DNA of 64,000 nt from a virus, in IMG/VR virus record IMGVR_UViG_2531839312_000008, positions 1,574 through 65,573 of that record; one strand, 5' to 3'. How positions within the stretch are numbered: the first letter of the stretch is position 1; the number at the start of each line of letters is the position of its first letter. The notes below the pieces were generated by a model. That model did not search any database and had not been told where the DNA came from. It was given only the letters and a program-made list of their open reading frames with translations. A program made the position numbers and the translations under genes. Positions 1-64,000 of the stretch are shown piece after piece.

Positions 1-103
1 CTTCAAAGGTTAGAGAAAAATCTGCGGAATCAAGAGTTGTCGTAATTCCGTAATCACTTATTACTTGCTTAGGTGATAATGATTTAGTAATTGTAAAGCT
101 CAT
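1..103 (-). CDS. 5' part of a small tail-associated protein (MSFTITKSLSPKQVISDYG...), truncated by the window edge
   Basis: ATG at 103 with GAGGAGG RBS; open to position 1; directly follows the tailspike gene. Confidence 0.7.
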   Translation of the reverse strand, partial: MSFTITKSLSPKQVISDYGITTTLDSADFSLTFE

Positions 104-136
104 AAATACCTCCTCAATTTAACTGTTCGTCATTGC

Positions 137-2509
137 TTAGGAACTTGATACGACATTCGGAGAGTATCCACTAATTGGATACCAATATGTGCCATTATAA
201 TAAAGCTCAATAGATGACCCAGCGTCTAGCGTCAATGAAGTGGCCCCTTCAACTGAGCCAGATAATATTAGAGAATACGAAGATGAGAGATTTCTAACAA
301 TAAAGCTTTGACCGGTTGTCGTTCCTGTTGGGACGGTGACGGTATCTGTTGAGGCGGTAGACGTAACAAAGTTAATACTTGTTGTTGGGACAAGTGTCCC
401 ACCGACTGAGATGGTCACGTTTGGTCTAATGTTAATAGGTCCTTGGTGGCCAATTGTATACCAAGTACTCCCGTCACCAATCAATTCAATGGTATTGCCG
501 GGTTGTAATTTAACCCCACTTGTTCCCTCATAAGAACCAACTAACGTTACAGAATAGGTGGAGGCTACATTCCTGACTTTAATTATCAAGCCTGCATTTG
601 CTGTAGGCAGATAGACAGTATCAGAGTCAGTGGTTGGTCTTACAAAATTTACCACGTTATAACTTGAGATCGTTCCCCCAATAGTAACTGAGGAGTTTAA
701 TCTCAACCTAAGATATTCAATCTGACCAGACGAATTTATTGCAGTTAAGGTTGAAGATCCTGCTGCATCCTGAATCAGCAACGGATATGAAGAAGCCCCC
801 TTTATTTGGACCCCATAAGTATTATTTTGAAGAAGTGCGCCAACAGTATCAGCAGCAGAGTAGTAGCCTGCTGTATTGGCGGAGTATGAAACAAACCCGT
901 AATTTGTTCCGTCATAGGCAACAAATCCAATATTAAACTCACCTCTGGATTGGAAAGCCTGTCCTACCCCGTAATCACCAAGGTTTACAACATCAAACCC
1001 ATATCCAACATAACCGTCTGTTTTATCATTAATTAACCCTAATTCATAGCCAGCAAACTGTGTTGCTTTAGAGGTTGAAGCAAGGGTGACAACTGTATTT
1101 TGACCCCAAATTTTTGTTGATGGAACAAAAACAGCGGTGGATGATTCACTCGGAGTTCCTGTCGTCCCATCTCCACCCTTGAGATACCATGCAGTGTCTA
1201 CTGTGATGGTTGAATCTGAAAGAGATGTGATTAACCCACTGTAAACTACAGTTGAATCGGATGAATCTGTCACGTCGATTATCTGTCCTGCTCTCAAGTG
1301 CTCAGAGACGCTTGCGATATCTGATGATGTAATTGTATTGGCTGTGAAGGTCGTGTCGGAAGTAGTAAGTAAAGCAGGTGCGCCTTGAATTTGGGTGAAA
1401 AGTAAAACCTGATCCCTATCTGAATACGATCCCAATCCAGAGGCATCGGCAAGTCCTAACACTTGCGTGGTGGGTTCTACATGGTCTGGTGTTGTGAGGT
1501 TACTGAAAGATACTGCCGCTCCTCTATCTTTGTATCCGTCAATCCAATTAAAAGTCTTTAACGTAGACCCAGGAATACAATATTGCTTAGCGCCCAAATA
1601 TGGGATTCTTTCTGATTTAGCAAGAAGCTTTATAGCAGTTTCTTCAACACTGGGGTCAAAATCTGAACGCTCGCTCCCCCCATCCATCAAGCTTATTGAT
1701 TCTGCATTTTTATTGTCCTGCGTTCTAGCAACTGTTCCAGTCAAGCCCTGCTGTGTAGCAACCAATGCCGCCCCGCTTTCGGCTGATGCAAGAGCTGTCC
1801 TTAACAGGCCATCCCCGGACACAGACCATGCGCCAGACTCAATACCACCAGTAGCATCAACTGATGAATTAGCCGGTACAACTTTAGGGAAATCCCCCGT
1901 CCAGTAATACAGGTTTGTACCGTCGTTAATTTGGTCCAGAACGGAATCTAGGGTGGCACCGTCAACGAATGTATTTCCGCCTTTGACTGTATTTGTTAGA
2001 TTATCTTGAACGGATAATCCATTATAGGCCCCCACTAATGCTGCGCCAGAATCTGATGATAGTGCATTGCTGAAACTGTAATTTTGAGCGGTTAATTCAG
2101 CAATGTATTCATAGTTACCAACATTATATTCGTAGTACTCTTTTGCACTGGCCGCGTCATAAGATATATTTGTCCAAGTGCCATCAGAGTTGTATGAATA
2201 CACCTCATCATCAGAGCTATTTTTATACATGTCACCGACTTGTAGAGCGCTGCCATCATTCCTTGTTATGGGTGCAGTACTTTGCGTTCCAATAAACCAT
2301 GATGATAAGCCGGTTGAATAGGAATAGTATTGCTCCGCCAGAGAGGCTGACGCCGATGAGTTATCTGCATAGGTAGAGGCTTGATCTGCATATTCCTGAG
2401 CATCAGTAACAATTGTTGTATTTTGATCTGAGTAAACTTTCGCTGTTGCAGCAGCAACTTTTGCCTCAGAGGCATATCTCTGCGCATTAATTACGTCATT
2501 TGAAGCCAT
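137..2509 (-). CDS. Tailspike / receptor-binding protein
   Basis: YYWTGDFPKVVPANS tailspike N-terminal-type motif, beta-rich body, tandem C-terminal domain repeat, position after the tail fibre. Confidence 0.8.
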   Translation of the reverse strand: MASNDVINAQRYASEAKVAAATAKVYSDQNTTIVTDAQEYADQASTYADNSSASASLAEQYYSYSTGLSSWFIGTQSTAPITRNDGSALQVGDMYKNSSDDEVYSYNSDGTWTNISYDAASAKEYYEYNVGNYEYIAELTAQNYSFSNALSSDSGAALVGAYNGLSVQDNLTNTVKGGNTFVDGATLDSVLDQINDGTNLYYWTGDFPKVVPANSSVDATGGIESGAWSVSGDGLLRTALASAESGAALVATQQGLTGTVARTQDNKNAESISLMDGGSERSDFDPSVEETAIKLLAKSERIPYLGAKQYCIPGSTLKTFNWIDGYKDRGAAVSFSNLTTPDHVEPTTQVLGLADASGLGSYSDRDQVLLFTQIQGAPALLTTSDTTFTANTITSSDIASVSEHLRAGQIIDVTDSSDSTVVYSGLITSLSDSTITVDTAWYLKGGDGTTGTPSESSTAVFVPSTKIWGQNTVVTLASTSKATQFAGYELGLINDKTDGYVGYGFDVVNLGDYGVGQAFQSRGEFNIGFVAYDGTNYGFVSYSANTAGYYSAADTVGALLQNNTYGVQIKGASSYPLLIQDAAGSSTLTAINSSGQIEYLRLRLNSSVTIGGTISSYNVVNFVRPTTDSDTVYLPTANAGLIIKVRNVASTYSVTLVGSYEGTSGVKLQPGNTIELIGDGSTWYTIGHQGPINIRPNVTISVGGTLVPTTSINFVTSTASTDTVTVPTGTTTGQSFIVRNLSSSYSLILSGSVEGATSLTLDAGSSIELYYNGTYWYPISGYSPNVVSSS

Positions 2510-2619
2510 GTTAATTCCCTTCTTGTAATCTTGTGGCTTGTTATTATTTTCGTTGTTAATTATTTGAATTTAAAAATTACTTATTAGGTGTGTAATTGGA
2601 ATTTCGTTGTTTCAATCAA

Positions 2620-3927
2620 CTATGAATACTCTTCAATAATTACAATCCCTACTTTCCCCGCACCGCTAGAATATAGACTCCCTGACATTCCCGTGTCGTA
2701 GGCCCCGCCACCTCCAGAGCCTATAGCTTTTGCATCTGCCCCTCCGCCAGACCCTGCACGACCTCCTCCGCCCCAGTAAGATGGGCCTCCATGCCCAGGG
2801 AAGATATGCGACCCTGATTGACCGTCATAACCGTCGCCACCACTCGTATTAACATCCCCGCCTGTCGCCGTTCCTCCAGTACCACCAGGCGTAGTTGTAG
2901 CATTGAGATAAAAAGCGGCTACTCCTCCATATCCAATTATTGTTCCCGCAAAAGAAGAAAGTGAACCCGCATTACCCGCAACAGCACCGCTCACAGCCGA
3001 ACCGCCAGCGCCAACAACTACGGAGTATGTAAGACTTGATGAAATCGTGAGTTTTTTTATTGCAGTGCCCCCCGCGCCACCTCCGGCACCACCCAGGGTT
3101 TCAGATGTTGATGAGCCTTCGCAGCCCCCGCCAGAAGCACCTCCTCCAGTCACCAATACATTAATCATCCGAGTGCCATCAGAGGGGGTATACGTGTAGC
3201 TTCCTGATGTCGAGAACACTTTCTTACCTATATACCGACCAAAATTAAAATCTTGGACAAGATTAGTACCATCGCCCCGGATCTGATATGAGGTCCCATT
3301 TGGTACAGTGATCCCAGTGCCACTAACCGTGCTACAGATAACGTTGTATTTACCCGTGCAGTTATTTACTACCGTCCAAGTCTTGGCCCATGCGGGGAAA
3401 TAAACATAAATGCTGGCCGTTAAGGTTCCAGATAAAATCACCACATCACGAGCTGCCTGTAAACATGTCAATGTCGAAGCTGTTGCAGATAGTCCGGTTA
3501 CTGCACTTGAACCTGTAAACGCCAGGGGGATCCATCCGGTGCTAGATGCTGCAGTACCTTCTGGGTCGGTGATATTGGCATCTATGGTATTCAACCAATT
3601 GCCTTTAAAATCTGAAGAGCGCAATACCGCCCCTTTAGGATAACCAGTAATAGCGGCAGCAAAGGTTGAATCAAAAGGTATTGCCCCCCCGGCATCGCCC
3701 CATTGAAGCTTATTAGTGATATCGAACAGGATGCCATTAGTATCAAGGCCGGTTGGCGGTTTTCCGCCTGAGGAAATTGCAGTTCGGGTTAATGGTGGAA
3801 ACCCGACATCATAAGTTGCAACACCATCGGATAATGAAGTAGTTGTTGAGCTATTTGCAATGTCGTTATATTCACCGTTTGCAGCAAAAGCAGTAGAGAG
3901 TCGATCGGGGATTCCTGAACTTTTCAT
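2620..3927 (-). CDS. Tail fibre (proximal) protein with Gly-rich C-terminal domain
   Basis: N-terminus typical of the fibre gene after DUF2612 (GFPPLT...GGKPP...NGIL); GGGGAGG repeats. Confidence 0.8.
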   Translation of the reverse strand: MKSSGIPDRLSTAFAANGEYNDIANSSTTTSLSDGVATYDVGFPPLTRTAISSGGKPPTGLDTNGILFDITNKLQWGDAGGAIPFDSTFAAAITGYPKGAVLRSSDFKGNWLNTIDANITDPEGTAASSTGWIPLAFTGSSAVTGLSATASTLTCLQAARDVVILSGTLTASIYVYFPAWAKTWTVVNNCTGKYNVICSTVSGTGITVPNGTSYQIRGDGTNLVQDFNFGRYIGKKVFSTSGSYTYTPSDGTRMINVLVTGGGASGGGCEGSSTSETLGGAGGGAGGTAIKKLTISSSLTYSVVVGAGGSAVSGAVAGNAGSLSSFAGTIIGYGGVAAFYLNATTTPGGTGGTATGGDVNTSGGDGYDGQSGSHIFPGHGGPSYWGGGGRAGSGGGADAKAIGSGGGGAYDTGMSGSLYSSGAGKVGIVIIEEYS

Positions 3928-4538
3928 TAATTGGTCTCAAATATATATGACACGACACATCCCGCAGGGCGGGGGAGAATATTCCCATTTTGAATGATGG
4001 CTAACTCTGGAGTATTTGGTGTAAAGTCGAAGCGATATGACATAGCCATGGGCCCATCATGCTGAACCCAGGCGTTGCCAGAGTCGCTGAACATATACAT
4101 CAGCATGGCATTCATCTTGGGAACGGTGCAGTCAGATATATTTGCCATGGCCTTCATCATGATTGCTTTTCGATAATAATCATCAGACAAAACAACACGG
4201 CCGTCAGTATTCAATGATGGGTCAAAAAAAGGGTAAGTACTGAAGGGTTGTGGATCTGTTGTTGTCGTCACTTCAAGCTCTGCCTCACGAAAACCGAAAT
4301 AAAGGTTTGTATCGCTGTACTCCATGGTGCGGCTTAGATTGACGATTTTTCCCCAGATATTTAGCCCGTAAGTATTCGCAGTGCTGACATCCCAGATATT
4401 CGTATAAAAATCATCAATAAACTCCGATGGGCTTACCGCCTGCCAAAGCAGGTTTGCCATATTGACGATTTTTGGAGAGTTGGAATATTGCCTGAGGATG
4501 ACAGAACTGACGTCGAAGTCAGAAAAGCCTGTCGCCAT
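3927..4538 (-). CDS. Baseplate wedge protein, DUF2612 family
   Basis: QYSNSP, A.TYGL.IWG.IV and LPRPAG motifs; follows baseplate J. Confidence 0.85.
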   Translation of the reverse strand: MATGFSDFDVSSVILRQYSNSPKIVNMANLLWQAVSPSEFIDDFYTNIWDVSTANTYGLNIWGKIVNLSRTMEYSDTNLYFGFREAELEVTTTTDPQPFSTYPFFDPSLNTDGRVVLSDDYYRKAIMMKAMANISDCTVPKMNAMLMYMFSDSGNAWVQHDGPMAMSYRFDFTPNTPELAIIQNGNILPRPAGCVVSYIFETN

Positions 4539-4541
4539 TGA

Positions 4542-5792
4542 TTAGCTGCTCAGTGATACCGTGATGTTCGATGAACTCAGTGTAGGGATCTCGTCGATAC
4601 CGAACTCAAGGCTGGTTGAAAAAGTAGAGTTATCCGTGGAAAGCTCGATGCTTAAAATATTAATGTTCTGCTGATCGATATCCTGCACGCCGCCGTAATA
4701 CCGTCCGGCGTAAATCGTAGAACCGATCCGCGCGCGGGTACCACCATCTTCACCATTGAATGCTTCAAGAATGATAGATTGAACAGATGATGTTAAATCT
4801 TGCGGCAGGTAGTCATTACTCTCTAGCGTAACATTCACGTAAACAGGGATTGTGGTCGGGACTGTCCAGTAATAGGTATATTCCGGGTAATTTGATGTAT
4901 AGTTCGTGTCGTCGGTCACAGTGTAAGAGGTTTCATTTGACGTCGAGCATTCAGTAGCGCAGCCGGGATTTAACTTGTTATAAAATGCATCTGCCACATC
5001 AGAAGAGTCCCCGCCATAAACAGCGATGTAGGCCGTGCCAACGGGGATACTTACGGCTGTAGAACCCTTGGATATAACGGTCGTCGTATTGTTTGAAAAC
5101 ACGTAAACATCGGTAACATCTGTGATCCCCAGCAGCGCAGCATAAAGCGCTTCAATGGTGTTTTTGCTGTTAGCAGTGACCATCTGGCGACGACGCCACT
5201 CAAAATTATTTCGCGACTCCTCTTCCGACCCCAGCACGCCAGCGGCATCGTTCGTAATGCCTGACCAGCCCGTAACGGCCTGATAGATAGTGGTCAGCGT
5301 GCCTGCGGCGCATTCGATAGGCCCAGTACTCGAGTTCGTGAAAACTACTGAGGCTGTCCCATCACTGCCTATCGTTGCGTCGGCCGTGGAGTAATATATA
5401 TACCCGCTTGTGTCCTGGGCATAACTTCCCGACGGAATATCCGTGTCAACCAGCCCTGTACAAGTTGCTGTTACTGTCGTGCCCGTCGCCGGGTTACGGT
5501 CAATAAAATACATCTGCCCGATCGCATCTTGGAATCGGCCGCTGGAATAATCCGGGTTAATCATATTCGCGAAGGCCAGCAACTGGTCATTTTTATCGCC
5601 GACAATGGCGGTTTCAACCATCGCGTATTGTCCTTGCGGCGTCGTTAAGTCTGTACTGGCATCGGTGCCATAAGCTGTCTGCGCATCCGTTAACGAGCCA
5701 TTGAGGACATCAATTAAATCAGGCGCAGTAATGCCCTCAGTGCTAAATGTCATCGACGGCACCGCGGTTGAAACTGTTGTGGTGGTGGTCAT
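4542..5792 (-). CDS. Baseplate J-like protein
   Basis: TPQGQ, GR.QDAIG..YF..R and ITND.AG..G.EEESR motifs; synteny. Confidence 0.9.
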   Translation of the reverse strand: MTTTTTVSTAVPSMTFSTEGITAPDLIDVLNGSLTDAQTAYGTDASTDLTTPQGQYAMVETAIVGDKNDQLLAFANMINPDYSSGRFQDAIGQMYFIDRNPATGTTVTATCTGLVDTDIPSGSYAQDTSGYIYYSTADATIGSDGTASVVFTNSSTGPIECAAGTLTTIYQAVTGWSGITNDAAGVLGSEEESRNNFEWRRRQMVTANSKNTIEALYAALLGITDVTDVYVFSNNTTTVISKGSTAVSIPVGTAYIAVYGGDSSDVADAFYNKLNPGCATECSTSNETSYTVTDDTNYTSNYPEYTYYWTVPTTIPVYVNVTLESNDYLPQDLTSSVQSIILEAFNGEDGGTRARIGSTIYAGRYYGGVQDIDQQNINILSIELSTDNSTFSTSLEFGIDEIPTLSSSNITVSLSS

Positions 5793-5799
5793 GAATACC

Positions 5800-6159
5800 T
5801 CAGAGGACTAGTGTGGAAGAGGTTCCGTTTGAGTCCGTAATGGATATGTAGCCAGAAGTATCGCGCGTGGCGCGATTAGGGATGAGTGTTACGGTCGCGC
5901 TTTGGACATAACTCAGGCGAGTAGCCTGCTTCTGCAACCAGGATGATAACGTTGTGGTTGTCACCGGCCGACCGAGTAGAGTATCGAAATAGGGGATCCC
6001 GATAGTGGTATCGTAAATAACCTCACCCAGTATCGTCTTGCAGGCACAGGCAACGTCTTGGGCAACCGAGTATGGATTGGTGACAGTCTTTAACGAACCG
6101 TTGCCATCAAGAACCAAGTCCCATGTATCAGGATCGAGATAAAGCGATCGCGTTTGCAT
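5800..6159 (-). CDS. Baseplate wedge (gp25/gpW-like) protein
   Basis: Start MQTRSLYLDPDTWDL with GGAGG RBS; GE..YDTT.GIPYF motif; synteny. Confidence 0.75.
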   Translation of the reverse strand: MQTRSLYLDPDTWDLVLDGNGSLKTVTNPYSVAQDVACACKTILGEVIYDTTIGIPYFDTLLGRPVTTTTLSSWLQKQATRLSYVQSATVTLIPNRATRDTSGYISITDSNGTSSTLVL

Positions 6160-6181
6160 ACGCCTCCGATGTTTGGCCAAT

Positions 6182-6206
6182 AAAAAACCCCGCCGGAGCG
6201 AGGTTT
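6182..6206 (-). terminator. Intrinsic terminator
   Basis: AAACCTCGC-TCCG-GCGGGGTTT hairpin followed by a T run on the minus strand. Confidence 0.6.
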
Positions 6207-6334
6207 ATGTCAATTATGTTGTTAATTCCTGAACGCTATATTCTGGTTATCGAATTGTTTGTTTAAATTTTAAATTCACTGCTTTTTTAACGCATGCTTT
6301 CTGATAATCTGAAACCGAAATCAAAGGAGAAACT

Positions 6335-6523
6335 ATGAAAAAAATCATTTTATTGCTTGCAGTACTTGCCTGCTCATCAACACTCACAGGTTGCATATGG
6401 CCTGGATGGGGACCTGGCGGCGGTGGTGGCGGCGGCGGTGGCCCGTCACAAGGTGGCGGTGGTGGCGGGGGCGGTGGCGGCGGCCCGTCACAAGGTGGCG
6501 GCGGTGGCGGCGGCCCGGGCTGA
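6335..6523 (+). CDS. Small Gly-rich lipoprotein (moron)
   Basis: AAGGAG RBS, signal peptide with LTG/C lipobox, mature part of poly-Gly tracts separated by PSQ. Confidence 0.8.
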   Translation: MKKIILLLAVLACSSTLTGCIWPGWGPGGGGGGGGGPSQGGGGGGGGGGGPSQGGGGGGGPG

Positions 6524-6614
6524 TAATCTAAACCACTGATCTTTTATCAGGATATGAAACTTCAAGATTTGACGTAATCTCAATACTCCTATCACAAACT
6601 GTAAGGTAAACAAC

Positions 6615-6752
6615 ATGAAAAAAGTTGCTGCTCTGATGGTTATGGCTCTTACACTAACATTTGCTACTAGCGTTATGGCTTGCCCTAAGGGTACCCACCT
6701 TACAGGTGGAAAAGGAGCCCACCATAAAGGCGGGATCTGCACTAAAAAATAA
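6615..6752 (+). CDS. 45-aa secreted Cys/His/Gly peptide (MKKVAALMVMALTLTFATSVMA-CPKGTHLTGGKGAHHKGGICTKK), absent from the ORF track
   Basis: TAAGGT RBS, Sec signal ending VMA, two Cys, terminator immediately after. Confidence 0.75.
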   Translation: MKKVAALMVMALTLTFATSVMACPKGTHLTGGKGAHHKGGICTKK

Positions 6753-6765
6753 TGGTCTTATATAG

Positions 6766-6790
6766 AACCTCGCATCTGCGGGGTTTTATT
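6766..6790 (+). terminator. Intrinsic terminator after the peptide gene
   Basis: AACCTCGCA-TC-TGCGGGGTT hairpin plus T run. Confidence 0.65.
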
Positions 6791-6799
6791 TACTGATAC

Positions 6800-6822
6800 A
6801 AAAAGCCCATCTTAGTGGGCTT
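6800..6822. repeat. GCCCAYCTKAGTGGGC hairpin, copy 1 of 4
   Basis: aaaaagcccatcttagtgggctt; other copies at 8858, 11368 and 12734. Confidence 0.8.
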
Positions 6823-6824
6823 GG

Positions 6825-7199
6825 TCACTGCGCCAAACTTCGAAGCTTTTCTGCTACTGATTGCAGGTCATGAAGCCCCTGTGCAGCTTCAGCTATATAA
6901 TCAGCAAAGCCAACAACGGGCGCTATCGTCACCCCGTTCATGTCCAAGAACACCATTGCAGATGCTATGGCAGTTCGCTTATTGGCGTCGTTGAAGCCAT
7001 GACCGCGTGCTATGGATAGCAGCAGTGCAGCGGACAGAACAAACAGGTCAGTTTCACTCTCATAAATATTAAGATTCTCAACCCGCGCAACCATCCCTTC
7101 CACCAGGCCAATATCCCTGAAACCCGGCAAGCCACCATAAGCTTCTAACTGGCTATCGTGGATCGAAATAACCTGCCCGACAGTTAAAAAGTAAATCAT
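6825..7199 (-). CDS. doc: Doc (Fic-family) toxin
   Basis: HGFNDANKRTA Doc motif; ATGA overlap with the antitoxin. Confidence 0.92.
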   Translation of the reverse strand: MIYFLTVGQVISIHDSQLEAYGGLPGFRDIGLVEGMVARVENLNIYESETDLFVLSAALLLSIARGHGFNDANKRTAIASAMVFLDMNGVTIAPVVGFADYIAEAAQGLHDLQSVAEKLRSLAQ

Positions 7200-7420
7200 T
7201 TATCAGCCAATTCCTTGAACAGAGCCTGATTTCCCGGCTTATTCATCACCTTGGCAAGTGACGCTTCAAACTTAGCCTGCTGCAAGGCCGCAAACTGTTC
7301 GGCACTTATCACAACAACATCAGGGGCCATACGACGGGTAATGGTAACGGGCTGGTCTACAGCCTTGTTGAGAACATCAGCGAACTGAGCACGGGCATCT
7401 GAGTAGGTTAATGTGATCAT
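7196..7420 (-). CDS. phd: Phd/YefM antitoxin
   Basis: TYSDARAQFADVLNKAV...PVTITRR...VVVIS pattern; upstream of doc. Confidence 0.9.
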   Translation of the reverse strand: MITLTYSDARAQFADVLNKAVDQPVTITRRMAPDVVVISAEQFAALQQAKFEASLAKVMNKPGNQALFKELADK

Positions 7421-7455
7421 TTGAAACACTCCGGGGATAATAAGAATACAACTGA

Positions 7456-7485
7456 ATTGTACAACTCAATTAATATCCCCGTCAA
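7456..7485 (-). promoter_or_regulatory. phd-doc promoter with TGTACA-type operator
   Basis: TTGACG-18bp-TACAAT with palindrome TTGTACAA over the -10. Confidence 0.7.
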
Positions 7486-7549
7486 TATTGATGTAGTCCT
7501 CCTACCACCTAAGCGGGCTGTTGGCGTGGTGATTTTGGTTTGTTTAATG

Positions 7550-7939
7550 TTATTGGGTAAGAGAATTCATCGCGAAAATGAATGCTGTAGCTGTATTAAG
7601 AGCCACATATGCTTCACCTTCTTCCATTTTAACATTCAGATGGTAATCGGCTGCATGCCTTCTATGCTTGACTTTTGTTAGCTGTAAGGAAAGGTTATTG
7701 CAAAGGTCCTGGGGATAATGGTGAACTCTTGGAAGGCTAAGATTTATGTAATCGGCCATTCTTTCATGTGAGCCCTTCTTTTTGATGCTGCTATCTTTCT
7801 TGCATGACAAACCGTACTGATTCGCTGCATGACTATACATTGAATAATAGGCCCTGCTCACAGCATTTCGCACACCTATCTCGGTTTCAGTAGAAATTCT
7901 TTTTGCAAATTCTAAGAAATCGTTCGAGTTAACTGACAT
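7550..7939 (-). CDS. HEPN-domain protein (copy 1)
   Basis: RNAVSRAYYSMY...SH...RRHAADY motifs of the MNT-associated HEPN family. Confidence 0.8.
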   Translation of the reverse strand: MSVNSNDFLEFAKRISTETEIGVRNAVSRAYYSMYSHAANQYGLSCKKDSSIKKKGSHERMADYINLSLPRVHHYPQDLCNNLSLQLTKVKHRRHAADYHLNVKMEEGEAYVALNTATAFIFAMNSLTQ

Positions 7940-8696
7940 GAGCACCTCCAAAAAATATAACAGGGGTGACGTGCGTATAATCCAGCATAGAATCAGTAAT
8001 TAGGCGATCTAGTTTTCTATCAAGCTCTTGGAACCGATCATGGCAATCCTCGTGCAGATAAAAAGCATAACAATAGCAATCCTCGTCATCCTTCCACACC
8101 TTGGTATCGATAATAGGCAACCCTTCTTCCTCTGCAAGCTTTAGAACCAAGTTCGCAGCTAAATTCAGGCTTTCTCTTTCTCCTTCAGAAGCGTCGCCCA
8201 AAGTAGAAAGCATCTCTTTAGATTCACTAAACATTTTGTTTATGCCCATATCATCGCTCTGATTGTTCTCTGCATTAAGTTGAGCCAATTTTCTTTCGAT
8301 ATCTTTTAGCATGCTAAATTCGCACCATTTGGCCGCGACGTGCGAAGCGTATTTAAGCAAATGAAGGTTATTCAATGACAGGGATTTCTTAAGATAGAAT
8401 AGCTCCCTACTGTACCTTTTATTTACACCAAAAGAAGCAGCGGTGTTACTTATCACGAATCCCCTTTGCTCAGGTGGACAATCGGCAAAGGCCCTATCAA
8501 AAAAATCTACCGCACCAAGCACGTCATCTTCTATCAGCCTGGTAATGCCATAAGCCACATTCCTTTGATACTCAAATGGTAGCGTGGGTATTAGCTTTTC
8601 AAGCAATGCCAATGACACCGAGTCATCTGGATGAGATAGCTGCTCGAACAGGGGATCGATAATTTCGGCTGAATTTCTAAAAGCTAGAATAGGCAT
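7929..8696 (-). CDS. TPR-like helical protein with small alpha/beta C-terminal domain, HEPN partner (copy 1)
   Basis: Helical-repeat pattern (A..FFDRAFA..P); overlaps HEPN start; similar length and pattern to 11868..12626. Confidence 0.65.
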   Translation of the reverse strand: MPILAFRNSAEIIDPLFEQLSHPDDSVSLALLEKLIPTLPFEYQRNVAYGITRLIEDDVLGAVDFFDRAFADCPPEQRGFVISNTAASFGVNKRYSRELFYLKKSLSLNNLHLLKYASHVAAKWCEFSMLKDIERKLAQLNAENNQSDDMGINKMFSESKEMLSTLGDASEGERESLNLAANLVLKLAEEEGLPIIDTKVWKDDEDCYCYAFYLHEDCHDRFQELDRKLDRLITDSMLDYTHVTPVIFFGGAHVS

Positions 8697-8857
8697 AATT
8701 TTAAACCATTAGGGGGACGCCTAAATCTATCATGAGGATAAAATTGCAATTAGATGGTGATTTGAACAGTTATACTTTAGCATTAGTAAATAGCCCATAT
8801 CGAAATGCAGTGACCAGCTCCCCGTTGACTTCCTAAACGAGTACCATTCCGACATTT

Positions 8858-8881
8858 AAAAAAGCCCACCTGAGTGGGCTT
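8858..8881. repeat. GCCCACCTGAGTGGGC hairpin/terminator, copy 2
   Basis: aaaaaagcccacctgagtgggctt. Confidence 0.8.
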
Positions 8882-8916
8882 GGTTTGATGATTCTATTGA
8901 CAGAATTTTCGACCGA

Positions 8917-9684
8917 TTAAGCTGCTACACCGCTTACACCGAGCATTTTTGAAAGTTTTGTAAGACCTTTTGCAGTAACCAACACCTGCTCAACAACCTT
9001 TTCACTGCCATCAGACCGCTCGACAGTAGTTACCTTGTGCTCAAGAATGCCTGACTGAATGCGATCTTGATAAGCCAGCCAGGTTTTACCGCCAGCACGG
9101 CGATAAATCCAGTGACCTTCCGACATCATTTTGAACAAGAATTTTGGTTGCACCTGCAAGTGCTTTGCTGCATTGGTAATGCACATGCTGCCGTCGGCTT
9201 TTGCGATACGGTCAAGCGCCTCAACATCGGGCTTCATTTCTTCAACCTTATGTTCGAGCGCAATCACTTTTTCGCTATAGGTCAATAATGTTCCGCGCAG
9301 GAATTCAGCATCATTAAGCGCCGCCATTGGGTCGAAAGCTGACTGAAGCTTGCCGGTCTTAAAGTCGATGAAAGTCTGGTTTACTTTCAGACGATATGAC
9401 GCTGAAATCCAGCCGGCATACTCAACCGCCAGGAGTTCATGGGCAAAAGTGCCACCGTGCCGACCTTCTTTTTTAACTACCGAGATCACGGTAGTTTGCT
9501 TATCTAGCTCGTTCATCAGGTTCTGTGTGCTTTCAAGGGCAAGCCAATAAGTTGGCCCATCCTTTTTCTCACCACCGCTAGCCTTGTGAAGTGCATTCAG
9601 GTTAAACCGCCCTTCTGCATCCGTAGTAATGTCAACGCCAGCGATGACAGGCAGTGATTTCTTTGCTACATTAGAATTAGTCAT
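8917..9684 (-). CDS. Antirepressor, KilA-N plus KilAC (ANT) domains
   Basis: D.EGRFNLNALHKASG (KilA-N); KP.VEALDRI...GSMCIT..AK.L...Q.RI..G.LEHK (KilAC). Confidence 0.9.
   Translation of the reverse strand: MTNSNVAKKSLPVIAGVDITTDAEGRFNLNALHKASGGEKKDGPTYWLALESTQNLMNELDKQTTVISVVKKEGRHGGTFAHELLAVEYAGWISASYRLKVNQTFIDFKTGKLQSAFDPMAALNDAEFLRGTLLTYSEKVIALEHKVEEMKPDVEALDRIAKADGSMCITNAAKHLQVQPKFLFKMMSEGHWIYRRAGGKTWLAYQDRIQSGILEHKVTTVERSDGSEKVVEQVLVTAKGLTKLSKMLGVSGVAA
9644..9672 (+). promoter_or_regulatory. Antisense promoter inside the 5' end of the KilA antirepressor gene
   Basis: ATGACA-17bp-TACATT with TGn extended -10. Confidence 0.65.
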
Positions 9685-9753
9685 TAAAAAATCCTTCTGT
9701 GATTGGAAAGGGTTTCGACATACGCCAGTAGCTGCAAACTACTGGCTTTTTTT
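9679..9753 (+). ncRNA. Predicted ~75-nt antisense RNA over the KilA-antirepressor RBS/ATG
   Basis: Promoter above plus terminator GCCAGTAG-ctgcaaa-CTACTGGC-T7. Confidence 0.6.
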
Positions 9754-9909
9754 ATTGCCGTATGCCAGAGCAAACGCGCCATCCCATGCACCTACCTTAA
9801 GTCTAATACCTATTCTTTACTGATCCAGTGAGATTCTTTAAATACCACTTAAATTCAAATAATTAGACTTTTGAATCTACAGCAAGTCCAAAATATTTAG
9901 CATTCAACC

Positions 9910-10734
9910 TTACTCAAGCTTCATCATCCCTTTAAGTCCTGTTTTAAGCTCAAGGCTATTCCTGACCATTTTCACAATCATGCATGAGTCGTTTATTCTG
10001 TCGTAAAGCTTCACCGCCAATGGCGATCCCATTTTTACAAGCGAAGGGTGAAGCTCGTTACGCCAAATCTCGCTAATGACATCCATATTTGTACATGCCG
10101 CATTGATGTTATGTACCTCAGTGGAAAAATCAGTGACGACCTCCTGCTTTGGCATCCACTCACCTTCAATCACCTTTCCAGCCAAGTATTCGACAGCTTC
10201 AGCAGTCTGTCTCGGTGACAGTTCGTCGATATGGTTTACACCGAACTCTTTGTGCACCAACTTATAAACCGCCTGATAGGTCAGCCCATACTTACCCATA
10301 ATGCGGTTTACGATGCCGCGTAGCGGGGTGCGATCGTCAACGGTGGTTTCTGGCCTGCGGACCGCAGCGCCTTTAGTCCAATAATCATGGAGGGCCGTGA
10401 AACATTCTTCCTGATAGCGGATCAAACGATCTCGGATATCATCGCGTACTTTTGCGGGGTTGATGCTGAACAGCCAGCCATTGAGTTTTTTCAGAGGGAT
10501 GCACAGCATGCGTTGCAATCCACCGTTTGTAGGGATGGAGATATCTCCACACCCAAACTTATCCATCTGATTAATAAGCTTTATATACTGACCTTTCCAG
10601 TTAAGACCGATATTCTCAACAACTGGTTTCATCGCCACATAAGCAACACCCGCTGCCATGGCTGTGATAACGCTCTGGCCGTGGAACGGCAAAGAGGTAG
10701 TGTTCACTGCTTCAATAATTGCTATACTGTTCAT
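9910..10734 (-). CDS. ant: P22 Ant-like antirepressor
   Basis: MNSIAIIEAVNT...AGVAYVAMKPVVENIGL...CIPLKKLNGWLFSINP.KVR.DIRD.LI.YQEECF closely matches P22 Ant as I recall it. Confidence 0.93.
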   Translation of the reverse strand: MNSIAIIEAVNTTSLPFHGQSVITAMAAGVAYVAMKPVVENIGLNWKGQYIKLINQMDKFGCGDISIPTNGGLQRMLCIPLKKLNGWLFSINPAKVRDDIRDRLIRYQEECFTALHDYWTKGAAVRRPETTVDDRTPLRGIVNRIMGKYGLTYQAVYKLVHKEFGVNHIDELSPRQTAEAVEYLAGKVIEGEWMPKQEVVTDFSTEVHNINAACTNMDVISEIWRNELHPSLVKMGSPLAVKLYDRINDSCMIVKMVRNSLELKTGLKGMMKLE

Positions 10735-10808
10735 CGTTAGTTTCTCTCAAGGTTACTGACATTAGAGGCCCCGTTAGTGTTAGCGCACTGCGGGGTTTCG
10801 CATTTCTT
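10735..10808 (+). ncRNA. sar: sar-like antisense RNA
   Basis: TGC-TATACT extended -10 at 10720-10728 within the ant start; hairpin gaggccccg...cggggtttc plus T-rich tail; same position and size as P22 sar. Confidence 0.65.
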
Positions 10809-10977
10809 AATGGTCATTCGAACGCTCCTCACGAAGACACCTCGCCAGACGCTGCACGATTGCCGAGTTGATCGAAATGCCATCCATCTCCGCCAAGCGG
10901 CGGATCTCCTCCTTCATGCGCTCCGGCAGGCGTAGCATAAATTTGTCGCTTTTTGACCCTGTATAAAGGGTTATCAT
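10807..10977 (-). CDS. arc: Arc-family ribbon-helix-helix repressor
   Basis: KFMLRLPERMKEEIRRLAEMDGISINSAIVQRL; GGAG RBS; directly upstream of ant. Confidence 0.85.
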   Translation of the reverse strand: MITLYTGSKSDKFMLRLPERMKEEIRRLAEMDGISINSAIVQRLARCLREERSNDH

Positions 10978-10987
10978 AATAGCTCCC

Positions 10988-11050
10988 AATGATATCACCA
11001 TGACTTCAGTGTCACTATGACTCCATTTACTGATAGTGTCAATGTGATAC
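10988..11050. promoter_or_regulatory. Divergent arc/mnt promoter-operator region
   Basis: Repeated half-sites ATCAC/GTCAC..ATGAC/GTGAT (atcaccatgac, gtcactatgac, gtcaatgtgat) between two divergent RHH genes. Confidence 0.55.
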
Positions 11051-11075
11051 CATTAAGAAAATTTAAGAGGTGTGT

Positions 11076-11357
11076 ATGTCAGACAAGCAGGTACGGGATT
11101 ACGACAAATTTATGCTCAGGCTACCTGATGGGATGAGGGATTCCATAGCAGATTTAGCCAAGAAACATGGTAGGTCGATGAACGCTCAAATTGTTCATAT
11201 TCTGGAAGAGTACATCACCCCACCTAAAGTTGATGATATGCCCTACCTTACAGATGCAGAGTTAAAATCTTCTGATAAAGTACAGGAATGGATGAATGTT
11301 CTGTCTGAAAAGATTTCCATTATTGAAAAGGTTGTCAAGAAAAATTTTCCCGAATAG
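11076..11357 (+). CDS. mnt: Mnt-like Arc-family repressor
   Basis: KFMLRLPDGMRDSIADLAKKHGRSMNAQIV plus C-terminal extension; divergent from arc as in P22 immI. Confidence 0.75.
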   Translation: MSDKQVRDYDKFMLRLPDGMRDSIADLAKKHGRSMNAQIVHILEEYITPPKVDDMPYLTDAELKSSDKVQEWMNVLSEKISIIEKVVKKNFPE

Positions 11358-11367
11358 AAATCAAAAC

Positions 11368-11389
11368 AAAAAACCCACCTGAGTGGGCT
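11368..11389. repeat. CCCACCTGAGTGGG hairpin/terminator, copy 3
   Basis: aaaaaacccacctgagtgggct between convergent genes. Confidence 0.8.
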
Positions 11390-11431
11390 CTTGATGTTTT
11401 ACTAGTTATGCAGGGTAAGCCATAATTTTAT

Positions 11432-11863
11432 TTAAGCTTCTTTTGAATCTCCACCCTGGAGTAAAATTTCATCAATTTGGGCATTCAGTGTTTCAGCATC
11501 AAAAATCATTCTAAGTGCCAAAACCCTATTCACTTTTTTGCCTAAATCATAGTCCGACTCGCAGCGGCTTGAATGGGAAGCTCTTAGTTTCATCCCAATT
11601 TTTGCTATCATGGCTTCATCGACATTTAGTAACTTGGCGGCGTCCCCGCTGCAAAGCCAATCACTGAGCCTACGATGAGTGCCTGGGTTAAATTTTGTCC
11701 CATCACTGCTTGATGCAGGTAACGGTTTTCCAGCAAGAAGTCGTAAGGTTGAGTGATACATTGCATAGTAACTGCGGCTTATGGCATTTCTCGTCCAAGG
11801 CTCGCCTTGAACTTCTACGGAAGATTTTGCTACAGCTAAGAATTGCTCGTAATTTATAGACAA
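11432..11863 (-). CDS. HEPN-domain protein (copy 2)
   Basis: RNAISRSYYAMYH...GTH..L...SRCESDY motifs. Confidence 0.8.
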   Translation of the reverse strand: MSINYEQFLAVAKSSVEVQGEPWTRNAISRSYYAMYHSTLRLLAGKPLPASSSDGTKFNPGTHRRLSDWLCSGDAAKLLNVDEAMIAKIGMKLRASHSSRCESDYDLGKKVNRVLALRMIFDAETLNAQIDEILLQGGDSKEA

Positions 11864-11867
11864 TTAT

Positions 11868-12626
11868 TCAATCCTCAACCTCAATTGGCTCAAAGAAAGC
11901 TATACAATCCCTAGATTTAATACCTTTTGATATCAGCAAATCAAAGAGCATGTCGTCTAGCTTGGCGAGATACTGAAAGTCATCCGTTTTTATCCCAACC
12001 CTAAATGCGTAACCACCTTCAGCTTCATCAACGATCGAGCTGCTTACAATCTGCAGGCGTTCTTTATCAGCAATCTCTCGTGCTGCAGCCGCCATTTCTC
12101 CCAACTCATAAGATGCCTCAGGACTCATTTGATTAAGTTTGCCCATAGTCGCCTTTGCTTTAGTGAGAGATTGGGACATCCTTGGATTTAAATCCATAAA
12201 CTCCGTTAACCGATAAGCATGATCGGTAATTTCGTTGAGTAAACCTTTGTGAGCCCAAAGAGCTGCCACCTCAATGCATTGGATTAGCAATATCGGTATG
12301 TTGGTCTTAATACCTCGCTGTGCTAACTCGAACGCCCCTTCATGGAGACCCCATGACATCAGAGATATGAGGTAATTTGACCATGCAGTCCTGTCATTGG
12401 GTGATCTGCTAATGGCTAACTCGCATAGCCTGACAGCTACACCGATGTCACCTTTGACGAAATTTGCTAGCCCTTCAACCAAATACCGCTGAGTAACATC
12501 AGGTAACTTCCTAGCATTATTGATTATTGTTCTTAAAGCGATATCATCAACAAGCTTCTCTCCCTCAAGAATGGAGGGCAAGAGTGCGTTAAGTAACTCA
12601 TTGGTTATAGGTTGGGGTGAGAGCAT
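11868..12626 (-). CDS. TPR-like helical protein, HEPN partner (copy 2)
   Basis: A...CELAISRSPND.TAWSNYL..L...G...A TPR-like pattern; extended -10 TGCTACAAT at 12671-12679. Confidence 0.65.
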   Translation of the reverse strand: MLSPQPITNELLNALLPSILEGEKLVDDIALRTIINNARKLPDVTQRYLVEGLANFVKGDIGVAVRLCELAISRSPNDRTAWSNYLISLMSWGLHEGAFELAQRGIKTNIPILLIQCIEVAALWAHKGLLNEITDHAYRLTEFMDLNPRMSQSLTKAKATMGKLNQMSPEASYELGEMAAAAREIADKERLQIVSSSIVDEAEGGYAFRVGIKTDDFQYLAKLDDMLFDLLISKGIKSRDCIAFFEPIEVED

Positions 12627-12733
12627 GTTTTTGGGGCCTTCCTTGTCAATTGAAAATTATTCTACAGAAGATTGTAGCAACTTCAATGGTGTTTATTTCA
12701 ACAGACATCCCGGGCCTGCCGGCTAAAGCAACT

Positions 12734-12749
12734 GCCCACCTGAGTGGGC
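12734..12749. repeat. GCCCACCTGAGTGGGC hairpin, copy 4
   Basis: Same 16-bp core as 8864-8879. Confidence 0.8.
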
Positions 12750-12770
12750 TGCTTCGACGCTTTGTGATGG

Positions 12771-13298
12771 TCATGCTGCTTTGTCTATAAGACCGGGAAT
12801 GCTAATTTGCCCCTGCTGCTCGAGTCGTTCCATTTTTGCCAGTAACTGTGGCTTTTTCACTCGCCCCCAACGGTTAAGCAATCGGCCTGACATACTGGCA
12901 ACATCCTTTTCTTTCATGTATTCCAGCATAAGCTCATTACGATCTTTTTGGTATGAGTGAGAAATTTCCAGCAACTTGTCACGCATCCAGTTGAATGCCT
13001 TGATAAACGCCTCCTTGATTGCCGCAGCTTTCTTCCCAGTGAATGACATGATGATGTACATAGCGCCATCACGGGAAATTTCATATTCAACATACTGATT
13101 ACCCTTATGTTCATAGGTAACCCGCGAAAAGTTGCTGGTTAGAAATTCACCTGAGCAATCCAGTTTTTCTATTTTCTGGATGATGTGGTGGTGCTGCTTT
13201 CCAAAGTAATCAGCTACCTTTCTGGAGGTGGTGATAATTCTTTCACCTGAAACTGAAACCATGTCACGAAAGTCGATTGCTGCAATTTGATTTTGCAT
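12771..13298 (-). CDS. rha: Rha-family regulatory protein (copy 1)
   Basis: TTSRKVADYFGKQHHHIIQKIE...NF...Y...EISRDG...IMSFTGKKAA..KEAFI.AF. Confidence 0.9.
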   Translation of the reverse strand: MQNQIAAIDFRDMVSVSGERIITTSRKVADYFGKQHHHIIQKIEKLDCSGEFLTSNFSRVTYEHKGNQYVEYEISRDGAMYIIMSFTGKKAAAIKEAFIKAFNWMRDKLLEISHSYQKDRNELMLEYMKEKDVASMSGRLLNRWGRVKKPQLLAKMERLEQQGQISIPGLIDKAA

Positions 13299-13320
13299 TT
13301 CGGTAGTTACCTTTTAGTGA

Positions 13321-13456
13321 TGAACCTTGAGGAATCCGGCCCACAGAAAGGCACCGATAGCCAACCGGTATCCTCAAGGGTCATCCTGAAAGGTTCTGTG
13401 TTTAATGCGCGTGAGATGCGCGGGGATTTATTGCGGACGTAAAAAAGCCCCGCACG
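13321..13456 (-). promoter_or_regulatory. Structured leader of rha copy 1 (terminator, conserved 40-mer, long hairpin)
   Basis: Inverted repeat tgaaccttgagga/tcctcaagggtca; 13417-13456 is nearly identical to 35083-35122. Confidence 0.6.
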
Positions 13457-13520
13457 ATGGCGAGGCTCATTTGATTCAAGGATGCTTATATTCATCCTTG
13501 AAATCTAAAAGGGAAGCGAA

Positions 13521-13964
13521 TTAGTTTGGTTTTGTAGCCAAGCCAGCCGCTACCAACGCTTGATAGTTTGGAATGTACTTCTGAGGGGCTAACAGGCAAG
13601 TGTCGGTATAAGACGCAGAAAACGCATTCTGAGCCTCTTTTCCTGCATATATAGCTTTCACTGCCTGCTGAGCAATATCCTTGTTCTGAGTAAAGTAAGC
13701 GATGACCGAATCCACCTGGCTTGACGTCATTTTGAAAGCATTTTTCCCATAATACATGGCCGTATCTCTGCCGTTTGTACCATTTTGATCAGGAATGCCA
13801 AAAGCAGCACTACACGTAGCCATATAAAATTCAGCAGCTTCAACACATAGCATATTTTCAGGCGGCAGAGTAATCGCAGCTTCTCTACTTTGAGCGCTTG
13901 CTAAAGTCGGAACACTTAAAAGAAGCATAGCATTAAGCAAGTAGTACGAAACAATCTTTATCAT
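13521..13964 (-). CDS. Secreted hypothetical protein
   Basis: AAGGAG RBS at MIKIVSYY; signal peptide ending ASA; Cys pair. Confidence 0.7.
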   Translation of the reverse strand: MIKIVSYYLLNAMLLLSVPTLASAQSREAAITLPPENMLCVEAAEFYMATCSAAFGIPDQNGTNGRDTAMYYGKNAFKMTSSQVDSVIAYFTQNKDIAQQAVKAIYAGKEAQNAFSASYTDTCLLAPQKYIPNYQALVAAGLATKPN

Positions 13965-14127
13965 TATCAAAAACTCCTTGTGTGTAGTCGTCGATAATTT
14001 GCCCCTAGTTTCCTGCAACTTCAAGCAAATTATCCCCCTCACCACACGTAGAGTACTGATCAAATGTCAGGATTGCTTGTAAAGCTGACATAGGCGTAAG
14101 TTACTGTATTTACACGGAGGACACCAT

Positions 14128-14640
14128 ATGGAAAAGTTTGACAGAGCTTTGCAGTTGGAAATTTTAAAGATTCTATATGATACAACCCCTACACCATTGG
14201 ATGACGAACAAGAAAAATCCTTGATTTCAAAATTTTCTGATGAAAATCAATTCATTGCTAACCTATTGTATTTGGAGCAGCATGGGTTGATATTTTCAGG
14301 GGTGTTAAAAACAGCCCAAATGATAGGGGCCTCATTTAATTTTTTTGCCAATGAATGCTCCATAACTTCCAAAGGCATTGATTTTTTATTAGATGATGGA
14401 GGCCTTGGGGCGATTCTTAATGTTCAAACTATTCGATTGCACAATGAAACTATCATCGCATTAGAAGACATTATTTCAATTTCAAACCTTCCTCCTGAAG
14501 AACAGAAAGGGTTAATTTCAAAGCTTCGAGACCTTCCGGCAGACGCCATAAAATATTTGACGAGTCAACTACTGGTGAAGGGCGTTCTGAACCTGCCGGC
14601 AGCAATTCCGATAATAGAAAAATTCCTGCATCATGGCTAA
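14128..14640 (+). CDS. Hypothetical protein with winged-helix-like N-terminus (moron)
   Basis: GGAGG RBS; NLLYLEQHGLI...ITSKGIDFL pattern; low GC. Confidence 0.75.
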   Translation: MEKFDRALQLEILKILYDTTPTPLDDEQEKSLISKFSDENQFIANLLYLEQHGLIFSGVLKTAQMIGASFNFFANECSITSKGIDFLLDDGGLGAILNVQTIRLHNETIIALEDIISISNLPPEEQKGLISKLRDLPADAIKYLTSQLLVKGVLNLPAAIPIIEKFLHHG

Positions 14641-14773
14641 ATTCGCTAGTTTTTCTCTGTAAAGTAAACTTACCCCACCCTAATTTATGACTAAGTAAAA
14701 TCCAAAAATCAGTCAGGGAGTCGGCCGTAATAATTAAGCCATTAGGATGAATGCACGCCGTATAGATTTTCAT
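14471..14773 (-). CDS. Hypothetical protein overlapping the convergent gene
   Basis: GGAGTAGG RBS immediately after the spike gene stop. Confidence 0.5.
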   Translation of the reverse strand: MKIYTACIHPNGLIITADSLTDFWILLSHKLGWGKFTLQRKTSEFSHDAGIFLLSELLPAGSERPSPVVDSSNILWRLPEGLEALKLTLSVLQEEGLKLK

Positions 14774-14775
14774 GC

Positions 14776-15384
14776 CTACTCCGGTTTATCTGTTTCACTC
14801 CCGCCAGACTCAACGCCGCCGTGAACATGGCTTGAAAGCGCAATGCCATTCCCCGTCACTTCCCCTTCAGCAGTGATGGTGCTTGTTGTGGTCACAGTAC
14901 CATCAATTTTCAGGCCATTAGGAGCGACAATATTGATGCCCGAGCCGGTAAACTCGATATATTCAGTTGGGTCGCCATTCAGCAGGCCTATGCCTCCAAG
15001 ATAAACGCCAAATTGGCGAGAATGCCTCTGCCCTGTAGCTGCAGTTGCAGCTGCCTTGCCTGATAGAACGTTAGATATGTCTTCGTCACAGACAAGCATC
15101 AACCCCATGTCACCGGCTTGAGGATTAATGATTATGGCACTACTGCCCATTTGTAGACGGAAATAAGGAATGCCAGACACACTCTGAGAATCGATTTCCT
15201 CATTAGCTGCGTTAACGGGGGTCACTAACGGCTTGACTACGCAAGTCTTGGCATCGCTATCGACACTTTCAACAATAACAATCTCGATGAAGGTTGCCTG
15301 GCGAAGCAACTTTTTGAATACATAGGCCAAAGAGTTGGCTTCTGAAGCGCTGTCATGCGCCATCATGGTGGTTTCAACTGACAC
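14776..15384 (-). CDS. Baseplate central spike (gpV/Gp138-like)
   Basis: IPYFRLQ.G...I...P..GD.G; C-terminal L.SHVHGGVESG iron-binding tip. Confidence 0.9.
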   Translation of the reverse strand: MSVETTMMAHDSASEANSLAYVFKKLLRQATFIEIVIVESVDSDAKTCVVKPLVTPVNAANEEIDSQSVSGIPYFRLQMGSSAIIINPQAGDMGLMLVCDEDISNVLSGKAAATAATGQRHSRQFGVYLGGIGLLNGDPTEYIEFTGSGINIVAPNGLKIDGTVTTTSTITAEGEVTGNGIALSSHVHGGVESGGSETDKPE

Positions 15385-16246
15385 TGGCTACTCCATTTTT
15401 AGGCGTCAATAAAAGGGTTGAGAAGAAAGGACCATTATCCACCCAAGACGATATCTGATGCGCTGATTGAGCGGTGATAACGTATTCGCCTGATGCGTTT
15501 GGAACTGAAGTTGTAAGTTTGACTGCCTTGCCAAGCTCAAATTTGGGGTTATATATAGCAGTGCAGAACACCCCAAACTCCATAAAAGTTGGGTAGCCTA
15601 TGAGTCCCGAGCTGGTTGACAAGGCAATGGTGTTTTCATCGACAGCCTGCCCTTCGATATAGGCATTAACTGTTGAGAAGTCCGTAACGATAAAGACTCT
15701 TTGTCCTCGCACGGCCTCTTCAATTTTAGCAAACTGATCAGCAGCGCCCCCCTTTAAATATATTCCATTGAAAGTTTTCGAAGAATTGCATATACCGACT
15801 GTCATACCCACTTTCTGTGCGATAGTTGCAAGAACTGTTTTGAGAGTCACATTTCCAGCAATGCTGGTATCAGTGATGGGGTTATTGAACGTTAACGGTT
15901 GTGCGATGACCTGTATTTCTAATGGAACATCCGGCGCTTGGCTGTAATCCGGCCTCGCCCATTGAATGACCCCCTCGAAGAATATGACGCCATCCACCTT
16001 GATCCTGATTGTAGTGCCGGGCCTGCTGTTGTACTTAAAACCGCTGCCGGAAATAATCGACATTTGGGATTCGCTTAGCCCGTAAATGCTAGCATCCAGG
16101 GTGTAGCCGCTCATGCCGGCATTGATATTTTGTGATGCGATAATCTTCGCATCTGCGATATGCAATGTGTTGTCGTTAGCTTTAGAAGTGAAAGACCCGC
16201 CAGTCAGGCTGATAGTGACATCAATTTTTCTGGTTTTATACGTCAT
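15374..16246 (-). CDS. Baseplate hub protein
   Basis: Synteny; L...SGLIGYP motif. Confidence 0.75.
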   Translation of the reverse strand: MTYKTRKIDVTISLTGGSFTSKANDNTLHIADAKIIASQNINAGMSGYTLDASIYGLSESQMSIISGSGFKYNSRPGTTIRIKVDGVIFFEGVIQWARPDYSQAPDVPLEIQVIAQPLTFNNPITDTSIAGNVTLKTVLATIAQKVGMTVGICNSSKTFNGIYLKGGAADQFAKIEEAVRGQRVFIVTDFSTVNAYIEGQAVDENTIALSTSSGLIGYPTFMEFGVFCTAIYNPKFELGKAVKLTTSVPNASGEYVITAQSAHQISSWVDNGPFFSTLLLTPKNGVASVS

Positions 16247-16569
16247 GCTGCTGCGCTCTCTAATTCTGCGTTGGTGATGTAACAAAGCTGGAACCGGGTT
16301 CCCAGCTCTGACCATTGAGGATCATCCGCCCCCTGGCTATCGATAAAAAACAGGTCCCCGCTAAAACCGGTTCTTGCCCGGAGATAGCTATAGCGAACCA
16401 ATCGGTTAGCGTTCATACACAACACTCCGAGACAAACGGCGGCATCACCCACCCATAAGTCTAAGTAAAGCCCGGTTGTGTGTTGGTGAAACTTCATCGT
16501 GCATGACACGCTGTCCAACGAGATATTGAACTGTTGCGACATTTCTGCGGAAAGAGTGATTATTTGCAT
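16243..16569 (-). CDS. Small baseplate/tail protein
   Basis: Q.F.I.L...G.Y.DL...G..C.....LVRY.YL...GF.GDL.F.D.QG..DP...ELG.RF.L.Y pattern; synteny. Confidence 0.75.
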   Translation of the reverse strand: MQIITLSAEMSQQFNISLDSVSCTMKFHQHTTGLYLDLWVGDAAVCLGVLCMNANRLVRYSYLRARTGFSGDLFFIDSQGADDPQWSELGTRFQLCYITNAELESAAA

Positions 16570-17396
16570 TAAGAAATCCACGATTTCACTAGTGAATTAA
16601 CACCTTTGACGATTTGTGTGCTGGCCGTCGTTGATTCAGAGCTCCAGGTGGTTGAAACGCTCGTTGCGGCACTATTAACCTCTGTCGTGACCGCGTCAGC
16701 AGTGGTACCCAACACGCTGGAAAGAGTGGCCTTGCCACTGCTGATCGCATTGGTTACGTCTTTGAGGGTTGCATTCGTCACGGAGCTTTGCGTGGTGACA
16801 GTCGTCATGGCTACGCCCGCAGAGGTTTTCTGATTGCTGCTTGTCGCAGAATCCTCACTGATGCTGATCACTTCTTGGAAATAAGCGTTAACCGTCAGTA
16901 AGGTTACGCCCCGCCCCTCTTTCATCTGGTAGTCGTAATGCACCAAGTCGCAAGAGGCAAAAGAAGTATCTGGCGTTTCGATGGTGTAAATGTTCGCGCT
17001 GGCGATCATCTTATCGAGCAGGTTAATGAGCTTCTCACGGGAAAGCGTGGTCAGGTTTGTGAGGTTTGGGATTGCCCCGCTATACCCCGTCCAACCTTCC
17101 AAGGTGAACGTTAAACGAATATCACCCGGGCGGCGCACTTTGTTATAGCTGGTATAGCTGCCTTTTTCGATGGGCGCATTGGCAATCGAAGCATCTGATG
17201 TTCTCTCAAATCCAACCCACGACGTCGGTGTAAATACCGTAGTGCCAGCTGAGAAAGAAGAGGCGTAATCTGAATTACTATCAACGGTCGTTACAGTAAT
17301 GCTGTACCCCGGCTTTAGGACGCTACCAAGGATACTGGACAAGCTTCCACTTTTCACAGCACTTAGTAGCGTTGTTTCACTTAAACTGAATGCCAT
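16569..17396 (-). CDS. Tail-tube initiator / distal-tail-like protein
   Basis: PIEKGSY.SYNKV..P motif; follows the tape measure. Confidence 0.7.
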   Translation of the reverse strand: MAFSLSETTLLSAVKSGSLSSILGSVLKPGYSITVTTVDSNSDYASSFSAGTTVFTPTSWVGFERTSDASIANAPIEKGSYTSYNKVRRPGDIRLTFTLEGWTGYSGAIPNLTNLTTLSREKLINLLDKMIASANIYTIETPDTSFASCDLVHYDYQMKEGRGVTLLTVNAYFQEVISISEDSATSSNQKTSAGVAMTTVTTQSSVTNATLKDVTNAISSGKATLSSVLGTTADAVTTEVNSAATSVSTTWSSESTTASTQIVKGVNSLVKSWIS

Positions 17397-17397
17397 A

Positions 17398-19380
17398 TTA
17401 CTGTCCTGAGCCTAAGCTAGCGATTGTTCCCGCAGTCCTCCGATGAATGTCATTGAGAAGGGATTTGCCGGTAGTCGCTGAGGTGTTTATGTGACCAATA
17501 CTTATGTGCGTCGTGGTGGCACTGCCTGCATGATTATTCACAACACTGCTGCGCTGCGCTGCTAAATAGGCGCCGCCCTGAGGTAGGCCAGCAATCACCT
17601 TAGGTACGTATGCGGAAGTTTCGCCAGGCATAGCAGAAAGACCATACTTATCGACATTACCCTCTCCCCAGTTGTAAGCAGCCAGAGCATACTGGAGCTT
17701 GCCGTGATAATGCTTTAGGAGCTCTGAAAGATATTTCGCCGCGGCCTGGGCAGATTTTTGCGGATCGAATACATCATTGCCTGACAAGCCCAAATCTTTA
17801 GCTGTCGGGTCCATAAACTGGAATAAACCTTTAGCACCGGCCGGAGACTGTGCGAACTGATCGCCATTTGATTCCGTTGTGGCCACTGAGTTAAGTAGCC
17901 CCGCTGGTAAACCATACTGCGCCTCAAGTTGTCCGAACTGGCTGGACATGAAAGACAATAGCTCTTTGCCCTTTCCTATGGCGTGGGCAGACTGAGCATG
18001 TTGAAGCGGCACATATGCTAGCTCCTGACTTGCAGCGCGGCGTGCTGCCCAATCACCCGTAACAAAATCCCTTACCTGATTTCCTGCTTCTGTAAAGGTG
18101 CCACTATCGGCGGTTGGGATCTGAATGCCAGTGTGTTGGAAAAGCCATGCCCGAAACTCATCACCGGTCTTAGCTACAGCATCAGCACCGGGTAAATTAT
18201 TCAAGGTTTTTACTACTGGGTTATTTTTTAATGCAGGATGTGCATCCTCATACGGCTTAATAACAATCGCTTCAAGAGCAGTCAATCCCGTTATTAACCC
18301 GGCAGGCCCCATAATTGATGAGCTAAGCCCGGTGAATAAAGAAAGAAGTTTACCGCCAACCGATGCGCCAACCAGTATCTCAATAGCAGTCTTCCAGCCA
18401 CCAACCGCATCCGCCCCTTTATTAGCCCAGGTAACGACATCAACAATAGCTTTCTGGATTTTATCCAGAGCAGCTTGAACTTCCTTCGGGTGTGAATTTA
18501 GCCAGGACGCCCACTGTTTCATGTAATTGATGACCTGCTCGAAAGCTGGTTCAAGCGCAACAAAAACCGTGTTCTCAACGTCTCTAAGTTGCTGCCCCAG
18601 ATCCGTCATTGCCGCCGTAGCCTTTTGGGCACGTTCAATAGCCTCATTATTGATATTCGAATTGGCCGTCATCTGACTAACGCCGGGGAGAAACTTACCC
18701 TGGGCGTTATTTTGAATATCAGCCGCATCTAGCCCCACCATCCCCCCAAACGTGTACTGGTCCGCTTTATTGACGTGCTGGAGCCTAGACATTATAAGCC
18801 GCATAACATCGCCAGCATCATGGGCCACCATTACCTGAGGACTAACTCCTAACCGCTGGGCTACCTGGTAAATTTTCCCACTATAGTCGCCCGTAGCATG
18901 CGCGTCATTCATTTGCTGCTGCACATTAGAAAGCGCGCCAGTAATTGACTGCGCAGTTGAGCCAGCCTTTTGCGCCTGGCGCTGCCACCCATCCAATTCC
19001 TTGGCAGACATGCCGAGTGCTTTTGACTGAATGGACAGCTGCATAATCCCTGTCGTCATGCTTGTGACGAAACCAACCGCACCGCCGACCGATAAGCTGA
19101 TCCCCGCAAATGCCAAAAGCTCAGTCTTGAGGCCGGTAAAAATATTCTGAGTTTTTTTGGCCGTTTCCTGCAGGCCCTTTTGAAGCTTTGAGGAGGTTTC
19201 GCCCAGTTTCTTTTGAGATTCAGAGGTGTGCTTAGTGGTATCGTCAAATGAGGACACAAGGTCTGCCAGGTTTTTCTGAATCTCCTGAACCATCGGTAGT
19301 ACGGCTTTTTGAAAGTCAGTCAGCTGATCGGCATCAACGCCGATGCTGACATAGAACTCCTCGAGGGTGCTTCCTTCCAT
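17398..19380 (-). CDS. Tape measure protein with lytic transglycosylase (SLT) domain
   Basis: Helical N-terminus; VATTES.G...A.SPAGAKGLFQFMD.TA...AAKYL..L...ALAAYNWGEGNV. Confidence 0.9.
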   Translation of the reverse strand: MEGSTLEEFYVSIGVDADQLTDFQKAVLPMVQEIQKNLADLVSSFDDTTKHTSESQKKLGETSSKLQKGLQETAKKTQNIFTGLKTELLAFAGISLSVGGAVGFVTSMTTGIMQLSIQSKALGMSAKELDGWQRQAQKAGSTAQSITGALSNVQQQMNDAHATGDYSGKIYQVAQRLGVSPQVMVAHDAGDVMRLIMSRLQHVNKADQYTFGGMVGLDAADIQNNAQGKFLPGVSQMTANSNINNEAIERAQKATAAMTDLGQQLRDVENTVFVALEPAFEQVINYMKQWASWLNSHPKEVQAALDKIQKAIVDVVTWANKGADAVGGWKTAIEILVGASVGGKLLSLFTGLSSSIMGPAGLITGLTALEAIVIKPYEDAHPALKNNPVVKTLNNLPGADAVAKTGDEFRAWLFQHTGIQIPTADSGTFTEAGNQVRDFVTGDWAARRAASQELAYVPLQHAQSAHAIGKGKELLSFMSSQFGQLEAQYGLPAGLLNSVATTESNGDQFAQSPAGAKGLFQFMDPTAKDLGLSGNDVFDPQKSAQAAAKYLSELLKHYHGKLQYALAAYNWGEGNVDKYGLSAMPGETSAYVPKVIAGLPQGGAYLAAQRSSVVNNHAGSATTTHISIGHINTSATTGKSLLNDIHRRTAGTIASLGSGQ

Positions 19381-19565
19381 TAATCACCGCCGCTTAAAAT
19401 TTTCGTGTTGTGGTTATCCACTGAGGCAATTTCCAGCAGGTCATAGACGTCCTCGAGGCAGTACACTGTTTGACACTCGTAAAGCGTGGCAAGCTTTGAG
19501 GAAACCACCGAGGCGATAGTGATCGAGATGTTTGTATACTCGATCAATTTTTTCTGCGGTGGCAT
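19380..19565 (-). CDS. Tail assembly chaperone, T part (joined by -1 frameshift)
   Basis: VVSSKLATL.E.QTVY.LED.YDLLEI motif; in the -1 frame of the upstream gene. Confidence 0.8.
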   Translation of the reverse strand: MPPQKKLIEYTNISITIASVVSSKLATLYECQTVYCLEDVYDLLEIASVDNHNTKILSGGD

Positions 19566-19579
19566 CTGGAGCGGAGCGT

Positions 19580-20059
19580 CTACTCTGCGGCGTCGGTAAA
19601 AAAATCGATGTTAATTTTGATAGCTTCAGTGCGCAGTTTAGATATCGAAGAAAGCTCCTCAATATCATCATCATCCAATGCACGAGTAATCGTCGGATCC
19701 GCAGCACTCGGCATGATTTTAACCTGCGTCATGAGTTCAGCCTGGAGCTGCGAAGAAACATACGGGTCAGCTTTGATCAGCATATCCATGAACATCGTTT
19801 CCACCGCCTTTGAGGCCTGCTCCTTTTCCGCCTCGCCTTTACCATCTTTAGGCTTTCCAGCTACTCCAAATAAAATTTGAGCCATCGCTGCGGCACTGCC
19901 AATCTGGCTTAATTCCGCACCTTTCCCGCTGCCGTACACGCCGTTAAGTAAACGCAATGACCAGCTATCAATTTGGGCCGCCGACATCTCTGTAATCAGA
20001 AAACGCTTCCCTTTATCTCGCCCCTTATCGAGCGTGATGCTTAGTGTTTTACGAGCCAT
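19580..20059 (-). CDS. Tail assembly chaperone, G part
   Basis: GRDKGK.F.ITEMSA.Q; between tube and tape measure; slippery T TTT TTT at 19598-19604. Confidence 0.85.
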   Translation of the reverse strand: MARKTLSITLDKGRDKGKRFLITEMSAAQIDSWSLRLLNGVYGSGKGAELSQIGSAAAMAQILFGVAGKPKDGKGEAEKEQASKAVETMFMDMLIKADPYVSSQLQAELMTQVKIMPSAADPTITRALDDDDIEELSSISKLRTEAIKINIDFFTDAAE

Positions 20060-20076
20060 AAATTAGCGTCCTTTAG

Positions 20077-20517
20077 TTAAGAAGAATACTCAGACGGGGT
20101 AACAGATTCCCAGCGGATTAATGCGGTGATGGGCTGAACGGTCTTTGCTGCTGAAGCCATCGTGGTGCAGTTAATCAGCACGCCGTTTGTGCAGGTGTAC
20201 TTCTTGCCATGGGTTGGGAAAATAATGGTCGCGTTACAGCGATAAACCGCGATGCTGGTTCTGCTGGTTGTTGCCCACGTCTGGAACTTCGTGTAGGTGG
20301 CGCTATCCGGCATGATATGCCATGTCTGGTCCATAGGCGTAAGTATCGCCCCGGCCGATAACGTCCCATCAACTCCCATCACCGTTTCCGCCAACTCAAG
20401 ATTGGTCACATCAAAAATATTATCAGCCGTAAATCCCTGAAGCGTAAAACCAGAGGTGTACAAGTTAGTGACAGTCATGGTTGCTACGACGTCAGCAGCA
20501 GTGATTATTCCACTCAT
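20077..20517 (-). CDS. Tail tube protein
   Basis: LQGF.ADN.F...ET.MGVDG.LSAG motif; follows the sheath. Confidence 0.85.
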   Translation of the reverse strand: MSGIITAADVVATMTVTNLYTSGFTLQGFTADNIFDVTNLELAETVMGVDGTLSAGAILTPMDQTWHIMPDSATYTKFQTWATTSRTSIAVYRCNATIIFPTHGKKYTCTNGVLINCTTMASAAKTVQPITALIRWESVTPSEYSS

Positions 20518-21999
20518 TTATTGCACCTCGACACTATTAAGGGTTAACGACTGGATTTGACCACCGTCGGTGTACCACAGATAAACAACCACACTCTCCC
20601 TGTCCATGCGCTGCGTAGCGGTAAAGCTGCCGATATACATGTAATATCCGGTGTTGGTCAGCGTGGTGCTAATGTCTGTACCGACGATCGACTTAATTTT
20701 AAGTATCTGACTTGAGTCAAGCGAGGTCCCCGTGCTAATGCCGCCCCAGGTTTTAAATTGAGCAATAACATCTGAACACCACGACTCTACCGTCGCCTTG
20801 CCCGTTGTGTTATATGGCAGGTTCGTTTTGTCCAGGAACCCCGTCAGGATTGCACTCTGGAGATTTGCATTTAGCCAAATTTGCCCGAAGTAAGCGTCAG
20901 CCCACAGGTAATCACCTGTAATACTGCCCGGTGCCCAATATTTTTCAGCAATGTTATTCGCCCCATACTGGCCATAAAAGTTGTAGCCATTGGCTTCAAG
21001 CGCGGTCCATTCGGCATCGGTAGAGGCCTGCGCAAGTAAGCCATCCAGCTGAGTATATTTAAGGGAGTTTCGACCATTCTCTTGATCAAAATTGAGGGCA
21101 GCTGCCCAACCCATCACGCTGGCTGCATGCGTTTGGTCGCCATAAACGGGGATCGTCCCGCCGTAGCTATAAACCTCATCAATCTGATAAGCCATTGTCT
21201 CCGTGCTCCCCGAGACCGTTTCTGTGCCATCGTTTGACCAACCCACGTAGGCATAGCGATCGCTTTTGTTTGAGCACCATTCGGCAAACAGGAGGTGCTG
21301 GGAGACCGAACACTCAAAGGACGTAGTGAATGTTGCCCAATCGTCTGTAGCCGCTATCAAAGCCGTGAAACTATCTGTTGGGTCCGTAATAGCATCCGCG
21401 CCCTGAGAGATAACTGCGCCCGTTGCCGATGTAAGCAACAATGATGTCGCCAGGTCACCAGAAGCGTAAGTGATGGCAGAGTTTGCGCCGGTCGTCGCAG
21501 ACGAGATGATGAAAGCAGTCACGGTAGTGTCGTAAGCCACACTTACCGTGTCGCCCAAGGCTGTTTGAATTGCCGCCGCCGCGCCAGCAAAACTGGTTAC
21601 TGATGACAAATCAATAGCGCCTGTGATTGAGGTGCCGTTATCAACAGTAAGTGTCAGAGAGCCTGAAAGCAGCTTAAGTGCGGACACTGTCATGGAGGAC
21701 ATTGACGCAGAGCGAAGCCAGGCTGAGACATCAGTGGTGTTATAGCCCCAAAAATACAACGTGCCAGGTAAGGATGTGCAGTTTGTATAGCCTTGTAAAT
21801 AAATTTCAGCCATCGAATATTCGGTGGCCGCCGTGCCGTAATAGGTCCCGACATCATCGTCATCAGTGAACGTTGATAGCGTGCCGACCGGCGCATAAGC
21901 ACTATTTGTAAGAATTACCCCATTAAGGTCCAGCGCATCGCCCGAGGCGGCCAGAACTCCAGGGATAATTTTAATATCTTTACTCAGAGAGATAGACAT
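20518..21999 (-). CDS. Tail sheath protein (DUF3383 family)
   Basis: I.PGVL.A.G..L.LNG; GYNFYG.Y; PY...G; Y.DGG.IQ.L motifs. Confidence 0.9.
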   Translation of the reverse strand: MSISLSKDIKIIPGVLAASGDALDLNGVILTNSAYAPVGTLSTFTDDDDVGTYYGTAATEYSMAEIYLQGYTNCTSLPGTLYFWGYNTTDVSAWLRSASMSSMTVSALKLLSGSLTLTVDNGTSITGAIDLSSVTSFAGAAAAIQTALGDTVSVAYDTTVTAFIISSATTGANSAITYASGDLATSLLLTSATGAVISQGADAITDPTDSFTALIAATDDWATFTTSFECSVSQHLLFAEWCSNKSDRYAYVGWSNDGTETVSGSTETMAYQIDEVYSYGGTIPVYGDQTHAASVMGWAAALNFDQENGRNSLKYTQLDGLLAQASTDAEWTALEANGYNFYGQYGANNIAEKYWAPGSITGDYLWADAYFGQIWLNANLQSAILTGFLDKTNLPYNTTGKATVESWCSDVIAQFKTWGGISTGTSLDSSQILKIKSIVGTDISTTLTNTGYYMYIGSFTATQRMDRESVVVYLWYTDGGQIQSLTLNSVEVQ

Positions 22000-22017
22000 T
22001 TCTTGTCTCCAGAAACG

Positions 22018-22040
22018 GAAAAACCCGCCGGAGCGGGTGA
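22018..22040 (-). terminator. Intrinsic terminator
   Basis: ACCCGC-TCCG-GCGGGT plus T run; same loop as 6182-6206. Confidence 0.6.
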
Positions 22041-22059
22041 TAGTTTATTGCGGTGTGAG

Positions 22060-22590
22060 TCAAAGAGAGTCTACTGAGTAGGCCTCAAGCTCCACGCTAT
22101 CGAAGAAGTAACGAGGTAATGTGATTGACCTATCGATGACCAAGGTCACGTCGAGGGTCCAGCGGTCTCCATAGCCTGACTCGGAATTAATGAATGCCGT
22201 TTGCCGCAGGTCTCCTGTGGACACTGGTGCCAGTGGGTAGCCGAAAGACTTGAATGCCTCACAGGCCCACTCAGAACGAAATGTTGTTGAAATCAAACCG
22301 GCCATCGACTCCGACTCGCTACCAAAGCAGTCGAGTTGCACGCGCCATAGCGCTGTCCGTTGATGAACCTCATCCCCAGGGGTACTCGTGCCATTGTCGT
22401 AGTCAATCCGGTTGGTAGATTTCACATCCTCACCGAGCGATGTCATCGCAATGAAATTACCCTCGGGGATAGAAACCTTATTTTGCTGACTTTGAATGAC
22501 GGGAACATCAACGAGTAGCAGGAGAAATTTACGGAGCGCGGTGAACATGTCCGACTGAGAAAGTGAGTTGCTTACGTTAGCTGTAAACAT
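22060..22590 (-). CDS. Tail terminator/completion protein
   Basis: Q.NKV..PEG.FI.MT; VQLDCFG; synteny. Confidence 0.75.
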   Translation of the reverse strand: MFTANVSNSLSQSDMFTALRKFLLLLVDVPVIQSQQNKVSIPEGNFIAMTSLGEDVKSTNRIDYDNGTSTPGDEVHQRTALWRVQLDCFGSESESMAGLISTTFRSEWACEAFKSFGYPLAPVSTGDLRQTAFINSESGYGDRWTLDVTLVIDRSITLPRYFFDSVELEAYSVDSL

Positions 22591-22940
22591 GCAACCACCC
22601 TTGTCCAGTCAGGCCAGATTTCCGGCACCGCTACAACAAGCCAGGTGTCATCACCAATAACGAACAAATCTCCGCCCTCATTCTTTTTGCGATTCATCCC
22701 GCACCAGTTACCGTTGGTGTAAATACCGATGAACTGACCTTGAAGGTTGAGGTTGTCTAAATGCTCCAAGTCATTTTGTGAAATGGCCTGCTTCTGCACA
22801 TCCATCGTTACCGCATCTGCGTAGCTGGGTGTCATAGAGCCATTATCGGCAGTATCGTAACCGGTCGATTTATAAATCTGAGCGGACACGTTGGGATTAA
22901 TGCTCTGTGTGACGCTATTGGCGATGCCTCTGAGGTTCAT
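22572..22940 (-). CDS. Head-closure (stopper) protein
   Basis: MNLRGIANS....INPN; GGDL.......WLV..V.E.WPDW motif. Confidence 0.8.
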   Translation of the reverse strand: MNLRGIANSVTQSINPNVSAQIYKSTGYDTADNGSMTPSYADAVTMDVQKQAISQNDLEHLDNLNLQGQFIGIYTNGNWCGMNRKKNEGGDLFVIGDDTWLVVAVPEIWPDWTRVVACLQLT

Positions 22941-23542
22941 TTGCTACCATCCATAATTTCGAAGCTGAGCGCATTTTCCATTGAACCGGTTTCGACCAAC
23001 GGTTTCTCAGGGTTAGCTATACCCTTGCGCTTTTTGGTCGCCCAGGTTCCGTTACTGATCGGGACGAAATTACCTTCGATGATTGTGTTCTGAATATCTG
23101 CAACCATCACCCCGCCAAGCATCTGCAGGGCATCCCTCACTGATTCTTTAGAAACAGGTTGCTCAGCCAGTTTTTTAGTGAGATTAGCAGCCCATTTATC
23201 GGACTCAGCCTTAATCGTATTGCGGAAAAAAGGACGGGCGGGAATGATGATGTTGTGCGCGGGGATTGTCACATCCTGAACGAAATTAGACTTTTCCCGG
23301 CTAACGAAACGGTTACCAACGCTGCCATCAGCCGCCTGCTTGAAGTGAACCTGGCTTTTCCTCGCTTCCACTTTTACCAGCGCGCCAAATTCGTTTGCGG
23401 CTGCATACGGAGCGATTAGCTCACCGGTTTCAGAGTTTGTTGCGCTATTCAGTATCCCGACTTTCATGCTGATATTTTTTACGGCGCTGATCCGCGCCAG
23501 CGCTGCCTGGAGCTTGCCGCCGACTTTTAGCGAGTTAGCCAT
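22937..23542 (-). CDS. Neck/tail completion protein
   Basis: A.NEFG...IPARPFFR.TI; KPL.ETG.M motifs. Confidence 0.75.
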   Translation of the reverse strand: MANSLKVGGKLQAALARISAVKNISMKVGILNSATNSETGELIAPYAAANEFGALVKVEARKSQVHFKQAADGSVGNRFVSREKSNFVQDVTIPAHNIIIPARPFFRNTIKAESDKWAANLTKKLAEQPVSKESVRDALQMLGGVMVADIQNTIIEGNFVPISNGTWATKKRKGIANPEKPLVETGSMENALSFEIMDGSK

Positions 23543-23544
23543 GC

Positions 23545-23958
23545 TCACCCCCAAGGATGATAGTATTTTTTTGCCACATACCGGCCGCCGACAACATACT
23601 TGCGCGTGGACTGCCAGTACATGCTTCCGCACGGGGTCAACTTAAACCATGAAGCATCGGCAGCATTTGGAACCGAGAATGATACGCTAACCGAGCCCTC
23701 TGACGCGCCAGCGATCGGCCCCGCTTGGCCGTCACCCCACAACGCTATCGTCGCAATATGGCAGGTCAGTAGGTTTAGAATCGTTTGCCGATCATTAATG
23801 CCATTGGCCGGGTCATACGGAACAATTGAGCTGTTGGTGTTATCAAGCAGCAGGCATGCCACGTTAAACGCCTCATTAAGTTGCGCATCAGTGAGCGCGC
23901 CAGCAAAGCGCGGGTAAACTCCGGTGAACGCAGTAGGGTCAAACGTGACGACTGCCAT
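23545..23958 (-). CDS. Head-tail connector (DUF4054 family)
   Basis: F...YP.F; L.LLT.H.A.; ASEGSVSVS; W...T..G..YW. Confidence 0.85.
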   Translation of the reverse strand: MAVVTFDPTAFTGVYPRFAGALTDAQLNEAFNVACLLLDNTNSSIVPYDPANGINDRQTILNLLTCHIATIALWGDGQAGPIAGASEGSVSVSFSVPNAADASWFKLTPCGSMYWQSTRKYVVGGRYVAKKYYHPWG

Positions 23959-24311
23959 TAGGCTGCGACCTTCTCAGCTTGCGTGATGGTAGTACTTGTA
24001 TCGATAGGCTCGCGCCCGTGACGTTTTTCGATACGCTCACGAGCCATATCTTCCGCGCTTGCGAAGTCGTCAGCAGCAACGATCAGCTCGTTTCGGAAAA
24101 GTTTGGTTTTACCGTACTCCTTAAGCAAAGCCTCCCACTCGACTGCTGGAATTTCCGTTTTACCGTATAGTCCTACTGGAATTTTGCCCTTATCTACCCC
24201 GATCAGGCTTACTGCGTTGCCATTAATTTTAATGACCTTGCCGTTGCTCAAGCTAAATTCGATACCGTGAGGGTTGTTCATGCGGACATGTTTGATTTTT
24301 TCTGCGGCCAT
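23958..24311 (-). CDS. Virion morphogenesis hypothetical protein
   Basis: Between capsid and connector; RBS and translational coupling. Confidence 0.7.
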   Translation of the reverse strand: MAAEKIKHVRMNNPHGIEFSLSNGKVIKINGNAVSLIGVDKGKIPVGLYGKTEIPAVEWEALLKEYGKTKLFRNELIVAADDFASAEDMARERIEKRHGREPIDTSTTITQAEKVAA

Positions 24312-24387
24312 GATTATCTCTTCTTCAAATAGAAAAAAGGCCCCGAACGGAGCCTTTCAGATTTTCAATTAATGGTAAGTCTGTCGC

Positions 24388-25404
24388 TTAAACGCCAACC
24401 ATCTGAGCAAACGCAAACGGGATCTTAATGATGCCGCCATAGGTGGTTGCTGTGAATTTCTGGCTAAAGCTCGACAACGCTGGAATGATTCGGCCAGCGC
24501 GGAACTTCGCGCCAAAGCCGAGCAAACCGGTCTGCATGCCTGCTACTTTGGGGGCGAACATGAACATCGTTTCACCGGCATCGCCTGACAGTTGCGGAAG
24601 GACAATGATGGTGAGGTTAGAGAAGTATTTATGCAGCATATCCAACACTGAGACGTTGAAGTCTGTTGCCCCACCAAACATAACGCTGGTATCTGGAGAC
24701 ACGGCAAGTTTGATTTCGTCTTTGTTTGTGATGATACCGTTGGATTGCTTCACCAGGCGCTGGAATAACGCCAGGCAGTCGTTGTAACGTTGCTGGGTAT
24801 TCTTATCTGCCCATTCAGTCACAACTGAGCCGTTCACGGTTACTGAAGTTGGTGAAATTGCCGCTGGCAGATTGGGATCATTCAGCGCCCCATAGATTTC
24901 CAAATCCTCAACGCCGAGAAGATAGAATTTATTGGCGTCGATATCGATAGTCGTGGCAGCAGCCCGCTGCTTTTCAGCGGCGAGGTTAATTTTAGCGACA
25001 GATGAAGTCTCAACTTCCAGATCACCATAATCGATAATGGTACTGAAACGATACTGCTCGCGGGTAAGCCAGTTAACGTTCATGCCGGACTTCCCAGACT
25101 GGCCGTAGTCAGAATAGGGTGATGTGGTACCGGTAATTTCATTGGTGCGCCACTTCATATACGCCGTGGTCCAATCGCCCTTTTGTTCTTCGCTCAAAAG
25201 CTCGCGCGAGTTTCGCGGCGCGGTAAGAATATCAACCACTTCTGGGTCAATGTATGCCGTGAACTCAGCGGGGATGGAGGAGTTAGCGCTAGTAATTAAC
25301 GCGGCATCCTGAGCCATTTTTGCGGTGTTGGCATGATCAATCCACATGCGGGCGCCAGGGAACGAAAAGCCATATTTCGCGGCCTGGGTGAAAGATAATT
25401 GCAT
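24388..25404 (-). CDS. Major capsid protein (DUF2184 family)
   Basis: AQDAAL.T.AN..IP; KGDWT; YSDY...G; N.FY..GV..L..YG.LNDPNL. Confidence 0.9.
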   Translation of the reverse strand: MQLSFTQAAKYGFSFPGARMWIDHANTAKMAQDAALITSANSSIPAEFTAYIDPEVVDILTAPRNSRELLSEEQKGDWTTAYMKWRTNEITGTTSPYSDYGQSGKSGMNVNWLTREQYRFSTIIDYGDLEVETSSVAKINLAAEKQRAAATTIDIDANKFYLLGVEDLEIYGALNDPNLPAAISPTSVTVNGSVVTEWADKNTQQRYNDCLALFQRLVKQSNGIITNKDEIKLAVSPDTSVMFGGATDFNVSVLDMLHKYFSNLTIIVLPQLSGDAGETMFMFAPKVAGMQTGLLGFGAKFRAGRIIPALSSFSQKFTATTYGGIIKIPFAFAQMVGV

Positions 25405-25485
25405 TGAGTTTCTCCAACCCGCTGACGCAGATAGCCCTCACCGATGAAGGCGATACGTCAGTTGGTTTAAATTAAAGTGGGATGG

Positions 25486-25977
25486 TTAAGCTGCGGCTGA
25501 AAGCGCTGACCAGTTTGAGATGGTCGCAATACCGCTCTGACTATCGTAGTTTTCAACCCGCCAATCAGTTTCGACAGATCCGCTTACCGTGTCGCCCGTA
25601 GCAGCGCCAGAAATGCTGCCATCAGTCAGAGATGCGAAGACTTTTTGCCCGATGGTTACAGCAGCTGTTGGCTTGACGAAGTAATCGCCTTTGCGCGCTA
25701 CCGTTAGAACCGATCCGGCCGGGATAACCATTGTGCCGGGGCTGGTTAAGTTGTAGTTGAAGTTAACCAACACACGCTCAACCAGGCCAAGCGGCTGGAC
25801 TGAATCATCAGAATACTGTTGCGCTTCGGTGAAAGCATAGGAGCCAGGCCAGACGAATTGGCCCACCGTCACATTACTGGTCGCGATTGGGTTAAAGGGC
25901 ACGTAAACGAACGGATTGTTTGAAGCGCGATCCCCTGGCACCGCCGGGGAGTAATAAAGACCAACTTGAGTTTGCAT
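25486..25977 (-). CDS. Capsid decoration/cement protein
   Basis: AVPGD.AS.NP; G.F.W; G..V.ASL.DG motifs; position before the capsid gene. Confidence 0.75.
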   Translation of the reverse strand: MQTQVGLYYSPAVPGDRASNNPFVYVPFNPIATSNVTVGQFVWPGSYAFTEAQQYSDDSVQPLGLVERVLVNFNYNLTSPGTMVIPAGSVLTVARKGDYFVKPTAAVTIGQKVFASLTDGSISGAATGDTVSGSVETDWRVENYDSQSGIATISNWSALSAAA

Positions 25978-25990
25978 TTACAGTAGCTCC

Positions 25991-27376
25991 TTAGCCAAAT
26001 TTAATATTTGCGAGGTGGGCGAAATGGCCTGTCAGCTCTGCGGGTTCATCTTTAAAAGCATGGTCGTTGGCTAAGGCTGAAGGCTGGCGCTCAGAAATCA
26101 TGTCGAACATGCCCTCGTAGGCTTCCGGCTTGTAGTTCTTGATATTCACGCCCTTGCTTTTCAGCGCATGCGCGAAAATATCCTCAGCGCTGTCGAATGC
26201 CATTGCATCGAGATCACCGACCAAGCTACGGACTTTATTACCGGCCGCATTTAACTTACGCGCATGGCCCAAGGCTTCTTTTTTTGCCTGAGCAATGATG
26301 GCTTTACTGTCCATCGCAGGGCCCTTACCGTTGTCGTCGTCCAGATTGTCATCACCAACCGGCTTGACTTTACCATCAGACAAATCATCCAGATCTTCGT
26401 CAGTCGCAGGTGCTGCCAGGCAGGCTAGCAGCTTCTGAAGCAATTCATCAGGCACTTTACCCTCGAGCATTGTTCGTAAACTTTCCGAAGCATTATCCTC
26501 ATCAAACGCCGGGTCATCCTCCTTCGCTCCCTCATCCTCGGGCTCTACTGCGCCGCCAGCCGCGTCAAGGAGCTCGACCAGGTCATCAGCTTCAATATCC
26601 ATGTCCTGAGCAATCATACTGCCGTACTTACGAGATACGGCTTTCGCCAGGGTGGAAGATTTTTTGTAGGAGCCGACTAGTTTAGTCAGATCGTCCGGCA
26701 GAGCATCCTGCGCCAGGCGCGGGGCTAAGTAAGTGCCGAGAGCAGCTCGCACTGCTACTTGCACACGGGTTAATTTCATAGGTTTTATTACCTTTTTGAT
26801 TTTCGACGGCATACCGTCATGTACGTAAACGTCGGGTCCTGCCCGACCCTCTTTAACGAGCGCCACATGATTTCCCCGGATGTTTCGCATCACGAAGTCA
26901 TAGGCAACGCCGTTAAACTCGCCTGGCGTAAAGTCTGGCGTGTAGAAATACCCGCAGCTGATTTCACGCAACGTTTCATCGTTGATGCCGTCAATTGCAG
27001 TCTGATCAGTAATGGTCAGGGAGTTATCGAGATAAGGTGCGCTCCAAACCGGCGTTGTGCCGACCGAACCCACTCTCACCTCTTTAAGCGGAGCATGGGC
27101 GCTGTCCTGCTGATGGATGATCAGCAGCGGCATCCCGTTGAACATATCGAGGGACTTTTCAAGCTCCTCGGCTGGACGGTAGCCGTAATAGACTTTGTCC
27201 GGCTCGAGTCCTAATTCCTCGTAGCCTGGGATTTCACTCCCCAGATACGGGGCAACCTGCTCTTTTGTTAAGTGGGTCTGCGTAACGTGAAGATATCCGT
27301 TCTCATCGATGCGGCGGCGTGAGGATTCAGCATCCAAAGCAATGCCGCGCACCAGAGGCTTTTTATTTTTTGGCAT
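25991..27376 (-). CDS. Prohead protease/scaffold (DUF2213 family)
   Basis: D.NGYLH; Y.G.EIPG; EISCGY; IRGNHVALV..GRAGPDV...D; acidic scaffold C-terminus. Confidence 0.9.
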   Translation of the reverse strand: MPKNKKPLVRGIALDAESSRRRIDENGYLHVTQTHLTKEQVAPYLGSEIPGYEELGLEPDKVYYGYRPAEELEKSLDMFNGMPLLIIHQQDSAHAPLKEVRVGSVGTTPVWSAPYLDNSLTITDQTAIDGINDETLREISCGYFYTPDFTPGEFNGVAYDFVMRNIRGNHVALVKEGRAGPDVYVHDGMPSKIKKVIKPMKLTRVQVAVRAALGTYLAPRLAQDALPDDLTKLVGSYKKSSTLAKAVSRKYGSMIAQDMDIEADDLVELLDAAGGAVEPEDEGAKEDDPAFDEDNASESLRTMLEGKVPDELLQKLLACLAAPATDEDLDDLSDGKVKPVGDDNLDDDNGKGPAMDSKAIIAQAKKEALGHARKLNAAGNKVRSLVGDLDAMAFDSAEDIFAHALKSKGVNIKNYKPEAYEGMFDMISERQPSALANDHAFKDEPAELTGHFAHLANIKFG

Positions 27377-27443
27377 GATGCCCTCTGAATTTCAGGCATA
27401 AAAAAAACCGCCTAAACGACCGTTTGGGTAAGTTGAATTTACA

Positions 27444-28193
27444 TTAATCGAATCCCGGCACGACCGGCCGGAAGGTGCATTTACAGTTAATTAGCTCAGC
27501 TGGCATTATCCACTCACCGTCAATGAAAGCCCCCTTAGCCAGGCTGAAACGCAGCTTATCCTCTCCCGCCTTAACGTGGGAATGACGATAGGTTTTGCTG
27601 CCGCCGCTATGATGTACCCATATCCCCTCGGCAATCCCCACGGACAGATTTCTCTGAATCGCTATCGCCTGTGTGGCCTTGTTGTTCTGATCGCGGGCAA
27701 TCACGATTGCGCGTCGCCGGGTAACACCATAGCGCTGCTGTAGTTCGTCCCTGAGCCAGGCAATATCACGACCACGGGATACGCTCTCTTGCACGAGGAC
27801 GTCAACCTGAGTGAGATATTGCTCGGGGATACTCTTTATCAGGCTGACCTGAGTGCGGTAGGTAGCAGCCAAGACAGTTTTCACTTCGGGGGTGTTCTGC
27901 ATTTTCACCGACATGCCGGCGGTGTTTAGCGCGTGAATCGTTGATGATGAAACGGCCTGGTCAGTCGAGCGCACAAACCAACTGCTCGTTAATTCCGCGT
28001 GCTCGTTAAAGCGCTTGCGCCATTGTTTGAGCAGCTTTGATAGCTTGGTGGCCATCGCCTTGGCTGGATTAGCGTCTTGCGCGATGACGGGCATTTGGCG
28101 CTTATATTCGGCCTCAATCCAATAGCAGATCGAGTTATTCATCTCATCGACAATATCAACCAAATTCCTCTGATAGGCCTTCTCGATCCCCAT
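27444..28193 (-). CDS. Minor head protein (Mu gpF / SPP1 gp7 family)
   Basis: RA..IARDQ..KA; W.HS.G....R.SH; P...INC.C. Confidence 0.88.
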   Translation of the reverse strand: MGIEKAYQRNLVDIVDEMNNSICYWIEAEYKRQMPVIAQDANPAKAMATKLSKLLKQWRKRFNEHAELTSSWFVRSTDQAVSSSTIHALNTAGMSVKMQNTPEVKTVLAATYRTQVSLIKSIPEQYLTQVDVLVQESVSRGRDIAWLRDELQQRYGVTRRRAIVIARDQNNKATQAIAIQRNLSVGIAEGIWVHHSGGSKTYRHSHVKAGEDKLRFSLAKGAFIDGEWIMPAELINCKCTFRPVVPGFD

Positions 28194-29712
28194 GTTCCCG
28201 CGCGTCGGCCTGGCTGTTTTCGATGTTCGCATACATATCCTCATCTTGCGGGCTAGTCGGCATCTCGCTGACATCGATATCGGCATAACCAGAGTTAGGA
28301 TCCGCCGCAATCTTCTTGCGCACCTCAAGCGGCGATACGACGTTGCGGTCGAGGTAGTAAGAATCCGATTCGGCTTTGGTGTTCTGCGTGGTGGCTATCG
28401 CGGCATCGTCATCTTCGTTGAGGCTGCGGAATTTGAAGCTGACCGATTTATTGATCTGCCCAAATTTCACAATCTGGATGATGTCGAGAACCTTCTGAAG
28501 ACCAGCCCGGAACAACTTGCCCTGCTCCGTCGAGACGTGGTCGTTATAATTGGTAATGTCCGCTTCGCCAGTGTTAAAGCCTGCAGGCGATATGCCCATG
28601 GTTTTAACGGCCGGTGTGCGGTTAATAGCCACGACGAATTCAAGTTGCTGACGCACGATATCCGTGACACCGGAAAGTGGCGTAACCACGTTCACGATGT
28701 CTTCCATCTCCATATCGATAGCCATGGTGCCGTCGTTTGACCGATAGGAGTTCATGTAATCGAGACGGGCATCTAGCGAACCGGTCGAGTTTGGGTTGCT
28801 AAGAATGTCCTGCATGTCAGTTTTGAGAATGGTCAGGCTAAATTTTTCAAGTAGCCTGGTCGCCGCAGCGCGCGCATCCTGAAAATGCAGAACGTAGTCA
28901 TAAAGAATTTGCGCCCGAGGAATGCCGAGGAAATTATAGGACGGTTTCAGCATAAGCGGCACTTCGTCGCCCACGATGCGGATGAGGCGGCTTGAATGGA
29001 CCTCTTTACTCAATATCCACCAGGTATCTGGATTGAAATATTTGGGGCTGAGCGGATCGGTTGACTCGTATCGACCGGGGAAAATATTGATTGGCTCGAC
29101 TACGGTCAGGCGTTTGAAATTACTTAGTTCGGCCGATTTATCAGATATATCTAGCGGCAGCTTCAATGTTTCGCCTGATACGCCTGTATCGATGAAAATC
29201 AGGCAGCCGCCGAAGTACCCATTTAGCTCAGCTGCCTTATGGAATACCTCGCGAACTTTGTAATCGATCATCGCATCTTCGATGGTCTTCTTTACTTCCG
29301 ACTCGTCACCACCGCCTTTAACGTCGGCCTCAACAATTTCAATCCATTCACGCGTCATGTCATCCGCAGTCGTTTCTACACACGCACGGATCAGGCCATT
29401 CTGTGAAATGTTGGACAGCGCGGCATAGCCCATGAACGAGGGTGCGCCACCAAAGCCTTGCCCCATTTCGAAAGCATGCTGTAGGAGTGTATAAGCGCCA
29501 CCGCCTGTCATTGCATGGTCAGCAGCCATCTTTATTTCTTGGGGCACGCCGAGTGTTTTAGCTGGCCCGTAAATTATTTTGATTTCATCAATCGTCGGGA
29601 TATAGCCTGGCGTTAGAAGCCGTTCACGAGCTGTTGCACCGAGATGTAGCCCTTTTCGCTCTGGGCGTGACGAGGCGCGCCGTGCATTACGACGTTGAGT
29701 TTTAGTTGTCAT
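28156..29712 (-). CDS. Portal protein (DUF1073 type)
   Basis: Follows terminase; F.GY..L..I.QNGL; P.VK..GI.P.GFN.GE.D..NY.D motifs. Confidence 0.88.
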   Translation of the reverse strand: MTTKTQRRNARRASSRPERKGLHLGATARERLLTPGYIPTIDEIKIIYGPAKTLGVPQEIKMAADHAMTGGGAYTLLQHAFEMGQGFGGAPSFMGYAALSNISQNGLIRACVETTADDMTREWIEIVEADVKGGGDESEVKKTIEDAMIDYKVREVFHKAAELNGYFGGCLIFIDTGVSGETLKLPLDISDKSAELSNFKRLTVVEPINIFPGRYESTDPLSPKYFNPDTWWILSKEVHSSRLIRIVGDEVPLMLKPSYNFLGIPRAQILYDYVLHFQDARAAATRLLEKFSLTILKTDMQDILSNPNSTGSLDARLDYMNSYRSNDGTMAIDMEMEDIVNVVTPLSGVTDIVRQQLEFVVAINRTPAVKTMGISPAGFNTGEADITNYNDHVSTEQGKLFRAGLQKVLDIIQIVKFGQINKSVSFKFRSLNEDDDAAIATTQNTKAESDSYYLDRNVVSPLEVRKKIAADPNSGYADIDVSEMPTSPQDEDMYANIENSQADAREHGDREGLSEEFG

Positions 29713-29715
29713 AGA

Positions 29716-31227
29716 TTACCGGCGTGAATGGAGGTTTCTTGATTTAGCTCGAGCAACAGTTGCAGGGTTCATGTTGATCCCGCCCGTACCTACACTTAAT
29801 TCAGTGAGCGCCCAAACGGCCGCATCAAGTCGGTCAGGGGATTTCTTTGCAGTCGCTGGCACATACTCGAGGTATTGGTTTTCCACCTGGTAGAGATTGC
29901 CGAGATGGGCAACTTTTCCCTGTGAGTACAAGGCTGATATCGGTTCGGCGCGGGCATACTTGCCTTTGCTGGCATGGACGCGAATAATTCGACCAATGAA
30001 TCCGGCATTTTTGAGAGTTTCCTCGGCCATGTCGCCGCCCTGGTTCGTCTCAATGACTATCGCGTCCGCGTCGTGGGTTTTATAAGCCTCTATGGCCCGA
30101 GTAGCCCAACCATTCGGGGAGTAATGGCCCGAGTAGTCGCCGTCAAGGGAGTACATTCTCTCTTTGCCGCCACCGTATGAGGATCCGACTACTATCCCCG
30201 TCTCATCGCTATCGGGATTATTAGAGGCTTGTGGGTCAATGCCGACGACCGTTCTGGATTTCTCCAGGTGGATAGTCATTTTATGGGAGGCGTTAACCAT
30301 GTCCTCCGTCCACAGCGCACCCTCAGCATTGAATCGCCGAGGATTTTGCATGTACTGGGCCTCAGCTGTTCTCCTGTGCGAGAAAAGCGATACGCGGTGC
30401 GTTTCGTTATGCTTGAACTCCCATAGCCATCCATCAGGCAAGCCGTGTTCGATCGGGATAGCATGAGTGTTGTCTGGATACGCTTCATGGTAGGACTTGC
30501 TGTTATCAATCAGCACCGGCAAATTGAGATGATGCCACTTTTCACCACTCCCGCCTCGCAGCAGATAGCCACTAAGGTCATGAAAGTGGATCCGCTGCAT
30601 GATGACAATCATCGGCGTTGTTTCGATGGCCAGGCGGCTTTTAATTGTTTCGTTAAAGCGATTGTTTACGCCGTCACGAACCGTCTCAGAATAAGCGTCA
30701 TCTGGTTTAACCGGGTCATCGATAATTAGCGCACCCTGCCAGCCTGGCTCCATATGCCCGGCACGAAAGCCAGTAACCTGACCGGCCGCGGATGATGCAT
30801 AAACGCCGCCGCCCTGCTCTGTCCACCACATTGCCTTACTGTCCGAGTCATCCTTAAGCGACATGGGCCACATGGACTGGTACGCAGAGGATTTCACAAT
30901 AGCGCGGGCAGTCGATGAGTTTAGTAGTGCAAGATTGTGCGAATAAGACAAGTGCATGAAGCGGGCGCGGTTATTGATCGCAAGGCCATGGGCGATCAGG
31001 TTTATCGTGGCCAGCTCAGTTTTGGTGTAACCGGGCGGAACGTTAATGATTAGGCGTGATATTTCACCATTCACGACGCGCTGAAGCGTATCGTCAATTA
31101 CCCGATGATGTGGGGCGATAATCATCTTGCCGCCGCTGCGCTGCTTGAAGAAATAGCGGGAAAAATAAAGCCCGTCTTCCTCGCACTCTAGCTTACGCGC
31201 ATAGTTTCGCTGCTCAACAGTCGTCAT
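29716..31227 (-). CDS. terL: Terminase large subunit
   Basis: LIINVPPGYTKT Walker A, IIDDP Walker B, GIDP nuclease, SPDRLDA. Confidence 0.95.
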   Translation of the reverse strand: MTTVEQRNYARKLECEEDGLYFSRYFFKQRSGGKMIIAPHHRVIDDTLQRVVNGEISRLIINVPPGYTKTELATINLIAHGLAINNRARFMHLSYSHNLALLNSSTARAIVKSSAYQSMWPMSLKDDSDSKAMWWTEQGGGVYASSAAGQVTGFRAGHMEPGWQGALIIDDPVKPDDAYSETVRDGVNNRFNETIKSRLAIETTPMIVIMQRIHFHDLSGYLLRGGSGEKWHHLNLPVLIDNSKSYHEAYPDNTHAIPIEHGLPDGWLWEFKHNETHRVSLFSHRRTAEAQYMQNPRRFNAEGALWTEDMVNASHKMTIHLEKSRTVVGIDPQASNNPDSDETGIVVGSSYGGGKERMYSLDGDYSGHYSPNGWATRAIEAYKTHDADAIVIETNQGGDMAEETLKNAGFIGRIIRVHASKGKYARAEPISALYSQGKVAHLGNLYQVENQYLEYVPATAKKSPDRLDAAVWALTELSVGTGGINMNPATVARAKSRNLHSRR

Positions 31228-31693
31228 CCTCCAACATCTCCTGTCGAGCCTGCTTATATTCTTCTTTGCTCAAAGTGGCTGACTCAATCGGACCGCCGTT
31301 CTTACCGGTATGCTCAACCTTCTGGCGATTAGTGTAAGCCTCTCCAACCTCTTTGGCTGCTTGCTCCAACAGCTGAGCTGCCATAGCTATATTCTTCATG
31401 CCTTCAGCTTTTGTCGCCATGCGATCAAGCGCCCGCAGCCTATAGGCGCGACTGGCAATCGGTATGTCTGAAATTTCGTTCTGGAATCGCTCGCGGGTGC
31501 TTTTAAATAACTCAACCCACTTAGGGGCCAATCCAACACCTGCCGCCTTTGTAGGGTCGTGAGATGCGGCCTGCTGGCGAGTAATATCAACGGAGAATTC
31601 TTTCTTTACCGACTCGACGATCTGCGAAGGGGTATCGAAGCATGCCAAGCCTTGAACGATGAAGGCTTTCACTTCTGGTTTCAGTGATGCCAT
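31214..31693 (-). CDS. terS: Terminase small subunit (DUF2280 family)
   Basis: FIVQ.LACFDTPSQ...VK.EF; IPIA.RAYRLR.L; VEHTGKNGGPI. Confidence 0.88.
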   Translation of the reverse strand: MASLKPEVKAFIVQGLACFDTPSQIVESVKKEFSVDITRQQAASHDPTKAAGVGLAPKWVELFKSTRERFQNEISDIPIASRAYRLRALDRMATKAEGMKNIAMAAQLLEQAAKEVGEAYTNRQKVEHTGKNGGPIESATLSKEEYKQARQEMLEDDDC

Positions 31694-31724
31694 ATTTCAT
31701 CATCCGTATTTAACAGTATTAAAA

Positions 31725-32351
31725 TTATGCCAACTTCAGCATGCATGTCCCGCATGCCCTGGCCATATCGATCCCTGCTACGTCTGGTTTGTTTTTAGCA
31801 GCGTCAATCATCTCTTGGACTTCAACGCTCGCACCGTATCTACGTACGACGCCAACAAACTCTTCAACGTCGTGGCCGCGCATCGCCAATGCTGGCTGAC
31901 CATCTTTGTTGAACTTTGGCGCGCCGAATTCATCCTTAGCCTGGCCGATGTGATAAAGCTCATGTTCGACTAACGCGCAGAACTCACGGTCAGTGCATTG
32001 GGCACAATAGTCTGCTGCCAGCGTAATGATGAATTTTGGCACCTCGCCGAACCATTCATGCATCTGCTGCTCCAATCTGGCCTTCTGCCAGCCACCGGCA
32101 CGCATTGCCACTTGCTCGGCTTGACCAAGCACAGTTCTACCCTGCTTTTCGAATGCAGATGACGCCCACATGATTTTTATATCAGCTTCAATCAGGTGAG
32201 CGTGGTCTTCGTTATAGAGCGAGCCATCTTCATCAAGGATCTGGCTGTTTACCCACTCAAGCACTTCAGGGGCTGGGTATACACGAGTGTAGAAATGGAA
32301 TGAGCCAAGGGGGTCTAATGGCGGCAGCGGTCTTTTGATAGAATCGACCAT
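31725..32351 (-). CDS. Putative phage metallopeptidase
   Basis: HELYH (HExxH) and GHDVEEF motifs. Confidence 0.8.
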   Translation of the reverse strand: MVDSIKRPLPPLDPLGSFHFYTRVYPAPEVLEWVNSQILDEDGSLYNEDHAHLIEADIKIMWASSAFEKQGRTVLGQAEQVAMRAGGWQKARLEQQMHEWFGEVPKFIITLAADYCAQCTDREFCALVEHELYHIGQAKDEFGAPKFNKDGQPALAMRGHDVEEFVGVVRRYGASVEVQEMIDAAKNKPDVAGIDMARACGTCMLKLA

Positions 32352-32475
32352 TTTTAGAATATCCTGCTGGTTGGTTGAGTATTACCCTCGGTGATTTCAT
32401 CACCACGCCCCAAGGATTCAATATGTTTATTCTGTCAAAGGCGCTCATTGAATGCCTTTTGCAGAATTTTATAAA

Positions 32476-32718
32476 TTACGCAACAGCAGCCACTACGCCT
32501 TCATCGTCTGCGCTATCGTCAACCGCAACAGCAGTGCTGGAAGCGGATGCATCAGCGGAAGGGTCTGTGCTATCTGGGAACAGTGTAGCAATCGAGGTTG
32601 CCACTGCATCAGCCAGGCCAACGGTTTTGGCTTCAGTGATTTTGCTAACGATCAGTGCGGTTACGTCATCGGCCTGAATTGCTGTTTTTAGTTCGTCGGT
32701 GGTTACGTCTATGGTCAT
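32476..32718 (-). CDS. Small acidic protein, paralog A
   Basis: RBS; N-terminal ~48 aa align with 35156..35443; Asp/Ser/Ala-rich tail. Confidence 0.75.
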   Translation of the reverse strand: MTIDVTTDELKTAIQADDVTALIVSKITEAKTVGLADAVATSIATLFPDSTDPSADASASSTAVAVDDSADDEGVVAAVA

Positions 32719-32768
32719 TTTAACCCCTAATTTTAAGGCAATAAAAAACCGCCCGGAGGCGGCGATAT

Positions 32769-33551
32769 CTAAGTATTATCATCGGAATGCTTTCGGAGTG
32801 TGGCGTGCATTGCCAGATAGATTAGTCCGAAACCAATTAAAATTAAAAAACGATATCCCAGTGCGTTGAAAAGCCATACTCCTCCCACCCCCCCTAATAG
32901 AAATGAAATGAGTGTAAAAGAATGAAGCCTAAGACGTTCGAGATAAAGTGGAGCTTCTTTTGGTGATTCTTTTCTACGTACTACGTCAAAAAGCATTGCT
33001 AATTCAATACCAATATCCGTAGATGTCCCTGACACATGAGTCGTTCTCACGCGTGCATTCGATATCCGAGTCACTACTGCATTCTGTAATCCCATTAAAA
33101 AACTCAGACTCAAGATCAATACTACGCCAGGAGAAGACGGTGTTAACCAGCTTTCAACAATACCCAGTATCATCAGAGCCCCCCCCTCAATCAAGATATT
33201 TAAAGCATATACAGAACGAATATTCTTTCTTCGACCTGCATTTATAATAATTGTTGAGAACACCGCGCCGGAGATAAAAGTAGCTACAATCCACAGAAAA
33301 AAAATACCTGGTACAAGGTTTAACTTCGCAAGATTTGCTGACAATGATGAGACGTTCCCGGTCATATTTGCAGAAAAAAAACCTACAGACTCAAATGCCG
33401 CAGTATTTAGAGCCCCAGCAACTGCAGCAAGCGTGCTTGCCAAGCGTCTATCGGCACGATTACTGCGAGCATCCTCAGTACTAGTGAGCATAGTGATTGC
33501 CATGGTGACTTTACATGCAGATATAGTCTGCTGATTGCTCGAAATGGACAA
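32769..33551 (-). CDS. DUF1275 (UPF0700) integral membrane protein (moron)
   Basis: LA..AG.LN...F...G.F.ANMTGN; MGLQNA; RTTH.SG..TD.G motifs; multiple TM segments. Confidence 0.88.
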   Translation of the reverse strand: MSISSNQQTISACKVTMAITMLTSTEDARSNRADRRLASTLAAVAGALNTAAFESVGFFSANMTGNVSSLSANLAKLNLVPGIFFLWIVATFISGAVFSTIIINAGRRKNIRSVYALNILIEGGALMILGIVESWLTPSSPGVVLILSLSFLMGLQNAVVTRISNARVRTTHVSGTSTDIGIELAMLFDVVRRKESPKEAPLYLERLRLHSFTLISFLLGGVGGVWLFNALGYRFLILIGFGLIYLAMHATLRKHSDDNT

Positions 33552-33768
33552 GAAATTTGAAACTTATTCTTCTGTCGCTGATAGAAAATTATGGTCACAT
33601 TGATCCGGCTTAACACCTAGACACATCTCAGGCTGATTATCATCATCAAACGTCCGACAGACAGACAGACACTTTGTCATGAAGAGATGTTGGGAAATAT
33701 CCTCTTGTTTTAACTGCGCATGTCGGTTAAATAGAGGAACCATGCATAGGGCATGGAAGGAGATTATT

Positions 33769-33957
33769 ATGGGTTACTTTGTCATTAAGAAATCTGAAAA
33801 AGCTGTATCTCAACCGTTTTACTTCCTGCTTAAAGCCGATAACCATGAGACTATCGCAACCAGCGAAATGTATTCTTCAAAGGATGCCGCTAAGAAAGGG
33901 ATTGCTTCTGTTCAGAAGAATGGCCCTTCAACTGATATTCGCGATCAGACTGTGTAA
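33769..33957 (+). CDS. YegP/DUF1508-family protein
   Basis: FYF.LKA.NHE.IATSEMY.SK..A.KGI.SV.KN; AAGGAG RBS. Confidence 0.88.
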   Translation: MGYFVIKKSEKAVSQPFYFLLKADNHETIATSEMYSSKDAAKKGIASVQKNGPSTDIRDQTV

Positions 33958-34093
33958 CATCTGATATATCTCAGGCCCGGATACAGGGCCTTTTTGGTCA
34001 ACAATTGCTCATTCTCTTTCTGTCATTATCTAGCCCACTCGTGAATGAGCTATGGAATGAAGAGCCGTTGTGAAAGTGGTTCTCATATAGTTA

Positions 34094-34270
34094 CTACTTG
34101 TCGACCTCTCCGTATCGCTTTTCACCGATGCGCCGGAGAACTCGTAGCTGAAGATTGATGCTGTGTACTATTTCCTTCGCAGCGGCCACCCTGCCAGTCT
34201 CTAGCAGCTCAAACGCATTCCCCATCGCTTCTTCGATATAATCGATACGGTTGTATTCGCTTTTTGTCAT
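34094..34270 (-). CDS. Small hypothetical protein coupled to rha copy 2
   Basis: ATG two bases after the rha stop. Confidence 0.55.
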   Translation of the reverse strand: MTKSEYNRIDYIEEAMGNAFELLETGRVAAAKEIVHSINLQLRVLRRIGEKRYGEVDK

Positions 34271-34271
34271 G

Positions 34272-34958
34272 TTAGGCCGCCAGCCTGTGCTGCTCTTCAA
34301 TCAGAGGCTGGCGGTGGTTGCGATCAAACATTCCCTTCAGCACCTCTTTCCTCTGGTCAAAGTCCCACCCCATACTGATAAATACCGTATTGGCGCGTTG
34401 CAACTCGGTAACACAGTGGATCTGCATCGGGGTCAGGTAATCACGAATAGACTCCTTCTTGTCTATCTCATGATGAACACGGAATTTTGCTGACGTCATG
34501 CCAATAGCCAGTCGATTAATCAGATCAGCCTCATTGCTGAAATGATGCGGAGCAATGGACTTACCCGCTGCCTCACGCTCATGCTTTATGGCATCAGTCA
34601 TTGGCTTGTATTCGAGCCGTGAGGTGTTGCGGTCAAGCTTTTTGCTGGCAAGCGCTCCACGCATTCTGAAGAATTCGGATACGAGGCGTTTTTTGAATGC
34701 ACGCACCACATCATTGTTCCGCATATAAGTTATCAGTAACGTTGTTTGCAGCTCGTTAAGCAAAGCAACTCTCTGCTTTTGCTTGCCGCCGTTTGTATCA
34801 AAGGTGCGGATTTCAAATCCGACCCCACCAAATTCTTCAAGGTCCAACTTGTTACGATCCACTAACTTGATGATGGTGTCATGGTCGCGGCCAACCCCAC
34901 CAGCGATAGCCACAGTATTGGTTACAAGGTCGAGTTTTTTAATTTCAACTAATTGCAT
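34272..34958 (-). CDS. rha: Rha-family regulatory protein (copy 2)
   Basis: T....IA.GV...H..II.LV....DLEEFG.V.FE; ALLNE.QTTLL.TY.RN...VR.FK..LV..F. Confidence 0.85.
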   Translation of the reverse strand: MQLVEIKKLDLVTNTVAIAGGVGRDHDTIIKLVDRNKLDLEEFGGVGFEIRTFDTNGGKQKQRVALLNELQTTLLITYMRNNDVVRAFKKRLVSEFFRMRGALASKKLDRNTSRLEYKPMTDAIKHEREAAGKSIAPHHFSNEADLINRLAIGMTSAKFRVHHEIDKKESIRDYLTPMQIHCVTELQRANTVFISMGWDFDQRKEVLKGMFDRNHRQPLIEEQHRLAA

Positions 34959-34980
34959 GGTTATTACCTTTCAAAAAAGA

Positions 34981-35122
34981 GACCTCTGCTCACCAGAACG
35001 CCATGCCTGAGCGCACCATGCTGCGATGGCGTTCTCAGAGGTCGCTTTTGTGAATGGTCTCAGGACTGGAAGCGCGGGTGAGTGCGCGGGGATTTACTGC
35101 AGGCATAAAAAAGCCCCGCACG
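34981..35122 (-). promoter_or_regulatory. Structured leader of rha copy 2
   Basis: Nested inverted repeats gacctctg/cagaggtc and agaacgccat/atggcgttct; 40-mer shared with 13417-13456. Confidence 0.6.
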
Positions 35123-35155
35123 GTAGAGGGGCTTATGGGTGATGCAGGTCAGACT

Positions 35156-35443
35156 TTAAGCTGCGGTTTCCACTGCTGTCGAGGTATCAGTGGTGTCGTC
35201 TGAGGCAGCACTGATATCGGTATCGGTATCGGTATCGGTATCGGTATCGGTAGCTGAGTCGGCGCTTGAATCAGTGGCGGTTGCCGCGCTGGTTTCGTCA
35301 GTGAATAGCGCTGTAATCTGCTTTACGGCTGATTCTTCCAGTCCATCCGTTTTTAAATCTTTCAGCTTCGTGATGATCAGGGACTGCACTTCACTATCTT
35401 GCAGCACAGTTTTCAAATCATCTTGAGTAACTTCAACAGTCAT
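35156..35443 (-). CDS. Small acidic Thr/Asp-rich protein, paralog B
   Basis: Aligns with 32476..32718; (TD)n tract. Confidence 0.75.
   Translation of the reverse strand: MTVEVTQDDLKTVLQDSEVQSLIITKLKDLKTDGLEESAVKQITALFTDETSAATATDSSADSATDTDTDTDTDTDISAASDDTTDTSTAVETAA
35216..35251. repeat. (ATCGGT)6 in-frame microsatellite encoding Thr-Asp
   Basis: Six perfect 6-bp units. Confidence 0.9.
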
Positions 35444-35553
35444 TTTTAGTCCTGAAATTTAGGCATAAAAAAAGCCGAAAGACACTTAATGTGTAATTCA
35501 GCCAGCTTGGTAAAAATGTAACTTATTTATTGATTACTTCAACCAACTATTTT

Positions 35554-36012
35554 TTAGAGGTATTTATCTTTCAGCGCTACTAGTTCGACTTCAACTTCTT
35601 TACCCAGCACTTCGATACCCTGCTCTACGAATTTAAAAAATGCTTCTGCTTTGGCTTTAAACTCTGCCAGAGGAGACTCTGAAGTAGTCGATACCACGTC
35701 TGTGGCTGTAGAAGCCGTTTCAGTGGTTGCGGTAGTTGTATCAGTAGACGTAGCGGTTGTGGTATCGGTCGAAGCAGTGGCATCAGTTGAGGCTGTGCTC
35801 GCATCAGTGGTAGCGGCCGTAGTTGATGAGTCAGTGGTGGTCGCTGCTGCCGTGGTTGTATCAGTAGTGGTTGCTGCGGCAGTAGTTGCCGTTGTATCGG
35901 TAGTTGTTGCAGCTGTATCGGTCATCGTGTTTTCTCCGGATGTTGAAGTTTCAGCCGTCTTGGCTGAGGTGAAATAAAGGCTCTTGATAGCAGCCCAAAG
36001 ACGCTTAATCAT
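35554..36012 (-). CDS. Mucin-like Thr-rich protein with helical C-terminal domain
   Basis: About 51 Ser+Thr in residues 30-113 (manual count); second in-frame ATG with GGAG RBS at 35925; C-terminus FVEQGIEVLG...LVALKDKYL. Confidence 0.8.
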   Translation of the reverse strand: MIKRLWAAIKSLYFTSAKTAETSTSGENTMTDTAATTTDTTATTAAATTTDTTTAAATTTDSSTTAATTDASTASTDATASTDTTTATSTDTTTATTETASTATDVVSTTSESPLAEFKAKAEAFFKFVEQGIEVLGKEVEVELVALKDKYL

Positions 36013-36024
36013 TTCTGTCTGGCC

Positions 36025-36252
36025 TCAGTTATATGTCGCTTTTTTCATCTGGATGGCGTATGCCTCTTCCATTGTCGCGTCTCGCCAGCTAGTAGAGTTG
36101 CGGTCAATTTCAGGAAAGTGCGTCGATGGCCTTCTGTAGGTTCGCTGGTTTATTTCAACCTGTAATATTGCAAGCCCTGTAATAGGTTGGCGACGAAATT
36201 TGAAATTACCGGTGATGCCGGTCTCTAAAGTGTTTATGGGCATCGGACTCAT
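36025..36252 (-). CDS. Hypothetical protein
   Basis: RBS; co-oriented in the late operon. Confidence 0.55.
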   Translation of the reverse strand: MSPMPINTLETGITGNFKFRRQPITGLAILQVEINQRTYRRPSTHFPEIDRNSTSWRDATMEEAYAIQMKKATYN

Positions 36253-36305
36253 TCTTTCTGCCTCTCAGTTTCAATTTGCCGTATGCCGTCAAGCTGGCTG
36301 CTGGT

Positions 36306-36581
36306 TTACCCAACCAAGCCCTTAATAAAATCTTCACGCATTGTTAAAATACCTGGTTTGATTTCTCTCAAAACCACCTGAACACTCACTGTCCCATCTG
36401 CAGATTCTGTTTTCTTCTGCAGTACGAGTTCAAGTTTTGAACCAACATTCGGCACCTCGCCGTCAAAGTACTGGCCTACAGCCTGCTTATCTCCAGATAA
36501 CTCCAGAAAGGAACAATCGTCCGGACTGCAAGCGCTAATGCCGAGGTCTTTACCAGCGAGGTTGTCTTTTTCATGGTTCAT
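36306..36581 (-). CDS. Hypothetical protein
   Basis: AAGGT RBS straight after the Rz1 stop. Confidence 0.55.
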   Translation of the reverse strand: MNHEKDNLAGKDLGISACSPDDCSFLELSGDKQAVGQYFDGEVPNVGSKLELVLQKKTESADGTVSVQVVLREIKPGILTMREDFIKGLVG

Positions 36582-36583
36582 AG

Positions 36584-36850
36584 TTATTTACCTTGTTGAT
36601 TGGTTTCAATTTGGCGGATGCCATCTAATTGGCTATTGCAGTTCTGCAAGTCGGTTAGCAGTAACTCATTCCACAGCACGCTTGCACCGTAAGTTAACGG
36701 GTCACTTGGCATGGGTGACGGCTGGCACTGATTTAGCAGGCTGGCCGGTATCGGCGTTACTGGCACTTTGACGTACTGCGTTGTAGTGGTCCCGCAGGCT
36801 GTCAGTAGCGGCAGCAGGAACAAGCACCAGATTGCACGGTGCTGTTTCAA
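36584..36850 (-). CDS. Rz1: o-spanin (Rz1-like lipoprotein), probable TTG start
   Basis: LTA/C lipobox; Pro-rich P.PA.L...C; CN..L..IR pattern; overlaps Rz. Confidence 0.85.
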   Translation of the reverse strand: MKQHRAIWCLFLLPLLTACGTTTTQYVKVPVTPIPASLLNQCQPSPMPSDPLTYGASVLWNELLLTDLQNCNSQLDGIRQIETNQQGK

Positions 36851-37121
36851 GTACCGTCTTAATGATTGTCTGGCGGCCCTGACTGGCAGAGGCGTTCGTT
36901 TTTTGCGCATCCAGGGTAGCTCCGGCAATGGTGTTGAATATGCCGACGCTCAGCGCCTGAGATTGGGTGATGAATTCGGCTTCTTTCTTTTGCTGCACTG
37001 CGATAGTGAGTTGGTCGGTGGTTGATACCGACTTACCGTAGTAGTGGAAGGCAGCCTACATCAGCAGGGAAATTATCAGCAGGATGATAGCTGTCAGGGC
37101 AACGGCAATTTTGTTAATCAT
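36702..37121 (-). pseudogene. Rz: i-spanin (Rz-like) interrupted by an in-frame TAG at codon 22
   Basis: MINKIAVALTAIILLIISLLM*AAFHYYGK... continues in frame into the 36702..36998 ORF; TAG at 37056-37058. Confidence 0.85.
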
Positions 37122-37228
37122 GAGAGAAGTACTCCAATGAATAAGCACCAGCCCCAACCCTTTTTGCCAAATAGCGCAAGCACAAAGGCGAAATAGAAAA
37201 GCATTAGCGCTAATCCATGTCGGTTCAT
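37118..37228 (-). CDS. 36-aa hydrophobic peptide (MNRHGLALMLFYFAFVLALFGKKGWGWCLFIGVLLS), absent from the ORF track
   Basis: ATGA overlaps with both the endolysin stop and the Rz start. Confidence 0.7.
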   Translation of the reverse strand: MNRHGLALMLFYFAFVLALFGKKGWGWCLFIGVLLS

Positions 37229-37719
37229 GGTTGCCCCATCAGGCAAACTTGCCGGTCAATTTCACGCCGGTTGATCAGGCCACGATTCCTCTGCTTATTC
37301 ACGTATACCCATTTGCGAAGGTCATCGCATGCTTCAGTAGTCTGGCCAGCGTTGAGATGACGCAGTAAAGAGGAGTGCTTGAAGGAGGTAACGCCGACGT
37401 TGTATGCAAAACTATACATGGCAGCGCGGGTGTAGTTGTCGATGGGCACCTTTACAGCCGCATCCACAGCCTTTTTAACCGGCACCAGGTGTTTAATTAG
37501 CAGCGCATCGCACTCTTTGTCTGAGTAGTGGTGCCCGATAATCACATCCGGTCCGGTTATCCCGCTGCATACCGTCCAGACTCCGCCCTGATCGCGGTAA
37601 GGGACGCTTTTCTGCCCTTCCACTCCATCCGGGCCACCGAGCAGAGCAATCGCTATTGTTATCGCGGTTGCTCCGCCCAACTTAACTATCTTGCTCCGCA
37701 ATTCCGGTGACATCGCCAT
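37225..37719 (-). CDS. R: SAR endolysin (GH24 lysozyme)
   Basis: Weakly hydrophobic N-terminal SAR segment; EG...PY.D.GGVWTVC.G catalytic E-D-T triad. Confidence 0.93.
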   Translation of the reverse strand: MAMSPELRSKIVKLGGATAITIAIALLGGPDGVEGQKSVPYRDQGGVWTVCSGITGPDVIIGHHYSDKECDALLIKHLVPVKKAVDAAVKVPIDNYTRAAMYSFAYNVGVTSFKHSSLLRHLNAGQTTEACDDLRKWVYVNKQRNRGLINRREIDRQVCLMGQP

Positions 37720-37721
37720 AA

Positions 37722-38027
37722 TTACTCCACCTGATCCATGGCGCTTTCCACTTTTTCAGCGACGTTAGCAGGATTAACTTCTGAATCGCCTTTATGCCCG
37801 GCGAGAAATGAGACCATTGCGTCCGTACGTTTCTCATCAAGCGTCTGCTTTACCTTTAACGCGTTGCGATTGTTTAGGAAGGTACTGAATGAAAGTAATG
37901 CACCAAACAATGCACACAGGACGTATATCCACTGCTCGGTCGATAGGCCCGCAGCACTGGCAATAGTCGTCAGCGTGGCCCAGAAATGTGTCCACCATCC
38001 GTCATTATTCTGTTGATTCATTTTCAC
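37722..38027 (-). CDS. S: Holin (pinholin-like) with GTG-AAA-ATG dual start
   Basis: Two TM segments; directly before the endolysin; starts at 38027 and 38021. Confidence 0.8.
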   Translation of the reverse strand: MKMNQQNNDGWWTHFWATLTTIASAAGLSTEQWIYVLCALFGALLSFSTFLNNRNALKVKQTLDEKRTDAMVSFLAGHKGDSEVNPANVAEKVESAMDQVE

Positions 38028-38074
38028 GGTTCCACTCCCATTCTTTAGATGGGCTGTGTCAGTAGTCGAAGGGA

Positions 38075-38131
38075 TTAGCGCCGGAATGCATTGCAATAGG
38101 CGTCATTTGAGGGTTGAGCATTCGGCGCTAA
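38075..38131 (-). promoter_or_regulatory. Long hairpin between the glycosyltransferases and the holin
   Basis: ttagcgccggaatgc / gcattcggcgctaa inverted repeat. Confidence 0.55.
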
Positions 38132-38164
38132 ATAGGGTTAAGGCTGCCCGTCTACGCTGGGCTG

Positions 38165-39118
38165 TTAAGAAAATGATTCGAATAACTGGCGGCGTAGCTC
38201 GTTTGCATCTTTGATGTGGTAATTCAGACGAACATGCTCCGCAAGTGAAGCCTGATAATCCTCAAGCCTGTTCTTGTCCTTAATGAGAGACTTCATTTTC
38301 CTTGAGAAATCATGATTTCCTTCAGCGTATAAGACATGATCGCAATCGACCTCATTAAAGTAAGGTCTAACTTTCGAGGCAATGAATGCTAAGCCCTTCG
38401 CGCCCGCTTCCAGCATCTTCAGGTTTGATTTGCAACGGTTAAAGGCGCTATCAACCAGCGGTGCCAGGGATGCCTGGTGGCCGTCATAAAGCTGCATGTA
38501 ATCGGCAAGCTTCATGGCTGGCTTAATTTGCTGCCCCTTCAAGTTTCCGAGTATTTTTTTCCACTCTGGATCATCAAAACGAACACCGGCGATCGTAACC
38601 TCAGGCAAATGCGGTAGTAGTTTTAAATCCTCACAATGGGATGCACCACCGGCCCAGATATATGTGGTTTCAGACTCTTTATCAGGTGAAGTCGTGAATT
38701 GGCCTTCGTCGTAAGGCAAAGCGTTAGGGATAACCACAACATTGCGATTGACTTGCCTTACCTGCGCAGCCAAATGAGGGGTTGTCACAATTACAGCGTC
38801 TGCTTCTTTCAGGCATAGTGGGATAACTTCGTTAATACCGGCCTTTCTAAAACGGTCATACAGGTAATGTCCTTCGTCGAGCAGCCAGTGATCATCAATG
38901 TCGATGACAATCCGATACCCCGCACGTTTCTTTTGCATCAGTTCTGCAAACCCGCCAGTGGGCATCCTGTTACACCAAAGCACAGGCACCTTAGGTTTCG
39001 GCAGGTAGGTTTGCTCCATGTACTGGTAGGGCATAACAACACGGTGATAATCGCACGCGGTCGACGGACGCAGATCGGCAAACAGGTTCGAATTACTATT
39101 ATTCTGGGAAACCAACAT
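38165..39118 (-). CDS. Glycosyltransferase, GT-B fold (GT4-like)
   Basis: VIDIDD, ADAVIV.T..LA, VIPNAL, WAGGASH, APL....FN.CKSNLK.LEAG..G...IAS. Confidence 0.85.
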   Translation of the reverse strand: MLVSQNNSNSNLFADLRPSTACDYHRVVMPYQYMEQTYLPKPKVPVLWCNRMPTGGFAELMQKKRAGYRIVIDIDDHWLLDEGHYLYDRFRKAGINEVIPLCLKEADAVIVTTPHLAAQVRQVNRNVVVIPNALPYDEGQFTTSPDKESETTYIWAGGASHCEDLKLLPHLPEVTIAGVRFDDPEWKKILGNLKGQQIKPAMKLADYMQLYDGHQASLAPLVDSAFNRCKSNLKMLEAGAKGLAFIASKVRPYFNEVDCDHVLYAEGNHDFSRKMKSLIKDKNRLEDYQASLAEHVRLNYHIKDANELRRQLFESFS

Positions 39119-39740
39119 AAATAGGGCCCCCTTCTCTCACCAGGTCTTCCATTAATTTATTTCCTGCTTCCATTCCAGCTTTCTTAACTGCGCTTGAGAC
39201 AACAGAGTTTCGAAATCCTGAAAACATGTCTTCGACGTGGATCCCCGCTACTACGGATAACGGGACTTCCCAACCACTGGATTTACCGCACAGCCCAGCA
39301 CAATGTGCGCGGTACGCGTAGGTAACGTCTTCGGGGCCATACTTTCCGTACCGTTCATCAAAGTAACCCACCTCTTCAACACATTTGCGGGTGAGCATGG
39401 AGAACTGAACGGTTACGCCAGTACAGAACATCACCCCGTCAACGTAGCCATAAGGGGGCGAGTCAAAAACATGCGGCCAGCCAATGAAATCAAGCTCGCG
39501 ATGTCGAGCAGCAGAGATTGCCAACTCAGCCCAATCCTCTCGGCGTGGGATCACATCGTCATCCATTAAAAAAATATAATCACAGCCTTTTTCGTAGAGC
39601 GATTTCAGAACACGATTTCGAGCGTATGCCGGACCGTTTCTTTTTGTATCAGTGAAGACTTCCAACAACGCGCCGTCGGGCATTACATAGTCAGGGAGTT
39701 TTCTATCCCCAGTAGTGATTACACCAACACCGATTTGCAT
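39099..39740 (-). CDS. Glycosyltransferase, GT-A fold (GT2-like)
   Basis: G.A.ARN, YIFLMDDD (DxD), VG.FDE.Y..YG.ED..Y..R. Confidence 0.88.
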   Translation of the reverse strand: MQIGVGVITTGDRKLPDYVMPDGALLEVFTDTKRNGPAYARNRVLKSLYEKGCDYIFLMDDDVIPRREDWAELAISAARHRELDFIGWPHVFDSPPYGYVDGVMFCTGVTVQFSMLTRKCVEEVGYFDERYGKYGPEDVTYAYRAHCAGLCGKSSGWEVPLSVVAGIHVEDMFSGFRNSVVSSAVKKAGMEAGNKLMEDLVREGGPIYVGFPE

Positions 39741-39772
39741 AAGCTTCCTACAGAAGGATTGATGAGTTCAGA

Positions 39773-39802
39773 CAAAAAAAAGCCACGCGAGAGCGCAGCC
39801 TG
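39773..39802 (-). terminator. Terminator ~30 bp upstream of the glycosyltransferase RBS
   Basis: GGCTGCGC-TCTC-GCGTGGC plus T8. Confidence 0.65.
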
Positions 39803-39894
39803 AAATGGGGCCAGAATAAGCGTCTGGGAGCGCATTTCCCTATCTGATATTGTTAAATTGCTCAGAAATAACCATACAAATACGGAGGAATTAA

Positions 39895-40052
39895 TGACTG
39901 AAAATACAAATTCATCGGATGGAGGTAAGCCTCAACCAACACCACCACCCAAACCAGCTCCAGCTCCTACTCCGACTCGCGAAAGAAATCCTCGAACTGG
40001 TTGGACTGTAGTCGGTGATTCTGCTGAAGGCCTCAGAAGAAAAAGTAAGTAA
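39895..40052 (+). CDS. Pro-rich 52-aa peptide
   Basis: GGAGG RBS; PQPTPPPKPAPAPTP; 3' end overlaps the convergent membrane-protein gene. Confidence 0.6.
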
Positions 40053-40602
40053 GCGCTGAAATAATAAGTGCGCAAACAGGAGTAAGGATTGTAGCGATCC
40101 TTACTCTCTCAAGTCCCTTCCCTATTCTGGAATTTTCATTCTTGCTCAATTCCGCAATTTCGTTCAAATCGACAAGCCGATAGCGTCTCAAAATATTCAA
40201 TGTCGAAGGCGCTCCGGTGTAACCTTTAGACTTGAAGTTACTATGATCGGCCTCATCGAACTCTTTATAACCTGCATGATACAAAGCATAAGGCGTAGAT
40301 GAAGCCAGAGCTCTTCGCCTGACTGACAACACATAAATAACCAGATAAACCGCACATAAAGCCCAATAAACGGTGAACACTGCTATTCCTGCGGCAAGAA
40401 AACCGGGATAACGATTTTGTGTAAGTAGCAGAAAAGATGAGCCAATACCCACGATCAATATACTGAGTAGCCTTTGCCCGTTCTCTTTATTCAACGAGTT
40501 AGACTGATGGATTTCTCGGATGCAGTCTTCACCCTGCTTCTCCAGAAAATTGAGCATGTCATCATCAATATCTAGGAAGTGCTCATCATGTGGTTTTTTC
40601 AT
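40033..40602 (-). CDS. Membrane protein with three predicted TM segments (moron)
   Basis: Two N-proximal and one C-terminal hydrophobic helices. Confidence 0.75.
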   Translation of the reverse strand: MKKPHDEHFLDIDDDMLNFLEKQGEDCIREIHQSNSLNKENGQRLLSILIVGIGSSFLLLTQNRYPGFLAAGIAVFTVYWALCAVYLVIYVLSVRRRALASSTPYALYHAGYKEFDEADHSNFKSKGYTGAPSTLNILRRYRLVDLNEIAELSKNENSRIGKGLERVRIATILTPVCALIISALTYFFF

Positions 40603-40699
40603 AGCTAAAACCTTATAGGCGTTTAATGATGGGATTTTATCTCAATGCAACTAACGGTCGAATTCTTATCATCAAAACGGCGCTAAATTTGGGCAATAA

Positions 40700-40760
40700 A
40701 AAAGGCCGCCAAGCTGGCAGCCCTTAAATGAGAAAAGCCCCTGCATTTCTGCAAGGGCCT
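40700..40760 (-). terminator. Tandem intrinsic terminators in the late leader
   Basis: GGCCCTTGCAGAAATGCAGGGGCTTTT and GGGCTGCCAGCTTGGCGGCCTTTTTT. Confidence 0.65.
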
Positions 40761-40877
40761 GTTGTAGTGCCGGGTGCCTCCCGGTGAACCTTTGGCCAAC
40801 TAACCGTGGTTCGCTCTTAGGCATCTTTAATAGCCTTCAGTTGATTTGCCCCACCGCATAGGGGGATTCACTGCAAC
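40761..40877. ncRNA. Candidate multi-stem structured RNA in the late leader
   Basis: Closing stem gttgtagtg/cactgcaac enclosing CCGGG/CCCGG, CAACT/AGTTG, AGGC/GCCT and CCCC/GGGG stems. Confidence 0.55.
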
Positions 40878-40906
40878 GTGTTTGAAAATATCACTAAATT
40901 TCAAAA

Positions 40907-40941
40907 TGGAAAAGCCCCGACCGGTTAAGATCAGGGCTTTC
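40907..40941 (-). terminator. tR'-like terminator
   Basis: AAAGCCCTGATC-TTAACC-GGTCGGGGCTTTT about 50-70 nt after pR'. Confidence 0.75.
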
Positions 40942-40974
40942 TATGTTTTACCGCTCTAACAAGTGCAGTAACCC

Positions 40975-41015
40975 ACTGTTAATGGCAATTTACCCCAACT
41001 TTCGGAAAAAGTAAA
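40975..41015 (-). promoter_or_regulatory. Late promoter pR' with sigma-pause element
   Basis: TTTACT-17bp-TAAATT (lambda pR' is TTGACT-17-TAAATT), followed by AACAGT resembling the lambda AACGAT pause element. Confidence 0.8.
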
Positions 41016-41052
41016 TAACTCACGATACTTTTGTGAGCTATTTCATTCACCA

Positions 41053-41823
41053 CTATTTAGTAACGCGATTTAAGGCTTGCTCTGCCCATGACTCCTCTTT
41101 CTCCAAATGAGTTATTAGCGTGTCATAGAATGGCTTTATCGTCTTATCCCATGTGGCAGCTGATATGGTATCGGTGAAGGCGCATATAGCTCTGAATGCG
41201 TCAACTGCAGGGACGCGTTCATACCCTCGGCCACGACAACGCTTGCAGTCTTTCATTACGGGAAATCCCTGCTTTTCTGTTTCACCCTGATCCAAAGAAA
41301 CAGTCCGCCCCCGGCAGTCACGACACGCTACTGATACCTCCCCTTTCCCATTACAGTGAATGCATAATTCACCAACATCTTCGCTCACTACTCTCGCCGG
41401 AGTCTTTTCACCACAGCCAGGATGTTTGACTACACGCCTGTTGCGATAGATTAGCTTATGACCCCGGCATTTTTGACACAGCTCTTTCCCTGAAGCGCTT
41501 CTGCAATAATCCTTGAAGGCAAATTTTGCGAGCACTTGCACTACTTTCACTTTAATCTTTGTGTCTAGCTTGCGTAAGGCTGGAACCTTGTCGCAATGCT
41601 TCATACCATGCTGTACCAGTAGTTGAATTGCTCTCTTTGAATCTTCAGGGCTAAGGCCTAACTTCCCCAAGAAGGCCTTAAATCCTAACTCTGCTTGTGA
41701 CTGACATAACCCGAAAGCCCCCAACACGTCAGTACCAGTCATTGTGTCTCCAGTACAACGCGATGAGTCCGTGAACGACTGAGTTTTACAGAAGAAATAC
41801 TTTGTCGCCGATTCAAGATTCAT
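41053..41823 (-). CDS. Q: Late antiterminator Q (lambda-type)
   Basis: M.LES..K.F..K...TGTDV; DYCRSA; CxxCxG Zn fingers; W..TIKPFYD.L. Confidence 0.93.
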   Translation of the reverse strand: MNLESATKYFFCKTQSFTDSSRCTGDTMTGTDVLGAFGLCQSQAELGFKAFLGKLGLSPEDSKRAIQLLVQHGMKHCDKVPALRKLDTKIKVKVVQVLAKFAFKDYCRSASGKELCQKCRGHKLIYRNRRVVKHPGCGEKTPARVVSEDVGELCIHCNGKGEVSVACRDCRGRTVSLDQGETEKQGFPVMKDCKRCRGRGYERVPAVDAFRAICAFTDTISAATWDKTIKPFYDTLITHLEKEESWAEQALNRVTK

Positions 41824-41927
41824 TTCTTTCTCCGCCTAGGCTGGGTATCCCAAGACTGCCAGTGAGTTGGCTGAGGCTCCGGGGTGATGGGCTTGAAAAG
41901 GGACAGGATTACTTCAAAAATGCTCAT
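41820..41927 (-). CDS. 35-aa hypothetical protein coupled to Q
   Basis: MSIFEVILSLFKPITPEP...RRRKK; ATGA overlap with Q. Confidence 0.55.
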   Translation of the reverse strand: MSIFEVILSLFKPITPEPQPTHWQSWDTQPRRRKK

Positions 41928-42124
41928 TACAGCCTCCTCAGATATTCATTTTTCAAGTGGCCATTGAGCGCTTTAATCACCTTATACTTTTTGTAAAAAC
42001 GGTGGGCGCGCACCAATTTCCTATACTCATTGATTCTTTGTTGGTGGAGTGCAAACCTCCAAGGCATCCAGATGAATAGAACTACCAACCAAGGCGTTAG
42101 CGATAGCCATGCGCTTGCTGTCAT
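41927..42124 (-). CDS. Small membrane hypothetical protein (nin region)
   Basis: Hydrophobic N-terminus; GGAG RBS; ATGA overlap. Confidence 0.65.
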   Translation of the reverse strand: MTASAWLSLTPWLVVLFIWMPWRFALHQQRINEYRKLVRAHRFYKKYKVIKALNGHLKNEYLRRL

Positions 42125-42756
42125 GCTGCTTCTCCGAGTTGTCGTTTGCGTAATTTTTCGTAATGGCGGGCCCGGCGCGTAAAGATTGCTTTCACACGTT
42201 GCAGGTATTCGATAGTGAAATTGCGAGGGGTATTGTCTGACTCGATACTTTCAACCCTTTGCAGGCCGATACGTTCGATTAGTCTGATGCGGTATTCTAC
42301 GGCGTTGCCGCTAAGCTGGCGGTTGCAGCGGGTGCAAGCTGAATGGACGTTAAATACATTGAATTTAAGGTGGGATGCCGCGCCGCGTGAGCGGTAATGA
42401 CTCGCGTCTACTGCACTGCCGGTGAGGTAATTACTGGAGCCGCTTAGAACGCCTCCACAGCTAACACAGGTTTTGTTTAAATCACGCATTCTGATATAGC
42501 GATTAAACGCCGCCTGCGCCTCTCTCTGCCACTCTGGTAAACCCTTTAGTGCTTCCCTTCTTTTTCTCAAATCGTCGCGCTGTTGCCTCTCCTGCTTTCG
42601 ATTTTCACGCGCTGCAAGTTCTTCGTCTCGGCGGCGGTTAAATTCGATTGCGCATTTGTAATTGCTGCAGACTCTTTGAGTGGTAGACCAAGGCAAGTAT
42701 TCAGATTCACAGATGGGGCAGGTTTTCGGCTTAGGCGGCTTTGTGCCCTTAGCCAT
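42121..42756 (-). CDS. ninG: NinG/Rap junction endonuclease
   Basis: AQ.AFN.YIR.RD...CVSCG; DA.HYRS.GAA..L.FN..N.H..C..CN...SGN...YR..L..RIG. Confidence 0.92.
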   Translation of the reverse strand: MAKGTKPPKPKTCPICESEYLPWSTTQRVCSNYKCAIEFNRRRDEELAARENRKQERQQRDDLRKRREALKGLPEWQREAQAAFNRYIRMRDLNKTCVSCGGVLSGSSNYLTGSAVDASHYRSRGAASHLKFNVFNVHSACTRCNRQLSGNAVEYRIRLIERIGLQRVESIESDNTPRNFTIEYLQRVKAIFTRRARHYEKLRKRQLGEAA

Positions 42757-43429
42757 TGTCACCACCTTTGATTTTTACAATGGTCAACTGGCCGCCAAAT
42801 ACTGCGCCGGTGTCGATGTAATTCAAATTGGCCGCTTTAGCTGGGCGCTGGATTGGCGTGTGACCAAAATAGAATGCCTTGGCACCTTCAATTCCCGTTT
42901 GCGGGCCATCTGAAAGCGCGTTGAATCTTTCCCGGCTCCAAACAGCATCAGATTCGCTAATTGGCTTACCAAAAAGGTAATGATCGGATGGGTAGTCCGC
43001 ATGGCAAATAACAGTGCTCTCGCCAGCAATATTTACCTCAATCACCAGTGGTGAATTTTTGGCTCTCTCAATGAGTCTTGTTGCTAGCAGGCGCTGTTCT
43101 TCATCGAGCGTCCAATACCAACTCCCGCCATTGCCAAACCACAATCTGCCGTCGTCTTTCCCTGAGATTGTATCGATGGCCATTTGCTCATGATTCCCGC
43201 GTACAGCCACAAACCATTTTTCGTTTTGCAGATCCAGACACTCGACATTCTGAGGTCCACGGTCGATTAAGTCGCCAACGGAAATAAGCAGATCTTCATG
43301 CCGGTTGAACGCCAATTCTTCGAGCTGCGTAATTAGGCGCTGATAGCAGCCATGCAGATCGCCAACAACGAATACATTCCGGTATTGGTCGCCATTAATG
43401 CGCTGGTAAACGCCGTTTCTTTCACTCAT
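42749..43429 (-). CDS. ninI: Ser/Thr protein phosphatase (lambda NinI type)
   Basis: GDLHG, GDLIDRG, RGNHE and GHTP metallophosphoesterase motifs. Confidence 0.93.
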   Translation of the reverse strand: MSERNGVYQRINGDQYRNVFVVGDLHGCYQRLITQLEELAFNRHEDLLISVGDLIDRGPQNVECLDLQNEKWFVAVRGNHEQMAIDTISGKDDGRLWFGNGGSWYWTLDEEQRLLATRLIERAKNSPLVIEVNIAGESTVICHADYPSDHYLFGKPISESDAVWSRERFNALSDGPQTGIEGAKAFYFGHTPIQRPAKAANLNYIDTGAVFGGQLTIVKIKGGDNG

Positions 43430-43649
43430 CGTCTCTGCTCCTCTCTACGTCATATCCACACATGGCCCACCAATCCGTACAGTCACTGCACGCATAAACC
43501 TCATCGTCGCTTAGCGGGATACCGCAGCCTTGGCATTTGCCACATAGACAAGGGTCATCCGGAGGGCTGGTTTTTTTACAATCGCTACACCAAATCCCCG
43601 GCATGTAATCGTGCATGCTCAAATTGCTCTCCAGATAGCGCTCTGCCAT
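43422..43649 (-). CDS. Cys-rich NinF-like protein
   Basis: CxxCG..L...EVY.CxxC. Confidence 0.55.
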   Translation of the reverse strand: MAERYLESNLSMHDYMPGIWCSDCKKTSPPDDPCLCGKCQGCGIPLSDDEVYACSDCTDWWAMCGYDVERSRDDE

Positions 43650-43825
43650 TGACTGCTTGGCCTTGGCTCATATTTCTCAGTTTCCACGTACACGGATACG
43701 CACCAGGTTTTGTAGTCTGGGTTAAGTGATTTCTTAATGGGGGTATTGCGGGATTGGTAATGCCGGGTGAGGTTTTCAACTTCTTCTAAATTGCATTCAG
43801 GATACTGAAACCAGTCTTTTTTCAT
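43619..43825 (-). CDS. Conserved nin-region hypothetical protein
   Basis: WF...C...E...L...Y; SLNPD..TW.VS; PRPS..WQS pattern. Confidence 0.65.
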   Translation of the reverse strand: MKKDWFQYPECNLEEVENLTRHYQSRNTPIKKSLNPDYKTWCVSVYVETEKYEPRPSSQWQSAIWRAI

Positions 43826-43871
43826 TCAACCCCCAGTGGCATATGACGGGGCATGCTTTCGTTCACCATAA

Positions 43872-44084
43872 TCAGACCTCAACCAGTTTTATCCCTCGCG
43901 GAGATTTTGGCTTAATTTTAACAGCGCCCTTTCCTTCCATGCGTGCGAGATGCTTTTGAACGTTATTTGGAGCACATCCAATATCACGAGATATTTCGGC
44001 ACGGGTCGGCGGGAATCCGTTTTCGTCTCGGAACACACGGATAAAATTGAGAATCCGTTGCTGAATTTCGCTTAACTCTCTCAT
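43872..44084 (-). CDS. Stand-alone LexA-type DNA-binding domain
   Basis: L...Q..IL.FI......G.PPT..EI....G...N.V..HL..M..KG.......PRGI. Confidence 0.85.
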   Translation of the reverse strand: MRELSEIQQRILNFIRVFRDENGFPPTRAEISRDIGCAPNNVQKHLARMEGKGAVKIKPKSPRGIKLVEV

Positions 44085-44551
44085 GCAGCCGCCTGTTTAT
44101 TTTTGTTGGCCTCGCCCCAGCGCTGCGCCCACTCAATGCGTAGGCGGGACTCTTCGCTAAACCTCACGCCCTGCTCAGTGCCGAACCAGTAAATAGCCTC
44201 AATAACTTCGACCATAGGACCGACACGCATCTTGCTGGTACGTACACCAAACATGACCACGCCGCCGCCGATACCAGGTGCTGTTCTTTGTTCCTGCTTC
44301 TTTGACTTCGCAACAAGAGCCGTGATCATGTCCTTCCAATCGTCCTCATCGTATTTCTCGCCATACCATACGACTTGCACAGCAAGGTCATGCAGCAGAG
44401 GCCACATTTTCTTATTCTGTGAGAGAGTGCGCTTGGGTGGTGATAATTCAACTTCGAATGGTTTTGAGGGGTCTAGCGGAAGCTGTTTGATCTGGTCGAT
44501 TAAGGTTTGGCGTATCTGGGAGTTTCTTAGATAATAATTTTTTTTATCCAT
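44081..44551 (-). CDS. ninB: NinB (Orf) recombination mediator
   Basis: KRTL.QN.KMW.LL.D.A.QV.W.G; WKD..TA; GGVV.FG.RTSKM. Confidence 0.92.
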   Translation of the reverse strand: MDKKNYYLRNSQIRQTLIDQIKQLPLDPSKPFEVELSPPKRTLSQNKKMWPLLHDLAVQVVWYGEKYDEDDWKDMITALVAKSKKQEQRTAPGIGGGVVMFGVRTSKMRVGPMVEVIEAIYWFGTEQGVRFSEESRLRIEWAQRWGEANKNKQAAA

Positions 44552-44756
44552 TCTTCCTTCTCAGGGAAGCTTTCAGCATCCGGTCTTGTTCAATAAGCTT
44601 CCCTATTAATGCTAATATAAAGTCGTTTTTTTGATCTGTAGGGCAGATTTCGAACCTTTGAAAAAGGATAAATTCTGGTCTATCAGAATCGGTCAAAATT
44701 TTTTGAATATCATTTAATAAATAGGATGTATTCATGGGAATCCTCACATTAGACAT
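44544..44756 (-). CDS. Small hypothetical protein, head-to-head overlap with the DUF4145 gene
   Basis: Start MSNVRIP; stop overlaps the ninB start. Confidence 0.5.
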   Translation of the reverse strand: MSNVRIPMNTSYLLNDIQKILTDSDRPEFILFQRFEICPTDQKNDFILALIGKLIEQDRMLKASLRRKNG

Positions 44757-45384
44757 AACATGCCCCCACTGTTTAAGAGATAACGCAGTTTTAACAGCAT
44801 TTGGCGAAACTTTGAAAAATGATGGCGTTTTCAGCGTTGGATTTATATGTCGGAGTTGTGCTGAACCGACTGTTGCTAACATTCAGACTAGGAATGGCCA
44901 ATCTCCTCTAAACAACACTCAAAATTATGGAGATATATCTGTTCCTGGTAGTGCAATTCTCAGACTTCAAGAGTATTACCCTAAGCACAATGTACCTGCT
45001 GCTCCTGACAAAACCCCTATACGGGCTGGCAGATTTTTCATCGAAGCCAAAGATAATGTTCAGCGAGGCAACAATGAAACCTCAGTCATGCTTTGTCGCA
45101 AAGTTATAGACATAGCTACACGTGTAATCCTTGGTGAGGAATCAAAAAAAGAGCAGTTATCACAGCGTATCGCAATGTTATTTGGAAAAGGTTTGATAAC
45201 TGAGCAAATGAAAGACTGGGCACATATTGTCCGTATTGACTCAAATGGTGCAGTTCATTCAGACGAAGAGTTTTCCAAGGATGAAGCTGATGAAATGATC
45301 GGTTTCACAGAGGTATTCCTGATTTATTCCTTTACACTGCCAGCGATGGTGGAAGCTAAAAAACTCACCCATAAAGCTGAATAA
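44734..45384 (+). CDS. DUF4145 (HEPN-superfamily) protein with N-terminal Zn ribbon
   Basis: CPHC/CRSC; CRKVID...L.QRI..L; RIDSNGAVH (Rx2-3NxAxH). Confidence 0.85.
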   Translation: MGILTLDITCPHCLRDNAVLTAFGETLKNDGVFSVGFICRSCAEPTVANIQTRNGQSPLNNTQNYGDISVPGSAILRLQEYYPKHNVPAAPDKTPIRAGRFFIEAKDNVQRGNNETSVMLCRKVIDIATRVILGEESKKEQLSQRIAMLFGKGLITEQMKDWAHIVRIDSNGAVHSDEEFSKDEADEMIGFTEVFLIYSFTLPAMVEAKKLTHKAE

Positions 45385-45591
45385 TTAATGTCAAATCTTC
45401 ACTGAATACATGATCCAGATCGGATGTTATATCTAGAAGTAGTAAAACGATCTGGATCAATTTTCTCAAACTTTTGACCCAACTTAAAAAAATCAACTAA
45501 ATCATTGTATTAAAAGTCTTTATTAATTAAACCTTCAGCCAGCTGGCAAGAGTCTTCAACCGTATGTAGTGGGACTCAGCAATTAAATCTA

Positions 45592-46020
45592 CTAAATATC
45601 CCTCTTAAGGTAGCGACGGTCTGATGAAGATGACTGGGGACTTTCTTTACAGATTTTCGCAGCTATCGCCTGATCAGTCCGCATAAAGTGACCATTTTTG
45701 AAAAGCTGATAAACGGTACCCAGTGATCCAAAACGGTTTTTGGTAACGATGATTTCAGCGTATGGCGCCGCAGGACTTTCAGGCTCATACACGCCTTCGC
45801 GATAAAGCATGTAAATTCCGTCAGCGTCCTGCTCGATACTTCCACCATCGCGCAGATCGGAGTTAACCGGCCAGTGTTTATCTAATCGCGACTTTGGCAC
45901 TGTAAGACTAATTCCCATATCACCAGCTTTCTTGATCAAAGCATTAAGCGGCTTGTTTAGCGCTCTGGCTATCACAGGTGCCGGAACCTTGCCGCCTAGG
46001 CGAGTCTCATTTTGCATCAC
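45592..46020 (-). pseudogene. Chimeric ORF ending in the C-terminal fragment of a second DnaB-like helicase
   Basis: DLRDGGSIEQDAD.I.MLYRE.VY...AEIIVTKNRFG from ~45890 onward; unrelated N-terminus. Confidence 0.75.
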
Positions 46021-47396
46021 TCACCTCCTCGCCATGAATTACTGTCACTACGATTGTTGGTGTTTTCTGCGTAACGCTTGGCAGCTTCGGCCTGCTCGAT
46101 ATTGACGAAGTGTCCCCTGCTCCAGCCCATGTAAAAGGTTTTTGGCTGTCCAGAGCGATACTTTCCAATGATGATTTCAGCGATCCCCTTCATATCACTG
46201 TTTTCGTTATAAACCTCATCGCGGTAAGGAAAAATTATTACGTCCGCATCCTGCTCAATAGCCCCTGACTCTCTTAGATCCCCCATCGTAGGGCGCTTTT
46301 CAGAGCGGGACTCGACACCGCGATTAAGCTGAGAAAGTAGAATCACAGGGACTTTATTCCTCAAACAGAACTGTTTAAGTTTTCGTGTGATTTCTGCAAT
46401 GGCCAAATCAGAACGCTCAGCCTTTGGCTTGGGGATAAGTTGCAGGTAGTCGATAGCTAGGAAACTAAGCCCATCGTCATCCATGTTCATGCGTTCAGCA
46501 TGTGCAATGATTTCTTCAACCGTGAATGATCCATCGATTACGTAATTATTTTCATCCAACAGGGTTCCAGTTGCCGTCGTCAAGCGCGTGTAATGCTCCT
46601 GGCTCATATCCAATGGGTTGCGTAGCGTTCTAATTGAAAGCCCTGCACGGTCAGCAACGTGACGTTCCACCACTTGCATATCTGACATTTCCATAGAAAT
46701 AATCAGACCTTTTCCACGCTGCCGACCTATAGAATTGGCAATATTTATAGTCAACTCTGTCTTACCCATGCCTGGTCTGCCAGCAATGATTATCAGGTCT
46801 GTCCTATCAAATCCTCCGTACTCTTCGTCCACTGGGAGTATCCCAGTTTTTAGATACAAACCTGACTCTGAACCCTGCATGCGCTTTTCAAGTACCTGCA
46901 TGTAGTCATCAAGCATGTCCCCTATACGGCGCGGAAGTTTGTCGTTGGTTTCAAACTGAAGCTTAGAGAGCATGCCGGTGACTTGCGCTAGGCGTTCATT
47001 AAGGTCGTGGCTTGACGACCCTCTCAGTAATTCTACCGCCCGTAGCAGGCTCTCTTCTCCCTGGCGAAGCATCCAGCACTGGCGCACTTTCTTTGCCCAT
47101 GCCTTGATGTTCGCAGCGGAGACACAGCGAGCTGAAATATCCAGAACGAAGTTTTTCGTCTCCGGCTCAACGCCATCCTGAACAGTGAATATATCTACTG
47201 GCTCAGCCTTGATGAGCAAGGCGCGGATCACCTTGTACATGCTACGCAGATGGAAATTTAGAAAGGCTTCATCAGGAAGCTTACCGATGATGTCGCGGCA
47301 GTCGATATGGTCTCCCTTAAGCATCATGGAGCCGATCAGTTGCTCCTCAAAATCATAACTTTCCATGCTAATCCTCCTGGCTAATGATTGGGTCAA
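46017..47396 (-). CDS. dnaB: Replicative DnaB-like helicase
   Basis: AGRPGMGKT Walker A, ISMEM, AIDYLQL, LSQLNR, DLRESGAIEQDAD. Confidence 0.95.
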   Translation of the reverse strand: MTQSLARRISMESYDFEEQLIGSMMLKGDHIDCRDIIGKLPDEAFLNFHLRSMYKVIRALLIKAEPVDIFTVQDGVEPETKNFVLDISARCVSAANIKAWAKKVRQCWMLRQGEESLLRAVELLRGSSSHDLNERLAQVTGMLSKLQFETNDKLPRRIGDMLDDYMQVLEKRMQGSESGLYLKTGILPVDEEYGGFDRTDLIIIAGRPGMGKTELTINIANSIGRQRGKGLIISMEMSDMQVVERHVADRAGLSIRTLRNPLDMSQEHYTRLTTATGTLLDENNYVIDGSFTVEEIIAHAERMNMDDDGLSFLAIDYLQLIPKPKAERSDLAIAEITRKLKQFCLRNKVPVILLSQLNRGVESRSEKRPTMGDLRESGAIEQDADVIIFPYRDEVYNENSDMKGIAEIIIGKYRSGQPKTFYMGWSRGHFVNIEQAEAAKRYAENTNNRSDSNSWRGGE

Positions 47397-48300
47397 TGAT
47401 GCGTTGGGTCAGTGCCGTGCTGATCCCGTATTTTTTTCCAGCTGGGTTATCTCCCAACGCGTAGGGGGAAGGCGTATATCCAAATTCGATATAGCCGTTG
47501 ATGAACGTATCGATGTCTACGGGATTCCGCTTAGTTTGCTTGCAGTGCCGTAAGTGTGATTCATACAGGCGCTTAATGCCTTTCTCGGTGGAAATGCTGA
47601 TACTGGTGATGCGTGGAAGTCCATGCTTCTTAGCTTTGCAGTTCCAAGTATCTTGGAAGCGCTCACGGTCGAATGTGAATTTGGATGCTGCCTGTTTTTT
47701 GGGTTTAGTTTCTTCCTGCTCGACAAAACCCCCCTCTGGGGATTTAGGGGGATCTTTTAATTCTTGTTTAAATACATTCTTGTTCTGTTTGACCTGATTA
47801 GTTACCAGCTTTGTTACCTGACCTGCCTCGGAAGCCGCGCTACCACTGGGTTTGTTTGTTACCTCGTTAGTTACTTTGTTTGTTACCTCAAAATCAGCCT
47901 GATAATCGGCATAATTTAGGATGGTAATCAGCGTTCCATGGCGGCTTCCTGAGTAGCTAATCATCTTCTCTTTTACGAAAAAATCCAGCATGCCACGAAC
48001 CTGTTTTGCCGTCTTCTCTTCCCCTTTTGAGTCGAGCAACTTACGGCACATGATGCTAATTTTGGTTACCATCTGCCCGCGAGATAAATCCCATTTCACT
48101 CCGTCAAAGATAATACTACGCGGCTTGTGAGTGGCACCGCCAATCAGGTGAACCCATAGGGCTAACTTCGCGTAATCTCTTGCCCAATCCGTGGTAAGAG
48201 CACTCCTGAATAGAGCGAAATGCCCTAACTTCTGGTTCTCCATCCGTGAACTCCTGAGAGCGGCTTGCTCTCCGAAATCTGCATAGGCTACGTTACTCAT
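47368..48300 (-). CDS. Replication initiator (O-like)
   Basis: Start MSNVAYADF; N-terminal wHTH with L.RGQ; internal iteron-coded VTN repeats. Confidence 0.85.
   Translation of the reverse strand: MSNVAYADFGEQAALRSSRMENQKLGHFALFRSALTTDWARDYAKLALWVHLIGGATHKPRSIIFDGVKWDLSRGQMVTKISIMCRKLLDSKGEEKTAKQVRGMLDFFVKEKMISYSGSRHGTLITILNYADYQADFEVTNKVTNEVTNKPSGSAASEAGQVTKLVTNQVKQNKNVFKQELKDPPKSPEGGFVEQEETKPKKQAASKFTFDRERFQDTWNCKAKKHGLPRITSISISTEKGIKRLYESHLRHCKQTKRNPVDIDTFINGYIEFGYTPSPYALGDNPAGKKYGISTALTQRIIDPIISQED
47797..47890. repeat. Replication-origin iterons inside the initiator gene
   Basis: Five T(T/A)GTTAC units with 12-bp periodicity beside an AT-rich stretch. Confidence 0.7.
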
Positions 48301-48454
48301 CTGGTCGCCCCTTAGGCTTGAAACTGCGGAATATCTCCGCAAATCGTTTGCCGGCAGCGGGGTTGTCCATGCATGTCATAACGAATTCATCTGGAAGCGC
48401 AGCCCTCTGCTGTGTTCTTTCATTGGGCTGGCGTGTTTTTCTTTTTTGATGCAT
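48293..48454 (-). CDS. 53-aa hypothetical protein before the initiator
   Basis: AGGAG RBS; MHQKRKTRQPNERTQQRAALPDEF...; stop overlaps the initiator start. Confidence 0.6.
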   Translation of the reverse strand: MHQKRKTRQPNERTQQRAALPDEFVMTCMDNPAAGKRFAEIFRSFKPKGRPDE

Positions 48455-48539
48455 AATTACTCCTGTGTATTTGCTCAGTTAAAGCAGCATTATGGTTTGT
48501 TCTTAAGCCCCATCTGTTCCCGCGGTTGGGGCTTTTCTT

Positions 48540-48734
48540 TTAAAACAGCGAAAGTGTGCCGACCGTTTTTCTGGCTCGGGTTTTCTTCGCTGGCTTCTCG
48601 TCTTTCGTGGCGTTAGTTTCTGCCCACACTCTTGCTCGATATAAGCAGTCATCAAACATCGCTCCCTTCTTGCTTGAGTTTTCTGCTCTTTTGCATATAT
48701 AATTACCCTTGTGATTAGCCTGTACTGATTGCAT
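48540..48734 (-). CDS. Hypothetical protein
   Basis: ORF between cII and the initiator; weak RBS. Confidence 0.45.
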   Translation of the reverse strand: MQSVQANHKGNYICKRAENSSKKGAMFDDCLYRARVWAETNATKDEKPAKKTRARKTVGTLSLF

Positions 48735-48754
48735 TCAATACGCTGTAATGATTT

Positions 48755-48830
48755 GAAAAACCAAGGTCTCCTCAGAAACCCATGGTGATTTGTGAAGCCT
48801 CTACCGTTCCAGCGGTCGGGGCTTTTTTAT
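48755..48830 (+). ncRNA. oop: oop-like antisense RNA over the cII 3' end
   Basis: Plus-strand terminator aagcctctaccg-ttcc-agcggtcggggctt-T6 inside the cII end; weak promoter ~75 nt upstream; related hairpin at 48504-48541. Confidence 0.5.
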
Positions 48831-49071
48831 TGCCTACCGCCTTAAACGCTTCCTGAATTACCCTACCAAGCGGACTAACCTCTGCCGCCATTCGAGCGAT
48901 ACAGAACACTGTGGCGATATCCCGCCAGTTCATTCGGCTTACCTTCGATTCATGCCAGCCTGCTAAATCTGCGAACTTACGCCCAGTTACCTGAGAGATG
49001 GTGAGAAGGAGATCGGTTTCTGCACGATCAATTTCTCGCTGAGTCGGCTTGCTGTAGTTTGCGTGTTCCAT
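48772..49071 (-). CDS. cII: CII-like activator
   Basis: After cro; HTH FADLAGWHESKVSR; unstructured C-terminal tag. Confidence 0.85.
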   Translation of the reverse strand: MEHANYSKPTQREIDRAETDLLLTISQVTGRKFADLAGWHESKVSRMNWRDIATVFCIARMAAEVSPLGRVIQEAFKAVGNKKAPTAGTVEASQITMGF

Positions 49072-49152
49072 GCGTAATACTTCCGTTGTTGGTTAGTTGT
49101 GTGTTTGCGTGATCAGCCCGTGGGGATGACCACAGTGGATTTATTCTTCGGG

Positions 49153-49181
49153 TGCACTTTTCAGTGCTCGATTGGTGAGCG
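49153..49181 (-). promoter_or_regulatory. nutR-like site
   Basis: CGCTCACC (boxA-like)-AATCGA-GCACTGAAAAGTGC (boxB hairpin); 21/22 identity with 52659-52680. Confidence 0.7.
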
Positions 49182-49188
49182 GGGGTGC

Positions 49189-49422
49189 TTAGGCTGCTGT
49201 TGCGCGTACCTTCGCGAAAACTAGGTTTTCTTTGGTTACCGGATCGATAGCGGAAAATTCTTTAGTTGCAGCTTCAATCTGCTTTGCCTTTCCCGGTGAG
49301 GCGCGACGAAATCCATATGCGATTTGGTCGAGGTAACCAACTGAGGTATTTGCGAGGATGGCGAGCTTTAACCATTCATCAGAGCTAGCTTCCTTTCTCC
49401 ATCGGAGCAAATCGTTGTTCAT
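49189..49422 (-). CDS. cro: Cro-like repressor
   Basis: Small HTH divergent from cI (LA..ANTS.GYL.QIAYG.RRAS). Confidence 0.85.
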   Translation of the reverse strand: MNNDLLRWRKEASSDEWLKLAILANTSVGYLDQIAYGFRRASPGKAKQIEAATKEFSAIDPVTKENLVFAKVRATAA

Positions 49423-49454
49423 GGTCTTGTCCTCTTGGTTATTTCAAAGGCAAG

Positions 49455-49520
49455 TTTATCTTTATGATAAATTTACTGCAACCGATATTTATCAATTTGC
49501 ATATTTATCGCATTGCTAAA
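49455..49520. promoter_or_regulatory. OR operators (three TTTATC-N5-GATAAA-like sites)
   Basis: Sites at 49455-49471 (perfect), 49488-49504 and 49504-49520. Confidence 0.75.
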
Positions 49521-49538
49521 TAGTGTAAAAATTGGCAA

Positions 49539-50225
49539 ATGGAAACTAAAGACATCAGGCGAGCGAATCTTGCAGCCTTATTAAAAGATCACCTCGACAA
49601 ACACTCAGAATCCACTAGGGCTGAGTTTGCTGTTTTATGCGGTTTGCTTCCGGCTCAGTTAAGCCAGTTGACCGGGGAGAAATCTTTTAGAAATATTGGC
49701 GGGAATCTAGCGAGAAAGATTGAAGCTTCACTTAAACTTCCTAACGGATGGCTTGATACGCTTCAAAGCGGAACCTCAGAAAATACATCTAATGTTTCTT
49801 ACGTTGGAGTAAAGGAAAGTAAAGGGCAGTACCCACTCATTAGCTGGGTAAGCGCTGGTTGCTGGCTGGAGGCGGTAGAGCCTTACCGGAAGGATGAGAT
49901 TGATATATGGCCTGAAACTACCGTTGACGCTAGCGAAAACTCGTTCTGGTTGCGCGTTAAAGGGGACTCTATGACCGCACCTGCTGGCTTCACGGTGCCA
50001 GAAGGGATGATTATCCTTGTTGACCCTGATCGGGAGGCAATCAGTGGAAAATTGGTTGTTGCTAAGCTTGAGAGCGATAACGAAGCCACATTTAAGCAGT
50101 ACATGGTTGATGCGGGTAGAAAGTATTTAAAAGCCCTTAACCCACACCACCCGCCTACTATTATCAACGGTAATTGCAAAATCATTGGCGTAGTTGTCGA
50201 TATCAAGTGGGAGCAGATCCCTTAA
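49539..50225 (+). CDS. cI: CI-like repressor with S24 autoprotease domain
   Basis: N-terminal HTH; VSAG cleavage site; FWL.V.GDSM; EATFK. Confidence 0.95.
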   Translation: METKDIRRANLAALLKDHLDKHSESTRAEFAVLCGLLPAQLSQLTGEKSFRNIGGNLARKIEASLKLPNGWLDTLQSGTSENTSNVSYVGVKESKGQYPLISWVSAGCWLEAVEPYRKDEIDIWPETTVDASENSFWLRVKGDSMTAPAGFTVPEGMIILVDPDREAISGKLVVAKLESDNEATFKQYMVDAGRKYLKALNPHHPPTIINGNCKIIGVVVDIKWEQIP

Positions 50226-50274
50226 GGCTCAGTGGCCTGAAGAGACGTTCCTCTAACAGAAGGATTTGCACAAA

Positions 50275-50373
50275 ATGAAATTTAGATTCCTACCTCCAGT
50301 CATCGTACTTCTTGGTGCGGCAGGCTTCATGATCTGGTTCTTTGCGAGTGGTGGGGCTGCTCACGGTGGGTGA
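50275..50373 (+). CDS. 32-aa membrane peptide, E. coli YoaK-like
   Basis: MKFRFLPPVIVLLGAAGFMIWFFASGGAAHGG; AAGGA RBS; similar to E. coli YoaK as I recall it. Confidence 0.6.
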   Translation: MKFRFLPPVIVLLGAAGFMIWFFASGGAAHGG

Positions 50374-50396
50374 TAACTAATCCTAGATAAGGTTAT

Positions 50397-50486
50397 ATGA
50401 CTATGAAAAGAACTTTGATAATTGGCTATATGTCGTTTATTTCAATGGCTTTAATTGTTGCCCTTATCGAGGGTGCTAGGTCATAA
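50397..50486 (+). CDS. 27-29-aa membrane peptide, E. coli YoaJ-like
   Basis: (MT)MKRTLIIGYMSFISMALIVALIEGARS; TAAGG RBS; follows the YoaK-like gene. Confidence 0.5.
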   Translation: MTMKRTLIIGYMSFISMALIVALIEGARS

Positions 50487-50596
50487 GTTTCAAAATAAAC
50501 AGTAGCAATCAAGAGTGGAGAGGCTCTGGTTGATAGGAGCTGTGTCACAGGGATGTGGTTTGAGGAGACGTTTGATTAGTACATTAAGGAGAAGGT

Positions 50597-50938
50597 ATGG
50601 CATTTAACGACTTAGAATTTCACGCGATTAAAAAAGAAGTGGAAGTGTTCGTTGAAAGCATTCGGCCTCCTGTACACATCAGGGATGGACTGGATATCGT
50701 CTTCACTATTGATGACCAGTCAATCGAAATAGGTGAAAAACGCCCTGTCTGGAGAGGCGAGCCGGGCGAGTTTTCTGTTCTCGCATCGGTAAAAATAACC
50801 TACGTTCGCACGGGGAGTGAATGGAAACTCTACTGGATGCGTGCGAGTGAGAGGTGGGAGCTTTATCAGACAGTCGATACGCTTACCGAAGCGCTTGAGA
50901 TAGTCCGCGCTGATACTCATTGCTGCTTCTTTGGGTGA
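50597..50938 (+). CDS. DUF3024-like protein
   Basis: RPP.H.RD.LD; E.RP.W; K..Y.RT...WK.YW.RA..RW..Y; D...CFFG. Confidence 0.8.
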   Translation: MAFNDLEFHAIKKEVEVFVESIRPPVHIRDGLDIVFTIDDQSIEIGEKRPVWRGEPGEFSVLASVKITYVRTGSEWKLYWMRASERWELYQTVDTLTEALEIVRADTHCCFFG

Positions 50939-50998
50939 GGCCTGAAGAGACGTTTGGGTGATTTTACAGTATTAATATATTTCTGTTAAGGGATTAAA

Positions 50999-51265
50999 AT
51001 GACTACTTTTGCTATTTCAACATCAGATAAAAATGACAAATTAAACAGTAAGTTAATATCTCTTTATGGTACACAGAACTTTCTTTTAGTTGACGATTTT
51101 TTGCGTATTGTCATTTCAGATAAAGATGTAACATCCGAAGATGTTTTTAAAAAGCTTAATCATCAAGGTGATGTTGATGGGAAACTTGTTATATTCGCAG
51201 TGAACTCCTACTTCGGATTTCATAACAAAACTACCTGGGAGTGGCTTAAGGCTCGGGGGGTATAA
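50999..51265 (+). CDS. Small alpha/beta protein (Cas2/VapD-like size and pattern)
   Basis: AAGGGA RBS; ends LVIF.V.SY.GF....TWEWLK; coupled to the next gene. Confidence 0.7.
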   Translation: MTTFAISTSDKNDKLNSKLISLYGTQNFLLVDDFLRIVISDKDVTSEDVFKKLNHQGDVDGKLVIFAVNSYFGFHNKTTWEWLKARGV

Positions 51266-51267
51266 AG

Positions 51268-51687
51268 ATGCGTGGCAATGATAGAGATGCTATAGTTACC
51301 CCAACAAGTGATAGTGCATCAACTGGGGGTGGTTCTACAGAACACGCCCTTCAGCAATGGATTATTCAGACTATCAATAGCCTCAAGGATGATTTTGCGA
51401 CATCTAATGCGAGGAGTGAAACTATGCATGGCAATATTACTGATCACACTATTTCGCTTGGTCGCATGGCTTCGTCTCTTGAGAGGATAGAAGAACTTCT
51501 TAAAAACCAGACAGCTAAAGTTGAAAAGCTAGATATATCTGTCAAAGATGTTGATGCTACTATTAAAAAATATAAATATATTATTTTAGGGTTCACAATT
51601 GCTCTTAGTGTTGTAGGGACCATAATTACTTACTTTTTTGGATCCACCTTGTCTACGATAGCTCATGCTGTGATGGCCCTGCATTGA
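51268..51687 (+). CDS. Coiled-coil protein with C-terminal TM helix
   Basis: Heptad region then KKYKY-IILGFTIALSVVGTIITYFF. Confidence 0.75.
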   Translation: MRGNDRDAIVTPTSDSASTGGGSTEHALQQWIIQTINSLKDDFATSNARSETMHGNITDHTISLGRMASSLERIEELLKNQTAKVEKLDISVKDVDATIKKYKYIILGFTIALSVVGTIITYFFGSTLSTIAHAVMALH

Positions 51688-52194
51688 ATTAACAATAAAC
51701 ACAGTTTCTTAGCCATTTTTTTTCTCTTACCTATTGAATGCCTATAACAACACTAGTCCGTACTATGCTGTTCGCCGGGACCTTACCCGGCTTTTTTGTG
51801 GACGCACCTTACCTCAAGTTTTGTATGCACAGCAATTACCCAAAACGATCCAATACCCTGATAAATACACAGTGTGAATTTTTTGTAAAATGTAATATTA
51901 TGCTGTTATCAAAGGCTTCCAATCGAAGTCTACCATTGAATACTTATAATAAAACTGTGTGTAGCATTCCTTTTGACGCCGGGTTCACCGGCTTTTTTTT
52001 TGCCCAAACTTTGACCATAAGCAAAATTATTGTTAATCTGCTAAAGCAAGACCAGTGATGTGGTTGAGCATTATCCCTCCAATTGGTTTCTTATTTTCTG
52101 ATACCTTATAATCCGATACTTCCGGCCATTGCGCCGGTTTTTTTTGCCCTTCATACCCCCTTCCTCACATGCTCAGCTGCATCCTGCAAAACGC

Positions 52195-52404
52195 CTACTC
52201 CTCCAAAATCCGTACTGCCAACTCCATACACTGAAGCTGCTCCTCATCCCACTTCTCTATGCCCTTTGCTAACTCAGTCCTGAGCACGTCGGCTATCGCC
52301 ACCCTCTTCGTCTCATAACGTTCCGAAGTTAGTACAAAGACAGCATCCCCCACTATCCGACACATTTCTTGGTATCGGCGCTCTGCCTCTGCTTCGTAGT
52401 CCAT
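52195..52404 (-). CDS. DUF2767-like small protein
   Basis: Y.EMCR.VGD.VF.L.....ETKR..IA..L pattern. Confidence 0.65.
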   Translation of the reverse strand: MDYEAEAERRYQEMCRIVGDAVFVLTSERYETKRVAIADVLRTELAKGIEKWDEEQLQCMELAVRILEE

Positions 52405-52513
52405 AGCCAACCCTCAAGATAGATTGAATTTCATACAACATTACCTCCATGCACCTGCTTTTGGCTAGGTGCGATGAGTCACGTCTGAAGGAGAGTGAAA
52501 ATAAATTATCAAT

Positions 52514-52588
52514 TTAATCAAAATGATAATCTACCACCTTAGCAAATTTATCATTTTGCTATTGCCAATAATTTATCATTTAGATAAA
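52514..52588. promoter_or_regulatory. OL operators / pL
   Basis: TTTATC-attta-GATAAA at 52572-52588 plus degenerate sites at 52547 and 52514, matching the OR consensus. Confidence 0.75.
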
Positions 52589-52658
52589 GTCACTCCATCG
52601 AAACGAAACATCGATGCGGAGCAAGAGGCGCCGTGAAGTACTCACCAGGATGGTGAAT

Positions 52659-52680
52659 CAATCGAGCGCTGAAAAGTGCA
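52659..52680 (+). promoter_or_regulatory. nutL-like site
   Basis: CAATCGAGCGCTGAAAAGTGCA, near-identical to nutR. Confidence 0.7.
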
Positions 52681-52838
52681 AACAACCAAGCGAGATAGTT
52701 TTGGGGTGTGGTGAAGAGTTCATGGACGGGAATATGTCGCACGTAGAGCGGCGAGGCCAGCTCAATTCACTTAATGATGGTAAGCGGGTCACATTGGGAA
52801 TCTCACCTACCACACCACCCAAACCATTTCAGGAGGTC

Positions 52839-53201
52839 ATGATGATTAAGCTTCACAACATCAAAGCTAACGCTCGTAGCCGTCGTGACGAGCAGCGCAA
52901 AGCGAAGCAGCGGGTATGGGCCACCGCCAATCCATTACTCGTTGGCAGGACGTATCAGGTAGCACCTCAGCGCCTATCGCTCATCAAGCGTGCTGGTTAC
53001 TCACCGGCACCACTGAAATTTCTCGCCGCCAGCGCTAAAAAGCGGGTGAAGGAATACAAGATGCAAATAATCAGAGCTTCGTACCTGTTCGAATATGAAT
53101 TTAAACGCAAGCCTCTGACTGAGGGCTCTATCTGCTTGCCAGATGTTGCACGATTCGCAGCCGGGCATCGTAAACCAGTTGAAACAGTAACAGCGAGGTA
53201 A
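52839..53201 (+). CDS. N: Early antiterminator N (P22-type)
   Basis: AGGAGG RBS; Arg-rich motif NARSRRDEQRK; C-terminus GS..LP.VA..AAGHRK....TAR as in P22 N. Confidence 0.9.
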   Translation: MMIKLHNIKANARSRRDEQRKAKQRVWATANPLLVGRTYQVAPQRLSLIKRAGYSPAPLKFLAASAKKRVKEYKMQIIRASYLFEYEFKRKPLTEGSICLPDVARFAAGHRKPVETVTAR

Positions 53202-53213
53202 TCAAGAGATTCC

Positions 53214-53936
53214 ATGACGCCATCTACACTACCTAACAAGCTCTGGCGGGCCGCCTCTCAAGTTAAAAGCTTCGTTGAGAAAATGCCTAATGGTGTTTCA
53301 TTATCTGTTATACGAGACAAGGTTAGCGCTTATAGCTCCCTTATAAATCATGACAGAAAGAAATTAGTTGAGCACCTCAAGCAACGGGAGAATATTTTAG
53401 TTTTTGAAGTAAAGCCCCCTGCAGGCGGCAGGAAAGCAACCTTTTTGCGTCACAAGAAATTCGGGTGGCCAAAGGATATGCCATGCAATCTTGCACCAGA
53501 AATAAAGAGCTGCTCCAAATGTCACTTAGAAAAGCCAACCGGTGAGTTCTATAAAAACTCTACAACTTCTGATGGTAAGCAATCTTATTGCATTGAATGC
53601 GTAAAGGCCTCGTCAGCAGAAAGGAGTTGGAAAAAAGGCGACTCTTATGCAAAACGCCCCGCCACGACAATAAACGAGATTAATGAAATGGAAATTAAGC
53701 CAGCTATTACAGTAAGCCCTACGGCCCTTCGTCAGCAGGCCGAAGAGTTAATTCGCAAGGCTGAAGAAGCGGAGAACGCTGCCAAAAACAATGACCTGTT
53801 CAATAAAAAACTACAACCAATTCGTCTTGAGATTCTTCAGGCAATAGCTGGGGCTCAAAAGCTATTCGACCAGCAAATGGATGCCATGGCCTCACTTGAA
53901 GTAGCAGCAGCAAAACTCAGAAATCTGACTGCTTAA
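53214..53936 (+). CDS. Hypothetical protein with Zn finger and coiled coil
   Basis: CSKC...KP..EFYK...DG..SYC..C; heptad C-terminus. Confidence 0.75.
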   Translation: MTPSTLPNKLWRAASQVKSFVEKMPNGVSLSVIRDKVSAYSSLINHDRKKLVEHLKQRENILVFEVKPPAGGRKATFLRHKKFGWPKDMPCNLAPEIKSCSKCHLEKPTGEFYKNSTTSDGKQSYCIECVKASSAERSWKKGDSYAKRPATTINEINEMEIKPAITVSPTALRQQAEELIRKAEEAENAAKNNDLFNKKLQPIRLEILQAIAGAQKLFDQQMDAMASLEVAAAKLRNLTA

Positions 53937-53976
53937 GGCAGGCCATCGTAAATCATCAGAAACAGCTCGATAAGGA

Positions 53977-54240
53977 GTGAGTATGGAAGAGTTAATTCAA
54001 GAAATTAAAGTGGCTTACAACGAATCGGAAAAGGCTTTCACGCACGAACCAATGAATTTTGATGAACGCATTTTCGCAATGAATTCTTGGTGGGCAGCCG
54101 TAACGCCAGAGAAGGTGATGAAGTTGGTAAGGGCACTTGAAAAAGGCGGATATTCAGCACCGCCTGAAGGAGAAGGCGCAGCATGTTCAGGCTCAGCGTC
54201 TAGCCTTGGGAAGTTGCCACGACCACCGCAAAGTTTCTGA
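53977..54240 (+). CDS. Ead/Ea22-like small protein
   Basis: TAAGGAG RBS; AAVTPE.V..LV..LE motif. Confidence 0.55.
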   Translation: MSMEELIQEIKVAYNESEKAFTHEPMNFDERIFAMNSWWAAVTPEKVMKLVRALEKGGYSAPPEGEGAACSGSASSLGKLPRPPQSF

Positions 54241-54477
54241 AACCAAAACATGTGGATGTATGTTTAATGCGTTAGCAATTCCAAAAACCTGTTCCCTGAC
54301 CTGTAAAGCGTTGAGGTTATTCTCTCCTACATACTCCGCATCAGGAAGCTGATAGCTGACCCCATCATCTCCTGTTATTTCTCTGGAATATCCGTGCTCC
54401 TTCATTTTTTCATGAAGCTTGTTATATGTATCCCAATCAGAACCACGCAATTCAACCCGAACTGTGAACATCGGCAT
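54193..54477 (-). CDS. GhoS/DUF2622-like endoribonuclease (ferredoxin fold)
   Basis: FTVRVEL......Y..LH..M...GY.R.I..DDG..Y.LP.AEY. Confidence 0.8.
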   Translation of the reverse strand: MPMFTVRVELRGSDWDTYNKLHEKMKEHGYSREITGDDGVSYQLPDAEYVGENNLNALQVREQVFGIANALNIHPHVLVSETLRWSWQLPKARR

Positions 54478-54690
54478 TTATAAGACCCTATCTTTGACTG
54501 TGGAATAACCAAATTATCAGTTTCCTTTGACTGTGGAAAGCAGGGAAACCACCTCGCCTGACGTGGCTAAAAGCAGGCACTATCCAGTGACTTTACCCTG
54601 CGCCTACTCAGCAAGGGCGCATGAATAAAGGCATTAACAACGAGCTGACTTAGGTCGGCTTTTTTTGTACCTAAAAAACAGGAAAACAGA

Positions 54691-55654
54691 ATGAGCAAAG
54701 AGAAAGTCATTGCCTATAAGGGTTTCGACAAAAACATGCAGTGCCGTGGATTTCAGTTTGAAATGGGTAAAACCTTTGAGCACACCGGCAAGGTTGAAGC
54801 TTGTGGCTCTGGCTTTCATGCCTGTGAAAACCCTCTGGACGTATTCAGTTATTACCCGCCAGGTGAAAGCGTTTATGCCGAAGTTGAATCATCAGGCGAA
54901 ATTGATCGCGATGGTGACGATAGCAAAATAGCCAGTGCGAAAATCACAATCACTGCTGAAATTTCGATTCATCAAATGGTGGCGAAAGCTGTTGAGTGGA
55001 TTTGGGGCAAGATTGATAAAACCATTGAACAGACGATCACCAAAGGCAACTGGTCAGCGGCAACTAACACTGGCAACCGGTCAGCGGCAACTAACACTGG
55101 CGACCAGTCAGCGGCAACTAACACTGGCAACCGGTCAGCGGCAACTAACACTGGCGACCAGTCAGCGGCAACTAACACTGGCTACCGGTCAGCGGCAACT
55201 AACACTGGCAACCGGTCAGCGGCAACTAACACTCGGCTACCGGTCAGCGGCAACTAACACTGGCTACCGGTCAGCGGCAACTAACACTGGCAACCGGTCA
55301 GCGGCAACTAACACTGGCGACCAGTCAGCGGCAACTAACACTGGCGACCAGTCAGCGGCAACTAACACTGGCTACCGGTCAGCGGCAACTAACACTGGCT
55401 ACCGGTCAGCGGCAACTAACACTGGCGACCAGTCAGCGGCCGAAGTGAGTGGATCACAATCTGTGGCAGCATCATTCGGAGAAAGCGGGAAAGCTAAAGC
55501 CTCTGCGTCTGGCGCTATCGTGCTGTGCTACAGAAATGACGACGGTGAAATTATTCACATCCGGGCTAGCAAGGTTGGTGACAACGGCATTAAGCCCGAC
55601 ACATGGTACTCGCTGAGTGAAGATGGTGAATTTGAAGAAACAAAAGCCGCCTAG
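54691..55654 (+). pseudogene. Repeat protein (YKGF...CRGFQ.E.G N-terminal domain plus SAATNTGxx repeats) split by a +1 C at 55234
   Basis: Removing the extra C gives a single 320-aa ORF joining the two predicted ORFs. Confidence 0.8.
55054..55432 (+). repeat. 14 tandem 27-bp coding repeats TCAGCGGCAACTAACACTGGC-N6
   Basis: N6 is only AACCGG, GACCAG or TACCGG; unit 7 has 28 bp. Confidence 0.95.
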
Positions 55655-55804
55655 AGCGGTTTTTTGTTACCCCTACCCAAATCAGTATCGGAGCTTATAT
55701 GTCTTACAACGAAAAGTTTTGGCCTTCATTAACGTTTGGTTGCGTGCTGTTTTGGGTGTTGATGGGATTTCTAACTTTTATTTTTCTGATGTGAGGATCG
55801 GATT

Positions 55805-56029
55805 ATGAGCAAAGAAACAGGTGGTCCAGCATTTCCTAGATCAAACAATTTCTCGTCAGGCGGTGGTGGTGGTAACTCTAGCGGCATGACGCTGCGCGAT
55901 TACCTGGCTGCTAAGGCGATGCAGGCCACTCAATCAAACCCTGAGTGGAATCACTGGAGTACGGAACAACATGCTGTGTATGCATATGGAGTGGCTGACG
56001 CCATGCTGGCAGAAAGGAGTAAGCCATGA
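55805..56029 (+). CDS. Conserved phage hypothetical protein
   Basis: GGPAFP...GMTLRDY.AAKAMQ...AY..ADAML.ER. Confidence 0.8.
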   Translation: MSKETGGPAFPRSNNFSSGGGGGNSSGMTLRDYLAAKAMQATQSNPEWNHWSTEQHAVYAYGVADAMLAERSKP

Positions 56030-56217
56030 GTAATTGCAATAATAGGTATTGCATAGGCGGCGTTGAATTTATTCCCTGCTGTTCTGGCATTGAATGTGGC
56101 TGTATGGGTCAGCCTGTAGCAGCAAAATACTGCCCCGAATGTAATACAGAAAAGCGCGAACCTACCCACGGAGATGCAATTGAACGCCTCGAATACGTTG
56201 AGTGGCTTGACGAATAG
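56026..56217 (+). CDS. Cys-rich hypothetical protein
   Basis: CC.G.ECGC.G.P...CPEC; ATGA overlap. Confidence 0.65.
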   Translation: MSNCNNRYCIGGVEFIPCCSGIECGCMGQPVAAKYCPECNTEKREPTHGDAIERLEYVEWLDE

Positions 56218-56295
56218 CCCCATCCTGCTGCGCATTCACTGAGTGCTCAGCGTGAAAACCCCTCGTTGTTCTGTTTAGCCCTCCAAGTGAGGGCT

Positions 56296-56619
56296 TCTTT
56301 TTGTCTGGAGAAAATCATGAAAGAGTTGCGGTTCTATGGTGCCAGTGACGATCTTTTTGAATGCGACGGCGCCATTCGAGAGGAAATTAGCTGCTTCGAT
56401 AGTGTTGGTTTATATCACCTGAAATCTGCCGATGGCGAGGTTATGGTGGTCGCACAATATCTTGAAAGCGGTCTATGGAGTATCGGTATATCGCCAGTAA
56501 ATGAAGGTTTACCAGTACCGTCTTGGCCTTGCTCCTATTCAATTTACAAGCACGGCTACAGCACACTGTTGACCATGCAGGTACCGGACGACACAGAGAT
56601 TGTGAGCAAAGAAGATTGA
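56296..56619 (+). CDS. Conserved phage hypothetical protein
   Basis: GGAG RBS; MKELRFYGASDDLFE. Confidence 0.7.
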   Translation, partial: SFCLEKIMKELRFYGASDDLFECDGAIREEISCFDSVGLYHLKSADGEVMVVAQYLESGLWSIGISPVNEGLPVPSWPCSYSIYKHGYSTLLTMQVPDDTEIVSKED

Positions 56620-56677
56620 ATAGCAGCCGCTTAACTAGCGGCTTTTTTTCGCCTGTACATATCCCAAGGAGATCGCC

Positions 56678-57703
56678 GTGAGCGAGACAACGGAATTATC
56701 AGTAATTGAGATTAAGCCGGAACAGGCTCCGGCGATTTATGTTGCCAATGGGCTTGACCAGTATCTTTTGCAGATCCGTGAGTACGCGAGGGAAGCGCCA
56801 GACGTTACAACCAAAAAAGGACGTGACCGCATTGGATCACTTGCCCTGCTAGTCGGGAAAAGCAAAAAGCTGATTGAAGAGCCAGGCAGATCTTACCTAA
56901 AGCACCTCAAAGAAGCGGTTAAACCAGCAGAGGAAGAGCTGCGCCGCTTTACTCGTGAGTGCGATGCAATTCGTGACGCAATTTTAAAACCCCGCGCAGA
57001 GTGGGAAGCCGAGCGGGAACGCATCGCCGCGGCTAAAGCAGCCGAACAAGAGAAGCTGCGTATTGAGGCCGAGCAACTAGCGGCGGCGGAAGTACTGAGG
57101 AAGCAGAAGGAAGTAGACCACGAGTTAGCCCTTCTCATGAATACCCAGTTCGACCGTGATGCCGCCGACGCTCAAGCCGAAGCAGAACGCCAGCGCATTG
57201 CTCATGAAGAAGAGATTAAGCGTCAGGCGGTCGAGCAGGCCCGAATTGATGCCGAACAGGAGGCAAAGCGTGAACGCGAGGAATCAGCCCAGCGCGAAGC
57301 TGCTTTAAAGCTCAAGGTTGAGCAGGAAGAACGGGCGAAAATTGAAGTTGAACAGAAAGCTGAGCGTGAAAAGAAAGAAGCTTCTGAAAAGGTCGAGCGC
57401 GATAAGAAAGAGGCGCTGGAACGCGCTGAGCAAGAAAAACAGGACGCTATCGCAGCAGAACAGCGCAAGCAGCAGGAAGCTGAACAGCGCCGACTGGCAG
57501 AAGAAAAGCGCATCAAGGATGAAGCCGACAAACGCGCTGCCAATATCGAACATCAAAAAAACATCAACCACCAAGTGATCGCAATTCTCACCAAGTCGGG
57601 TATTTCAACCGAATGCGCTCAGGATTGTGTGATTGCCATCGTTAAGCACCAAAGAGAAGCGGCCGCATCCGGCCAGCACCCGCCCGTTCAAATCAACTAT
57701 TAG
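56678..57703 (+). CDS. Long coiled-coil (Glu/Lys/Arg/Ala-rich) phage protein
   Basis: PD.TTKKGRD.I.SLA; A.E.DHE.AL.MN..FD; H.K.IN. Confidence 0.8.
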   Translation: MSETTELSVIEIKPEQAPAIYVANGLDQYLLQIREYAREAPDVTTKKGRDRIGSLALLVGKSKKLIEEPGRSYLKHLKEAVKPAEEELRRFTRECDAIRDAILKPRAEWEAERERIAAAKAAEQEKLRIEAEQLAAAEVLRKQKEVDHELALLMNTQFDRDAADAQAEAERQRIAHEEEIKRQAVEQARIDAEQEAKREREESAQREAALKLKVEQEERAKIEVEQKAEREKKEASEKVERDKKEALERAEQEKQDAIAAEQRKQQEAEQRRLAEEKRIKDEADKRAANIEHQKNINHQVIAILTKSGISTECAQDCVIAIVKHQREAAASGQHPPVQINY

Positions 57704-57719
57704 CAATCTGGAGTATCCC

Positions 57720-57851
57720 ATGCAAACAACGCAACTTGCAGGGTGGCCTTGCGTGGGCTGCTCTGAATCACTGCTCGACATCATCTTTCGTAATGCCAAA
57801 GACGCGGCTAAGCGCATTTGGAAAACACTTCAGCAGAAAGGTGAGCCATGA
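57720..57851 (+). CDS. cIII: CIII-like FtsH inhibitor
   Basis: MQ...AGWP..GC.SESLL.II.R...D..KRI...L.Q.G.P matches lambda CIII. Confidence 0.85.
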   Translation: MQTTQLAGWPCVGCSESLLDIIFRNAKDAAKRIWKTLQQKGEP

Positions 57852-57961
57852 ACATCAAGCGCGCAATACAGCTTTTAGCCGCCTTGGCTATAGAGAAGCA
57901 CGACAACGATTTATTCAGCGTTGCGCACTGCCTATTTAATCAACGGGAGGCTTCAAAATGA
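57848..57961 (+). CDS. 37-aa protein in the kil position
   Basis: MNIKRAIQLLAALAIEKHDNDLFSVAHCLF...; ATGA overlap with cIII; function inferred from position only. Confidence 0.55.
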   Translation: MNIKRAIQLLAALAIEKHDNDLFSVAHCLFNQREASK

Positions 57962-58128
57962 CACTTGCAGTATCAATTAAAGAAAGCGAGGAAAAGCGCA
58001 AGGGGCATCTACAAGACGCGCTGTACTTTCGCAGAAATCGACTGACTAAAGCAAAGCAAACGGCATTAATGCGAGCAAAGATTGAAAAGATGAATCAGCA
58101 GTATTTCTTGGGCGAACAACCATTCTGA
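57958..58128 (+). CDS. 56-aa hypothetical protein
   Basis: GGGAGG RBS; ATGA overlap; ends IEKMNQQYFLGEQPF. Confidence 0.6.
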   Translation: MTLAVSIKESEEKRKGHLQDALYFRRNRLTKAKQTALMRAKIEKMNQQYFLGEQPF

Positions 58129-58136
58129 GGTGTTAT

Positions 58137-58796
58137 GTGAGCATAGCAACATTAATACTTGGTGAGTCAGGAACAGGTAAGTCAACCAGCCTGCGCAACC
58201 TAAATCCAGAAAATACCTTGCTAATACAGTGCATAAGTAAATCACTGCCCTTTCGGTCACCTGACTGGAAAACTTTCACCACAGAAAACCCAAAAGGTAA
58301 CGTTTTCCGAACCGATAAATCAGCAGATATTCTGCAAATCATCAAAAAAACCAAAAGAGATATCATCGTTATTGATGATTATCAGGCGGTCATGGTTAAC
58401 GAGTTGATGGAGCGTTCTGGTGAGCGTGGGTATGACAAGTTTACTGACATTGGGAAAAATGCATGGAACGTATTCAATGCAGCCGGATCGCTCGCTGAGA
58501 ATAAGCGAGTCTACATTATGGCGCACACTCAAACTGACGATTTCGGCAGCACGCGGATGAAAACAGTAGGAAAAATGGTTGATCAAACCATAGTCCCTGA
58601 GGGCTATTTCACTATAGTTCTGCGTACCCACGTACAGAATGGTAGCTATCAGTTTTCCACCCAAACAAACGGTCAGGACTGCTGTAAAAGCCCGATGGGA
58701 ATGTTCACAGACCTTTTGGTAAATAATGACTTATCTCTTGTTGATGGAGTTATTAGCGACTACTACGGTATCAATAAAATAGAGGACAAAGCATGA
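58137..58796 (+). CDS. AAA ATPase, Sak4-like recombinase
   Basis: GESGTGKST Walker A; IVIDDYQ Walker B; KT.GKM.D....PEG.F. Confidence 0.85.
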   Translation: MSIATLILGESGTGKSTSLRNLNPENTLLIQCISKSLPFRSPDWKTFTTENPKGNVFRTDKSADILQIIKKTKRDIIVIDDYQAVMVNELMERSGERGYDKFTDIGKNAWNVFNAAGSLAENKRVYIMAHTQTDDFGSTRMKTVGKMVDQTIVPEGYFTIVLRTHVQNGSYQFSTQTNGQDCCKSPMGMFTDLLVNNDLSLVDGVISDYYGINKIEDKA

Positions 58797-59392
58797 GCAA
58801 TGTAATTTTTACATACAACCAAGAGCAGGCGCTTTCTGCGGGGCAAAGTGGTTTTATAAACGAGTCTGGCGCTTACATCTTCACCATCACCGAAGCTAAG
58901 TGCATGACCAGTTCTGGCGGTGCGAAATCTATTGAATTCTCTGTTGAAGCTGATGACGGGCGTAAGGCGAACTACCTGAATGTCTATACGGAGAAAAAAG
59001 ATAAGACACCAAACCAGTTCGGCATCAACATGATAAACGCCATCATGGGCTGCACATCAGTAAATTCACTGACCATGGTAATGAAAGATATTAATACCCA
59101 TTTGGTTCCAGAGCTTATAGGTAAGAGGGTTGGTTTTGTTCTGCAAAAAACGCTCAAGAGTAAACAGGATGGCTCTGATACTTATAATTTCGACATCCGC
59201 ATTCCGTTTATTGCCCAGACCAATCAGACTCTACAAGAAAAAATTGACGGTAAGCCTGCAGAAACCATTGCGAAAATAGCATCTACCCTAAAAGACAAAG
59301 ACGAGCGTAAGCAGGGGAATAATCACCAACCTCAGCATTCAGGTGGATATCCGGGTGATGATCAGTTCTTCAATCAATACGATAACATCTAA
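58793..59392 (+). CDS. Putative single-strand DNA-binding protein (DUF669-like)
   Basis: Follows the Sak4-like gene; G.Y...ITEA; flexible aromatic-acidic C-terminal tail. Confidence 0.6.
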   Translation: MSNVIFTYNQEQALSAGQSGFINESGAYIFTITEAKCMTSSGGAKSIEFSVEADDGRKANYLNVYTEKKDKTPNQFGINMINAIMGCTSVNSLTMVMKDINTHLVPELIGKRVGFVLQKTLKSKQDGSDTYNFDIRIPFIAQTNQTLQEKIDGKPAETIAKIASTLKDKDERKQGNNHQPQHSGGYPGDDQFFNQYDNI

Positions 59393-59409
59393 ATTTTAGG
59401 GTAATCATC

Positions 59410-59796
59410 ATGACGCCAGTCGGAATACTGGCACTCCTCCGTAAGCACCCCGATGCAAATATCACCTTCTTCCAGCGCAATTCAACCAGCGCTGGGCGTT
59501 CTGGTGGGCGCTTGTCTGGCGGTGCGACAGTGGGGTGCACAATTAACTACACAAACCCCAACTATGCGGGTTGGGGTCGCCTCATGGAAGAGGAATCAAT
59601 TTTCATTCAAATAGTCTATGTGCAGCAAATTCAGCACCTGCTTACGGAAGAGAAATGGAGTATTCCACACCTCAAGGCTGAGGGGACTATCTATCGGTTG
59701 AAGCCTGAATATTTTGCACATGACCGCCCCGCTTATTTCACCACTCAACAGCAGTTGGATCAGTGGCATGAGGAGTGTCGCCAGTTAATCAGCTAG
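59410..59796 (+). CDS. Hypothetical protein
   Basis: Co-oriented ORF with RBS. Confidence 0.65.
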   Translation: MTPVGILALLRKHPDANITFFQRNSTSAGRSGGRLSGGATVGCTINYTNPNYAGWGRLMEEESIFIQIVYVQQIQHLLTEEKWSIPHLKAEGTIYRLKPEYFAHDRPAYFTTQQQLDQWHEECRQLIS

Positions 59797-59834
59797 AAGC
59801 TTGCCGCCTAACCCTCTCAAGTAAGGAATAAATC

Positions 59835-60215
59835 ATGACCCGCGAGGTTGTTTGTGATTACTGCGGCAAGACTGCTGCATTCGTAACCGGTAGAAAGATT
59901 TACCCGCACCGCCCTGACCTATCCTTACTCCATTTTTATCAGTGTGAACCATGCAAAGCATATGTCGGTTGCCATAAAGGCAGTAATGGCGTTCCTCTTG
60001 GTCGCCTGGCTAATGCTGAGCTACGAGCAGCTAAAAGCAAAGCCCATGCTGCCTTTGACCCAATTTGGAAGGGTCGTTCCATGAGTCGCGGTAGCGCATA
60101 TTCATGGCTCGCTAAATCTCTCGGCATTCCTCAGCAGGAGTGCCATATCGGAATGTTTAATATCGAAATGTGCGAGCAGGTTGTCATTGCCTGCGAGCTG
60201 AGGGCTCAATCATGA
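59835..60215 (+). CDS. Zinc-finger protein (DUF3268-like)
   Basis: CDYCG; C.PC.AYVGCH; PLG.LA...LR; AH..FDP.W; CHIGMF. Confidence 0.85.
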   Translation: MTREVVCDYCGKTAAFVTGRKIYPHRPDLSLLHFYQCEPCKAYVGCHKGSNGVPLGRLANAELRAAKSKAHAAFDPIWKGRSMSRGSAYSWLAKSLGIPQQECHIGMFNIEMCEQVVIACELRAQS

Positions 60216-60979
60216 CCATTCAAATATTCAAAGGCGTAAAGAATCAAGAGCTGGTTCTTAAGTCGGACTATGACGCAGTAGCTGAGATGGCGGGAGCCGC
60301 TGAAATTCTGGCTGAGTTGCTGAAGGCATCAAAGGCTGACTGCGGCTCCCTGCAACGCCGATACGACGACTTAGCAGCAATGTTCGACACGGTGAATGCG
60401 GCGTCGAAAGCGAAAGATGTGCGTATTGCTGAGTTGGAGGAAGTTGAAGAACAGCTTATTAGCATGGAAGGAATAGCATCCCTTGCAGTCCAAAAATACA
60501 ACGAATTAAAGGCCGAGATTGCAGAGATGCGTGGTGCTGCGGTGGCTGTGGCCTATATGCACCATAGCGGGCAAGTGGTTACAAGAGCGGAGTGTTGCGA
60601 CGATAAAACTTTCGCCATTTGCTGCAAGGTAGAGACGCCACTATTCACCCACCCTGCGCCGCCTGTCGTGGTGCTGCCGATTCGCGCCGAGCACGCCGAA
60701 TGGTCTCAGGCCACGTTCGGTAATGTCGGTCCAGTCGGGCCGCTAAAGCATCTATCCAAAGAGGCTATCGAAGCCGCCGAAGCGCCAGAGGATTTATCCG
60801 AGTGGGCCGATATGCAATTCCTATTATGGGATGCCCAGCGCCGCGCCGGTATCACTGACTCGCAGATTGAGCAGGCAATGATCGAGAAGTTGGCAATCAA
60901 TAAGGCGCGTTCATGGCCTGAGCCAAAGGACGGTGAGCCACGCCTGCATGTTAAGCAGCCTAAATGGCCGCGTATCTAG
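60212..60979 (+). CDS. Coiled coil plus dATP/dGTP pyrophosphohydrolase (DUF550) protein
   Basis: HA.WS..TFG..GP.GPLKHL.KE; EWAD.QFL.WDA.RRAG; N..R.WP.PKDGEP..H. Confidence 0.85.
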   Translation: MTIQIFKGVKNQELVLKSDYDAVAEMAGAAEILAELLKASKADCGSLQRRYDDLAAMFDTVNAASKAKDVRIAELEEVEEQLISMEGIASLAVQKYNELKAEIAEMRGAAVAVAYMHHSGQVVTRAECCDDKTFAICCKVETPLFTHPAPPVVVLPIRAEHAEWSQATFGNVGPVGPLKHLSKEAIEAAEAPEDLSEWADMQFLLWDAQRRAGITDSQIEQAMIEKLAINKARSWPEPKDGEPRLHVKQPKWPRI

Positions 60980-61432
60980 TTAGTTACAATCGTCAGAAAT
61001 TTTTACCAACGCCGCATTTAAGACTTCATCGTTATCTGAAGAAAACACAGCGTTTCCTTTCACAGGCTTACCATATTTCAACATGCCACTAGTTAATTTT
61101 TCATCAACAGTGTCAAGATTGAACTCTTTATTGTCCTTGGAATAAGCCTTTAAGCAAAGCTTTGATATATCAACACTTTCTCCTGATAAATTTGCTAAGA
61201 CGACCTCGAAGGTTTTTGTATAGGCGTTTTTACTTCCAATAGATACAGAACCTTGAGATTCTTGTGTGGAATACACCCCAATATTATCGAGCGTCGTAGC
61301 ATTTGCCCCAACACAAATGCTACTCAGAGCCAGAGATAAAACAATAGTATAAACCTTCATATCAATTCCCTTTTTTAGGTCAATAATCTTTGCCGTACAT
61401 GTTAATAAAGCAGATTCATCATGATTGTACAC
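60980..61432 (-). CDS. Secreted DUF4354-like protein (moron)
   Basis: Signal peptide (probable start MKVYTIV); GS.S.G....YTKTF.V.LAN; F.LDTVDE.L..G.L. Confidence 0.75.
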   Translation of the reverse strand: MYNHDESALLTCTAKIIDLKKGIDMKVYTIVLSLALSSICVGANATTLDNIGVYSTQESQGSVSIGSKNAYTKTFEVVLANLSGESVDISKLCLKAYSKDNKEFNLDTVDEKLTSGMLKYGKPVKGNAVFSSDNDEVLNAALVKISDDCN

Positions 61433-61654
61433 TGTACATACTGAATAATCACTTTATGGACAATTTCACTTCACCAGTTTTGCGGATTTTCTGGGTGTTG
61501 ATCGAGAGTAATGAATGATGAGTAAATATTGTTACGCTATTTCTGTTTTTACTTGTTCAGGTGATAATGGTTTCCTAATTAAACATGGCAAGTGCATTCT
61601 TGATTTAACTCCTGAATTATCCCGGCGCTACACTCCCCCCAACAAGGAGGAATC

Positions 61655-61885
61655 ATGTCAAAGAATCTCGCCAATTTACCCAAAGAAGAAATGGAAAAAA
61701 TCAACGTTGATAAAGCAGCGGGTGTTGTCGCGTTCAAAGAGCGCTACAGCGTGCCAGTTGTCGCTGAAATCGTTGCTCGGGAGCAGCCGGAGCATTTGCG
61801 CCAGTACTTCATGGAGAGGCTTTCACATTATCGAAGCATGAAGGACAGTCTTGGCAAAATGGACCCTCCGCCACCAAATCCATAA
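61655..61885 (+). CDS. holE: DNA polymerase III theta-subunit homolog (HolE/Hot)
   Basis: NLA.L.KEEM.K.NVD.AA..VAFKERY..PV.AE.V.REQPEHLR.YF.ERL..YR. Confidence 0.9.
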   Translation: MSKNLANLPKEEMEKINVDKAAGVVAFKERYSVPVVAEIVAREQPEHLRQYFMERLSHYRSMKDSLGKMDPPPPNP

Positions 61886-61947
61886 TTAATGCCTGTATCT
61901 AACGAACCTCGCAAATGCGGGGTTTTTTATTGCCAAAAATCGAGGGC

Positions 61948-62169
61948 AACCCTATGCGAATAACTGTTAATGCTCCAGACAAGGAATGTGCTGGGGTTGC
62001 GATGTCTTGTGCTCAGGATTTTATAGCCAAGAAAAAAGACGACGACGGAACGTCTGATGGCTGGGGGTATCTGCCGAAGGGATTCAACGTTTACGTGGTG
62101 AAAAAGAAGAATGGGAACATCTCCGCCACCTGCCACCGAGCACCAATCAAAATTCAGGAGGCCGCATAA
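61948..62169 (+). CDS. Hypothetical protein
   Basis: GAGG RBS at MRITVN; start approximate. Confidence 0.5.
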   Translation, partial: NPMRITVNAPDKECAGVAMSCAQDFIAKKKDDDGTSDGWGYLPKGFNVYVVKKKNGNISATCHRAPIKIQEAA

Positions 62170-62381
62170 TGGCTGATGTAGCAGACGACGCAGCAAAAGA
62201 ATTTGAACAACACTTAACCGCGGCTATCGCGAACCGCGCCAAACCGGAACCACCCTCACCTGTTTGCAGGAACGGCGACTGCGGTGAGCCCTCAGTCGGC
62301 AAGTCCAGTTATTGCTGCAGTGAATGCCGGGAAGATGCGGAGAAGGTTGAACGGGCTAAGCAGCAAAGGAAGGCAGCATGA
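62169..62381 (+). CDS. Small Zn-ribbon protein (DksA/TraR-like N-terminus)
   Basis: MAD.AD.A; C...CGEP......CC..CR.D.E. Confidence 0.7.
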   Translation: MADVADDAAKEFEQHLTAAIANRAKPEPPSPVCRNGDCGEPSVGKSSYCCSECREDAEKVERAKQQRKAA

Positions 62382-63040
62382 GCTATCAACTTATCTACGC
62401 CGATCCGCCCTGGCATTACGATAACGTAATCAGCAATGGGGCTGCTGGTAATCACTACGGCACCCTAACGCTCACTGATCTTATGCGCCTGCCGGTCTGG
62501 TCAATTGCCGCCGATAACGCTGTGCTGGCGATGTGGTACACCGGCACTCACAATGCCGAGGCAGTCAAGCTTGCTGAGGCGTGGGGCTTTAAAGTTAAAA
62601 CGATGAAAGGTTTCACCTGGGTGAAGCTGAACCAGCTGGCTGAGCAGCATATCAATAAAGCACTGGAAGCCGGTCAGGTTGAGGATTTTTATGATTTCCT
62701 CGATCTGCTGAATACGCAGACGCGCATGAATGGCGGGAACTACACCCGAGCAAATAGCGAGGACCTGCTGATCGCGGTGCGCGGTGCGGGTCTGGAAAGG
62801 CAAAACGCCAGCCAGAAGCAAGTGATCTACTCCCCTCTTGGAGAGCACAGCGAGAAGCCTTGGGAGGCGAGGCACCGGCTTGAGCTGCTTTACGGTGATG
62901 TGTCACGCATTGAGTTTTTTGCCAGACAGGAAGTACCTGGTTGGGACACGTGGGGGGATGAATCACCAGTCAGCAGCATTCAAATTTCACCGGCTAACTT
63001 TCAACAAACAGCGCAGCCAGTCGAGGTTAAAGCGGAGTAA
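62378..63040 (+). CDS. MT-A70-family DNA N6-adenine methyltransferase
   Basis: IYADPPW; L.MW.T; AWGF; HS.KP; IE.FAR; WD.WG. Confidence 0.92.
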   Translation: MSYQLIYADPPWHYDNVISNGAAGNHYGTLTLTDLMRLPVWSIAADNAVLAMWYTGTHNAEAVKLAEAWGFKVKTMKGFTWVKLNQLAEQHINKALEAGQVEDFYDFLDLLNTQTRMNGGNYTRANSEDLLIAVRGAGLERQNASQKQVIYSPLGEHSEKPWEARHRLELLYGDVSRIEFFARQEVPGWDTWGDESPVSSIQISPANFQQTAQPVEVKAE

Positions 63041-63043
63041 TCC

Positions 63044-63244
63044 ATGACACCCGAAGAGACCGACAACGCCGCCCGCGCAATAGCAAAGAAACTCATCACA
63101 GAACTCAACAGCAAATCAAACAAACTCACCTTCCGCCAACTCCTCGATAAATACGCCAGCCAGGCTAAGCCGTTCTGCCCTAAAAAGCATGAGCCTTGGC
63201 TCTGGCTATGCGTCATCGTGCATAGAGTAGTGGAAGGTAAATAG
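63044..63244 (+). CDS. Hypothetical protein
   Basis: GGAG RBS; co-oriented. Confidence 0.65.
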   Translation: MTPEETDNAARAIAKKLITELNSKSNKLTFRQLLDKYASQAKPFCPKKHEPWLWLCVIVHRVVEGK

Positions 63245-63259
63245 AAGAGGTAAATTATC

Positions 63260-63463
63260 ATGAGAGAACTAAAACACGATTCCCTGATTACTATGAAGGA
63301 TATGACGGAGGATTCAGGCTTTACCGCAAAATACTTCTATTCTCAAATCAAGGGGGGTAGACTCCCAGAGCCAACAAAATTCGGCCATCATTCCCGCTGG
63401 CTATATTCCGATTATCAAGATTGGAAATCGAGCTACTTCCCCTCCTTAAAAAAAGCCTCTTGA
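63260..63463 (+). CDS. torI: Excisionase / recombination directionality factor (TorI/AlpA family)
   Basis: DSL...K....DSGF...YFY..IK.G.LP.......SRWLY.D matches E. coli TorI as I recall it. Confidence 0.85.
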   Translation: MRELKHDSLITMKDMTEDSGFTAKYFYSQIKGGRLPEPTKFGHHSRWLYSDYQDWKSSYFPSLKKAS

Positions 63464-63470
63464 TGACCTT

Positions 63471-63567
63471 TGCGGGTATAAATGCGGGTATAATTCTTCA
63501 ATCAATCTTAAAAATCCTTTCATATAAGTCCCTTACCTACCCTGTTTGATGTCTGTAGGGGACACCA
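63471..63567 (+). other. attR-like region: arm-site direct repeats plus degenerate tRNA 3' end
   Basis: TGCGGGTATA x2 (63471, 63483); tttgatgtctgtaggggacacca resembles the argW tRNA-Arg 3' end TTCGATTCCTGCAGGGGACACCA. Confidence 0.75.
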
Positions 63568-63741
63568 ATAACTCATTACCTCCTGATACCCAATCAAACC
63601 AAAACCATTGCAGTACTTAGCAAAACCCCTTTAAATCAGCACCGCCGTCAAGAAACAGTTCGCCACAGTTCTTACTAGTGTGTTGACAGCCACCCTTTGC
63701 TGGGTAAAAACTGGGTAAATAATTTTACCCAGTTTTTACCC

Positions 63742-64000
63742 ATGTTGGCCGTAAAGCAGGTCGAAGCTGCAAAGCCTCAGAAAAAACCCTACCACCTTTT
63801 AGATGGCAATAGCCTCTATCTATACATCCCAGTTTCCGGCAAAAAAGTTTGGCAGTTGAGATTTTTTTGGCAGGTAAAGAAAAGGTAATGACAGTGGGTA
63901 AATACCCATTCATTTCATTGCAGGAAGCAAGGGAAAAATCCTTCCTTGCTCGCAAGGAAATATCCGAAGGGATAGATCCAACCAAAAAAAAGAATAAAGT
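63742..64000 (+). pseudogene. intS: IntS-like tyrosine integrase of a neighbouring element, frameshifted in a T7 run (63862-63868), runs off the window
   Basis: ML.VKQ.EAAKP..KPY.LLDGN.LYLY.PVSGKKVWQLR then shifted frame GKEKVMTVGKYP..SLQEAR; preceded by CTGGGTAAA arm repeats. Confidence 0.85.

What the first reader, a model, noticed from the sequence alone, without database searches (positions are those of the whole stretch)
7550..12626. Two paralogous 'TPR-like + HEPN' gene pairs in one prophage: candidate undescribed defence/TA family
Seen: pairs at 7550-8696 and 11432-12626 share order, size (~255 + ~130-143 aa), tight coupling and HEPN motifs (RNAxSRxYYxMY...H...RxxxDY); both HEPNs begin MS(V/I)N. 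Both pairs are low-GC, and pair 2 has its own extended -10 promoter. Established: this HEPN subfamily normally pairs with a minimal nucleotidyltransferase (MNT) antitoxin. Inference: here the partner is a TPR sensor whose C-terminal beta-helix-beta domain may be a degenerate MNT fold, so a phage-protein sensor would gate an RNase. Two diverged copies suggest different trigger specificities. I do not recognise it as a named system.
Basis: partly seen in the sequence, partly recalled or inferred. Interest (0 to 1): 0.8.

Follow-up and report, generated by a model that had tools for sequence, protein, structure and literature searches.

The report
Two TPR-plus-HEPN gene pairs in prophage
One prophage carries two very different copies of a mobile, uncharacterised two-gene cassette (a repeat-scaffold protein followed by a small HEPN-type probable RNA-cutting protein) that looks like an untested toxin-antitoxin or phage-exclusion module.

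Summary
Both pairs exist at the stated coordinates, are tightly coupled and belong to one family (hhalign 98-99%), but share only 19-22% identity. They are therefore separate acquisitions, not a local duplication.

The small protein is an AF0298-like HEPN-T protein (Pfam PF05168 type). It has R-x3-D-Y in place of Rx4-6H, plus an upstream histidine. Nine polar or aromatic residues are invariant in 51 non-redundant relatives.

The partner is a five-repeat TPR array with a C-terminal alpha-beta-beta-alpha-beta domain and has no invariant catalytic-type residues. That domain most resembles the RimP N-terminal domain. Nucleotidyltransferase folds, including MNT, score no better than background, and the NTase motifs are absent. 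The "degenerate MNT" idea is not supported.

Pairing is obligate in 80 unique cassettes (junction -26 to +16 nt). The cassette sits in many prophage cargo slots. In two Methylococcales-type loci the partner is the C-terminal domain alone, which suggests that domain is the minimal HEPN partner.

The cassette is absent from PADLOC, NCBIfam and Pfam, and is annotated "hypothetical" in RefSeq. I found no paper describing it. This scan has already reported it in at least 74 other genomes.

Best reading: a HEPN RNase held by a non-enzymatic partner. Toxicity, binding and phage exclusion are all inferred.

The parts
11868..12626 (-). Pair 2 partner (252 aa): ten helices forming about five TPR-like repeats, plus a C-terminal alpha-beta-beta-alpha-beta domain (residues ~169-247)
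   Evidence: ORF. AF2 model has pLDDT 94.9. TPR matches: Z up to 10 and designed TPR at E 5e-7. PHROG 22649/37103. About 30 clusters of ~245-aa relatives.
11432..11863 (-). Pair 2 HEPN-T protein (143 aa, TTG start) carrying E21, R25, R30, Y32, Y33, H63, R100, D104 and Y105
   Evidence: phrog_5176 at 9e-30. Family profile against HEPN structures: 9xbd 4.8e-7, 2hsb 7.9e-7. Atlas model matches the PF05168, Abi_C, DUF3644 and RnlA clusters at TM 0.61-0.78. Invariant residues.
7929..8696 (-). Pair 1 partner (255 aa), same architecture by alignment
   Evidence: hhalign 98.3% against the family profile. 75% identical to a Rouxiella prophage homologue.
7550..7939 (-). Pair 1 HEPN-T protein (129 aa from the ATG at 7939); overlaps the partner's stop by 11 nt
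   Evidence: phrog_5176 at 5e-23. hhalign 99.0%.
12659..12686 (-). Promoter-like elements upstream of pair 2: TTGAAG-16-TAGAAT, and an overlapping TGcTACAAT at 12671-12679
   Evidence: Motif only; not enriched over shuffles.
11369..11392 (-). Hairpin plus T-run terminator closing pair 2 (copy of the 16-nt GCCCACTCAGGTGGGC hairpin, 1 mismatch)
12734..12749 (-). Same hairpin between the Rha gene and pair 2 (upstream boundary of the cassette)
8862..8881 (-). Same hairpin plus T-run between the KilA-N/ANT antirepressor gene and pair 1 (upstream boundary of the cassette)
6803..6822 (-). Diverged copy of the hairpin after doc. This is the first terminator downstream of pair 1, so pair 1 may be co-transcribed with phd-doc.
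   Evidence: No terminator-like site lies between 7550 and 7429.

Best explanation
Each pair is a self-contained prophage cargo cassette (a 'moron') that works like a toxin-antitoxin or abortive-infection module.

The downstream gene encodes an AF0298-like HEPN-T protein, most likely an RNase. Its active site would be built from R100, D104 and Y105 plus the upstream H63, in place of the classical Rx4-6H motif.

The upstream gene encodes a non-enzymatic keeper made in fixed ratio by translational coupling. Its C-terminal alpha/beta domain would bind and silence the HEPN. Its TPR array would serve as the docking surface for whatever releases the HEPN, such as a protein of an infecting phage or loss of the labile keeper. 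Released HEPN would cut RNA and stop growth, excluding a superinfecting phage or punishing loss of the prophage.

The two copies are too diverged to cross-neutralise and probably answer to different triggers.

Shown here: gene structure, homology, HEPN-T membership, conservation of the putative active site, lack of catalytic-type residues in the partner, obligate pairing, mobility, and absence from databases.

Inferred: RNase activity, toxicity, binding through the C-terminal domain, sensing by the TPR, and the anti-phage role.
For: HEPN identity:
- The family profile hits solved HEPN proteins at E 5e-7 to 3e-6.
- 7 of 32 members hit PF05168.
- The Atlas model matches the PF05168, Abi_C, DUF3644, RnlA and DUF4145 clusters at TM 0.61-0.78.

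Active-site signature:
- It matches what PMC3710099 describes for the AF0298 group: D in place of H, with a conserved H upstream.
- E21, R25, R30, Y32, Y33, H63, R100, D104 and Y105 are 100% conserved in 51 sequences that are under 70% identical to each other. Mean pairwise identity across the 80 unique HEPN sequences is only 35%.

Partner:
- High-confidence TPR + alpha/beta model, with no invariant polar residues.

Pairing:
- 80 unique cassettes have junctions of -26 to +16 nt, and 63 of them overlap.
- In 401 sampled genomes, the eight full-length partner hits whose downstream sequence was held each had the HEPN gene next to it; a ninth was cut off by a contig end.
- Pairwise identities of the two proteins co-vary (r = 0.94; partly shared ancestry).

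Minimal form:
- An 82-aa (or 108-aa as called) protein matching only the C-terminal domain precedes the HEPN in two loci (hhalign 92.6% and 85.8%).

Context:
- The cassette occupies different cargo slots: lysis-terminase, baseplate hub-spike, arc-ant immunity region, nin-like region.
- Here it is bounded by terminator hairpins, sits next to phd-doc, and has lower GC than the phage.
- A second provirus (L122) also carries two diverged pairs.
Against: - No experiment on any member was found.
- I found no experimental demonstration of RNase activity for AF0298-type HEPN-T proteins; it is a prediction in PMC3710099.
- H1 and H2 themselves miss the Pfam HEPN model at E <= 0.1.
- The partner has no DNA-binding domain, unlike typical type II antitoxins.
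- No complex model could be made.
- No RNA data show expression in lysogens.
- Pair 1 has no clear promoter of its own. In the Rouxiella relative the cassette lies in the arc-ant operon, which in P22-like phages is shut off in lysogens.
- The short-partner evidence rests on one lineage at 82-93% hhalign probability.
Confidence: 0.55

Rival explanations
1. Accessory pair with a non-toxic role. The HEPN-T protein would be a non-catalytic RNA- or nucleotide-binding subunit, and the TPR protein an adaptor. The complex would serve the phage itself, for example in counter-defence against host immunity or in modulating the neighbouring antirepressor/immunity circuitry.
For: - Both window pairs follow antirepressor-type genes (Rha; P22_AR_N plus KilA-N/ANT), and the Rouxiella homologue sits inside an arc-Bro-N operon.
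- HEPN-T lacks the canonical histidine.
- The whole-protein fold of the partner resembles adaptor-type proteins, including a 'SciE/ImpE-type' predicted model at TM 0.65.
Against: - Nine invariant polar or aromatic residues in a fast-evolving small protein point to catalysis, not mere binding.
- In most relatives the pair is not next to antirepressors; it sits in tail, lysis or nin slots.
- The strict two-gene coupling and the small chromosomal version between housekeeping genes look like toxin-antitoxin modules.
Confidence: 0.2
2. Pure addiction module. The toxin-antitoxin mechanism is the same as in the best explanation, but its only role is to stabilise the prophage or cassette, with no anti-phage function and no sensing by the TPR array.
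For: - Same structural evidence as the best explanation.
- Pair 1 lies directly upstream of phd-doc, a classical addiction module.
- The minimal version lacks the TPR altogether.
Against: - The TPR array is retained in nearly all of about 80 cassettes across deep divergence, which argues for a function beyond simple neutralisation.
- The cassette sits in the cargo slots where prophages keep exclusion genes.
Confidence: 0.12
3. Roles reversed: the TPR protein is the harmful effector and the HEPN protein is the regulator or antidote, as was first predicted for MNT-HEPN pairs before experiments.
For: PMC3710099 recalls that the HEPN component of MNT-HEPN modules was first predicted to be the antitoxin. 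The downstream gene is the shorter one.
Against: - The partner has no conserved catalytic-type residues and is a repeat scaffold.
- Experiments on MNT-HEPN modules identified HEPN as the toxin (PMC3710099; PMC4621449 abstract).
- The upstream position is the usual one for the antidote.
Confidence: 0.06
4. Type VII-like enzymatic control: the C-terminal domain is a diverged minimal nucleotidyltransferase that modifies the HEPN, for example on Y105.
For: - The alpha-beta-beta-alpha-beta order is compatible with part of the Pol-beta NTase core.
- About a dozen NTase-fold chains appear among the VIA matches (Z 5.2-6.5, including MNT 1ylq at Z 5.3).
- An invariant Tyr sits next to the R-x3-D motif.
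Against: - The scores are within the range the tool calls common. RimP N-terminal domains score higher in two searches.
- There is no G[SG] or DxD motif and no invariant acidic residue.
- No NTP_transf hit in 30 members.
Confidence: 0.04

Closest known systems
MNT-HEPN modules of the HEPN-T / UPF0332 type (Pfam PF05168; AF0298, PDB 2hsb; 9xbd)
   Same: The small protein belongs to this HEPN branch. It has the same R-x3-D-Y variant of the motif with a conserved upstream His, a similar size, and a two-gene arrangement with the partner upstream.
   Different: The partner is not a minimal nucleotidyltransferase. It is a ~250-aa TPR protein with a non-catalytic alpha/beta domain. The window proteins are too diverged to reach the Pfam threshold.
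HepT-MntA type VII toxin-antitoxin (Shewanella SO_3166/SO_3165; DUF86-type HEPN)
   Same: A HEPN effector kept inactive by the product of the adjacent gene, carried on mobile elements.
   Different: HepT has a canonical Rx4H motif and is switched off by AMPylation of a Tyr by MntA. Here there is no NTase motif, so neutralisation would have to be by binding.
RnlA-RnlB / LsoA-LsoB (HEPN RNase toxins with protein antitoxins, anti-phage)
   Same: A HEPN RNase held by a non-enzymatic protein antidote, with an anti-phage role. The predicted H2 fold matches an RnlA-toxin cluster at TM 0.61.
   Different: RnlA is a large multidomain protein with the toxin gene first. The antitoxins are unrelated to TPR proteins.
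HEPN families already noted with repeat-protein neighbours (AbiU2 with Sel1 repeats; LA2681 with TPR; PMC3710099 Table 1)
   Same: A HEPN protein genetically coupled to an alpha-solenoid repeat protein, proposed to act in conflict systems.
   Different: These are different HEPN families with the canonical Rx4-6H motif. No C-terminal alpha/beta domain is described for them, and homology of their partners to this one was not tested.
DefensePredictor DS-28 (validated E. coli system: 163-aa HEPN + 252-aa protein)
   Same: A two-gene E. coli system of similar sizes with a HEPN nuclease.
   Different: The gene order is reversed, the HEPN has a canonical RNxxxH motif, and the partner sequence shows no visible likeness to this family. 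This comparison was by eye, with no alignment run.

Membership tests
HEPN superfamily, HEPN-T / AF0298-like group (PF05168) | Significant sequence-profile match to family members | tested here: met
   Family profile against PDB: 9xbd 4.8e-7, 2hsb 7.9e-7, 9xbc 3.3e-6. 7 of 32 members hit PF05168. H1 and H2 alone do not reach the Pfam threshold.
HEPN superfamily, HEPN-T / AF0298-like group (PF05168) | Conserved basic residue of the Rx4-6H motif, with D replacing H and a second conserved His upstream (PMC3710099) | tested here: met
   R100-x3-D104-Y105 and H63 are invariant in 51 non-redundant sequences and present in both H1 and H2. H63 aligns with the His of 9xbd.
HEPN superfamily, HEPN-T / AF0298-like group (PF05168) | All-alpha HEPN fold | tested here: met
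   The Atlas's own model of H2 (pTM 0.84) matches the PF05168, Abi_C, DUF3644, RnlA_toxin and DUF4145 clusters at TM 0.61-0.78. This compares predicted models with predicted models.
HEPN superfamily, HEPN-T / AF0298-like group (PF05168) | RNase activity | not testable with these tools
   Needs purified protein.
HepT-MntA (type VII) toxin-antitoxin | Adjacent minimal nucleotidyltransferase with G[SG] and DxD motifs | tested here: not met
   No NTP_transf hit in 30 partners. No such motif or invariant acidic residue. None of the four short upstream ORFs tested beside related HEPN genes is an MNT by Pfam.
HepT-MntA (type VII) toxin-antitoxin | Canonical Rx4H HEPN (DUF86) modified on a neighbouring Tyr | tested here: not met
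   The motif is R-x3-D-Y. Modification cannot be tested here.
Pol-beta-type nucleotidyltransferase fold (for the partner's C-terminal domain) | Structural match clearly above background | tested here: inconclusive
   NTase-fold chains score Z 5.2-6.5 and MNT 1ylq scores Z 5.3 with 70 residues aligned. RimP_N scores Z 6.9 and TM 0.6. All are under the Z 8 level the tool gives as common.
TPR repeat proteins (for the partner's N-terminal 165 residues) | Helix-turn-helix repeats matching TPR profiles and structures | tested here: met
   PDB sequence match to an engineered TPR at 5e-7. VIA Z up to 10 to TPR domains. Weak TPR_17/TPR_2 hits in 11 and 9 of 30 members.
Classical type II toxin-antitoxin | Two small co-directional, translationally coupled genes with the antidote first | tested here: met
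   Junction of -26 to +16 nt in 80 unique pairs.
Classical type II toxin-antitoxin | Antitoxin with a DNA-binding domain for autoregulation | tested here: not met
   No HTH, RHH or AbrB domain in the model or in Pfam.
Classical type II toxin-antitoxin | Toxicity of one product, rescued by the other | not testable with these tools
   Needs expression tests.
Named anti-phage systems (PADLOC-DB v2) | Match to any system model | tested here: not met
   The only hit is a chance-level one of A1 to HEC-02B (E 0.003), which is a NERD nuclease.

The most novel reading that the evidence does not exclude
The TPR-HEPN-T cassette is a widespread, undescribed family of prophage-borne abortive-infection systems. 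A non-enzymatic RimP-N-like alpha/beta domain has taken over the antidote role that a nucleotidyltransferase plays in other HEPN-T modules, and a TPR array added to it senses proteins of incoming phages. Prophages that stack two mutually insulated copies, as here and in L122, would widen the range of phages they exclude.
Probability: 0.35. Interest if true: 0.65.

Novelty: new variant of a known kind. Interest (0 to 1): 0.5.

Why it matters
HEPN RNases are common effectors of bacterial immunity and toxin-antitoxin systems. This cassette would add a new way of controlling one: a repeat-protein keeper in place of a modifying enzyme.

The family occurs in prophages of E. coli, Klebsiella, Citrobacter, Yersinia, Serratia, Proteus and more distant Proteobacteria, and everywhere it is annotated as hypothetical. 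One cloning experiment would therefore name thousands of genes.

This window adds three things to earlier sightings:
- Two deeply diverged copies sit in one prophage, a natural test of insulation and trigger specificity.
- The MNT-fold idea has been tested and gives a negative or inconclusive result.
- The C-terminal domain alone can be the HEPN partner, which tells an experimenter which piece to test for binding.

Tried and rejected
- Single-sequence searches with H2 were too insensitive: 2 hits in the word-based protein search and none in the viral scan. Profiles were needed.
- No RNA sequencing run holds the locus.
- The PADLOC hit of A1 to HEC-02B was rejected as chance: E 0.003, and the family is a NERD nuclease.
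- DefensePredictor DS-28 was considered as the same system and rejected: reversed gene order, canonical RNxxxH HEPN, dissimilar partner. The RefSeq accessions of the E. coli homologues are not in that paper's held supplements, some of which are cut, nor in any paper searched.
- The PDB codes 9xbd and 9xbc could not be traced to a paper.
- Foldseek against PDB gave nothing below E 1e-3 for either model.
- A whole-protein likeness to an ImpE/SciE-type predicted model (TM 0.65) was noted but not pursued. No ImpE Pfam hit appeared among the families listed, and no solved TagJ/ImpE chain appeared among the top matches.
- The short upstream ORFs of L045 and L046 showed no significant similarity to the partner.

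Full report
WHAT IS THERE. The window is most of a 66.4-kb IMG/VR provirus record. Between the baseplate spike gene (14776-15384; GpV Apex motif) and the baseplate wedge genes (Baseplate_J at 4542-5792; DUF2612 at 3927-4538) lies an accessory island of about 8.5 kb. All of the following genes are on the minus strand except one Arc/Mnt-like gene. In order they are:
- a Rha/ORF11CD3 regulator (12771-13298);
- pair 2 (11868-12626 and 11432-11863);
- a divergent Arc/Mnt-like gene (11070-11357, plus strand) and an Arc-like gene (10807-11001);
- a P22_AR_N antirepressor (9910-10734);
- a KilA-N/ANT antirepressor (8917-9684);
- pair 1 (7929-8696 and 7550-7939);
- phd-doc (7196-7429 and 6825-7199).

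In pair 1 the HEPN ATG overlaps the partner's stop by 11 nt. In pair 2 a TTG start follows the partner's TGA by 4 nt. Both starts are confirmed by alignment with homologues. A 16-nt hairpin, GCCCACTCAGGTGGGC, occurs four times (0.02 expected by chance) at the joints Rha|pair 2, pair 2|Arc-like, antirepressor|pair 1 and after doc. Three copies carry T-runs. Each pair is therefore a bounded transcription unit, and pair 1 possibly shares its terminator with phd-doc. GC content is 41.3% and 43.2% for the pairs, against 50.4% for the structural genes.

ARE THE PAIRS RELATED? Yes, but distantly. BLASTP gives 22% identity (E 3e-6) for the partners and 26% (E 2e-10) for the small proteins. Against family profiles that exclude the pair-1 clade, hhalign gives 98.3% and 99.0% probability. 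Among 80 unique cassettes collected from public data, pair 1 against pair 2 (19% and 22% identity in the family alignment) is as distant as any two members. The nearest relative of pair 1 is a Rouxiella prophage cassette (75% and 65% identity). The nearest relatives of pair 2 in that set reach only 37% and 47%; a separate protein search found a HEPN relative at 62% identity. The two copies were acquired separately. One other provirus (L122) also carries two diverged pairs.

THE SMALL PROTEIN. Pfam, NCBIfam and PADLOC give nothing for H1 or H2 themselves. PHROGs places both in phrog_5176, of unknown function.
- A profile of 32 relatives matches solved HEPN proteins: 9xbd at 4.8e-7, AF0298/2hsb at 7.9e-7 and 9xbc at 3.3e-6. 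Seven members reach Pfam PF05168.
- The ESM Atlas model of H2 (pTM 0.84) resembles clusters carrying PF05168, Abi_C, DUF3644, RnlA_toxin and DUF4145, at TM 0.61-0.78.
- In 51 sequences less than 70% identical to each other, E21, R25, R30, Y32, Y33, H63, R100, D104 and Y105 are invariant. All nine are present in both H1 and H2.
- Anantharaman et al. 2013 (PMC3710099) describe exactly this for the AF0298 group of HEPN-T. The His of Rx4-6H is replaced, often by Asp, and a second conserved His lies N-terminal to the motif, which they suggest forms an alternative RNase site. H63 aligns with the His of 9xbd.
- Membership in HEPN-T is therefore well supported. RNase activity remains a prediction.

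THE PARTNER. An exhaustive HMMER search found only about 30 clusters of full-length relatives, all 220-265 aa, beyond which only generic TPR proteins appear.
- With that alignment, AlphaFold2 gives a confident model (pLDDT 94.9). It has ten helices forming TPR-like repeats (residues 7-188), followed by strand 193-200, strand 206-212, helix 217-233 and strand 241-247.
- The helical part matches TPR domains (Z up to 10; sequence match to engineered TPRs at 5e-7).
- Whole-length look-alikes are unnamed proteins of Pseudomonadota.
- The family has no invariant residues. The best-conserved positions are of a structural kind: G52, N84, Y85, L89, N224, L227 and F245. The partner is therefore unlikely to be an enzyme.

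IS THE C-TERMINAL DOMAIN A DEGENERATE MNT? I modelled residues 163-252 alone (pLDDT 93.2).
- The exhaustive VIA-align search gives RimP N-terminal domains first (Z 6.9). These are followed by a mixture of hits in which about a dozen Pol-beta-type NTase-fold chains appear (NF90/NF45, CD-NTases, Rel, OAS, Pol beta) at Z 5.2-6.5, and the archaeal MNT 1ylq at Z 5.3.
- Foldseek against PDB is non-significant: OsmC, CDF-transporter C-terminal domains and ribosomal protein eS7.
- Foldseek against Swiss-Prot models returns RimP almost exclusively (TM about 0.6, E 4e-4).
- All of these scores are within the range the tool describes as a common arrangement. No G[SG]...DxD motif exists, and no member hits an NTP_transf family.
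- The domain is a small alpha/beta sandwich whose ancestry is open. An active or recognisably degenerate MNT is not supported.

PAIRING AND SPREAD.
- Using the HEPN profile I fetched 38 genomic and 80 viral loci. In nearly all of them a partner homologue lies immediately upstream on the same strand.
- Several of the apparent exceptions have a 250-335-aa upstream ORF that hhalign recognises as a distant partner (76-97% probability).
- Across 80 unique cassettes the stop-to-start distance is -26 to +16 nt, and 63 overlap.
- In the reverse direction, a partner-profile search of 401 genomes of the order around Citrobacter found nine full-length partner hits. Eight have the HEPN gene directly downstream. 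The ninth is cut off by a contig end. The other hits were generic TPR matches in longer proteins.
- Hosts include Citrobacter, Yokenella, Yersinia, Serratia, Proteus, Providencia, Morganella, Xenorhabdus, Shewanella and beta- and gammaproteobacterial MAGs. Named database entries come from E. coli, Klebsiella, Enterobacter, Pantoea, Ewingella and Brenneria.

INSERTION SITES AND ANNOTATION.
- The cassette occupies different slots: between lysis genes and terminase; between baseplate hub and spike; downstream of a Bro-N antirepressor in an arc-ant region next to a tailspike gene; and in the nin-like region of Klebsiella phage vB_Kpn_Chronis, as gp57/gp58.
- One E. coli variant is in 33 of 5,426 complete genomes. 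RefSeq annotates both genes as hypothetical.

A MINIMAL FORM. In a Methylococcales MAG (L027) the HEPN gene sits between a 338-aa ORF and a 185-aa ORF that I read, from their sequences alone, as housekeeping genes (NagZ-like and Hpt-like). It is preceded, 8 nt upstream, by an 82-aa ORF that aligns only with the partner's C-terminal domain (profile positions 172-248; hhalign 92.6%, E 4e-7). A 65%-identical relative from another sample is likewise followed by the HEPN gene (HMM E 6e-24; hhalign 85.8%). A 128-aa ORF in L028 gives a weaker match (58%). This is one lineage and the probabilities are moderate. It suggests that the alpha/beta domain is the part that partners the HEPN, and that the TPR array is an added module.

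HOW IT PROBABLY WORKS. The anatomy points to a toxin-antitoxin-like module. The supporting features are: obligate, translationally coupled, keeper-first gene order; a fast-evolving small protein with a frozen set of polar residues; a non-catalytic partner; cassette mobility; cargo-slot location next to another toxin-antitoxin pair; and a minimal two-small-gene version. In this reading the HEPN-T protein is an RNase and the partner's C-terminal domain masks it. The TPR array is then the natural candidate for the trigger-binding surface, and exclusion of other phages is the most likely benefit to the lysogen. I put this at 0.55. The main rivals are:
- a non-toxic accessory or counter-defence role (0.2);
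- a pure addiction module (0.12);
- reversed roles (0.06);
- enzymatic, MNT-like control (0.04).

None of the functional steps is shown. Weak points are the missing complex model, the absence of expression data, the unclear promoter of pair 1, and the arc-ant operon position in the Rouxiella relative.

COMPARISON AND NOVELTY. The nearest known systems are the MNT-HEPN modules of the HEPN-T type, which share the HEPN branch but have a different partner. Functionally, the nearest are HepT-MntA and RnlA-RnlB. HEPN proteins coupled to Sel1 or TPR partners have been noted for other HEPN families (AbiU2, LA2681). The validated E. coli system DS-28 has similar gene sizes but is a different system. 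No database model or paper that I could search describes this cassette. I rate it a new variant of a known kind.

EARLIER SIGHTINGS IN THIS SCAN. The scan has noted the same cassette many times before on other DNA (86 notes in at least 74 genomes), with the same reading. I reached my reading before seeing those notes. They are not independent evidence of function.

Noticed in passing
window 6803-6822, 8862-8881, 11369-11392, 12734-12749; also L007 2509-2524 and 5433-5448; L081 6742-6757: The same 16-nt hairpin, GCCCACTCAGGTGGGC, marks four cassette joints of the island (0.02 expected by chance). It recurs at cassette joints of a Rouxiella prophage, directly after that phage's HEPN gene. It looks like a shared terminator and recombination joint for swapping cargo modules.
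   Followed up: partly
window 6825-7429 (-): A phd-doc toxin-antitoxin pair (PhdYeFM_antitox at 1.5e-12; Fic/DOC at 4e-13) lies directly downstream of pair 1. It has a promoter-like site at 7456-7485, and no terminator separates it from pair 1.
   Followed up: partly
window 8917-13298: Three different antirepressor-type genes (Rha/ORF11CD3, P22_AR_N, KilA-N/ANT) and two divergent Arc/Mnt-like repressor genes (10807-11001 on the minus strand, 11070-11357 on the plus strand) form a P22 immI-like region. It is placed inside a myovirus-type baseplate gene cluster.
   Followed up: partly
window 6335-6523 (+): A 62-aa ORF with a lipoprotein-type signal peptide (MKKIILLLAVLACSSTLTGC) followed by long glycine runs. 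It has no Pfam match and is a possible small surface or exclusion lipoprotein.
   Followed up: no
window 13521-14063 (-) and 14128-14640 (+): Two divergent ORFs of unknown function at the spike-proximal end of the island. The 180-aa ORF contains an internal signal-peptide-like stretch. The 170-aa ORF has only a sub-threshold YjcQ match (E 0.005).
   Followed up: no
L122 1197-2368 and 5221-6405: Another IMG/VR provirus carries two diverged TPR-HEPN pairs (22% and 25% identity to each other) about 3 kb apart. Stacking of two copies is therefore not unique to this window.
   Followed up: partly
L027 5745-6402; L160 2501-3192: A chromosomal minimal version of the cassette: an 82-aa protein (called as 108 aa in L160) matching only the partner's C-terminal domain, followed by the HEPN gene. 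In L027 it lies between a 338-aa and a 185-aa ORF that I read by eye as nagZ-like and hpt-like housekeeping genes.
   Followed up: partly
L039 5229-6111: In a Proteus hauseri genome the partner is split into two ORFs and the HEPN match covers only the first ~37 residues. The whole cassette appears to be decaying there.
   Followed up: no

Follow-up and report, generated by a model that had tools for sequence, protein, structure and literature searches.

What does a phage do with a small protein whose middle consists largely of threonine, and do the glycosyltransferases encoded in the same operon act on it? The question is raised by an open reading frame, here called gene X (Table 1), in a 64,000-nucleotide stretch of viral DNA, referred to as the window. 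An earlier note on this DNA took the protein for an acceptor of sugars from the co-transcribed glycosyltransferases, made as anchored and soluble isoforms. We compared X with its relatives and their gene neighborhoods, and the comparison bears differently on the two halves of that proposal.

A threonine-rich late gene in a lambdoid prophage

X is a true late gene, and the prophage that carries it is lambdoid. Residues 30 to 113 consist of 48.8% threonine, 22.6% alanine, 11.9% serine, and 10.7% aspartate, with not a single lysine or arginine; serine and threonine together make up 60.7% of these 84 residues, in agreement with the approximately 60% given in the earlier note. Among all open reading frames of at least 60 amino acids in the window, the top Ser/Thr-rich 25-residue stretch lies in this tract. 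All four threonine codons are in use and the tandem repeats (30 and 21 nucleotides) are only degenerate, which indicates coding low complexity rather than a pure microsatellite. An antisense reading frame on the plus strand (35651 to 35977) is a by-product of the run of ACN and GCN codons in X.

Table 1. Features of the late region of the window; gene X is the reading frame under study
Feature	Positions	Strand	Remarks
Gene X, long form	35554..36012	-	152 aa plus stop; phrog_22600 member (E 1.3e-24)
Conserved C-terminal helix, residues 114-152	35557..35673	-	From alignments and AlphaFold2
Thr/Ala/Ser/Asp spacer, residues 30-113	35674..35925	-	Hypervariable part of the X family, predicted disordered
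Internal ribosome-binding site and start	35923..35937	-	GGAG 35937-35934, ATG 35925-35923; 123-aa short form
N-terminal cationic Trp/Leu/Tyr-rich helix, residues 1-15	35968..36012	-	Long form only; proposed membrane-binding segment
Long-form translation initiation region	36013..36032	-	…CTGAGGCCAGACAGAA-ATG; conserved at the nucleotide level across the family
orf75, small gene between spanin genes and X	36025..36252	-	Also in L009 and L020
orf91, putative open reading frame between spanin genes and X	36306..36581	-	No match in family searches
o-Spanin (LysC/Rz1-like lipoprotein)	36584..36928	-	PF23793 at 9.4e-17, Rz-like spanin PHROGs; lipobox LLTAC
i-Spanin reading frame	36702..37121	-	In-frame TAG 37058-37056 within its TM segment
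Endolysin (phage lysozyme)	37225..37719	-	PF00959 at 3.1e-36
Holin	37722..38096	-	phrog_1350 at 9.8e-16; sole holin PHROG match, separate from X
Overlapping glycosyltransferase pair	38165..39740	-	GT-A-like 39099-39740 (phrog_2456), GT-B/GT4-like 38165-39118 (phrog_7162)
Q-like antiterminator	41053..41823	-	phrog_127 at 3.4e-85; drives late operon with glycosyltransferases, lysis genes, and X

The profile match to phrog_22600 covers the C-terminal two-thirds of X. No match to X was found among 50,697 phage records by megablast or tblastn, searches in which the low-complexity filter probably masked much of the threonine-rich tract; with less biased homologues as queries, Pantoea phage PA-1 was the sole match. 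The conserved termini hit no Pfam or NCBIfam model beyond sub-threshold noise (CT392 and U-box), the window protein as a whole has no Pfam match, and an ESM Atlas search returned unnamed clusters only, with a poor Atlas model of X itself (pTM 0.18).

A small family with conserved ends and a variable middle

Homologues of X amount to 60 representatives among 1.84 billion proteins. The 87 loci that were fetched reduced to 74 nonredundant ones and, together with Pantoea phage PA-1, give about 75 nonredundant prophage loci in Enterobacterales, among them Rouxiella, Serratia, and Acerihabitans (individual loci and homologues are cited below by L and P numbers). The family corresponds to phrog_22600 of PHROGs v4, which carries no functional annotation; its architecture, its linkage to lysis genes, and its dual start are described here.

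In alignments of the family the termini are conserved and the middle is variable. Family members begin with a cationic helix rich in tryptophan and leucine, next to which come the internal start with its ribosome-binding site, a spacer, and finally a C-terminal helix of about 40 residues. The spacer is acidic and essentially Lys/Arg free (Lys plus Arg 0.4% and Asp plus Glu 12.7% of residues), ranges from 12 to 111 residues in length, and has a Ser/Thr fraction anywhere from 0.03 to 0.60, with the phage in the window at the maximum of the whole family. Some members, including L003, L031, and P0037, carry one to three Big_1 Ig-like domains instead of the spacer. Big_1 (PF02369), also found in intimin, invasin, and phage virion proteins, is absent from the window protein, and the N- and C-terminal modules of the family are unrelated to intimin or invasin.

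The N-terminal motif of the family, M-I-K-x-F-x-x-W-L-K-S-L-Y, is present in the window protein, in which residues 1 to 14 have a net charge of +3 and AlphaFold2 predicts a helix from residue 2 to 13. The earlier note had called the first 29 residues basic and amphipathic; the basic character is borne out, but the amphipathicity is moderate only, as the hydrophobic moment of 0.46 was matched by 13% of shuffled sequences and so is not significantly above them. In the variant P0044 this helix is replaced by a transmembrane segment similar to the one in a membrane protein from the L062 lysis cassette. We rejected the N terminus of X as a noncanonical signal peptide or lipoprotein signal, since its hydrophobic run extends for only 5 residues before a lysine and there is neither a cysteine nor a twin arginine.

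At the other end, the AlphaFold2 model of X (from a 32-sequence alignment) shows disorder over residues 22 to 110 followed by a single helix at 114 to 151 with pLDDT of 77 to 90, as expected from the helical C terminus noted previously. The family motif F-V-E-x-G-I-x-x-L-G…E-L-V-A-L-K-x-K-Y-L is found in the window protein; G137, L144, and L147 are invariant across the family alignment, and conservation is 90% or higher at F128, V129, G132, L136, E143, K150, and Y151. This helix is probably a module for self-association or for binding a partner. P0045 has two such modules in tandem, modeled as a helical pair (105 to 139 and 146 to 186, pLDDT 86), and fold searches with that model matched through its Ig domain only. 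Neither the sequence of X nor its AlphaFold2 model contains a hydrophobic or transmembrane segment; two amphipathic or charged helices surround a disordered middle. Having no cysteine, and hence no lipobox, and no transmembrane segment, X lacks both features of a spanin.

Two in-frame starts are conserved across the family

The internal GGAG-ATG of the earlier note is confirmed in X: the ATG lies in frame, 8 nucleotides downstream of the GGAG. Across the family, the aligned codon is a possible start in all 64 members scored (ATG in 44, GTG in 20): wherever valine occupies this position it is encoded by GTG, which accounts for just 24% of valine codons in these genes. A Shine-Dalgarno-like motif precedes the internal start by 6 to 9 nucleotides, and the residues encoded there vary (SGENT, SSGVT, TPGDT, TPEVVT, KETE, and others). 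The predicted Shine-Dalgarno duplex reaches -4 kcal/mol or lower in 57 of the 64 members, compared with 9% of other positions. Four phages (L054, L059, L063, and L067) have genes that start solely at the internal site and would make the short form only. The two starts are 17 to 41 codons apart, and in most relatives the o-spanin 3' end also serves as the site where the long form is initiated, the stop and start codons overlapping as ATGA. RNAalifold on 16 homologous 5' regions detected no conserved mRNA structure and no sdi-like switch that might set the ratio between starts.

The conserved internal ATG or GTG, the valine always encoded by GTG, and the four short-form-only phages thus make a family built for a long and a short form well supported by sequence comparison, and the same evidence lends strong support to the two isoforms predicted for this phage. 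That the long form would be anchored and the short form soluble is a reasonable inference from the cationic, aromatic helix and the transmembrane variant P0044.

Physical linkage of X with lysis genes

Downstream of the glycosyltransferase pair, the late operon in the window continues from the holin through the endolysin and spanin genes to orf91 and orf75, and then to X. Terminator-like sites were found at 40760-40701 and 39801-39780, with no strong one between 39780 and 35554. Homologues of the i-spanin in L026 and L030 are intact; the nonsense codon in the i-spanin frame of this prophage (Table 1) means that its lysis cassette may itself be decaying.

Elsewhere in the family, X nearly always comes after the o-spanin gene, and the ATGA overlap is present in 52 of 73 loci. 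The nearest upstream reading frame matched the Rz-like spanin families phrog_3001 (32 of 73), phrog_214 (23), phrog_456 (22), and phrog_1275 (15), counts in which one reading frame may match more than one family. Beyond this neighbor, the next large reading frame encodes either an endolysin (phrog_7, 37 of 65) or an i-spanin. Four loci (L002, L026, L027, and L029) have the order Q, X, holin. The linkage persists across several spanin and endolysin families, and the X family is physically coupled to lysis genes. In L026, two 664-residue proteins that combine Big_1 and beta-helix domains and have no signal peptides flank the lysis cassette.

We give an even chance to the reading that X belongs to a small family of dual-start accessory proteins of the lysis cassette in prophages of Enterobacterales. 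Under this proposal, ribosomes coupled to the o-spanin gene would produce a minor long form and the internal site a short form; the N-terminal helix would tether the long form to the inner membrane on its cytoplasmic side, while the short form would be soluble. The C-terminal helix would self-associate or bind a partner from the lysis cassette, and the ratio of tethered to free protein might tune the timing or completeness of lysis, a dual-start logic borrowed from holin/antiholin pairs. The threonine-rich tract would then be an expansion, in this lineage, of a spacer for which flexibility, acidity, and the absence of basic residues are enough, and would not be a conserved functional motif.

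Dual-start holin/antiholin genes are exemplified by S105/S107 of lambda and S68/S71 of phage 21, with starts 2 to 3 codons apart. X shares with them its place in the lysis cassette, two in-frame starts conserved as a pair across relatives, and a longer product with additional positive charge at the N terminus. Unlike holins, X lacks a transmembrane domain; its sequence is not similar to theirs, its starts are much farther apart, the extension is a whole helix, and an sdi-like mRNA stem was not found. RIII of phage T4 is likewise small, soluble, helical, and nonenzymatic, a kind of protein that might engage the lysis machinery from the cytoplasm; it differs from X in having no sequence relationship to it, no dual start, no long spacer, and no position beside spanins.

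Several considerations weigh against a role in lysis. No homology linking the family to lysis was found, and X may lie beside the lysis genes because it shares a recombination module with them or because the boundary of lysis and packaging genes is a favored insertion site. The Big_1 variants look like Ig domains known from virion proteins, an indication that the family may instead act in the virion or outside the cell. The moderate amphipathicity of the N-terminal helix, the failure to find a conserved mRNA structure, and the nonsense codon in the i-spanin frame of this prophage count on the same side.

The acceptor reading finds no support among relatives

According to the earlier note, the tract would be a mucin-like O-glycosylation acceptor for both glycosyltransferases of the late operon, yielding glycosylated anchored and soluble X. 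The tract does have the highest Ser/Thr content in the window and in the family, and the enzymes share the Q-dependent operon with X, with no strong terminator in between. A different glycosyltransferase module (phrog_1579 and phrog_854) immediately follows X in L073 and L076, and the glycosyltransferase-positive members fall in the upper half of the ranking by Ser/Thr fraction (0.27 to 0.60). No TET/JBP or thymidylate-synthase-like gene was found in the provirus (the TET search being run without a positive control), which makes glycosylation of hydroxymethylated bases in DNA an unlikely role for these enzymes. Searches of PDB sequences with both glycosyltransferases found no relative.

However, the glycosyltransferase pair lies outside the conserved neighborhood of the family. 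X has a long Ser/Thr tract that is predicted to be unstructured, yet neither enzyme family occurs in 25 of the 28 near-complete X-bearing phage records (either one occurs in 3), and the positive cases represent three lineages at most. Moreover, X in L076 bears an Ig domain and X in L073 is a pseudogene. Many members are nearly devoid of serine and threonine or carry an Ig domain instead. Conversely, X in L027 has a tract of 111 residues with a Ser/Thr fraction of 0.44, and L027 and L026/L030, from two genome assemblies, have no match to either family; the L077 and L080 proteins reach 0.45 to 0.47 in glycosyltransferase-less records rated 100% complete. Homologues with long tracts but no glycosyltransferases were what the earlier note itself would have counted against its reading, and these Ser/Thr-rich relatives are largely of that kind. 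Homologues of the GT4-like enzyme were present in 142 phage records (phi92, phAPEC8, and others), none with a detectable relative of X; when the phage collection that contains these records was queried by tblastn with the window protein as well as three relatives of it, only Pantoea phage PA-1 was retrieved, which is outside the 142. Acidic Ser/Thr tails in the neighboring orf95 family also occur in loci without glycosyltransferases.

In mycobacteriophages, O-glycosylation of virions has reportedly been demonstrated, with glycans on the C-terminal tails of capsid and tail-tube proteins. Late phage-encoded glycosyltransferases and an unstructured Ser/Thr-rich stretch as a potential acceptor are common to both cases; X differs in being no recognizable virion protein and in having relatives mostly without glycosyltransferases. 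We regard the acceptor reading as unlikely: at the family level X travels with lysis genes, not with glycosyltransferases. The protein of this particular phage may be a dedicated sugar acceptor, a role that finds no support in its relatives.

Virion and cargo readings

X might instead be a virion-associated decoration or whisker-like protein, attached by one terminus and oligomerized through the C-terminal helix, with its spacer or Ig domain exposed. On this reading X would follow the lysis genes simply as the first gene of the structural operon. X does belong to the late operon and precede the terminase genes, and some members contain Big_1 domains whose closest structural matches include virion proteins, namely the neck protein of phage Chi (8vhx_H, 36% identity) and a structural protein of Hafnia phage Enc34, with further matches to major tail, Hoc-like, and whisker proteins. 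Among phage proteins, Ig-like domains reportedly occur almost exclusively in those of the virion. We nevertheless consider this quite unlikely. In the four rearranged loci X keeps to the lysis genes rather than to those of the head, X and the terminase genes have variable genes between them (Rha, HNH, and small reading frames), translation is tightly coupled to the o-spanin gene, and the dual start with its optional N-terminal helix has no obvious use in binding a particle.

That X is a cargo or moron gene without a role in lysis, freed at lysis and acting extracellularly (for example, on surface glycans or debris), is very unlikely: the edge of the lysis module may be a recombination hot spot on which X would ride, given its many variable inserts (orf75, orf91, Rha, and glycosyltransferase modules) and the large Big_1 and beta-helix proteins of L026, and a Lys/Arg-free spacer might suit a protease-exposed protein, but 52 of 73 loci, whose spanins belong to different families, conserve both the overlap and the junction sequence, and morons are usually sporadic, with their own promoter and terminator.

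Possible implications for lysis control in enterobacterial prophages

A Ser/Thr-rich tract beside glycosyltransferases should not be taken for an acceptor until relatives have been checked; in this family such a tract is just one of the forms taken by a spacer that evolves rapidly. If X of this phage were glycosylated, phage protein O-glycosylation would extend beyond mycobacteriophages, and the spacer would be the first target of protein O-glycosylation described for phages of Gram-negative bacteria. A fuller version of the lysis proposal, which we regard as a long shot, would make X a new class of lysis regulator and a fifth, non-membrane component of the lambdoid lysis cassette, with tethered and free isoforms setting the timing of lysis or coupling the spanin step to the cytoplasm, and with a spacer that is O-glycosylated and mucin-like in the few phages with late glycosyltransferases.

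In the usual account, phages lyse Gram-negative hosts in three steps that depend on four genes, those for the holin, endolysin, i-spanin, and o-spanin. The translational coupling of X to the o-spanin gene, and a dual start common to all scored members of a family with about 75 loci, suggest that an unrecognized accessory layer helps to control lysis, at any rate in prophages of Yersiniaceae, Erwiniaceae, and Pectobacteriaceae.

The Thr-rich gene and its late operon

The Thr-rich gene, referred to as X, belongs to a 66.4-kb provirus record, most of which is covered by the window. Residues 30 to 113 of its product consist of 48.8% Thr, 22.6% Ala, 11.9% Ser, and 10.7% Asp, giving 60.7% Ser+Thr over 84 residues, the richest such stretch among all ORFs of the window. 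All four Thr codons are used in the tract, and its only repeats are degenerate ones of 30 and 21 nt. An internal ATG is preceded, 8 nt upstream, by GGAG. An AlphaFold2 model from a 32-sequence alignment places a helix at residues 2 to 13, a disordered region between 22 and roughly 110, and one helix at 114 to 151 (pLDDT 77 to 90). The earlier note, made from the sequence alone, had described the ORF, its roughly 60% Ser+Thr tract, the GGAG-ATG, and the helical C terminus, and was accurate in each particular. It had also called the N terminus basic and amphipathic; the segment is indeed basic (net charge +3 or +4, with abundant Trp, Leu, Phe, and Tyr), but its amphipathicity is modest, as 13% of shuffles reach its hydrophobic moment of 0.46.

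All named late-operon genes from the Q-like antiterminator to the terminase genes are on the minus strand. No strong terminator separates the glycosyltransferase (GT) genes from X, making their co-transcription plausible.

Late-operon and other features of the window, the former in transcription order
Feature	Position	Strand	Remarks
Q-like antiterminator	41053-41823	minus	phrog_127; first in order
tR'-like terminators	40760-40701	minus	after Q-like antiterminator
189-aa gene		minus	no assigned function; between tR'-like terminators and next site
Terminator-like site	39801-39780	minus	after 189-aa gene
GT-A-like GT	39099-39740	minus	phrog_2456
GT-B/GT4-like GT	38165-39118	minus	phrog_7162; overlaps GT-A-like gene
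Holin	37722-38096	minus	after GT pair
Lysozyme	37225-37719	minus	after holin
i-spanin and o-spanin genes		minus	after lysozyme
i-spanin frame	36702-37121	minus	ATG at 37121; in-frame TAG at 37058-37056
orf91		minus	small ORF between spanin genes and X
orf75	36025-36252	minus	small ORF between spanin genes and X
X	35554-36012	minus	152-aa ORF
GGAG in X	35937-35934	minus
Internal ATG in X	35925-35923	minus
orf95		minus	after X; acidic Thr/Asp tail
Rha, eventually terminase genes		minus	after orf95
Tailed small protein	35156-35443	minus	acidic Ser/Thr/Asp tail
Paralogue of the preceding	32476-32718	minus	acidic Ser/Thr/Asp tail
275-aa tail-fibre-related protein	16569-17396	minus	phrog_1830; weak phrog_817 match

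The TAG in the i-spanin frame falls within the transmembrane segment (…IISLLM, stop, AAFHYYGK), at a position held by Trp in locus L030 and Ala in locus L026. Past it the frame is open for the remainder of the 139-aa protein, and the o-spanin is intact; the prophage may be defective in the last lysis step. The small gene orf75, which intervenes between the o-spanin gene and X, immediately ahead of the conserved initiation region of the latter, is itself conserved (92% identity in L009 and 67% in L020), and no family match was found for it.

Members and modular plan of the X family

X matches phrog_22600, annotated as function unknown (E value, 1.3e-24), and no Pfam or NCBIfam model. A word-indexed search returned five relatives and a profile search of 1.84 billion representatives returned 60, while scans of IMG/VR and GTDB genomes gave 87 X loci (74 nonredundant). 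Pantoea phage PA-1, one further locus, is the sole isolated phage with an X relative among 50,697 phage records. The named hosts comprise Rouxiella silvae, Serratia sp., Acerihabitans sp., and Pantoea.

X is a genuine late gene whose modular plan is conserved. In alignments, a conserved N terminus of about 15 aa (M-I-K-x-F-L-x-W-L-K-S-L-Y or M-N-x-L-K-R-A-W-L-W-L) leads into a short linker of Pro, Thr, and Glu and then a Met or Val that hardly varies, followed by S-E-P-L-x-D or T-D-x-x-x-D. Next comes a middle part that is entirely different from one relative to another, and last a conserved helix of about 40 aa at the C terminus. The middle is usually a hypervariable low-complexity spacer of 12 to 111 aa (Thr, Ala, Ser, Pro, Val, Gln, Asp, and Glu), essentially free of basic residues (Lys+Arg, 0.4%; Asp+Glu, 12.7%); in several members one to three Big_1 Ig-like domains replace it. 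Ser+Thr content of the spacers spans 0.03 to 0.60, the window protein being the extreme.

Three database homologues (P0035, P0037, and P0045) carry two tandem C-terminal modules, and models of tandem-module members show a Big_1 sandwich and then two long helices, 105-139 and 146-186 (pLDDT 86), which suggests that single-copy X proteins may pair through the C-terminal helix. In another homologue, P0044, a hydrophobic transmembrane-like segment stands in place of the N-terminal segment and resembles the N terminus of the first membrane protein of the lysis cassette at locus L062. Together with the cationic, aromatic N terminus of X, this variant fits membrane tethering, where the remainder would be cytoplasmic by the positive-inside rule. 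In P0044 this N terminus is joined to the C-terminal helix of X, either by natural fusion or as a chimera from assembly; the L062 membrane protein (3028-3468) has a weak "hol-like" PHROG hit.

Two conserved translation starts

X has two conserved initiation sites. The aligned internal start is ATG in 44 and GTG in 20 of the 64 distinct sequences, which are mutually related and do not represent independent events. Val at this column is always encoded by GTG, a codon used for 24% of Val residues across X-family genes. An AGGAG, GAGG, or AAGGA motif sits 6 to 9 nt upstream, and predicted anti-Shine-Dalgarno (anti-SD) duplexes of -4 kcal/mol or lower occur at 57/64 internal starts versus 9% of the remaining codon positions of these genes. 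The residues encoded over the motif vary between relatives (SGENT, SSGVT, TPGDT, TPEVVT, KETE, QETA, HQKETP, and others), so conservation acts at the nucleotide level. The pattern covers the whole family, including subfamilies at about 30% identity, and no conserved mRNA structure was predicted around both starts.

Variants encoding only the short form exist naturally. Four loci (L054, L059, L063, and L067) lack the N-terminal extension; their genes start at M-S-E-P-L with a strong SD of their own and have in-frame stop codons upstream. The short form can therefore stand on its own, whereas the long form is an optional extra to which coupling with the o-spanin gene gives access.

Linkage to the lysis cassette

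X shows both physical and translational coupling to the lysis cassette. Where an upstream ORF exists (73 loci), its matches are to Rz-like spanin PHROGs (phrog_3001 in 32, phrog_214 in 23, phrog_456 in 22, phrog_1275 in 15, and smaller families; one ORF may match more than one). The next large upstream ORF is an endolysin (phrog_7 in 37/65, plus other endolysin families) or an i-spanin. In 52 of the 73 loci, the start codon of X and the stop codon before it share an ATGA. The junction GAAGAGGCCAGACAGAA-ATG is conserved at the nucleotide level, and remains so in the window, L009, and L020 despite the insertion of orf75 in front of it.

A rival reading takes X for a virion decoration protein. 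Fold searches with the tandem-module model do match phage virion proteins, including the neck protein of Chi (36% identity) and a structural protein of Enc34, as well as intimin and invasin, all via the Ig domain only. L002, L026, L027, and L029 depart from the usual spanin-X arrangement and run Q, X, holin, endolysin, and spanins; X thus stays with lysis genes and not with head genes. Another reading makes X a released cargo protein.

In L026, a Gammaproteobacteria MAG prophage, paralogous 664-aa proteins lie on either side of the lysis cassette (6879-8870 and 10483-12477). Each has an N-terminal Big_1 domain and no signal peptide, and the long C-terminal region looks beta-helix or depolymerase-like by sequence, without Pfam confirmation; they may be enzymes released on lysis.

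Proposed glycosylation of the Thr tract

The earlier note had proposed X as a mucin-like acceptor for the GT pair, made as anchored and soluble isoforms. At the family level the acceptor role is unsupported. Many viral records are fragments in which GT absence is uninformative, so the tally was restricted to 28 X-bearing records rated at least 90% complete, 25 of which have neither GT family. Of the 71 viral records that contain an X homologue, only those of L005 and L006, close relatives of the window (about 80% identity), have phrog_7162, and five have phrog_2456: the L005 record and four whose enzyme is a different, 485-aa GT (phrog_1579). In the first 24 X-bearing records, PF00535 (GT2) had a single match, below threshold and in the L005 record, and PF00534 (GT1) had none.

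Homologues with long or Ser/Thr-rich tracts also occur without these GTs, largely the outcome that the earlier note had named as refuting its proposal. The L027 tract reaches 111 aa (Ser+Thr, 0.44), and spacers of 29 to 34 aa in L077, L078, and L080 have Ser+Thr of 0.45 to 0.47 and Thr of 0.38 to 0.41, with the L077 and L080 records rated 100% complete. X is also Ser/Thr-rich in L026 and L030, which belong to two metagenome-assembled, possibly incomplete genomes where neither family was matched. The phrog_1579 GT directly follows X in L073 and L076, together with a phrog_854 glucosyltransferase, but X is a pseudogene in the former and Ig-domain-bearing in the latter. This module (485 and about 200 aa; L073:5302-7376 and L076:1007-3039) precedes terminase or HNH genes, and L073 has a divergent intact X paralogue at 3148-3363.

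Homologues of the GT4-like enzyme at about 46% identity occur in phi92, phAPEC8, and relatives (142 phage records). A tblastn search of the same collection, run with the window protein plus three members of the family, found PA-1 alone, which is outside the 142. In phi92 (L032; NC_023693 99159-108106), four consecutive GT genes, gp163 to gp166, lie a few genes from endolysin gp170, and gp164 is 46% identical to the window's enzyme. Acidic Ser/Thr tails of the orf95 family likewise occur in both GT-positive and GT-less loci and so are not tied to GTs. One of the two tailed paralogues of the window contains a (TATCGG)6 microsatellite encoding TDTDTD; similar tails are seen in homologues of L005/L006 (GT-positive) and L030 (GT-less), and GT-less L050 has an orf95 homologue.

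On the other side, the window tract is the most extreme of the family, the GT-positive members fall in the upper half of the Ser+Thr ranking, and hydroxymethylated DNA is probably not the substrate of the GTs, since no TET/JBP or thymidylate-synthase-like gene was found in the provirus (the TET search had no positive control). The X family is not built for glycosylation, the mucin-like acceptor reading is weakened, and we consider it rather unlikely that the tract is a GT substrate even in this phage. If the GTs act on proteins, the 275-aa tail-fibre-related protein, whose near-C-terminal stretch (60% Ser+Thr over 25 aa) is the second richest in the window, would be another candidate acceptor.

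A putative dual-start control in lysis

No paper describing the X family, or a relevant one on lysis-cassette accessory genes, was found in the literature, and a term search of the spanin census (PMC6139136) gave no mention of an accessory gene downstream of spanins. X shares dual-start logic with holin/antiholin genes but lacks the transmembrane domain that defines holins, has no homology to them, and is therefore not a holin-family member. The sequence evidence for its architecture, synteny, and dual start is strong. We propose that two isoforms are made, that the long form would sit on the inner membrane via its N-terminal helix, and that the C-terminal helix would self-associate or bind a cassette partner. 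The proportion of tethered to free X may then modulate lysis, and we regard X as a plausible case of a lysis cassette in which a non-membrane protein exerts dual-start control.

Follow-up and report, generated by a model that had tools for sequence, protein, structure and literature searches.

The two enzyme genes

The stretch of DNA analysed here (the window, 64,000 nt) covers positions 1,574 to 65,573 of the IMG/VR record IMGVR_UViG_2531839312_000008, and it comes from a prophage of an enterobacterium. Two genes for soluble glycosyltransferases lie on its minus strand. The first (39099..39740) codes for a GT-A enzyme of 213 residues that matches PHROG 2456, 'glycosyltransferase', over its full length (E 4e-56). 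The second (38165..39118) codes for a GT4-like GT-B enzyme of 317 residues, which has a full-length match to PHROG 7162 (E 4e-122) and scores above the Pfam cut-off for Glyco_trans_1_2 (PF13524). Pfam matches of GT-A are weak, at 24.7 bits for TAGT (cut-off 27.5) and 22.1 for Glycos_transf_2 (cut-off 23.3), as is its match to the PHROG family of the T4-type HMC glucosyltransferases, and an NCBIfam search returned no match. PHROGs files both enzyme families under 'moron, auxiliary metabolic gene'. As called, the last 20 nt of GT-A are shared with the beginning of the GT-B reading frame.

Conservation and structure agree with these assignments. The DDD motif of GT-A (D60-D62) and its E137-D138 pair are invariant in 22 homologues, while 42 residues of GT-B are invariant in 30 homologues, among them K230, K234 and E237, which belong to a K/E cluster in the C-terminal half. 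AlphaFold models adopt a GT-A fold (pLDDT 90) and a GT-B fold (pLDDT 93), respectively, and neither protein has a hydrophobic or transmembrane segment. In a fold search, the solved structures nearest to the GT-A model were STIV A197, B4GALNT1, LH3 and GalNAc-T3; those nearest to the GT-B model were PglA, GtfA, MshA, BshA and SdgB, with LmbT also matched, and PimA, TarM and WrtF are likewise among the top matches of the enzyme models. Judged from the models, such matches are of a kind common to GT-A and GT4 enzymes at large and do not specify the acceptor. The initial annotation had proposed two overlapping glycosyltransferases, GT2-like with a DxD motif and GT4-like, on the late strand, and the overlap, the PHROG and Pfam matches, the invariant DDD and the confident models all bear this out: the predicted enzymes are real and soluble, their motifs are intact, their pairing is conserved and they belong to a late operon.

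Layout of the late operon

Along the late strand the order is Q, a tR'-like pair of terminators, a moron, the GT-A/GT-B pair and the holin gene. Downstream of the gene for antiterminator Q (41053..41823, minus strand; Pfam PF03589, E 5.5e-39; PHROG 127) stand the tR'-like elements, tandem strong terminator hairpins at 40701..40760 on the same strand (fold energy -35.4 kcal/mol, z -4.1), a barrier that a Q-modified polymerase would need to pass. The gene that follows (40033..40602, minus strand; PHROG 11870, E 6e-77) codes for a membrane protein of 189 residues with hydrophobic segments. Its layout is moron-like, with a promoter-like site at 40661-40634, found in a promoter scan, and an intrinsic terminator of its own (39772..39801, minus strand; 9-bp stem, U8, -12.4 kcal/mol). 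The hairpin of this terminator spans 39801-39780 and is followed by the U8 run, about 30 nt upstream of the GT-A ATG. Consensus scanning found no promoter-like site in these approximately 30 nt, nor any terminator separating GT-B from the holin gene (37722..38096, minus strand; PHROG 1350, E 1e-15) directly downstream of it; by the same type of scan, the pair has neither of the two marks of a moron, a promoter of its own upstream and a terminator of its own downstream. The other lysis genes are those of an endolysin of the phage lysozyme type (37225..37719, minus strand; Pfam PF00959, E 3e-36) and of a spanin (36584..36928).

The pair had previously been placed between pR' and the holin. It does lie between Q and the holin, but not directly after pR', since the tR'-like pair and the 189-residue moron intervene. 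By contrast, the terminator said to stand just upstream, leaving little room for a promoter, is where it was described. No public sequencing run contains the window stretch, three RNA runs labelled as the same species yielded no reads of it, and in the best public DNA run only relatives of Q and of the lysis genes are present.

A mobile cassette in late and structural modules

A search of the cassette and the surrounding 24 kb for near-identical nucleotide sequences in GenBank phages gave nothing useful, and a first scan of genomes of the species with GT-B alone found no relative. IMG/VR, for its part, holds 557 relatives of GT-B. Where GT-B identity is at least 35%, GT-A directly adjoins it in most loci, as a rule with GT-A first and both genes on one strand; the order is reversed in three loci (L039, L044 and L047). 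The lytic phage phi92 has homologues of both, gp165 (34% identity to GT-A) and gp164 (46% to GT-B), adjacent and in the same order. As far as sequence comparison can tell, the two genes make up a mobile and conserved cassette.

Its surroundings are informative. The cassette follows the capsid gene and precedes that of the head-tail connector in five loci (L038, L057, L048, L052, L046), follows the terminase and portal genes in three (L050, L054, L055), precedes HNH, TerS and TerL genes in three others (L004, L005, L010), and precedes the holin gene in the window as well as in L002 and L009. In unrelated phages, then, it sits among late or structural genes. The homologous cluster of phi92-like lytic phages adjoins endolysin and replication genes, away from the head genes. 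A nucleotide-sugar epimerase sometimes accompanies the cassette (L005, L011), and no defence-related genes were seen around the cassette loci.

Threonine and serine tags at the end of capsid proteins

In three unrelated families of capsid proteins, a Thr/Ser ending is found only where an enzyme of the GT-A family is present. Members of the first family end in ..PTT, ..QAT or ..AAT when the phage carries the pair, and in ..PTP or ..GP when it does not. In the second, endings in ..TTT, ..PTT, ..QTS or ..AGS go with an enzyme of PHROG 2456/1579 and ..SGG with its absence, tag and enzyme being both present in 33 cases and both missing in 12. The third has ..TPTT and ..NPAT with the enzyme, ..KLAA or ..LPGG without. 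Such endings may extend to other proteins of the same phage: in L334 the capsid protein and a late protein of 179 residues share the NPAT end, and in L052 the capsid protein ends in PTT, the head-closure protein in GTT and the major tail protein in TTT.

The correlation comes down to about five independent concordant events, with one to three ambiguous ones (L132, L352/L353, L347/L350), and neither sign tests nor tree-based tests can reach significance because the independent pairs are too few. Counted over all neighbouring genes, C-terminal tags are only weakly enriched (11/392 versus 15/1354). Still, because the capsid tags co-vary with the enzyme and the cassette adjoins capsid genes, virion proteins are supported as acceptors for the enzyme family, and the sequences of these relatives support virion glycosylation as its putative activity.

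Possible acceptors in the window phage

The virion proteins of the window phage itself fit this pattern less well. Its capsid protein ends in ..AQMVGV, with no Ser/Thr tag, and its tail tube protein in ..SEYSS, which does not distinguish it from enzyme-less relatives. In a comparison with 20 enzyme-less structural relatives, no tag was found that would set apart the capsid or tail tube protein of the window phage or of its one enzyme-carrying structural relative. The Ser/Thr content of the tube, sheath and capsid proteins is slightly above that of all 20 in the window phage, and it is not raised in the other enzyme-carrying relative. The proposal of the initial annotation that virion or late proteins are the acceptors accordingly receives a mixed answer: capsid adjacency and co-varying tags in relatives speak for it, while the untagged capsid and tube of the window speak against it.

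Candidate acceptors can nevertheless be named from the sequence of this phage, namely a Thr-rich protein of 152 residues, a protein of 95 residues with an S/T/D tail, and tail proteins that end in Ser. The 152-residue protein (35554..36012, minus strand; PHROG 22600) has conserved N- and C-terminal ends joined by a Thr-rich linker (T 0.47), which in some relatives holds an Ig-like Big_1 or Big_2 domain. The 95-residue protein (35156..35443, minus strand) consists of a helical N-terminal domain followed by an acidic S/T/D tail, in which there is a (TD)6 run. Both families are widespread after lysis cassettes, and the structural modules that they accompany are of myo-, podo- and sipho-type alike, so that a fixed position in the virion seems less likely.

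It may be asked whether these two proteins are the specific acceptors here, glycosylated into mucin-like displayed proteins, which would be a special case of the explanation that we prefer below. The enzyme-carrying phages of the window lineage do combine a Thr-rich linker (T 0.25-0.47) with a tailed 95-residue protein, whereas the enzyme-less relative L122 has a Thr-poor linker and a 63-residue version that lacks the tail. In L004 the genes for the T-rich and the tailed protein come, in this order, before GT-A and GT-B; the Ig-like domains in some linkers fit a displayed region, and the (TD)6 run is reminiscent of the SD repeats that SdgB, a GT4 enzyme and a fold match of GT-B, glycosylates. 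However, T-rich versions occur without enzymes in L121 (where that prophage's contig has no cassette), L206 and L102, the L010 version, which adjoins three glycosyltransferases, is not rich in Thr, and Erwinia and Pantoea prophages without the enzymes also encode tailed homologues of the 95-residue protein. The counter-examples L121, L206, L102 and L010 make the association of the small proteins with the enzymes weak, and after both families had been collected we did not retain them as specific acceptors; we consider it rather improbable that they are. The T/S/D-rich proteins foreseen in the initial annotation do exist, but their link to the enzymes is tenuous, and the co-occurrence of the pair with T-rich genes across prophages, proposed there as a check, is weakened by the same four cases.

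What the cassette may do

The best explanation, which we hold about as probable as its negation, is that a GT-A/GT-B cassette made late in infection puts a short O-linked glycan on Ser or Thr residues of late phage proteins. GT-A and its GT4-type GT-B partner form a conserved, translationally coupled unit, which would be transcribed, to go by the sequence signals, only upon Q-dependent readthrough of the tR'-like terminators and of the moron terminator, and so along with the genes for lysis and for the particle. Both enzymes would draw on nucleotide sugars in the cytoplasm; one would prime the glycan and the other lengthen it, a 'priming plus extension' scheme that we infer. In relatives, the acceptors would most likely be the short Thr/Ser tags with which the capsid protein ends; C-terminal tags of tail proteins may serve as well in some of these phages. 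The Thr-tagged capsids of these relatives suggest that sugar-coated particles exist among phages of Gram-negative bacteria. A bolder form of the idea, tentative and probably too broad as it stands, is that virion O-glycosylation is widespread in temperate and lytic phages of Proteobacteria, with a mobile cassette that recognizes C-terminal ..PTT, ..PAT or ..xAT on capsid or tail proteins and that, where the capsid C-terminus is not free, as may be the case in the window, acts on displayed Thr-rich accessory proteins instead, giving a mucin-like coat to the particle or to a late protein.

Other targets have to be weighed. The enzymes might modify an envelope glycan of the host (LPS core, O-antigen, enterobacterial common antigen or capsule) on the cytoplasmic side of the membrane. 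They could do so in the lysogen, if a leaky terminator lets transcription run on from the moron, or late during infection, where the effect might be to keep progeny off debris or to exclude other phages. Many GT4 and GT2-like enzymes of envelope glycan synthesis are soluble or peripheral, PglA, PimA, TarM and WrtF are among the top fold matches, and a mobile cassette that at times travels with a nucleotide-sugar epimerase and whose families are catalogued as morons would suit this role. Yet the cassette has no GtrA-type flippase or membrane partner and no promoter-like site of its own, it also occurs in the strictly lytic phi92-like phages, and an envelope target would leave unexplained its repeated insertion in head modules and the co-varying capsid tags, so that we regard such a target as unlikely.

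Less credit still goes to a further acceptor, such as a host protein, a small molecule or an immune signalling nucleotide, with the pair riding in the late operon as a counter-defence or metabolic module. The position of the phi92-like cluster away from head genes and the fold matches to the small-molecule GT4 enzymes MshA, BshA and LmbT would agree with it; the tag co-variation and the insertion between capsid and connector genes would again go unexplained, no defence-related neighbours were seen, and the odds appear poor.

As the initial annotation had stated, the phage has no Gtr flippase, membrane-spanning segment in the enzymes, or base-hydroxymethylase: searches of the provirus for GtrA (PF04138), a thymidylate-synthase-like enzyme (PF00303) and a C5-methylase (PF00145) gave no match while their positive controls worked, and TET/JBP (PF12851) went unmatched in a search where the control was silent too. 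Gtr-type serotype conversion and DNA glycosylation are both unlikely. Glycosylation of phage DNA as an escape from restriction, in the manner of T-even or TET-associated glycosyltransferases, is very hard to credit, since it is favoured by a TAGT match below the cut-off (although the best in Pfam for GT-A) and by the weak match to the HMC glucosyltransferase family, whereas the provirus has no hydroxymethylase of the thymidylate synthase type or C5 methyltransferase, the cassette sits in late and head modules, and the phi92-like and phAPEC8-like carriers are reported to be exceptionally sensitive to restriction-modification systems (PMC8594841).

As a whole, the earlier reading is partly supported. 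Should the cassette glycosylate particles in phages of enterobacteria, pseudomonads and burkholderias, the trait would be general among phages, and it would matter for phage therapy, where immune recognition and clearance come into play, as well as for the stability and adhesion of particles. A short C-terminal tag and two soluble enzymes would, if the idea is true, also make a portable protein-glycosylation system for glyco-engineering in E. coli. The pairs of tag and enzyme listed above make virion glycosylation directly testable.

Comparison with known systems

With the alpha- and beta-glucosyltransferases of T4 and with TAGT, the likeness is limited to the sub-threshold TAGT match of GT-A; no pathway to a hydroxymethylated base was found, and carriers of the homologous pair are restriction-sensitive. 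GtrABC is another case of glycosyltransferase genes in temperate enterobacterial phages. However, the window phage has neither a GtrA flippase nor a membrane-bound enzyme of the GtrC type, and its genes are inside the late transcript, not beside an attachment site or an integrase gene.

In Gram-positive bacteria, GtfA/GtfB and SdgA/SdgB glycosylate Ser-rich or SD-repeat proteins. These are cytoplasmic GT4-type enzymes that act on Ser/Thr of low-complexity repeats, a feature that the (TD)6 of the 95-residue protein resembles, and the GT-B model has GtfA and SdgB among its best fold matches, a likeness generic for GT4, at 13-18% identity.

The clusters of phi92 (gp165/gp164) and of phAPEC8-like phages hold the same two families, adjacent and in the same order. 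They differ in belonging to lytic phages of some 150 kb and in having three or four glycosyltransferases beside endolysin and replication genes. In the BASEL paper this cluster is described as a putative machinery for glycosylation, one that does not protect the phages against restriction (PMC8594841).

Mycobacteriophages, too, encode glycosyltransferases. Freeman and colleagues reportedly described O-glycosylation of the virions of Che8, Rita, Corndog and Myrna in 2023, and their abstract is said to note little evidence for virion glycosylation elsewhere; the Che8 enzymes gp108-110 were reportedly shown to be required. BLASTP of our enzymes against Che8 gp108-110 gives only short segments at chance level. 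GT-A has distant homologues among the cluster F1 enzymes and in Myrna gp234, with about 29% identity over about 150 residues (E 1e-5 to 1e-7), and virion glycosylation is reported for that phage group in later papers (PMC11256854, PMC10877033, both citing Freeman 2023). Within the portion of the literature that could be reached, mycobacteriophages are the only phages with documented glycosylated particles, and their glycans shield virions from antibodies. The cassette differs in that its hosts are Proteobacteria, its GT-B partner is of another family, and the window capsid and tube are untagged. The capsid and tail proteins of its relatives, with their Thr-containing tags at the extreme C-terminus, nevertheless have the type of site that is reported for mycobacteriophages.

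Two adjoining glycosyltransferases

The window belongs to a 66.4-kb IMG/VR provirus record. On its minus strand, two open reading frames overlapping by 20 nt code for the glycosyltransferases GT-A (39099-39740, 213 residues) and GT-B (38165-39118, 317 residues). GT-A matches PHROG 2456 (glycosyltransferase; E = 4e-56), with Pfam scores below threshold (TAGT, 24.7 bits vs 27.5; Glycos_transf_2, 22.1 vs 23.3), and GT-B matches PHROG 7162 (E = 4e-122) as well as Pfam Glyco_trans_1_2, the latter above cut-off. In homologue alignments, a DDD motif (D60-D62) and the E137-D138 couple of GT-A are invariant, as are 42 positions of GT-B. AlphaFold models (pLDDT 90 and 93, respectively) display a GT-A fold for the former, with STIV A197, B4GALNT1, the LH3 glycosyltransferase domain and GalNAc-T3 as nearest solved structures, and a GT4-type GT-B fold for the latter, close to PglA, GtfA, MshA, BshA and SdgB. 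These fold matches, all of low identity, indicate no acceptor for either enzyme, and neither sequence contains a hydrophobic segment. The overlapping GT2-like (DxD) and GT4-like genes proposed in the initial annotation are thus confirmed by reading frames, PHROG matches, invariant motifs and predicted folds.

Late-operon context

The minus strand carries, in order, the antiterminator gene Q (41053-41823), two strong tandem tR'-like hairpins (40760-40701; -35 kcal/mol, z -4.1), a promoter-like site (40661-40634), a gene for a 189-residue membrane protein with several hydrophobic segments (40033-40602; PHROG 11870, unknown function), a terminator made of a 9-bp hairpin and U8 (39801-39772) that ends this gene, then GT-A, GT-B, holin, lysozyme and spanin. 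About 30 nt separate the U8 terminator from the ribosome-binding site and start codon (ATG) of GT-A, no promoter-like site was found in between, and no terminator was found between GT-B and holin. The little room for a promoter noted initially is therefore real, and so is the position of the pair on the late strand before the holin, except that a further gene intervenes between pR'/tR' and the enzymes. Judging from these signals alone, the pair would be expressed late only.

The intervening 189-residue gene, with its promoter-like site and its own terminator, has the classic layout of a moron, and in relatives its slot is occupied by hicAB or antirepressor genes. A Pro-rich reading frame of 64 residues on the plus strand (39858-40052) falls mostly in the gap between moron and GT-A, sharing 20 nt with the moron 3' end; it is unlikely to be a real gene.

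A mobile cassette

GenBank phages yield 142 tblastn matches to GT-B, led by phi92 gp164 and phAPEC8-like phages (about 46% identity), and IMG/VR contains 557 relatives; GT-A is 34% identical to phi92 gp165. In most loci with at least 35% GT-B identity GT-A directly adjoins GT-B, many cassettes adding a third small glycosyltransferase (PHROG 14179) and two a nucleotide-sugar epimerase, while in phi92 gp165 and gp164 are part of four glycosyltransferases in a row. Hosts named among the protein matches include Serratia, Enterobacter, Pseudomonas, Burkholderia and Ralstonia. The cassette immediately precedes the holin in the window and in the relatives closest to it (about 82% identity); elsewhere it lies 3' of the lysis genes and 5' of HNH, TerS and TerL in the temperate loci L004, L005 and L010; between capsid and head-tail connector genes in HK97-type loci (L038, L057, L048, L052, L046); after terminase and portal in L050, L054 and L055; and next to endolysin and replication genes in phi92-like lytic phages. 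The two genes form a conserved mobile cassette.

Capsid termini and enzyme presence

In the loci collected for this analysis, the C-termini of virion proteins were compared with enzyme presence, a terminal Thr or Ser being termed a tag. In a first, HK97-type capsid family (431 residues), all eight distinct capsids adjoining the pair have a Thr end (..TQAT, ..AAPTT, ..TAAT, ..VATT, ..IKAT, ..HPTT), against ..PTP, ..GP, ..AA and similar ends in about 55 enzyme-less relatives. Exceptions are L132, which ends in ..QAT with no enzyme within 3 kb, and L181, which has neither tag nor enzyme inside an enzyme-carrying clade. In a second family, of 650-residue protease-capsid fusions, the pair carriers L005 and L010 end in ..NTTT and ..NPTT; 31 further distinct capsids, adjoining a 485-residue enzyme with a PHROG 2456/1579 N domain, end in ..QTS, ..AGS or ..QGS; and 12 capsids that lack an enzyme of this kind end in ..SGG. 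In a third (PHROG 29), the capsid of L055/L327, a carrier, ends in ..TPTT and its nearest relatives (72-76% identity), which are enzyme-less, in ..KLAA, while L334 ends in ..NPAT, with a PHROG 2456/1579 enzyme 5 kb downstream, and its nearest relatives in ..LPGG.

Tags are not confined to the capsid. In L334 the major head protein (10001-11110) and a 179-residue late protein (12687-13226; PHROG 6767), at the position expected for the tail-tube gene, share the NPAT end, the glycosyltransferase lying 3-5 kb downstream of them; in L052 the capsid ends in ..HPTT, the head-closure protein in ..TGTT and the major tail protein in ..WTTT. The pattern recurs across unrelated capsid families and two enzyme architectures. 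Trees yield about five concordant independent events, with one to three ambiguous, too few for a sign test to reach significance.

The 485-residue enzyme gene (PHROG 1579) is accompanied by one for a 197-residue 'glucosyltransferase' (PHROG 854) at L263 (3246-5278) and some 30 similar IMG/VR loci (L247-L311); in many enterobacterial prophages the two sit between lysis and HNH/terminase genes. Protease-capsid fusions have ..TS/..GS ends with both genes and ..SGG in relatives without them.

In the window's phage, the Mu-type capsid ends in ..AQMVGV and the tube in ..SEYSS. Only one of 22 compared relatives with its structural module has the cassette, and among these no C-terminus separates carriers from non-carriers. 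The Ser/Thr content of the window's tube, sheath and capsid is slightly higher than in every enzyme-less relative, a rise absent from the other carrier. Six tail, baseplate and fibre proteins on the minus strand end in Ser (137-2509, ..VVSSS; 2620-3927, ..EEYS; 4542-5792, ..SLSS; 15374-16315, ..ASVS; 16569-17396, ..SWIS; 20077-20517, ..EYSS), relatives having been compared for the tube only; such endings could arise by chance where proteins are rich in Ser.

Small Thr-rich proteins as candidate acceptors

Two small proteins encoded on the same transcript, according to the initial annotation, are candidate acceptors in the window's phage. The first (152 residues, 35554-36012, minus strand) belongs to a widespread family (L092, L100, L103 and L028 among others) located after lysis cassettes, with members in Yersiniaceae and Erwiniaceae prophages of myo-, podo- and sipho-type. 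Its N end (MIKxxLAWLKSLYY) and helical C end are conserved around a hypervariable linker that can be Thr-rich or Ala/Pro/Val-rich, or contain an Ig-like Big_1 or Big_2 domain; the family looks like a display scaffold. The second (95 residues, 35156-35443) couples a conserved helical N domain with a variable acidic S/T/D tail, where a (Thr-Asp)6 run (35190-35260, minus strand) is reminiscent of the Ser-Asp repeats that GT4 enzymes glycosylate in staphylococcal surface proteins. Within the window's lineage carriers have Thr-rich linkers and tails, and enzyme-less L122 a Thr-poor linker and no tail; in L004 genes of both families lie directly 5' of the enzymes. The association predicted initially between pair and Thr-rich genes is seen there but is weak overall: Thr-rich versions lack the enzymes in an Erwinia prophage, L206 and L102, the L010 version adjoining three glycosyltransferases is not Thr-rich, Erwinia and Pantoea prophages without the enzymes encode tailed homologues of the second protein, and both families accompany myo-, podo- and sipho-type structural modules alike. 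In Erwinia phyllosphaerae, the genome's only GT-B-like match (contig 28, 238649-239329), on a contig other than the prophage's, sits inside a 1239-residue reading frame for a large multidomain glycosyltransferase.

Alternative targets and known systems

Of the alternatives, modification of an envelope glycan other than by serotype conversion, or of a host protein or small molecule, may be what the pair does, but each leaves the head-module insertions and capsid tags unexplained. Gtr-type serotype conversion is unlikely, since neither GtrA nor membrane enzymes are present. Glycosylation of phage DNA is likewise unlikely: the TAGT match is sub-threshold, searches of the provirus that had positive controls found neither a thymidylate-synthase-like enzyme nor a C5 methylase (in a TET/JBP search the control itself was silent), and restriction-modification systems are reported to be exceptionally effective against phi92-like and phAPEC8-like phages, which carry the homologous pair (PMC8594841). 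The absence of Gtr flippase, transmembrane segments and base hydroxymethylase claimed at the outset is borne out.

Putative O-glycosylation of virion or late proteins is the best available reading of these sequences. For the enzyme family, support comes from genomic context and tag co-variation; the window's own phage offers no separating C-terminus. Freeman (2023) reportedly found capsid and tail-tube subunits glycosylated at their C-terminus, and little evidence of such glycosylation outside actinobacteriophages; in the literature searched we found no report of glycosylated virions for phages infecting Gram-negative hosts. Glycosyltransferases modify capsids and tail tubes in mycobacteriophages, the F1 phages Che8 and Rita having glycans on capsid proteins, according to two papers that cite this work (PMC11256854, PMC10877033). 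Che8 gp108-110 are not homologues of GT-A and GT-B. Other F1 enzymes and Myrna gp234 are distant relatives of GT-A.
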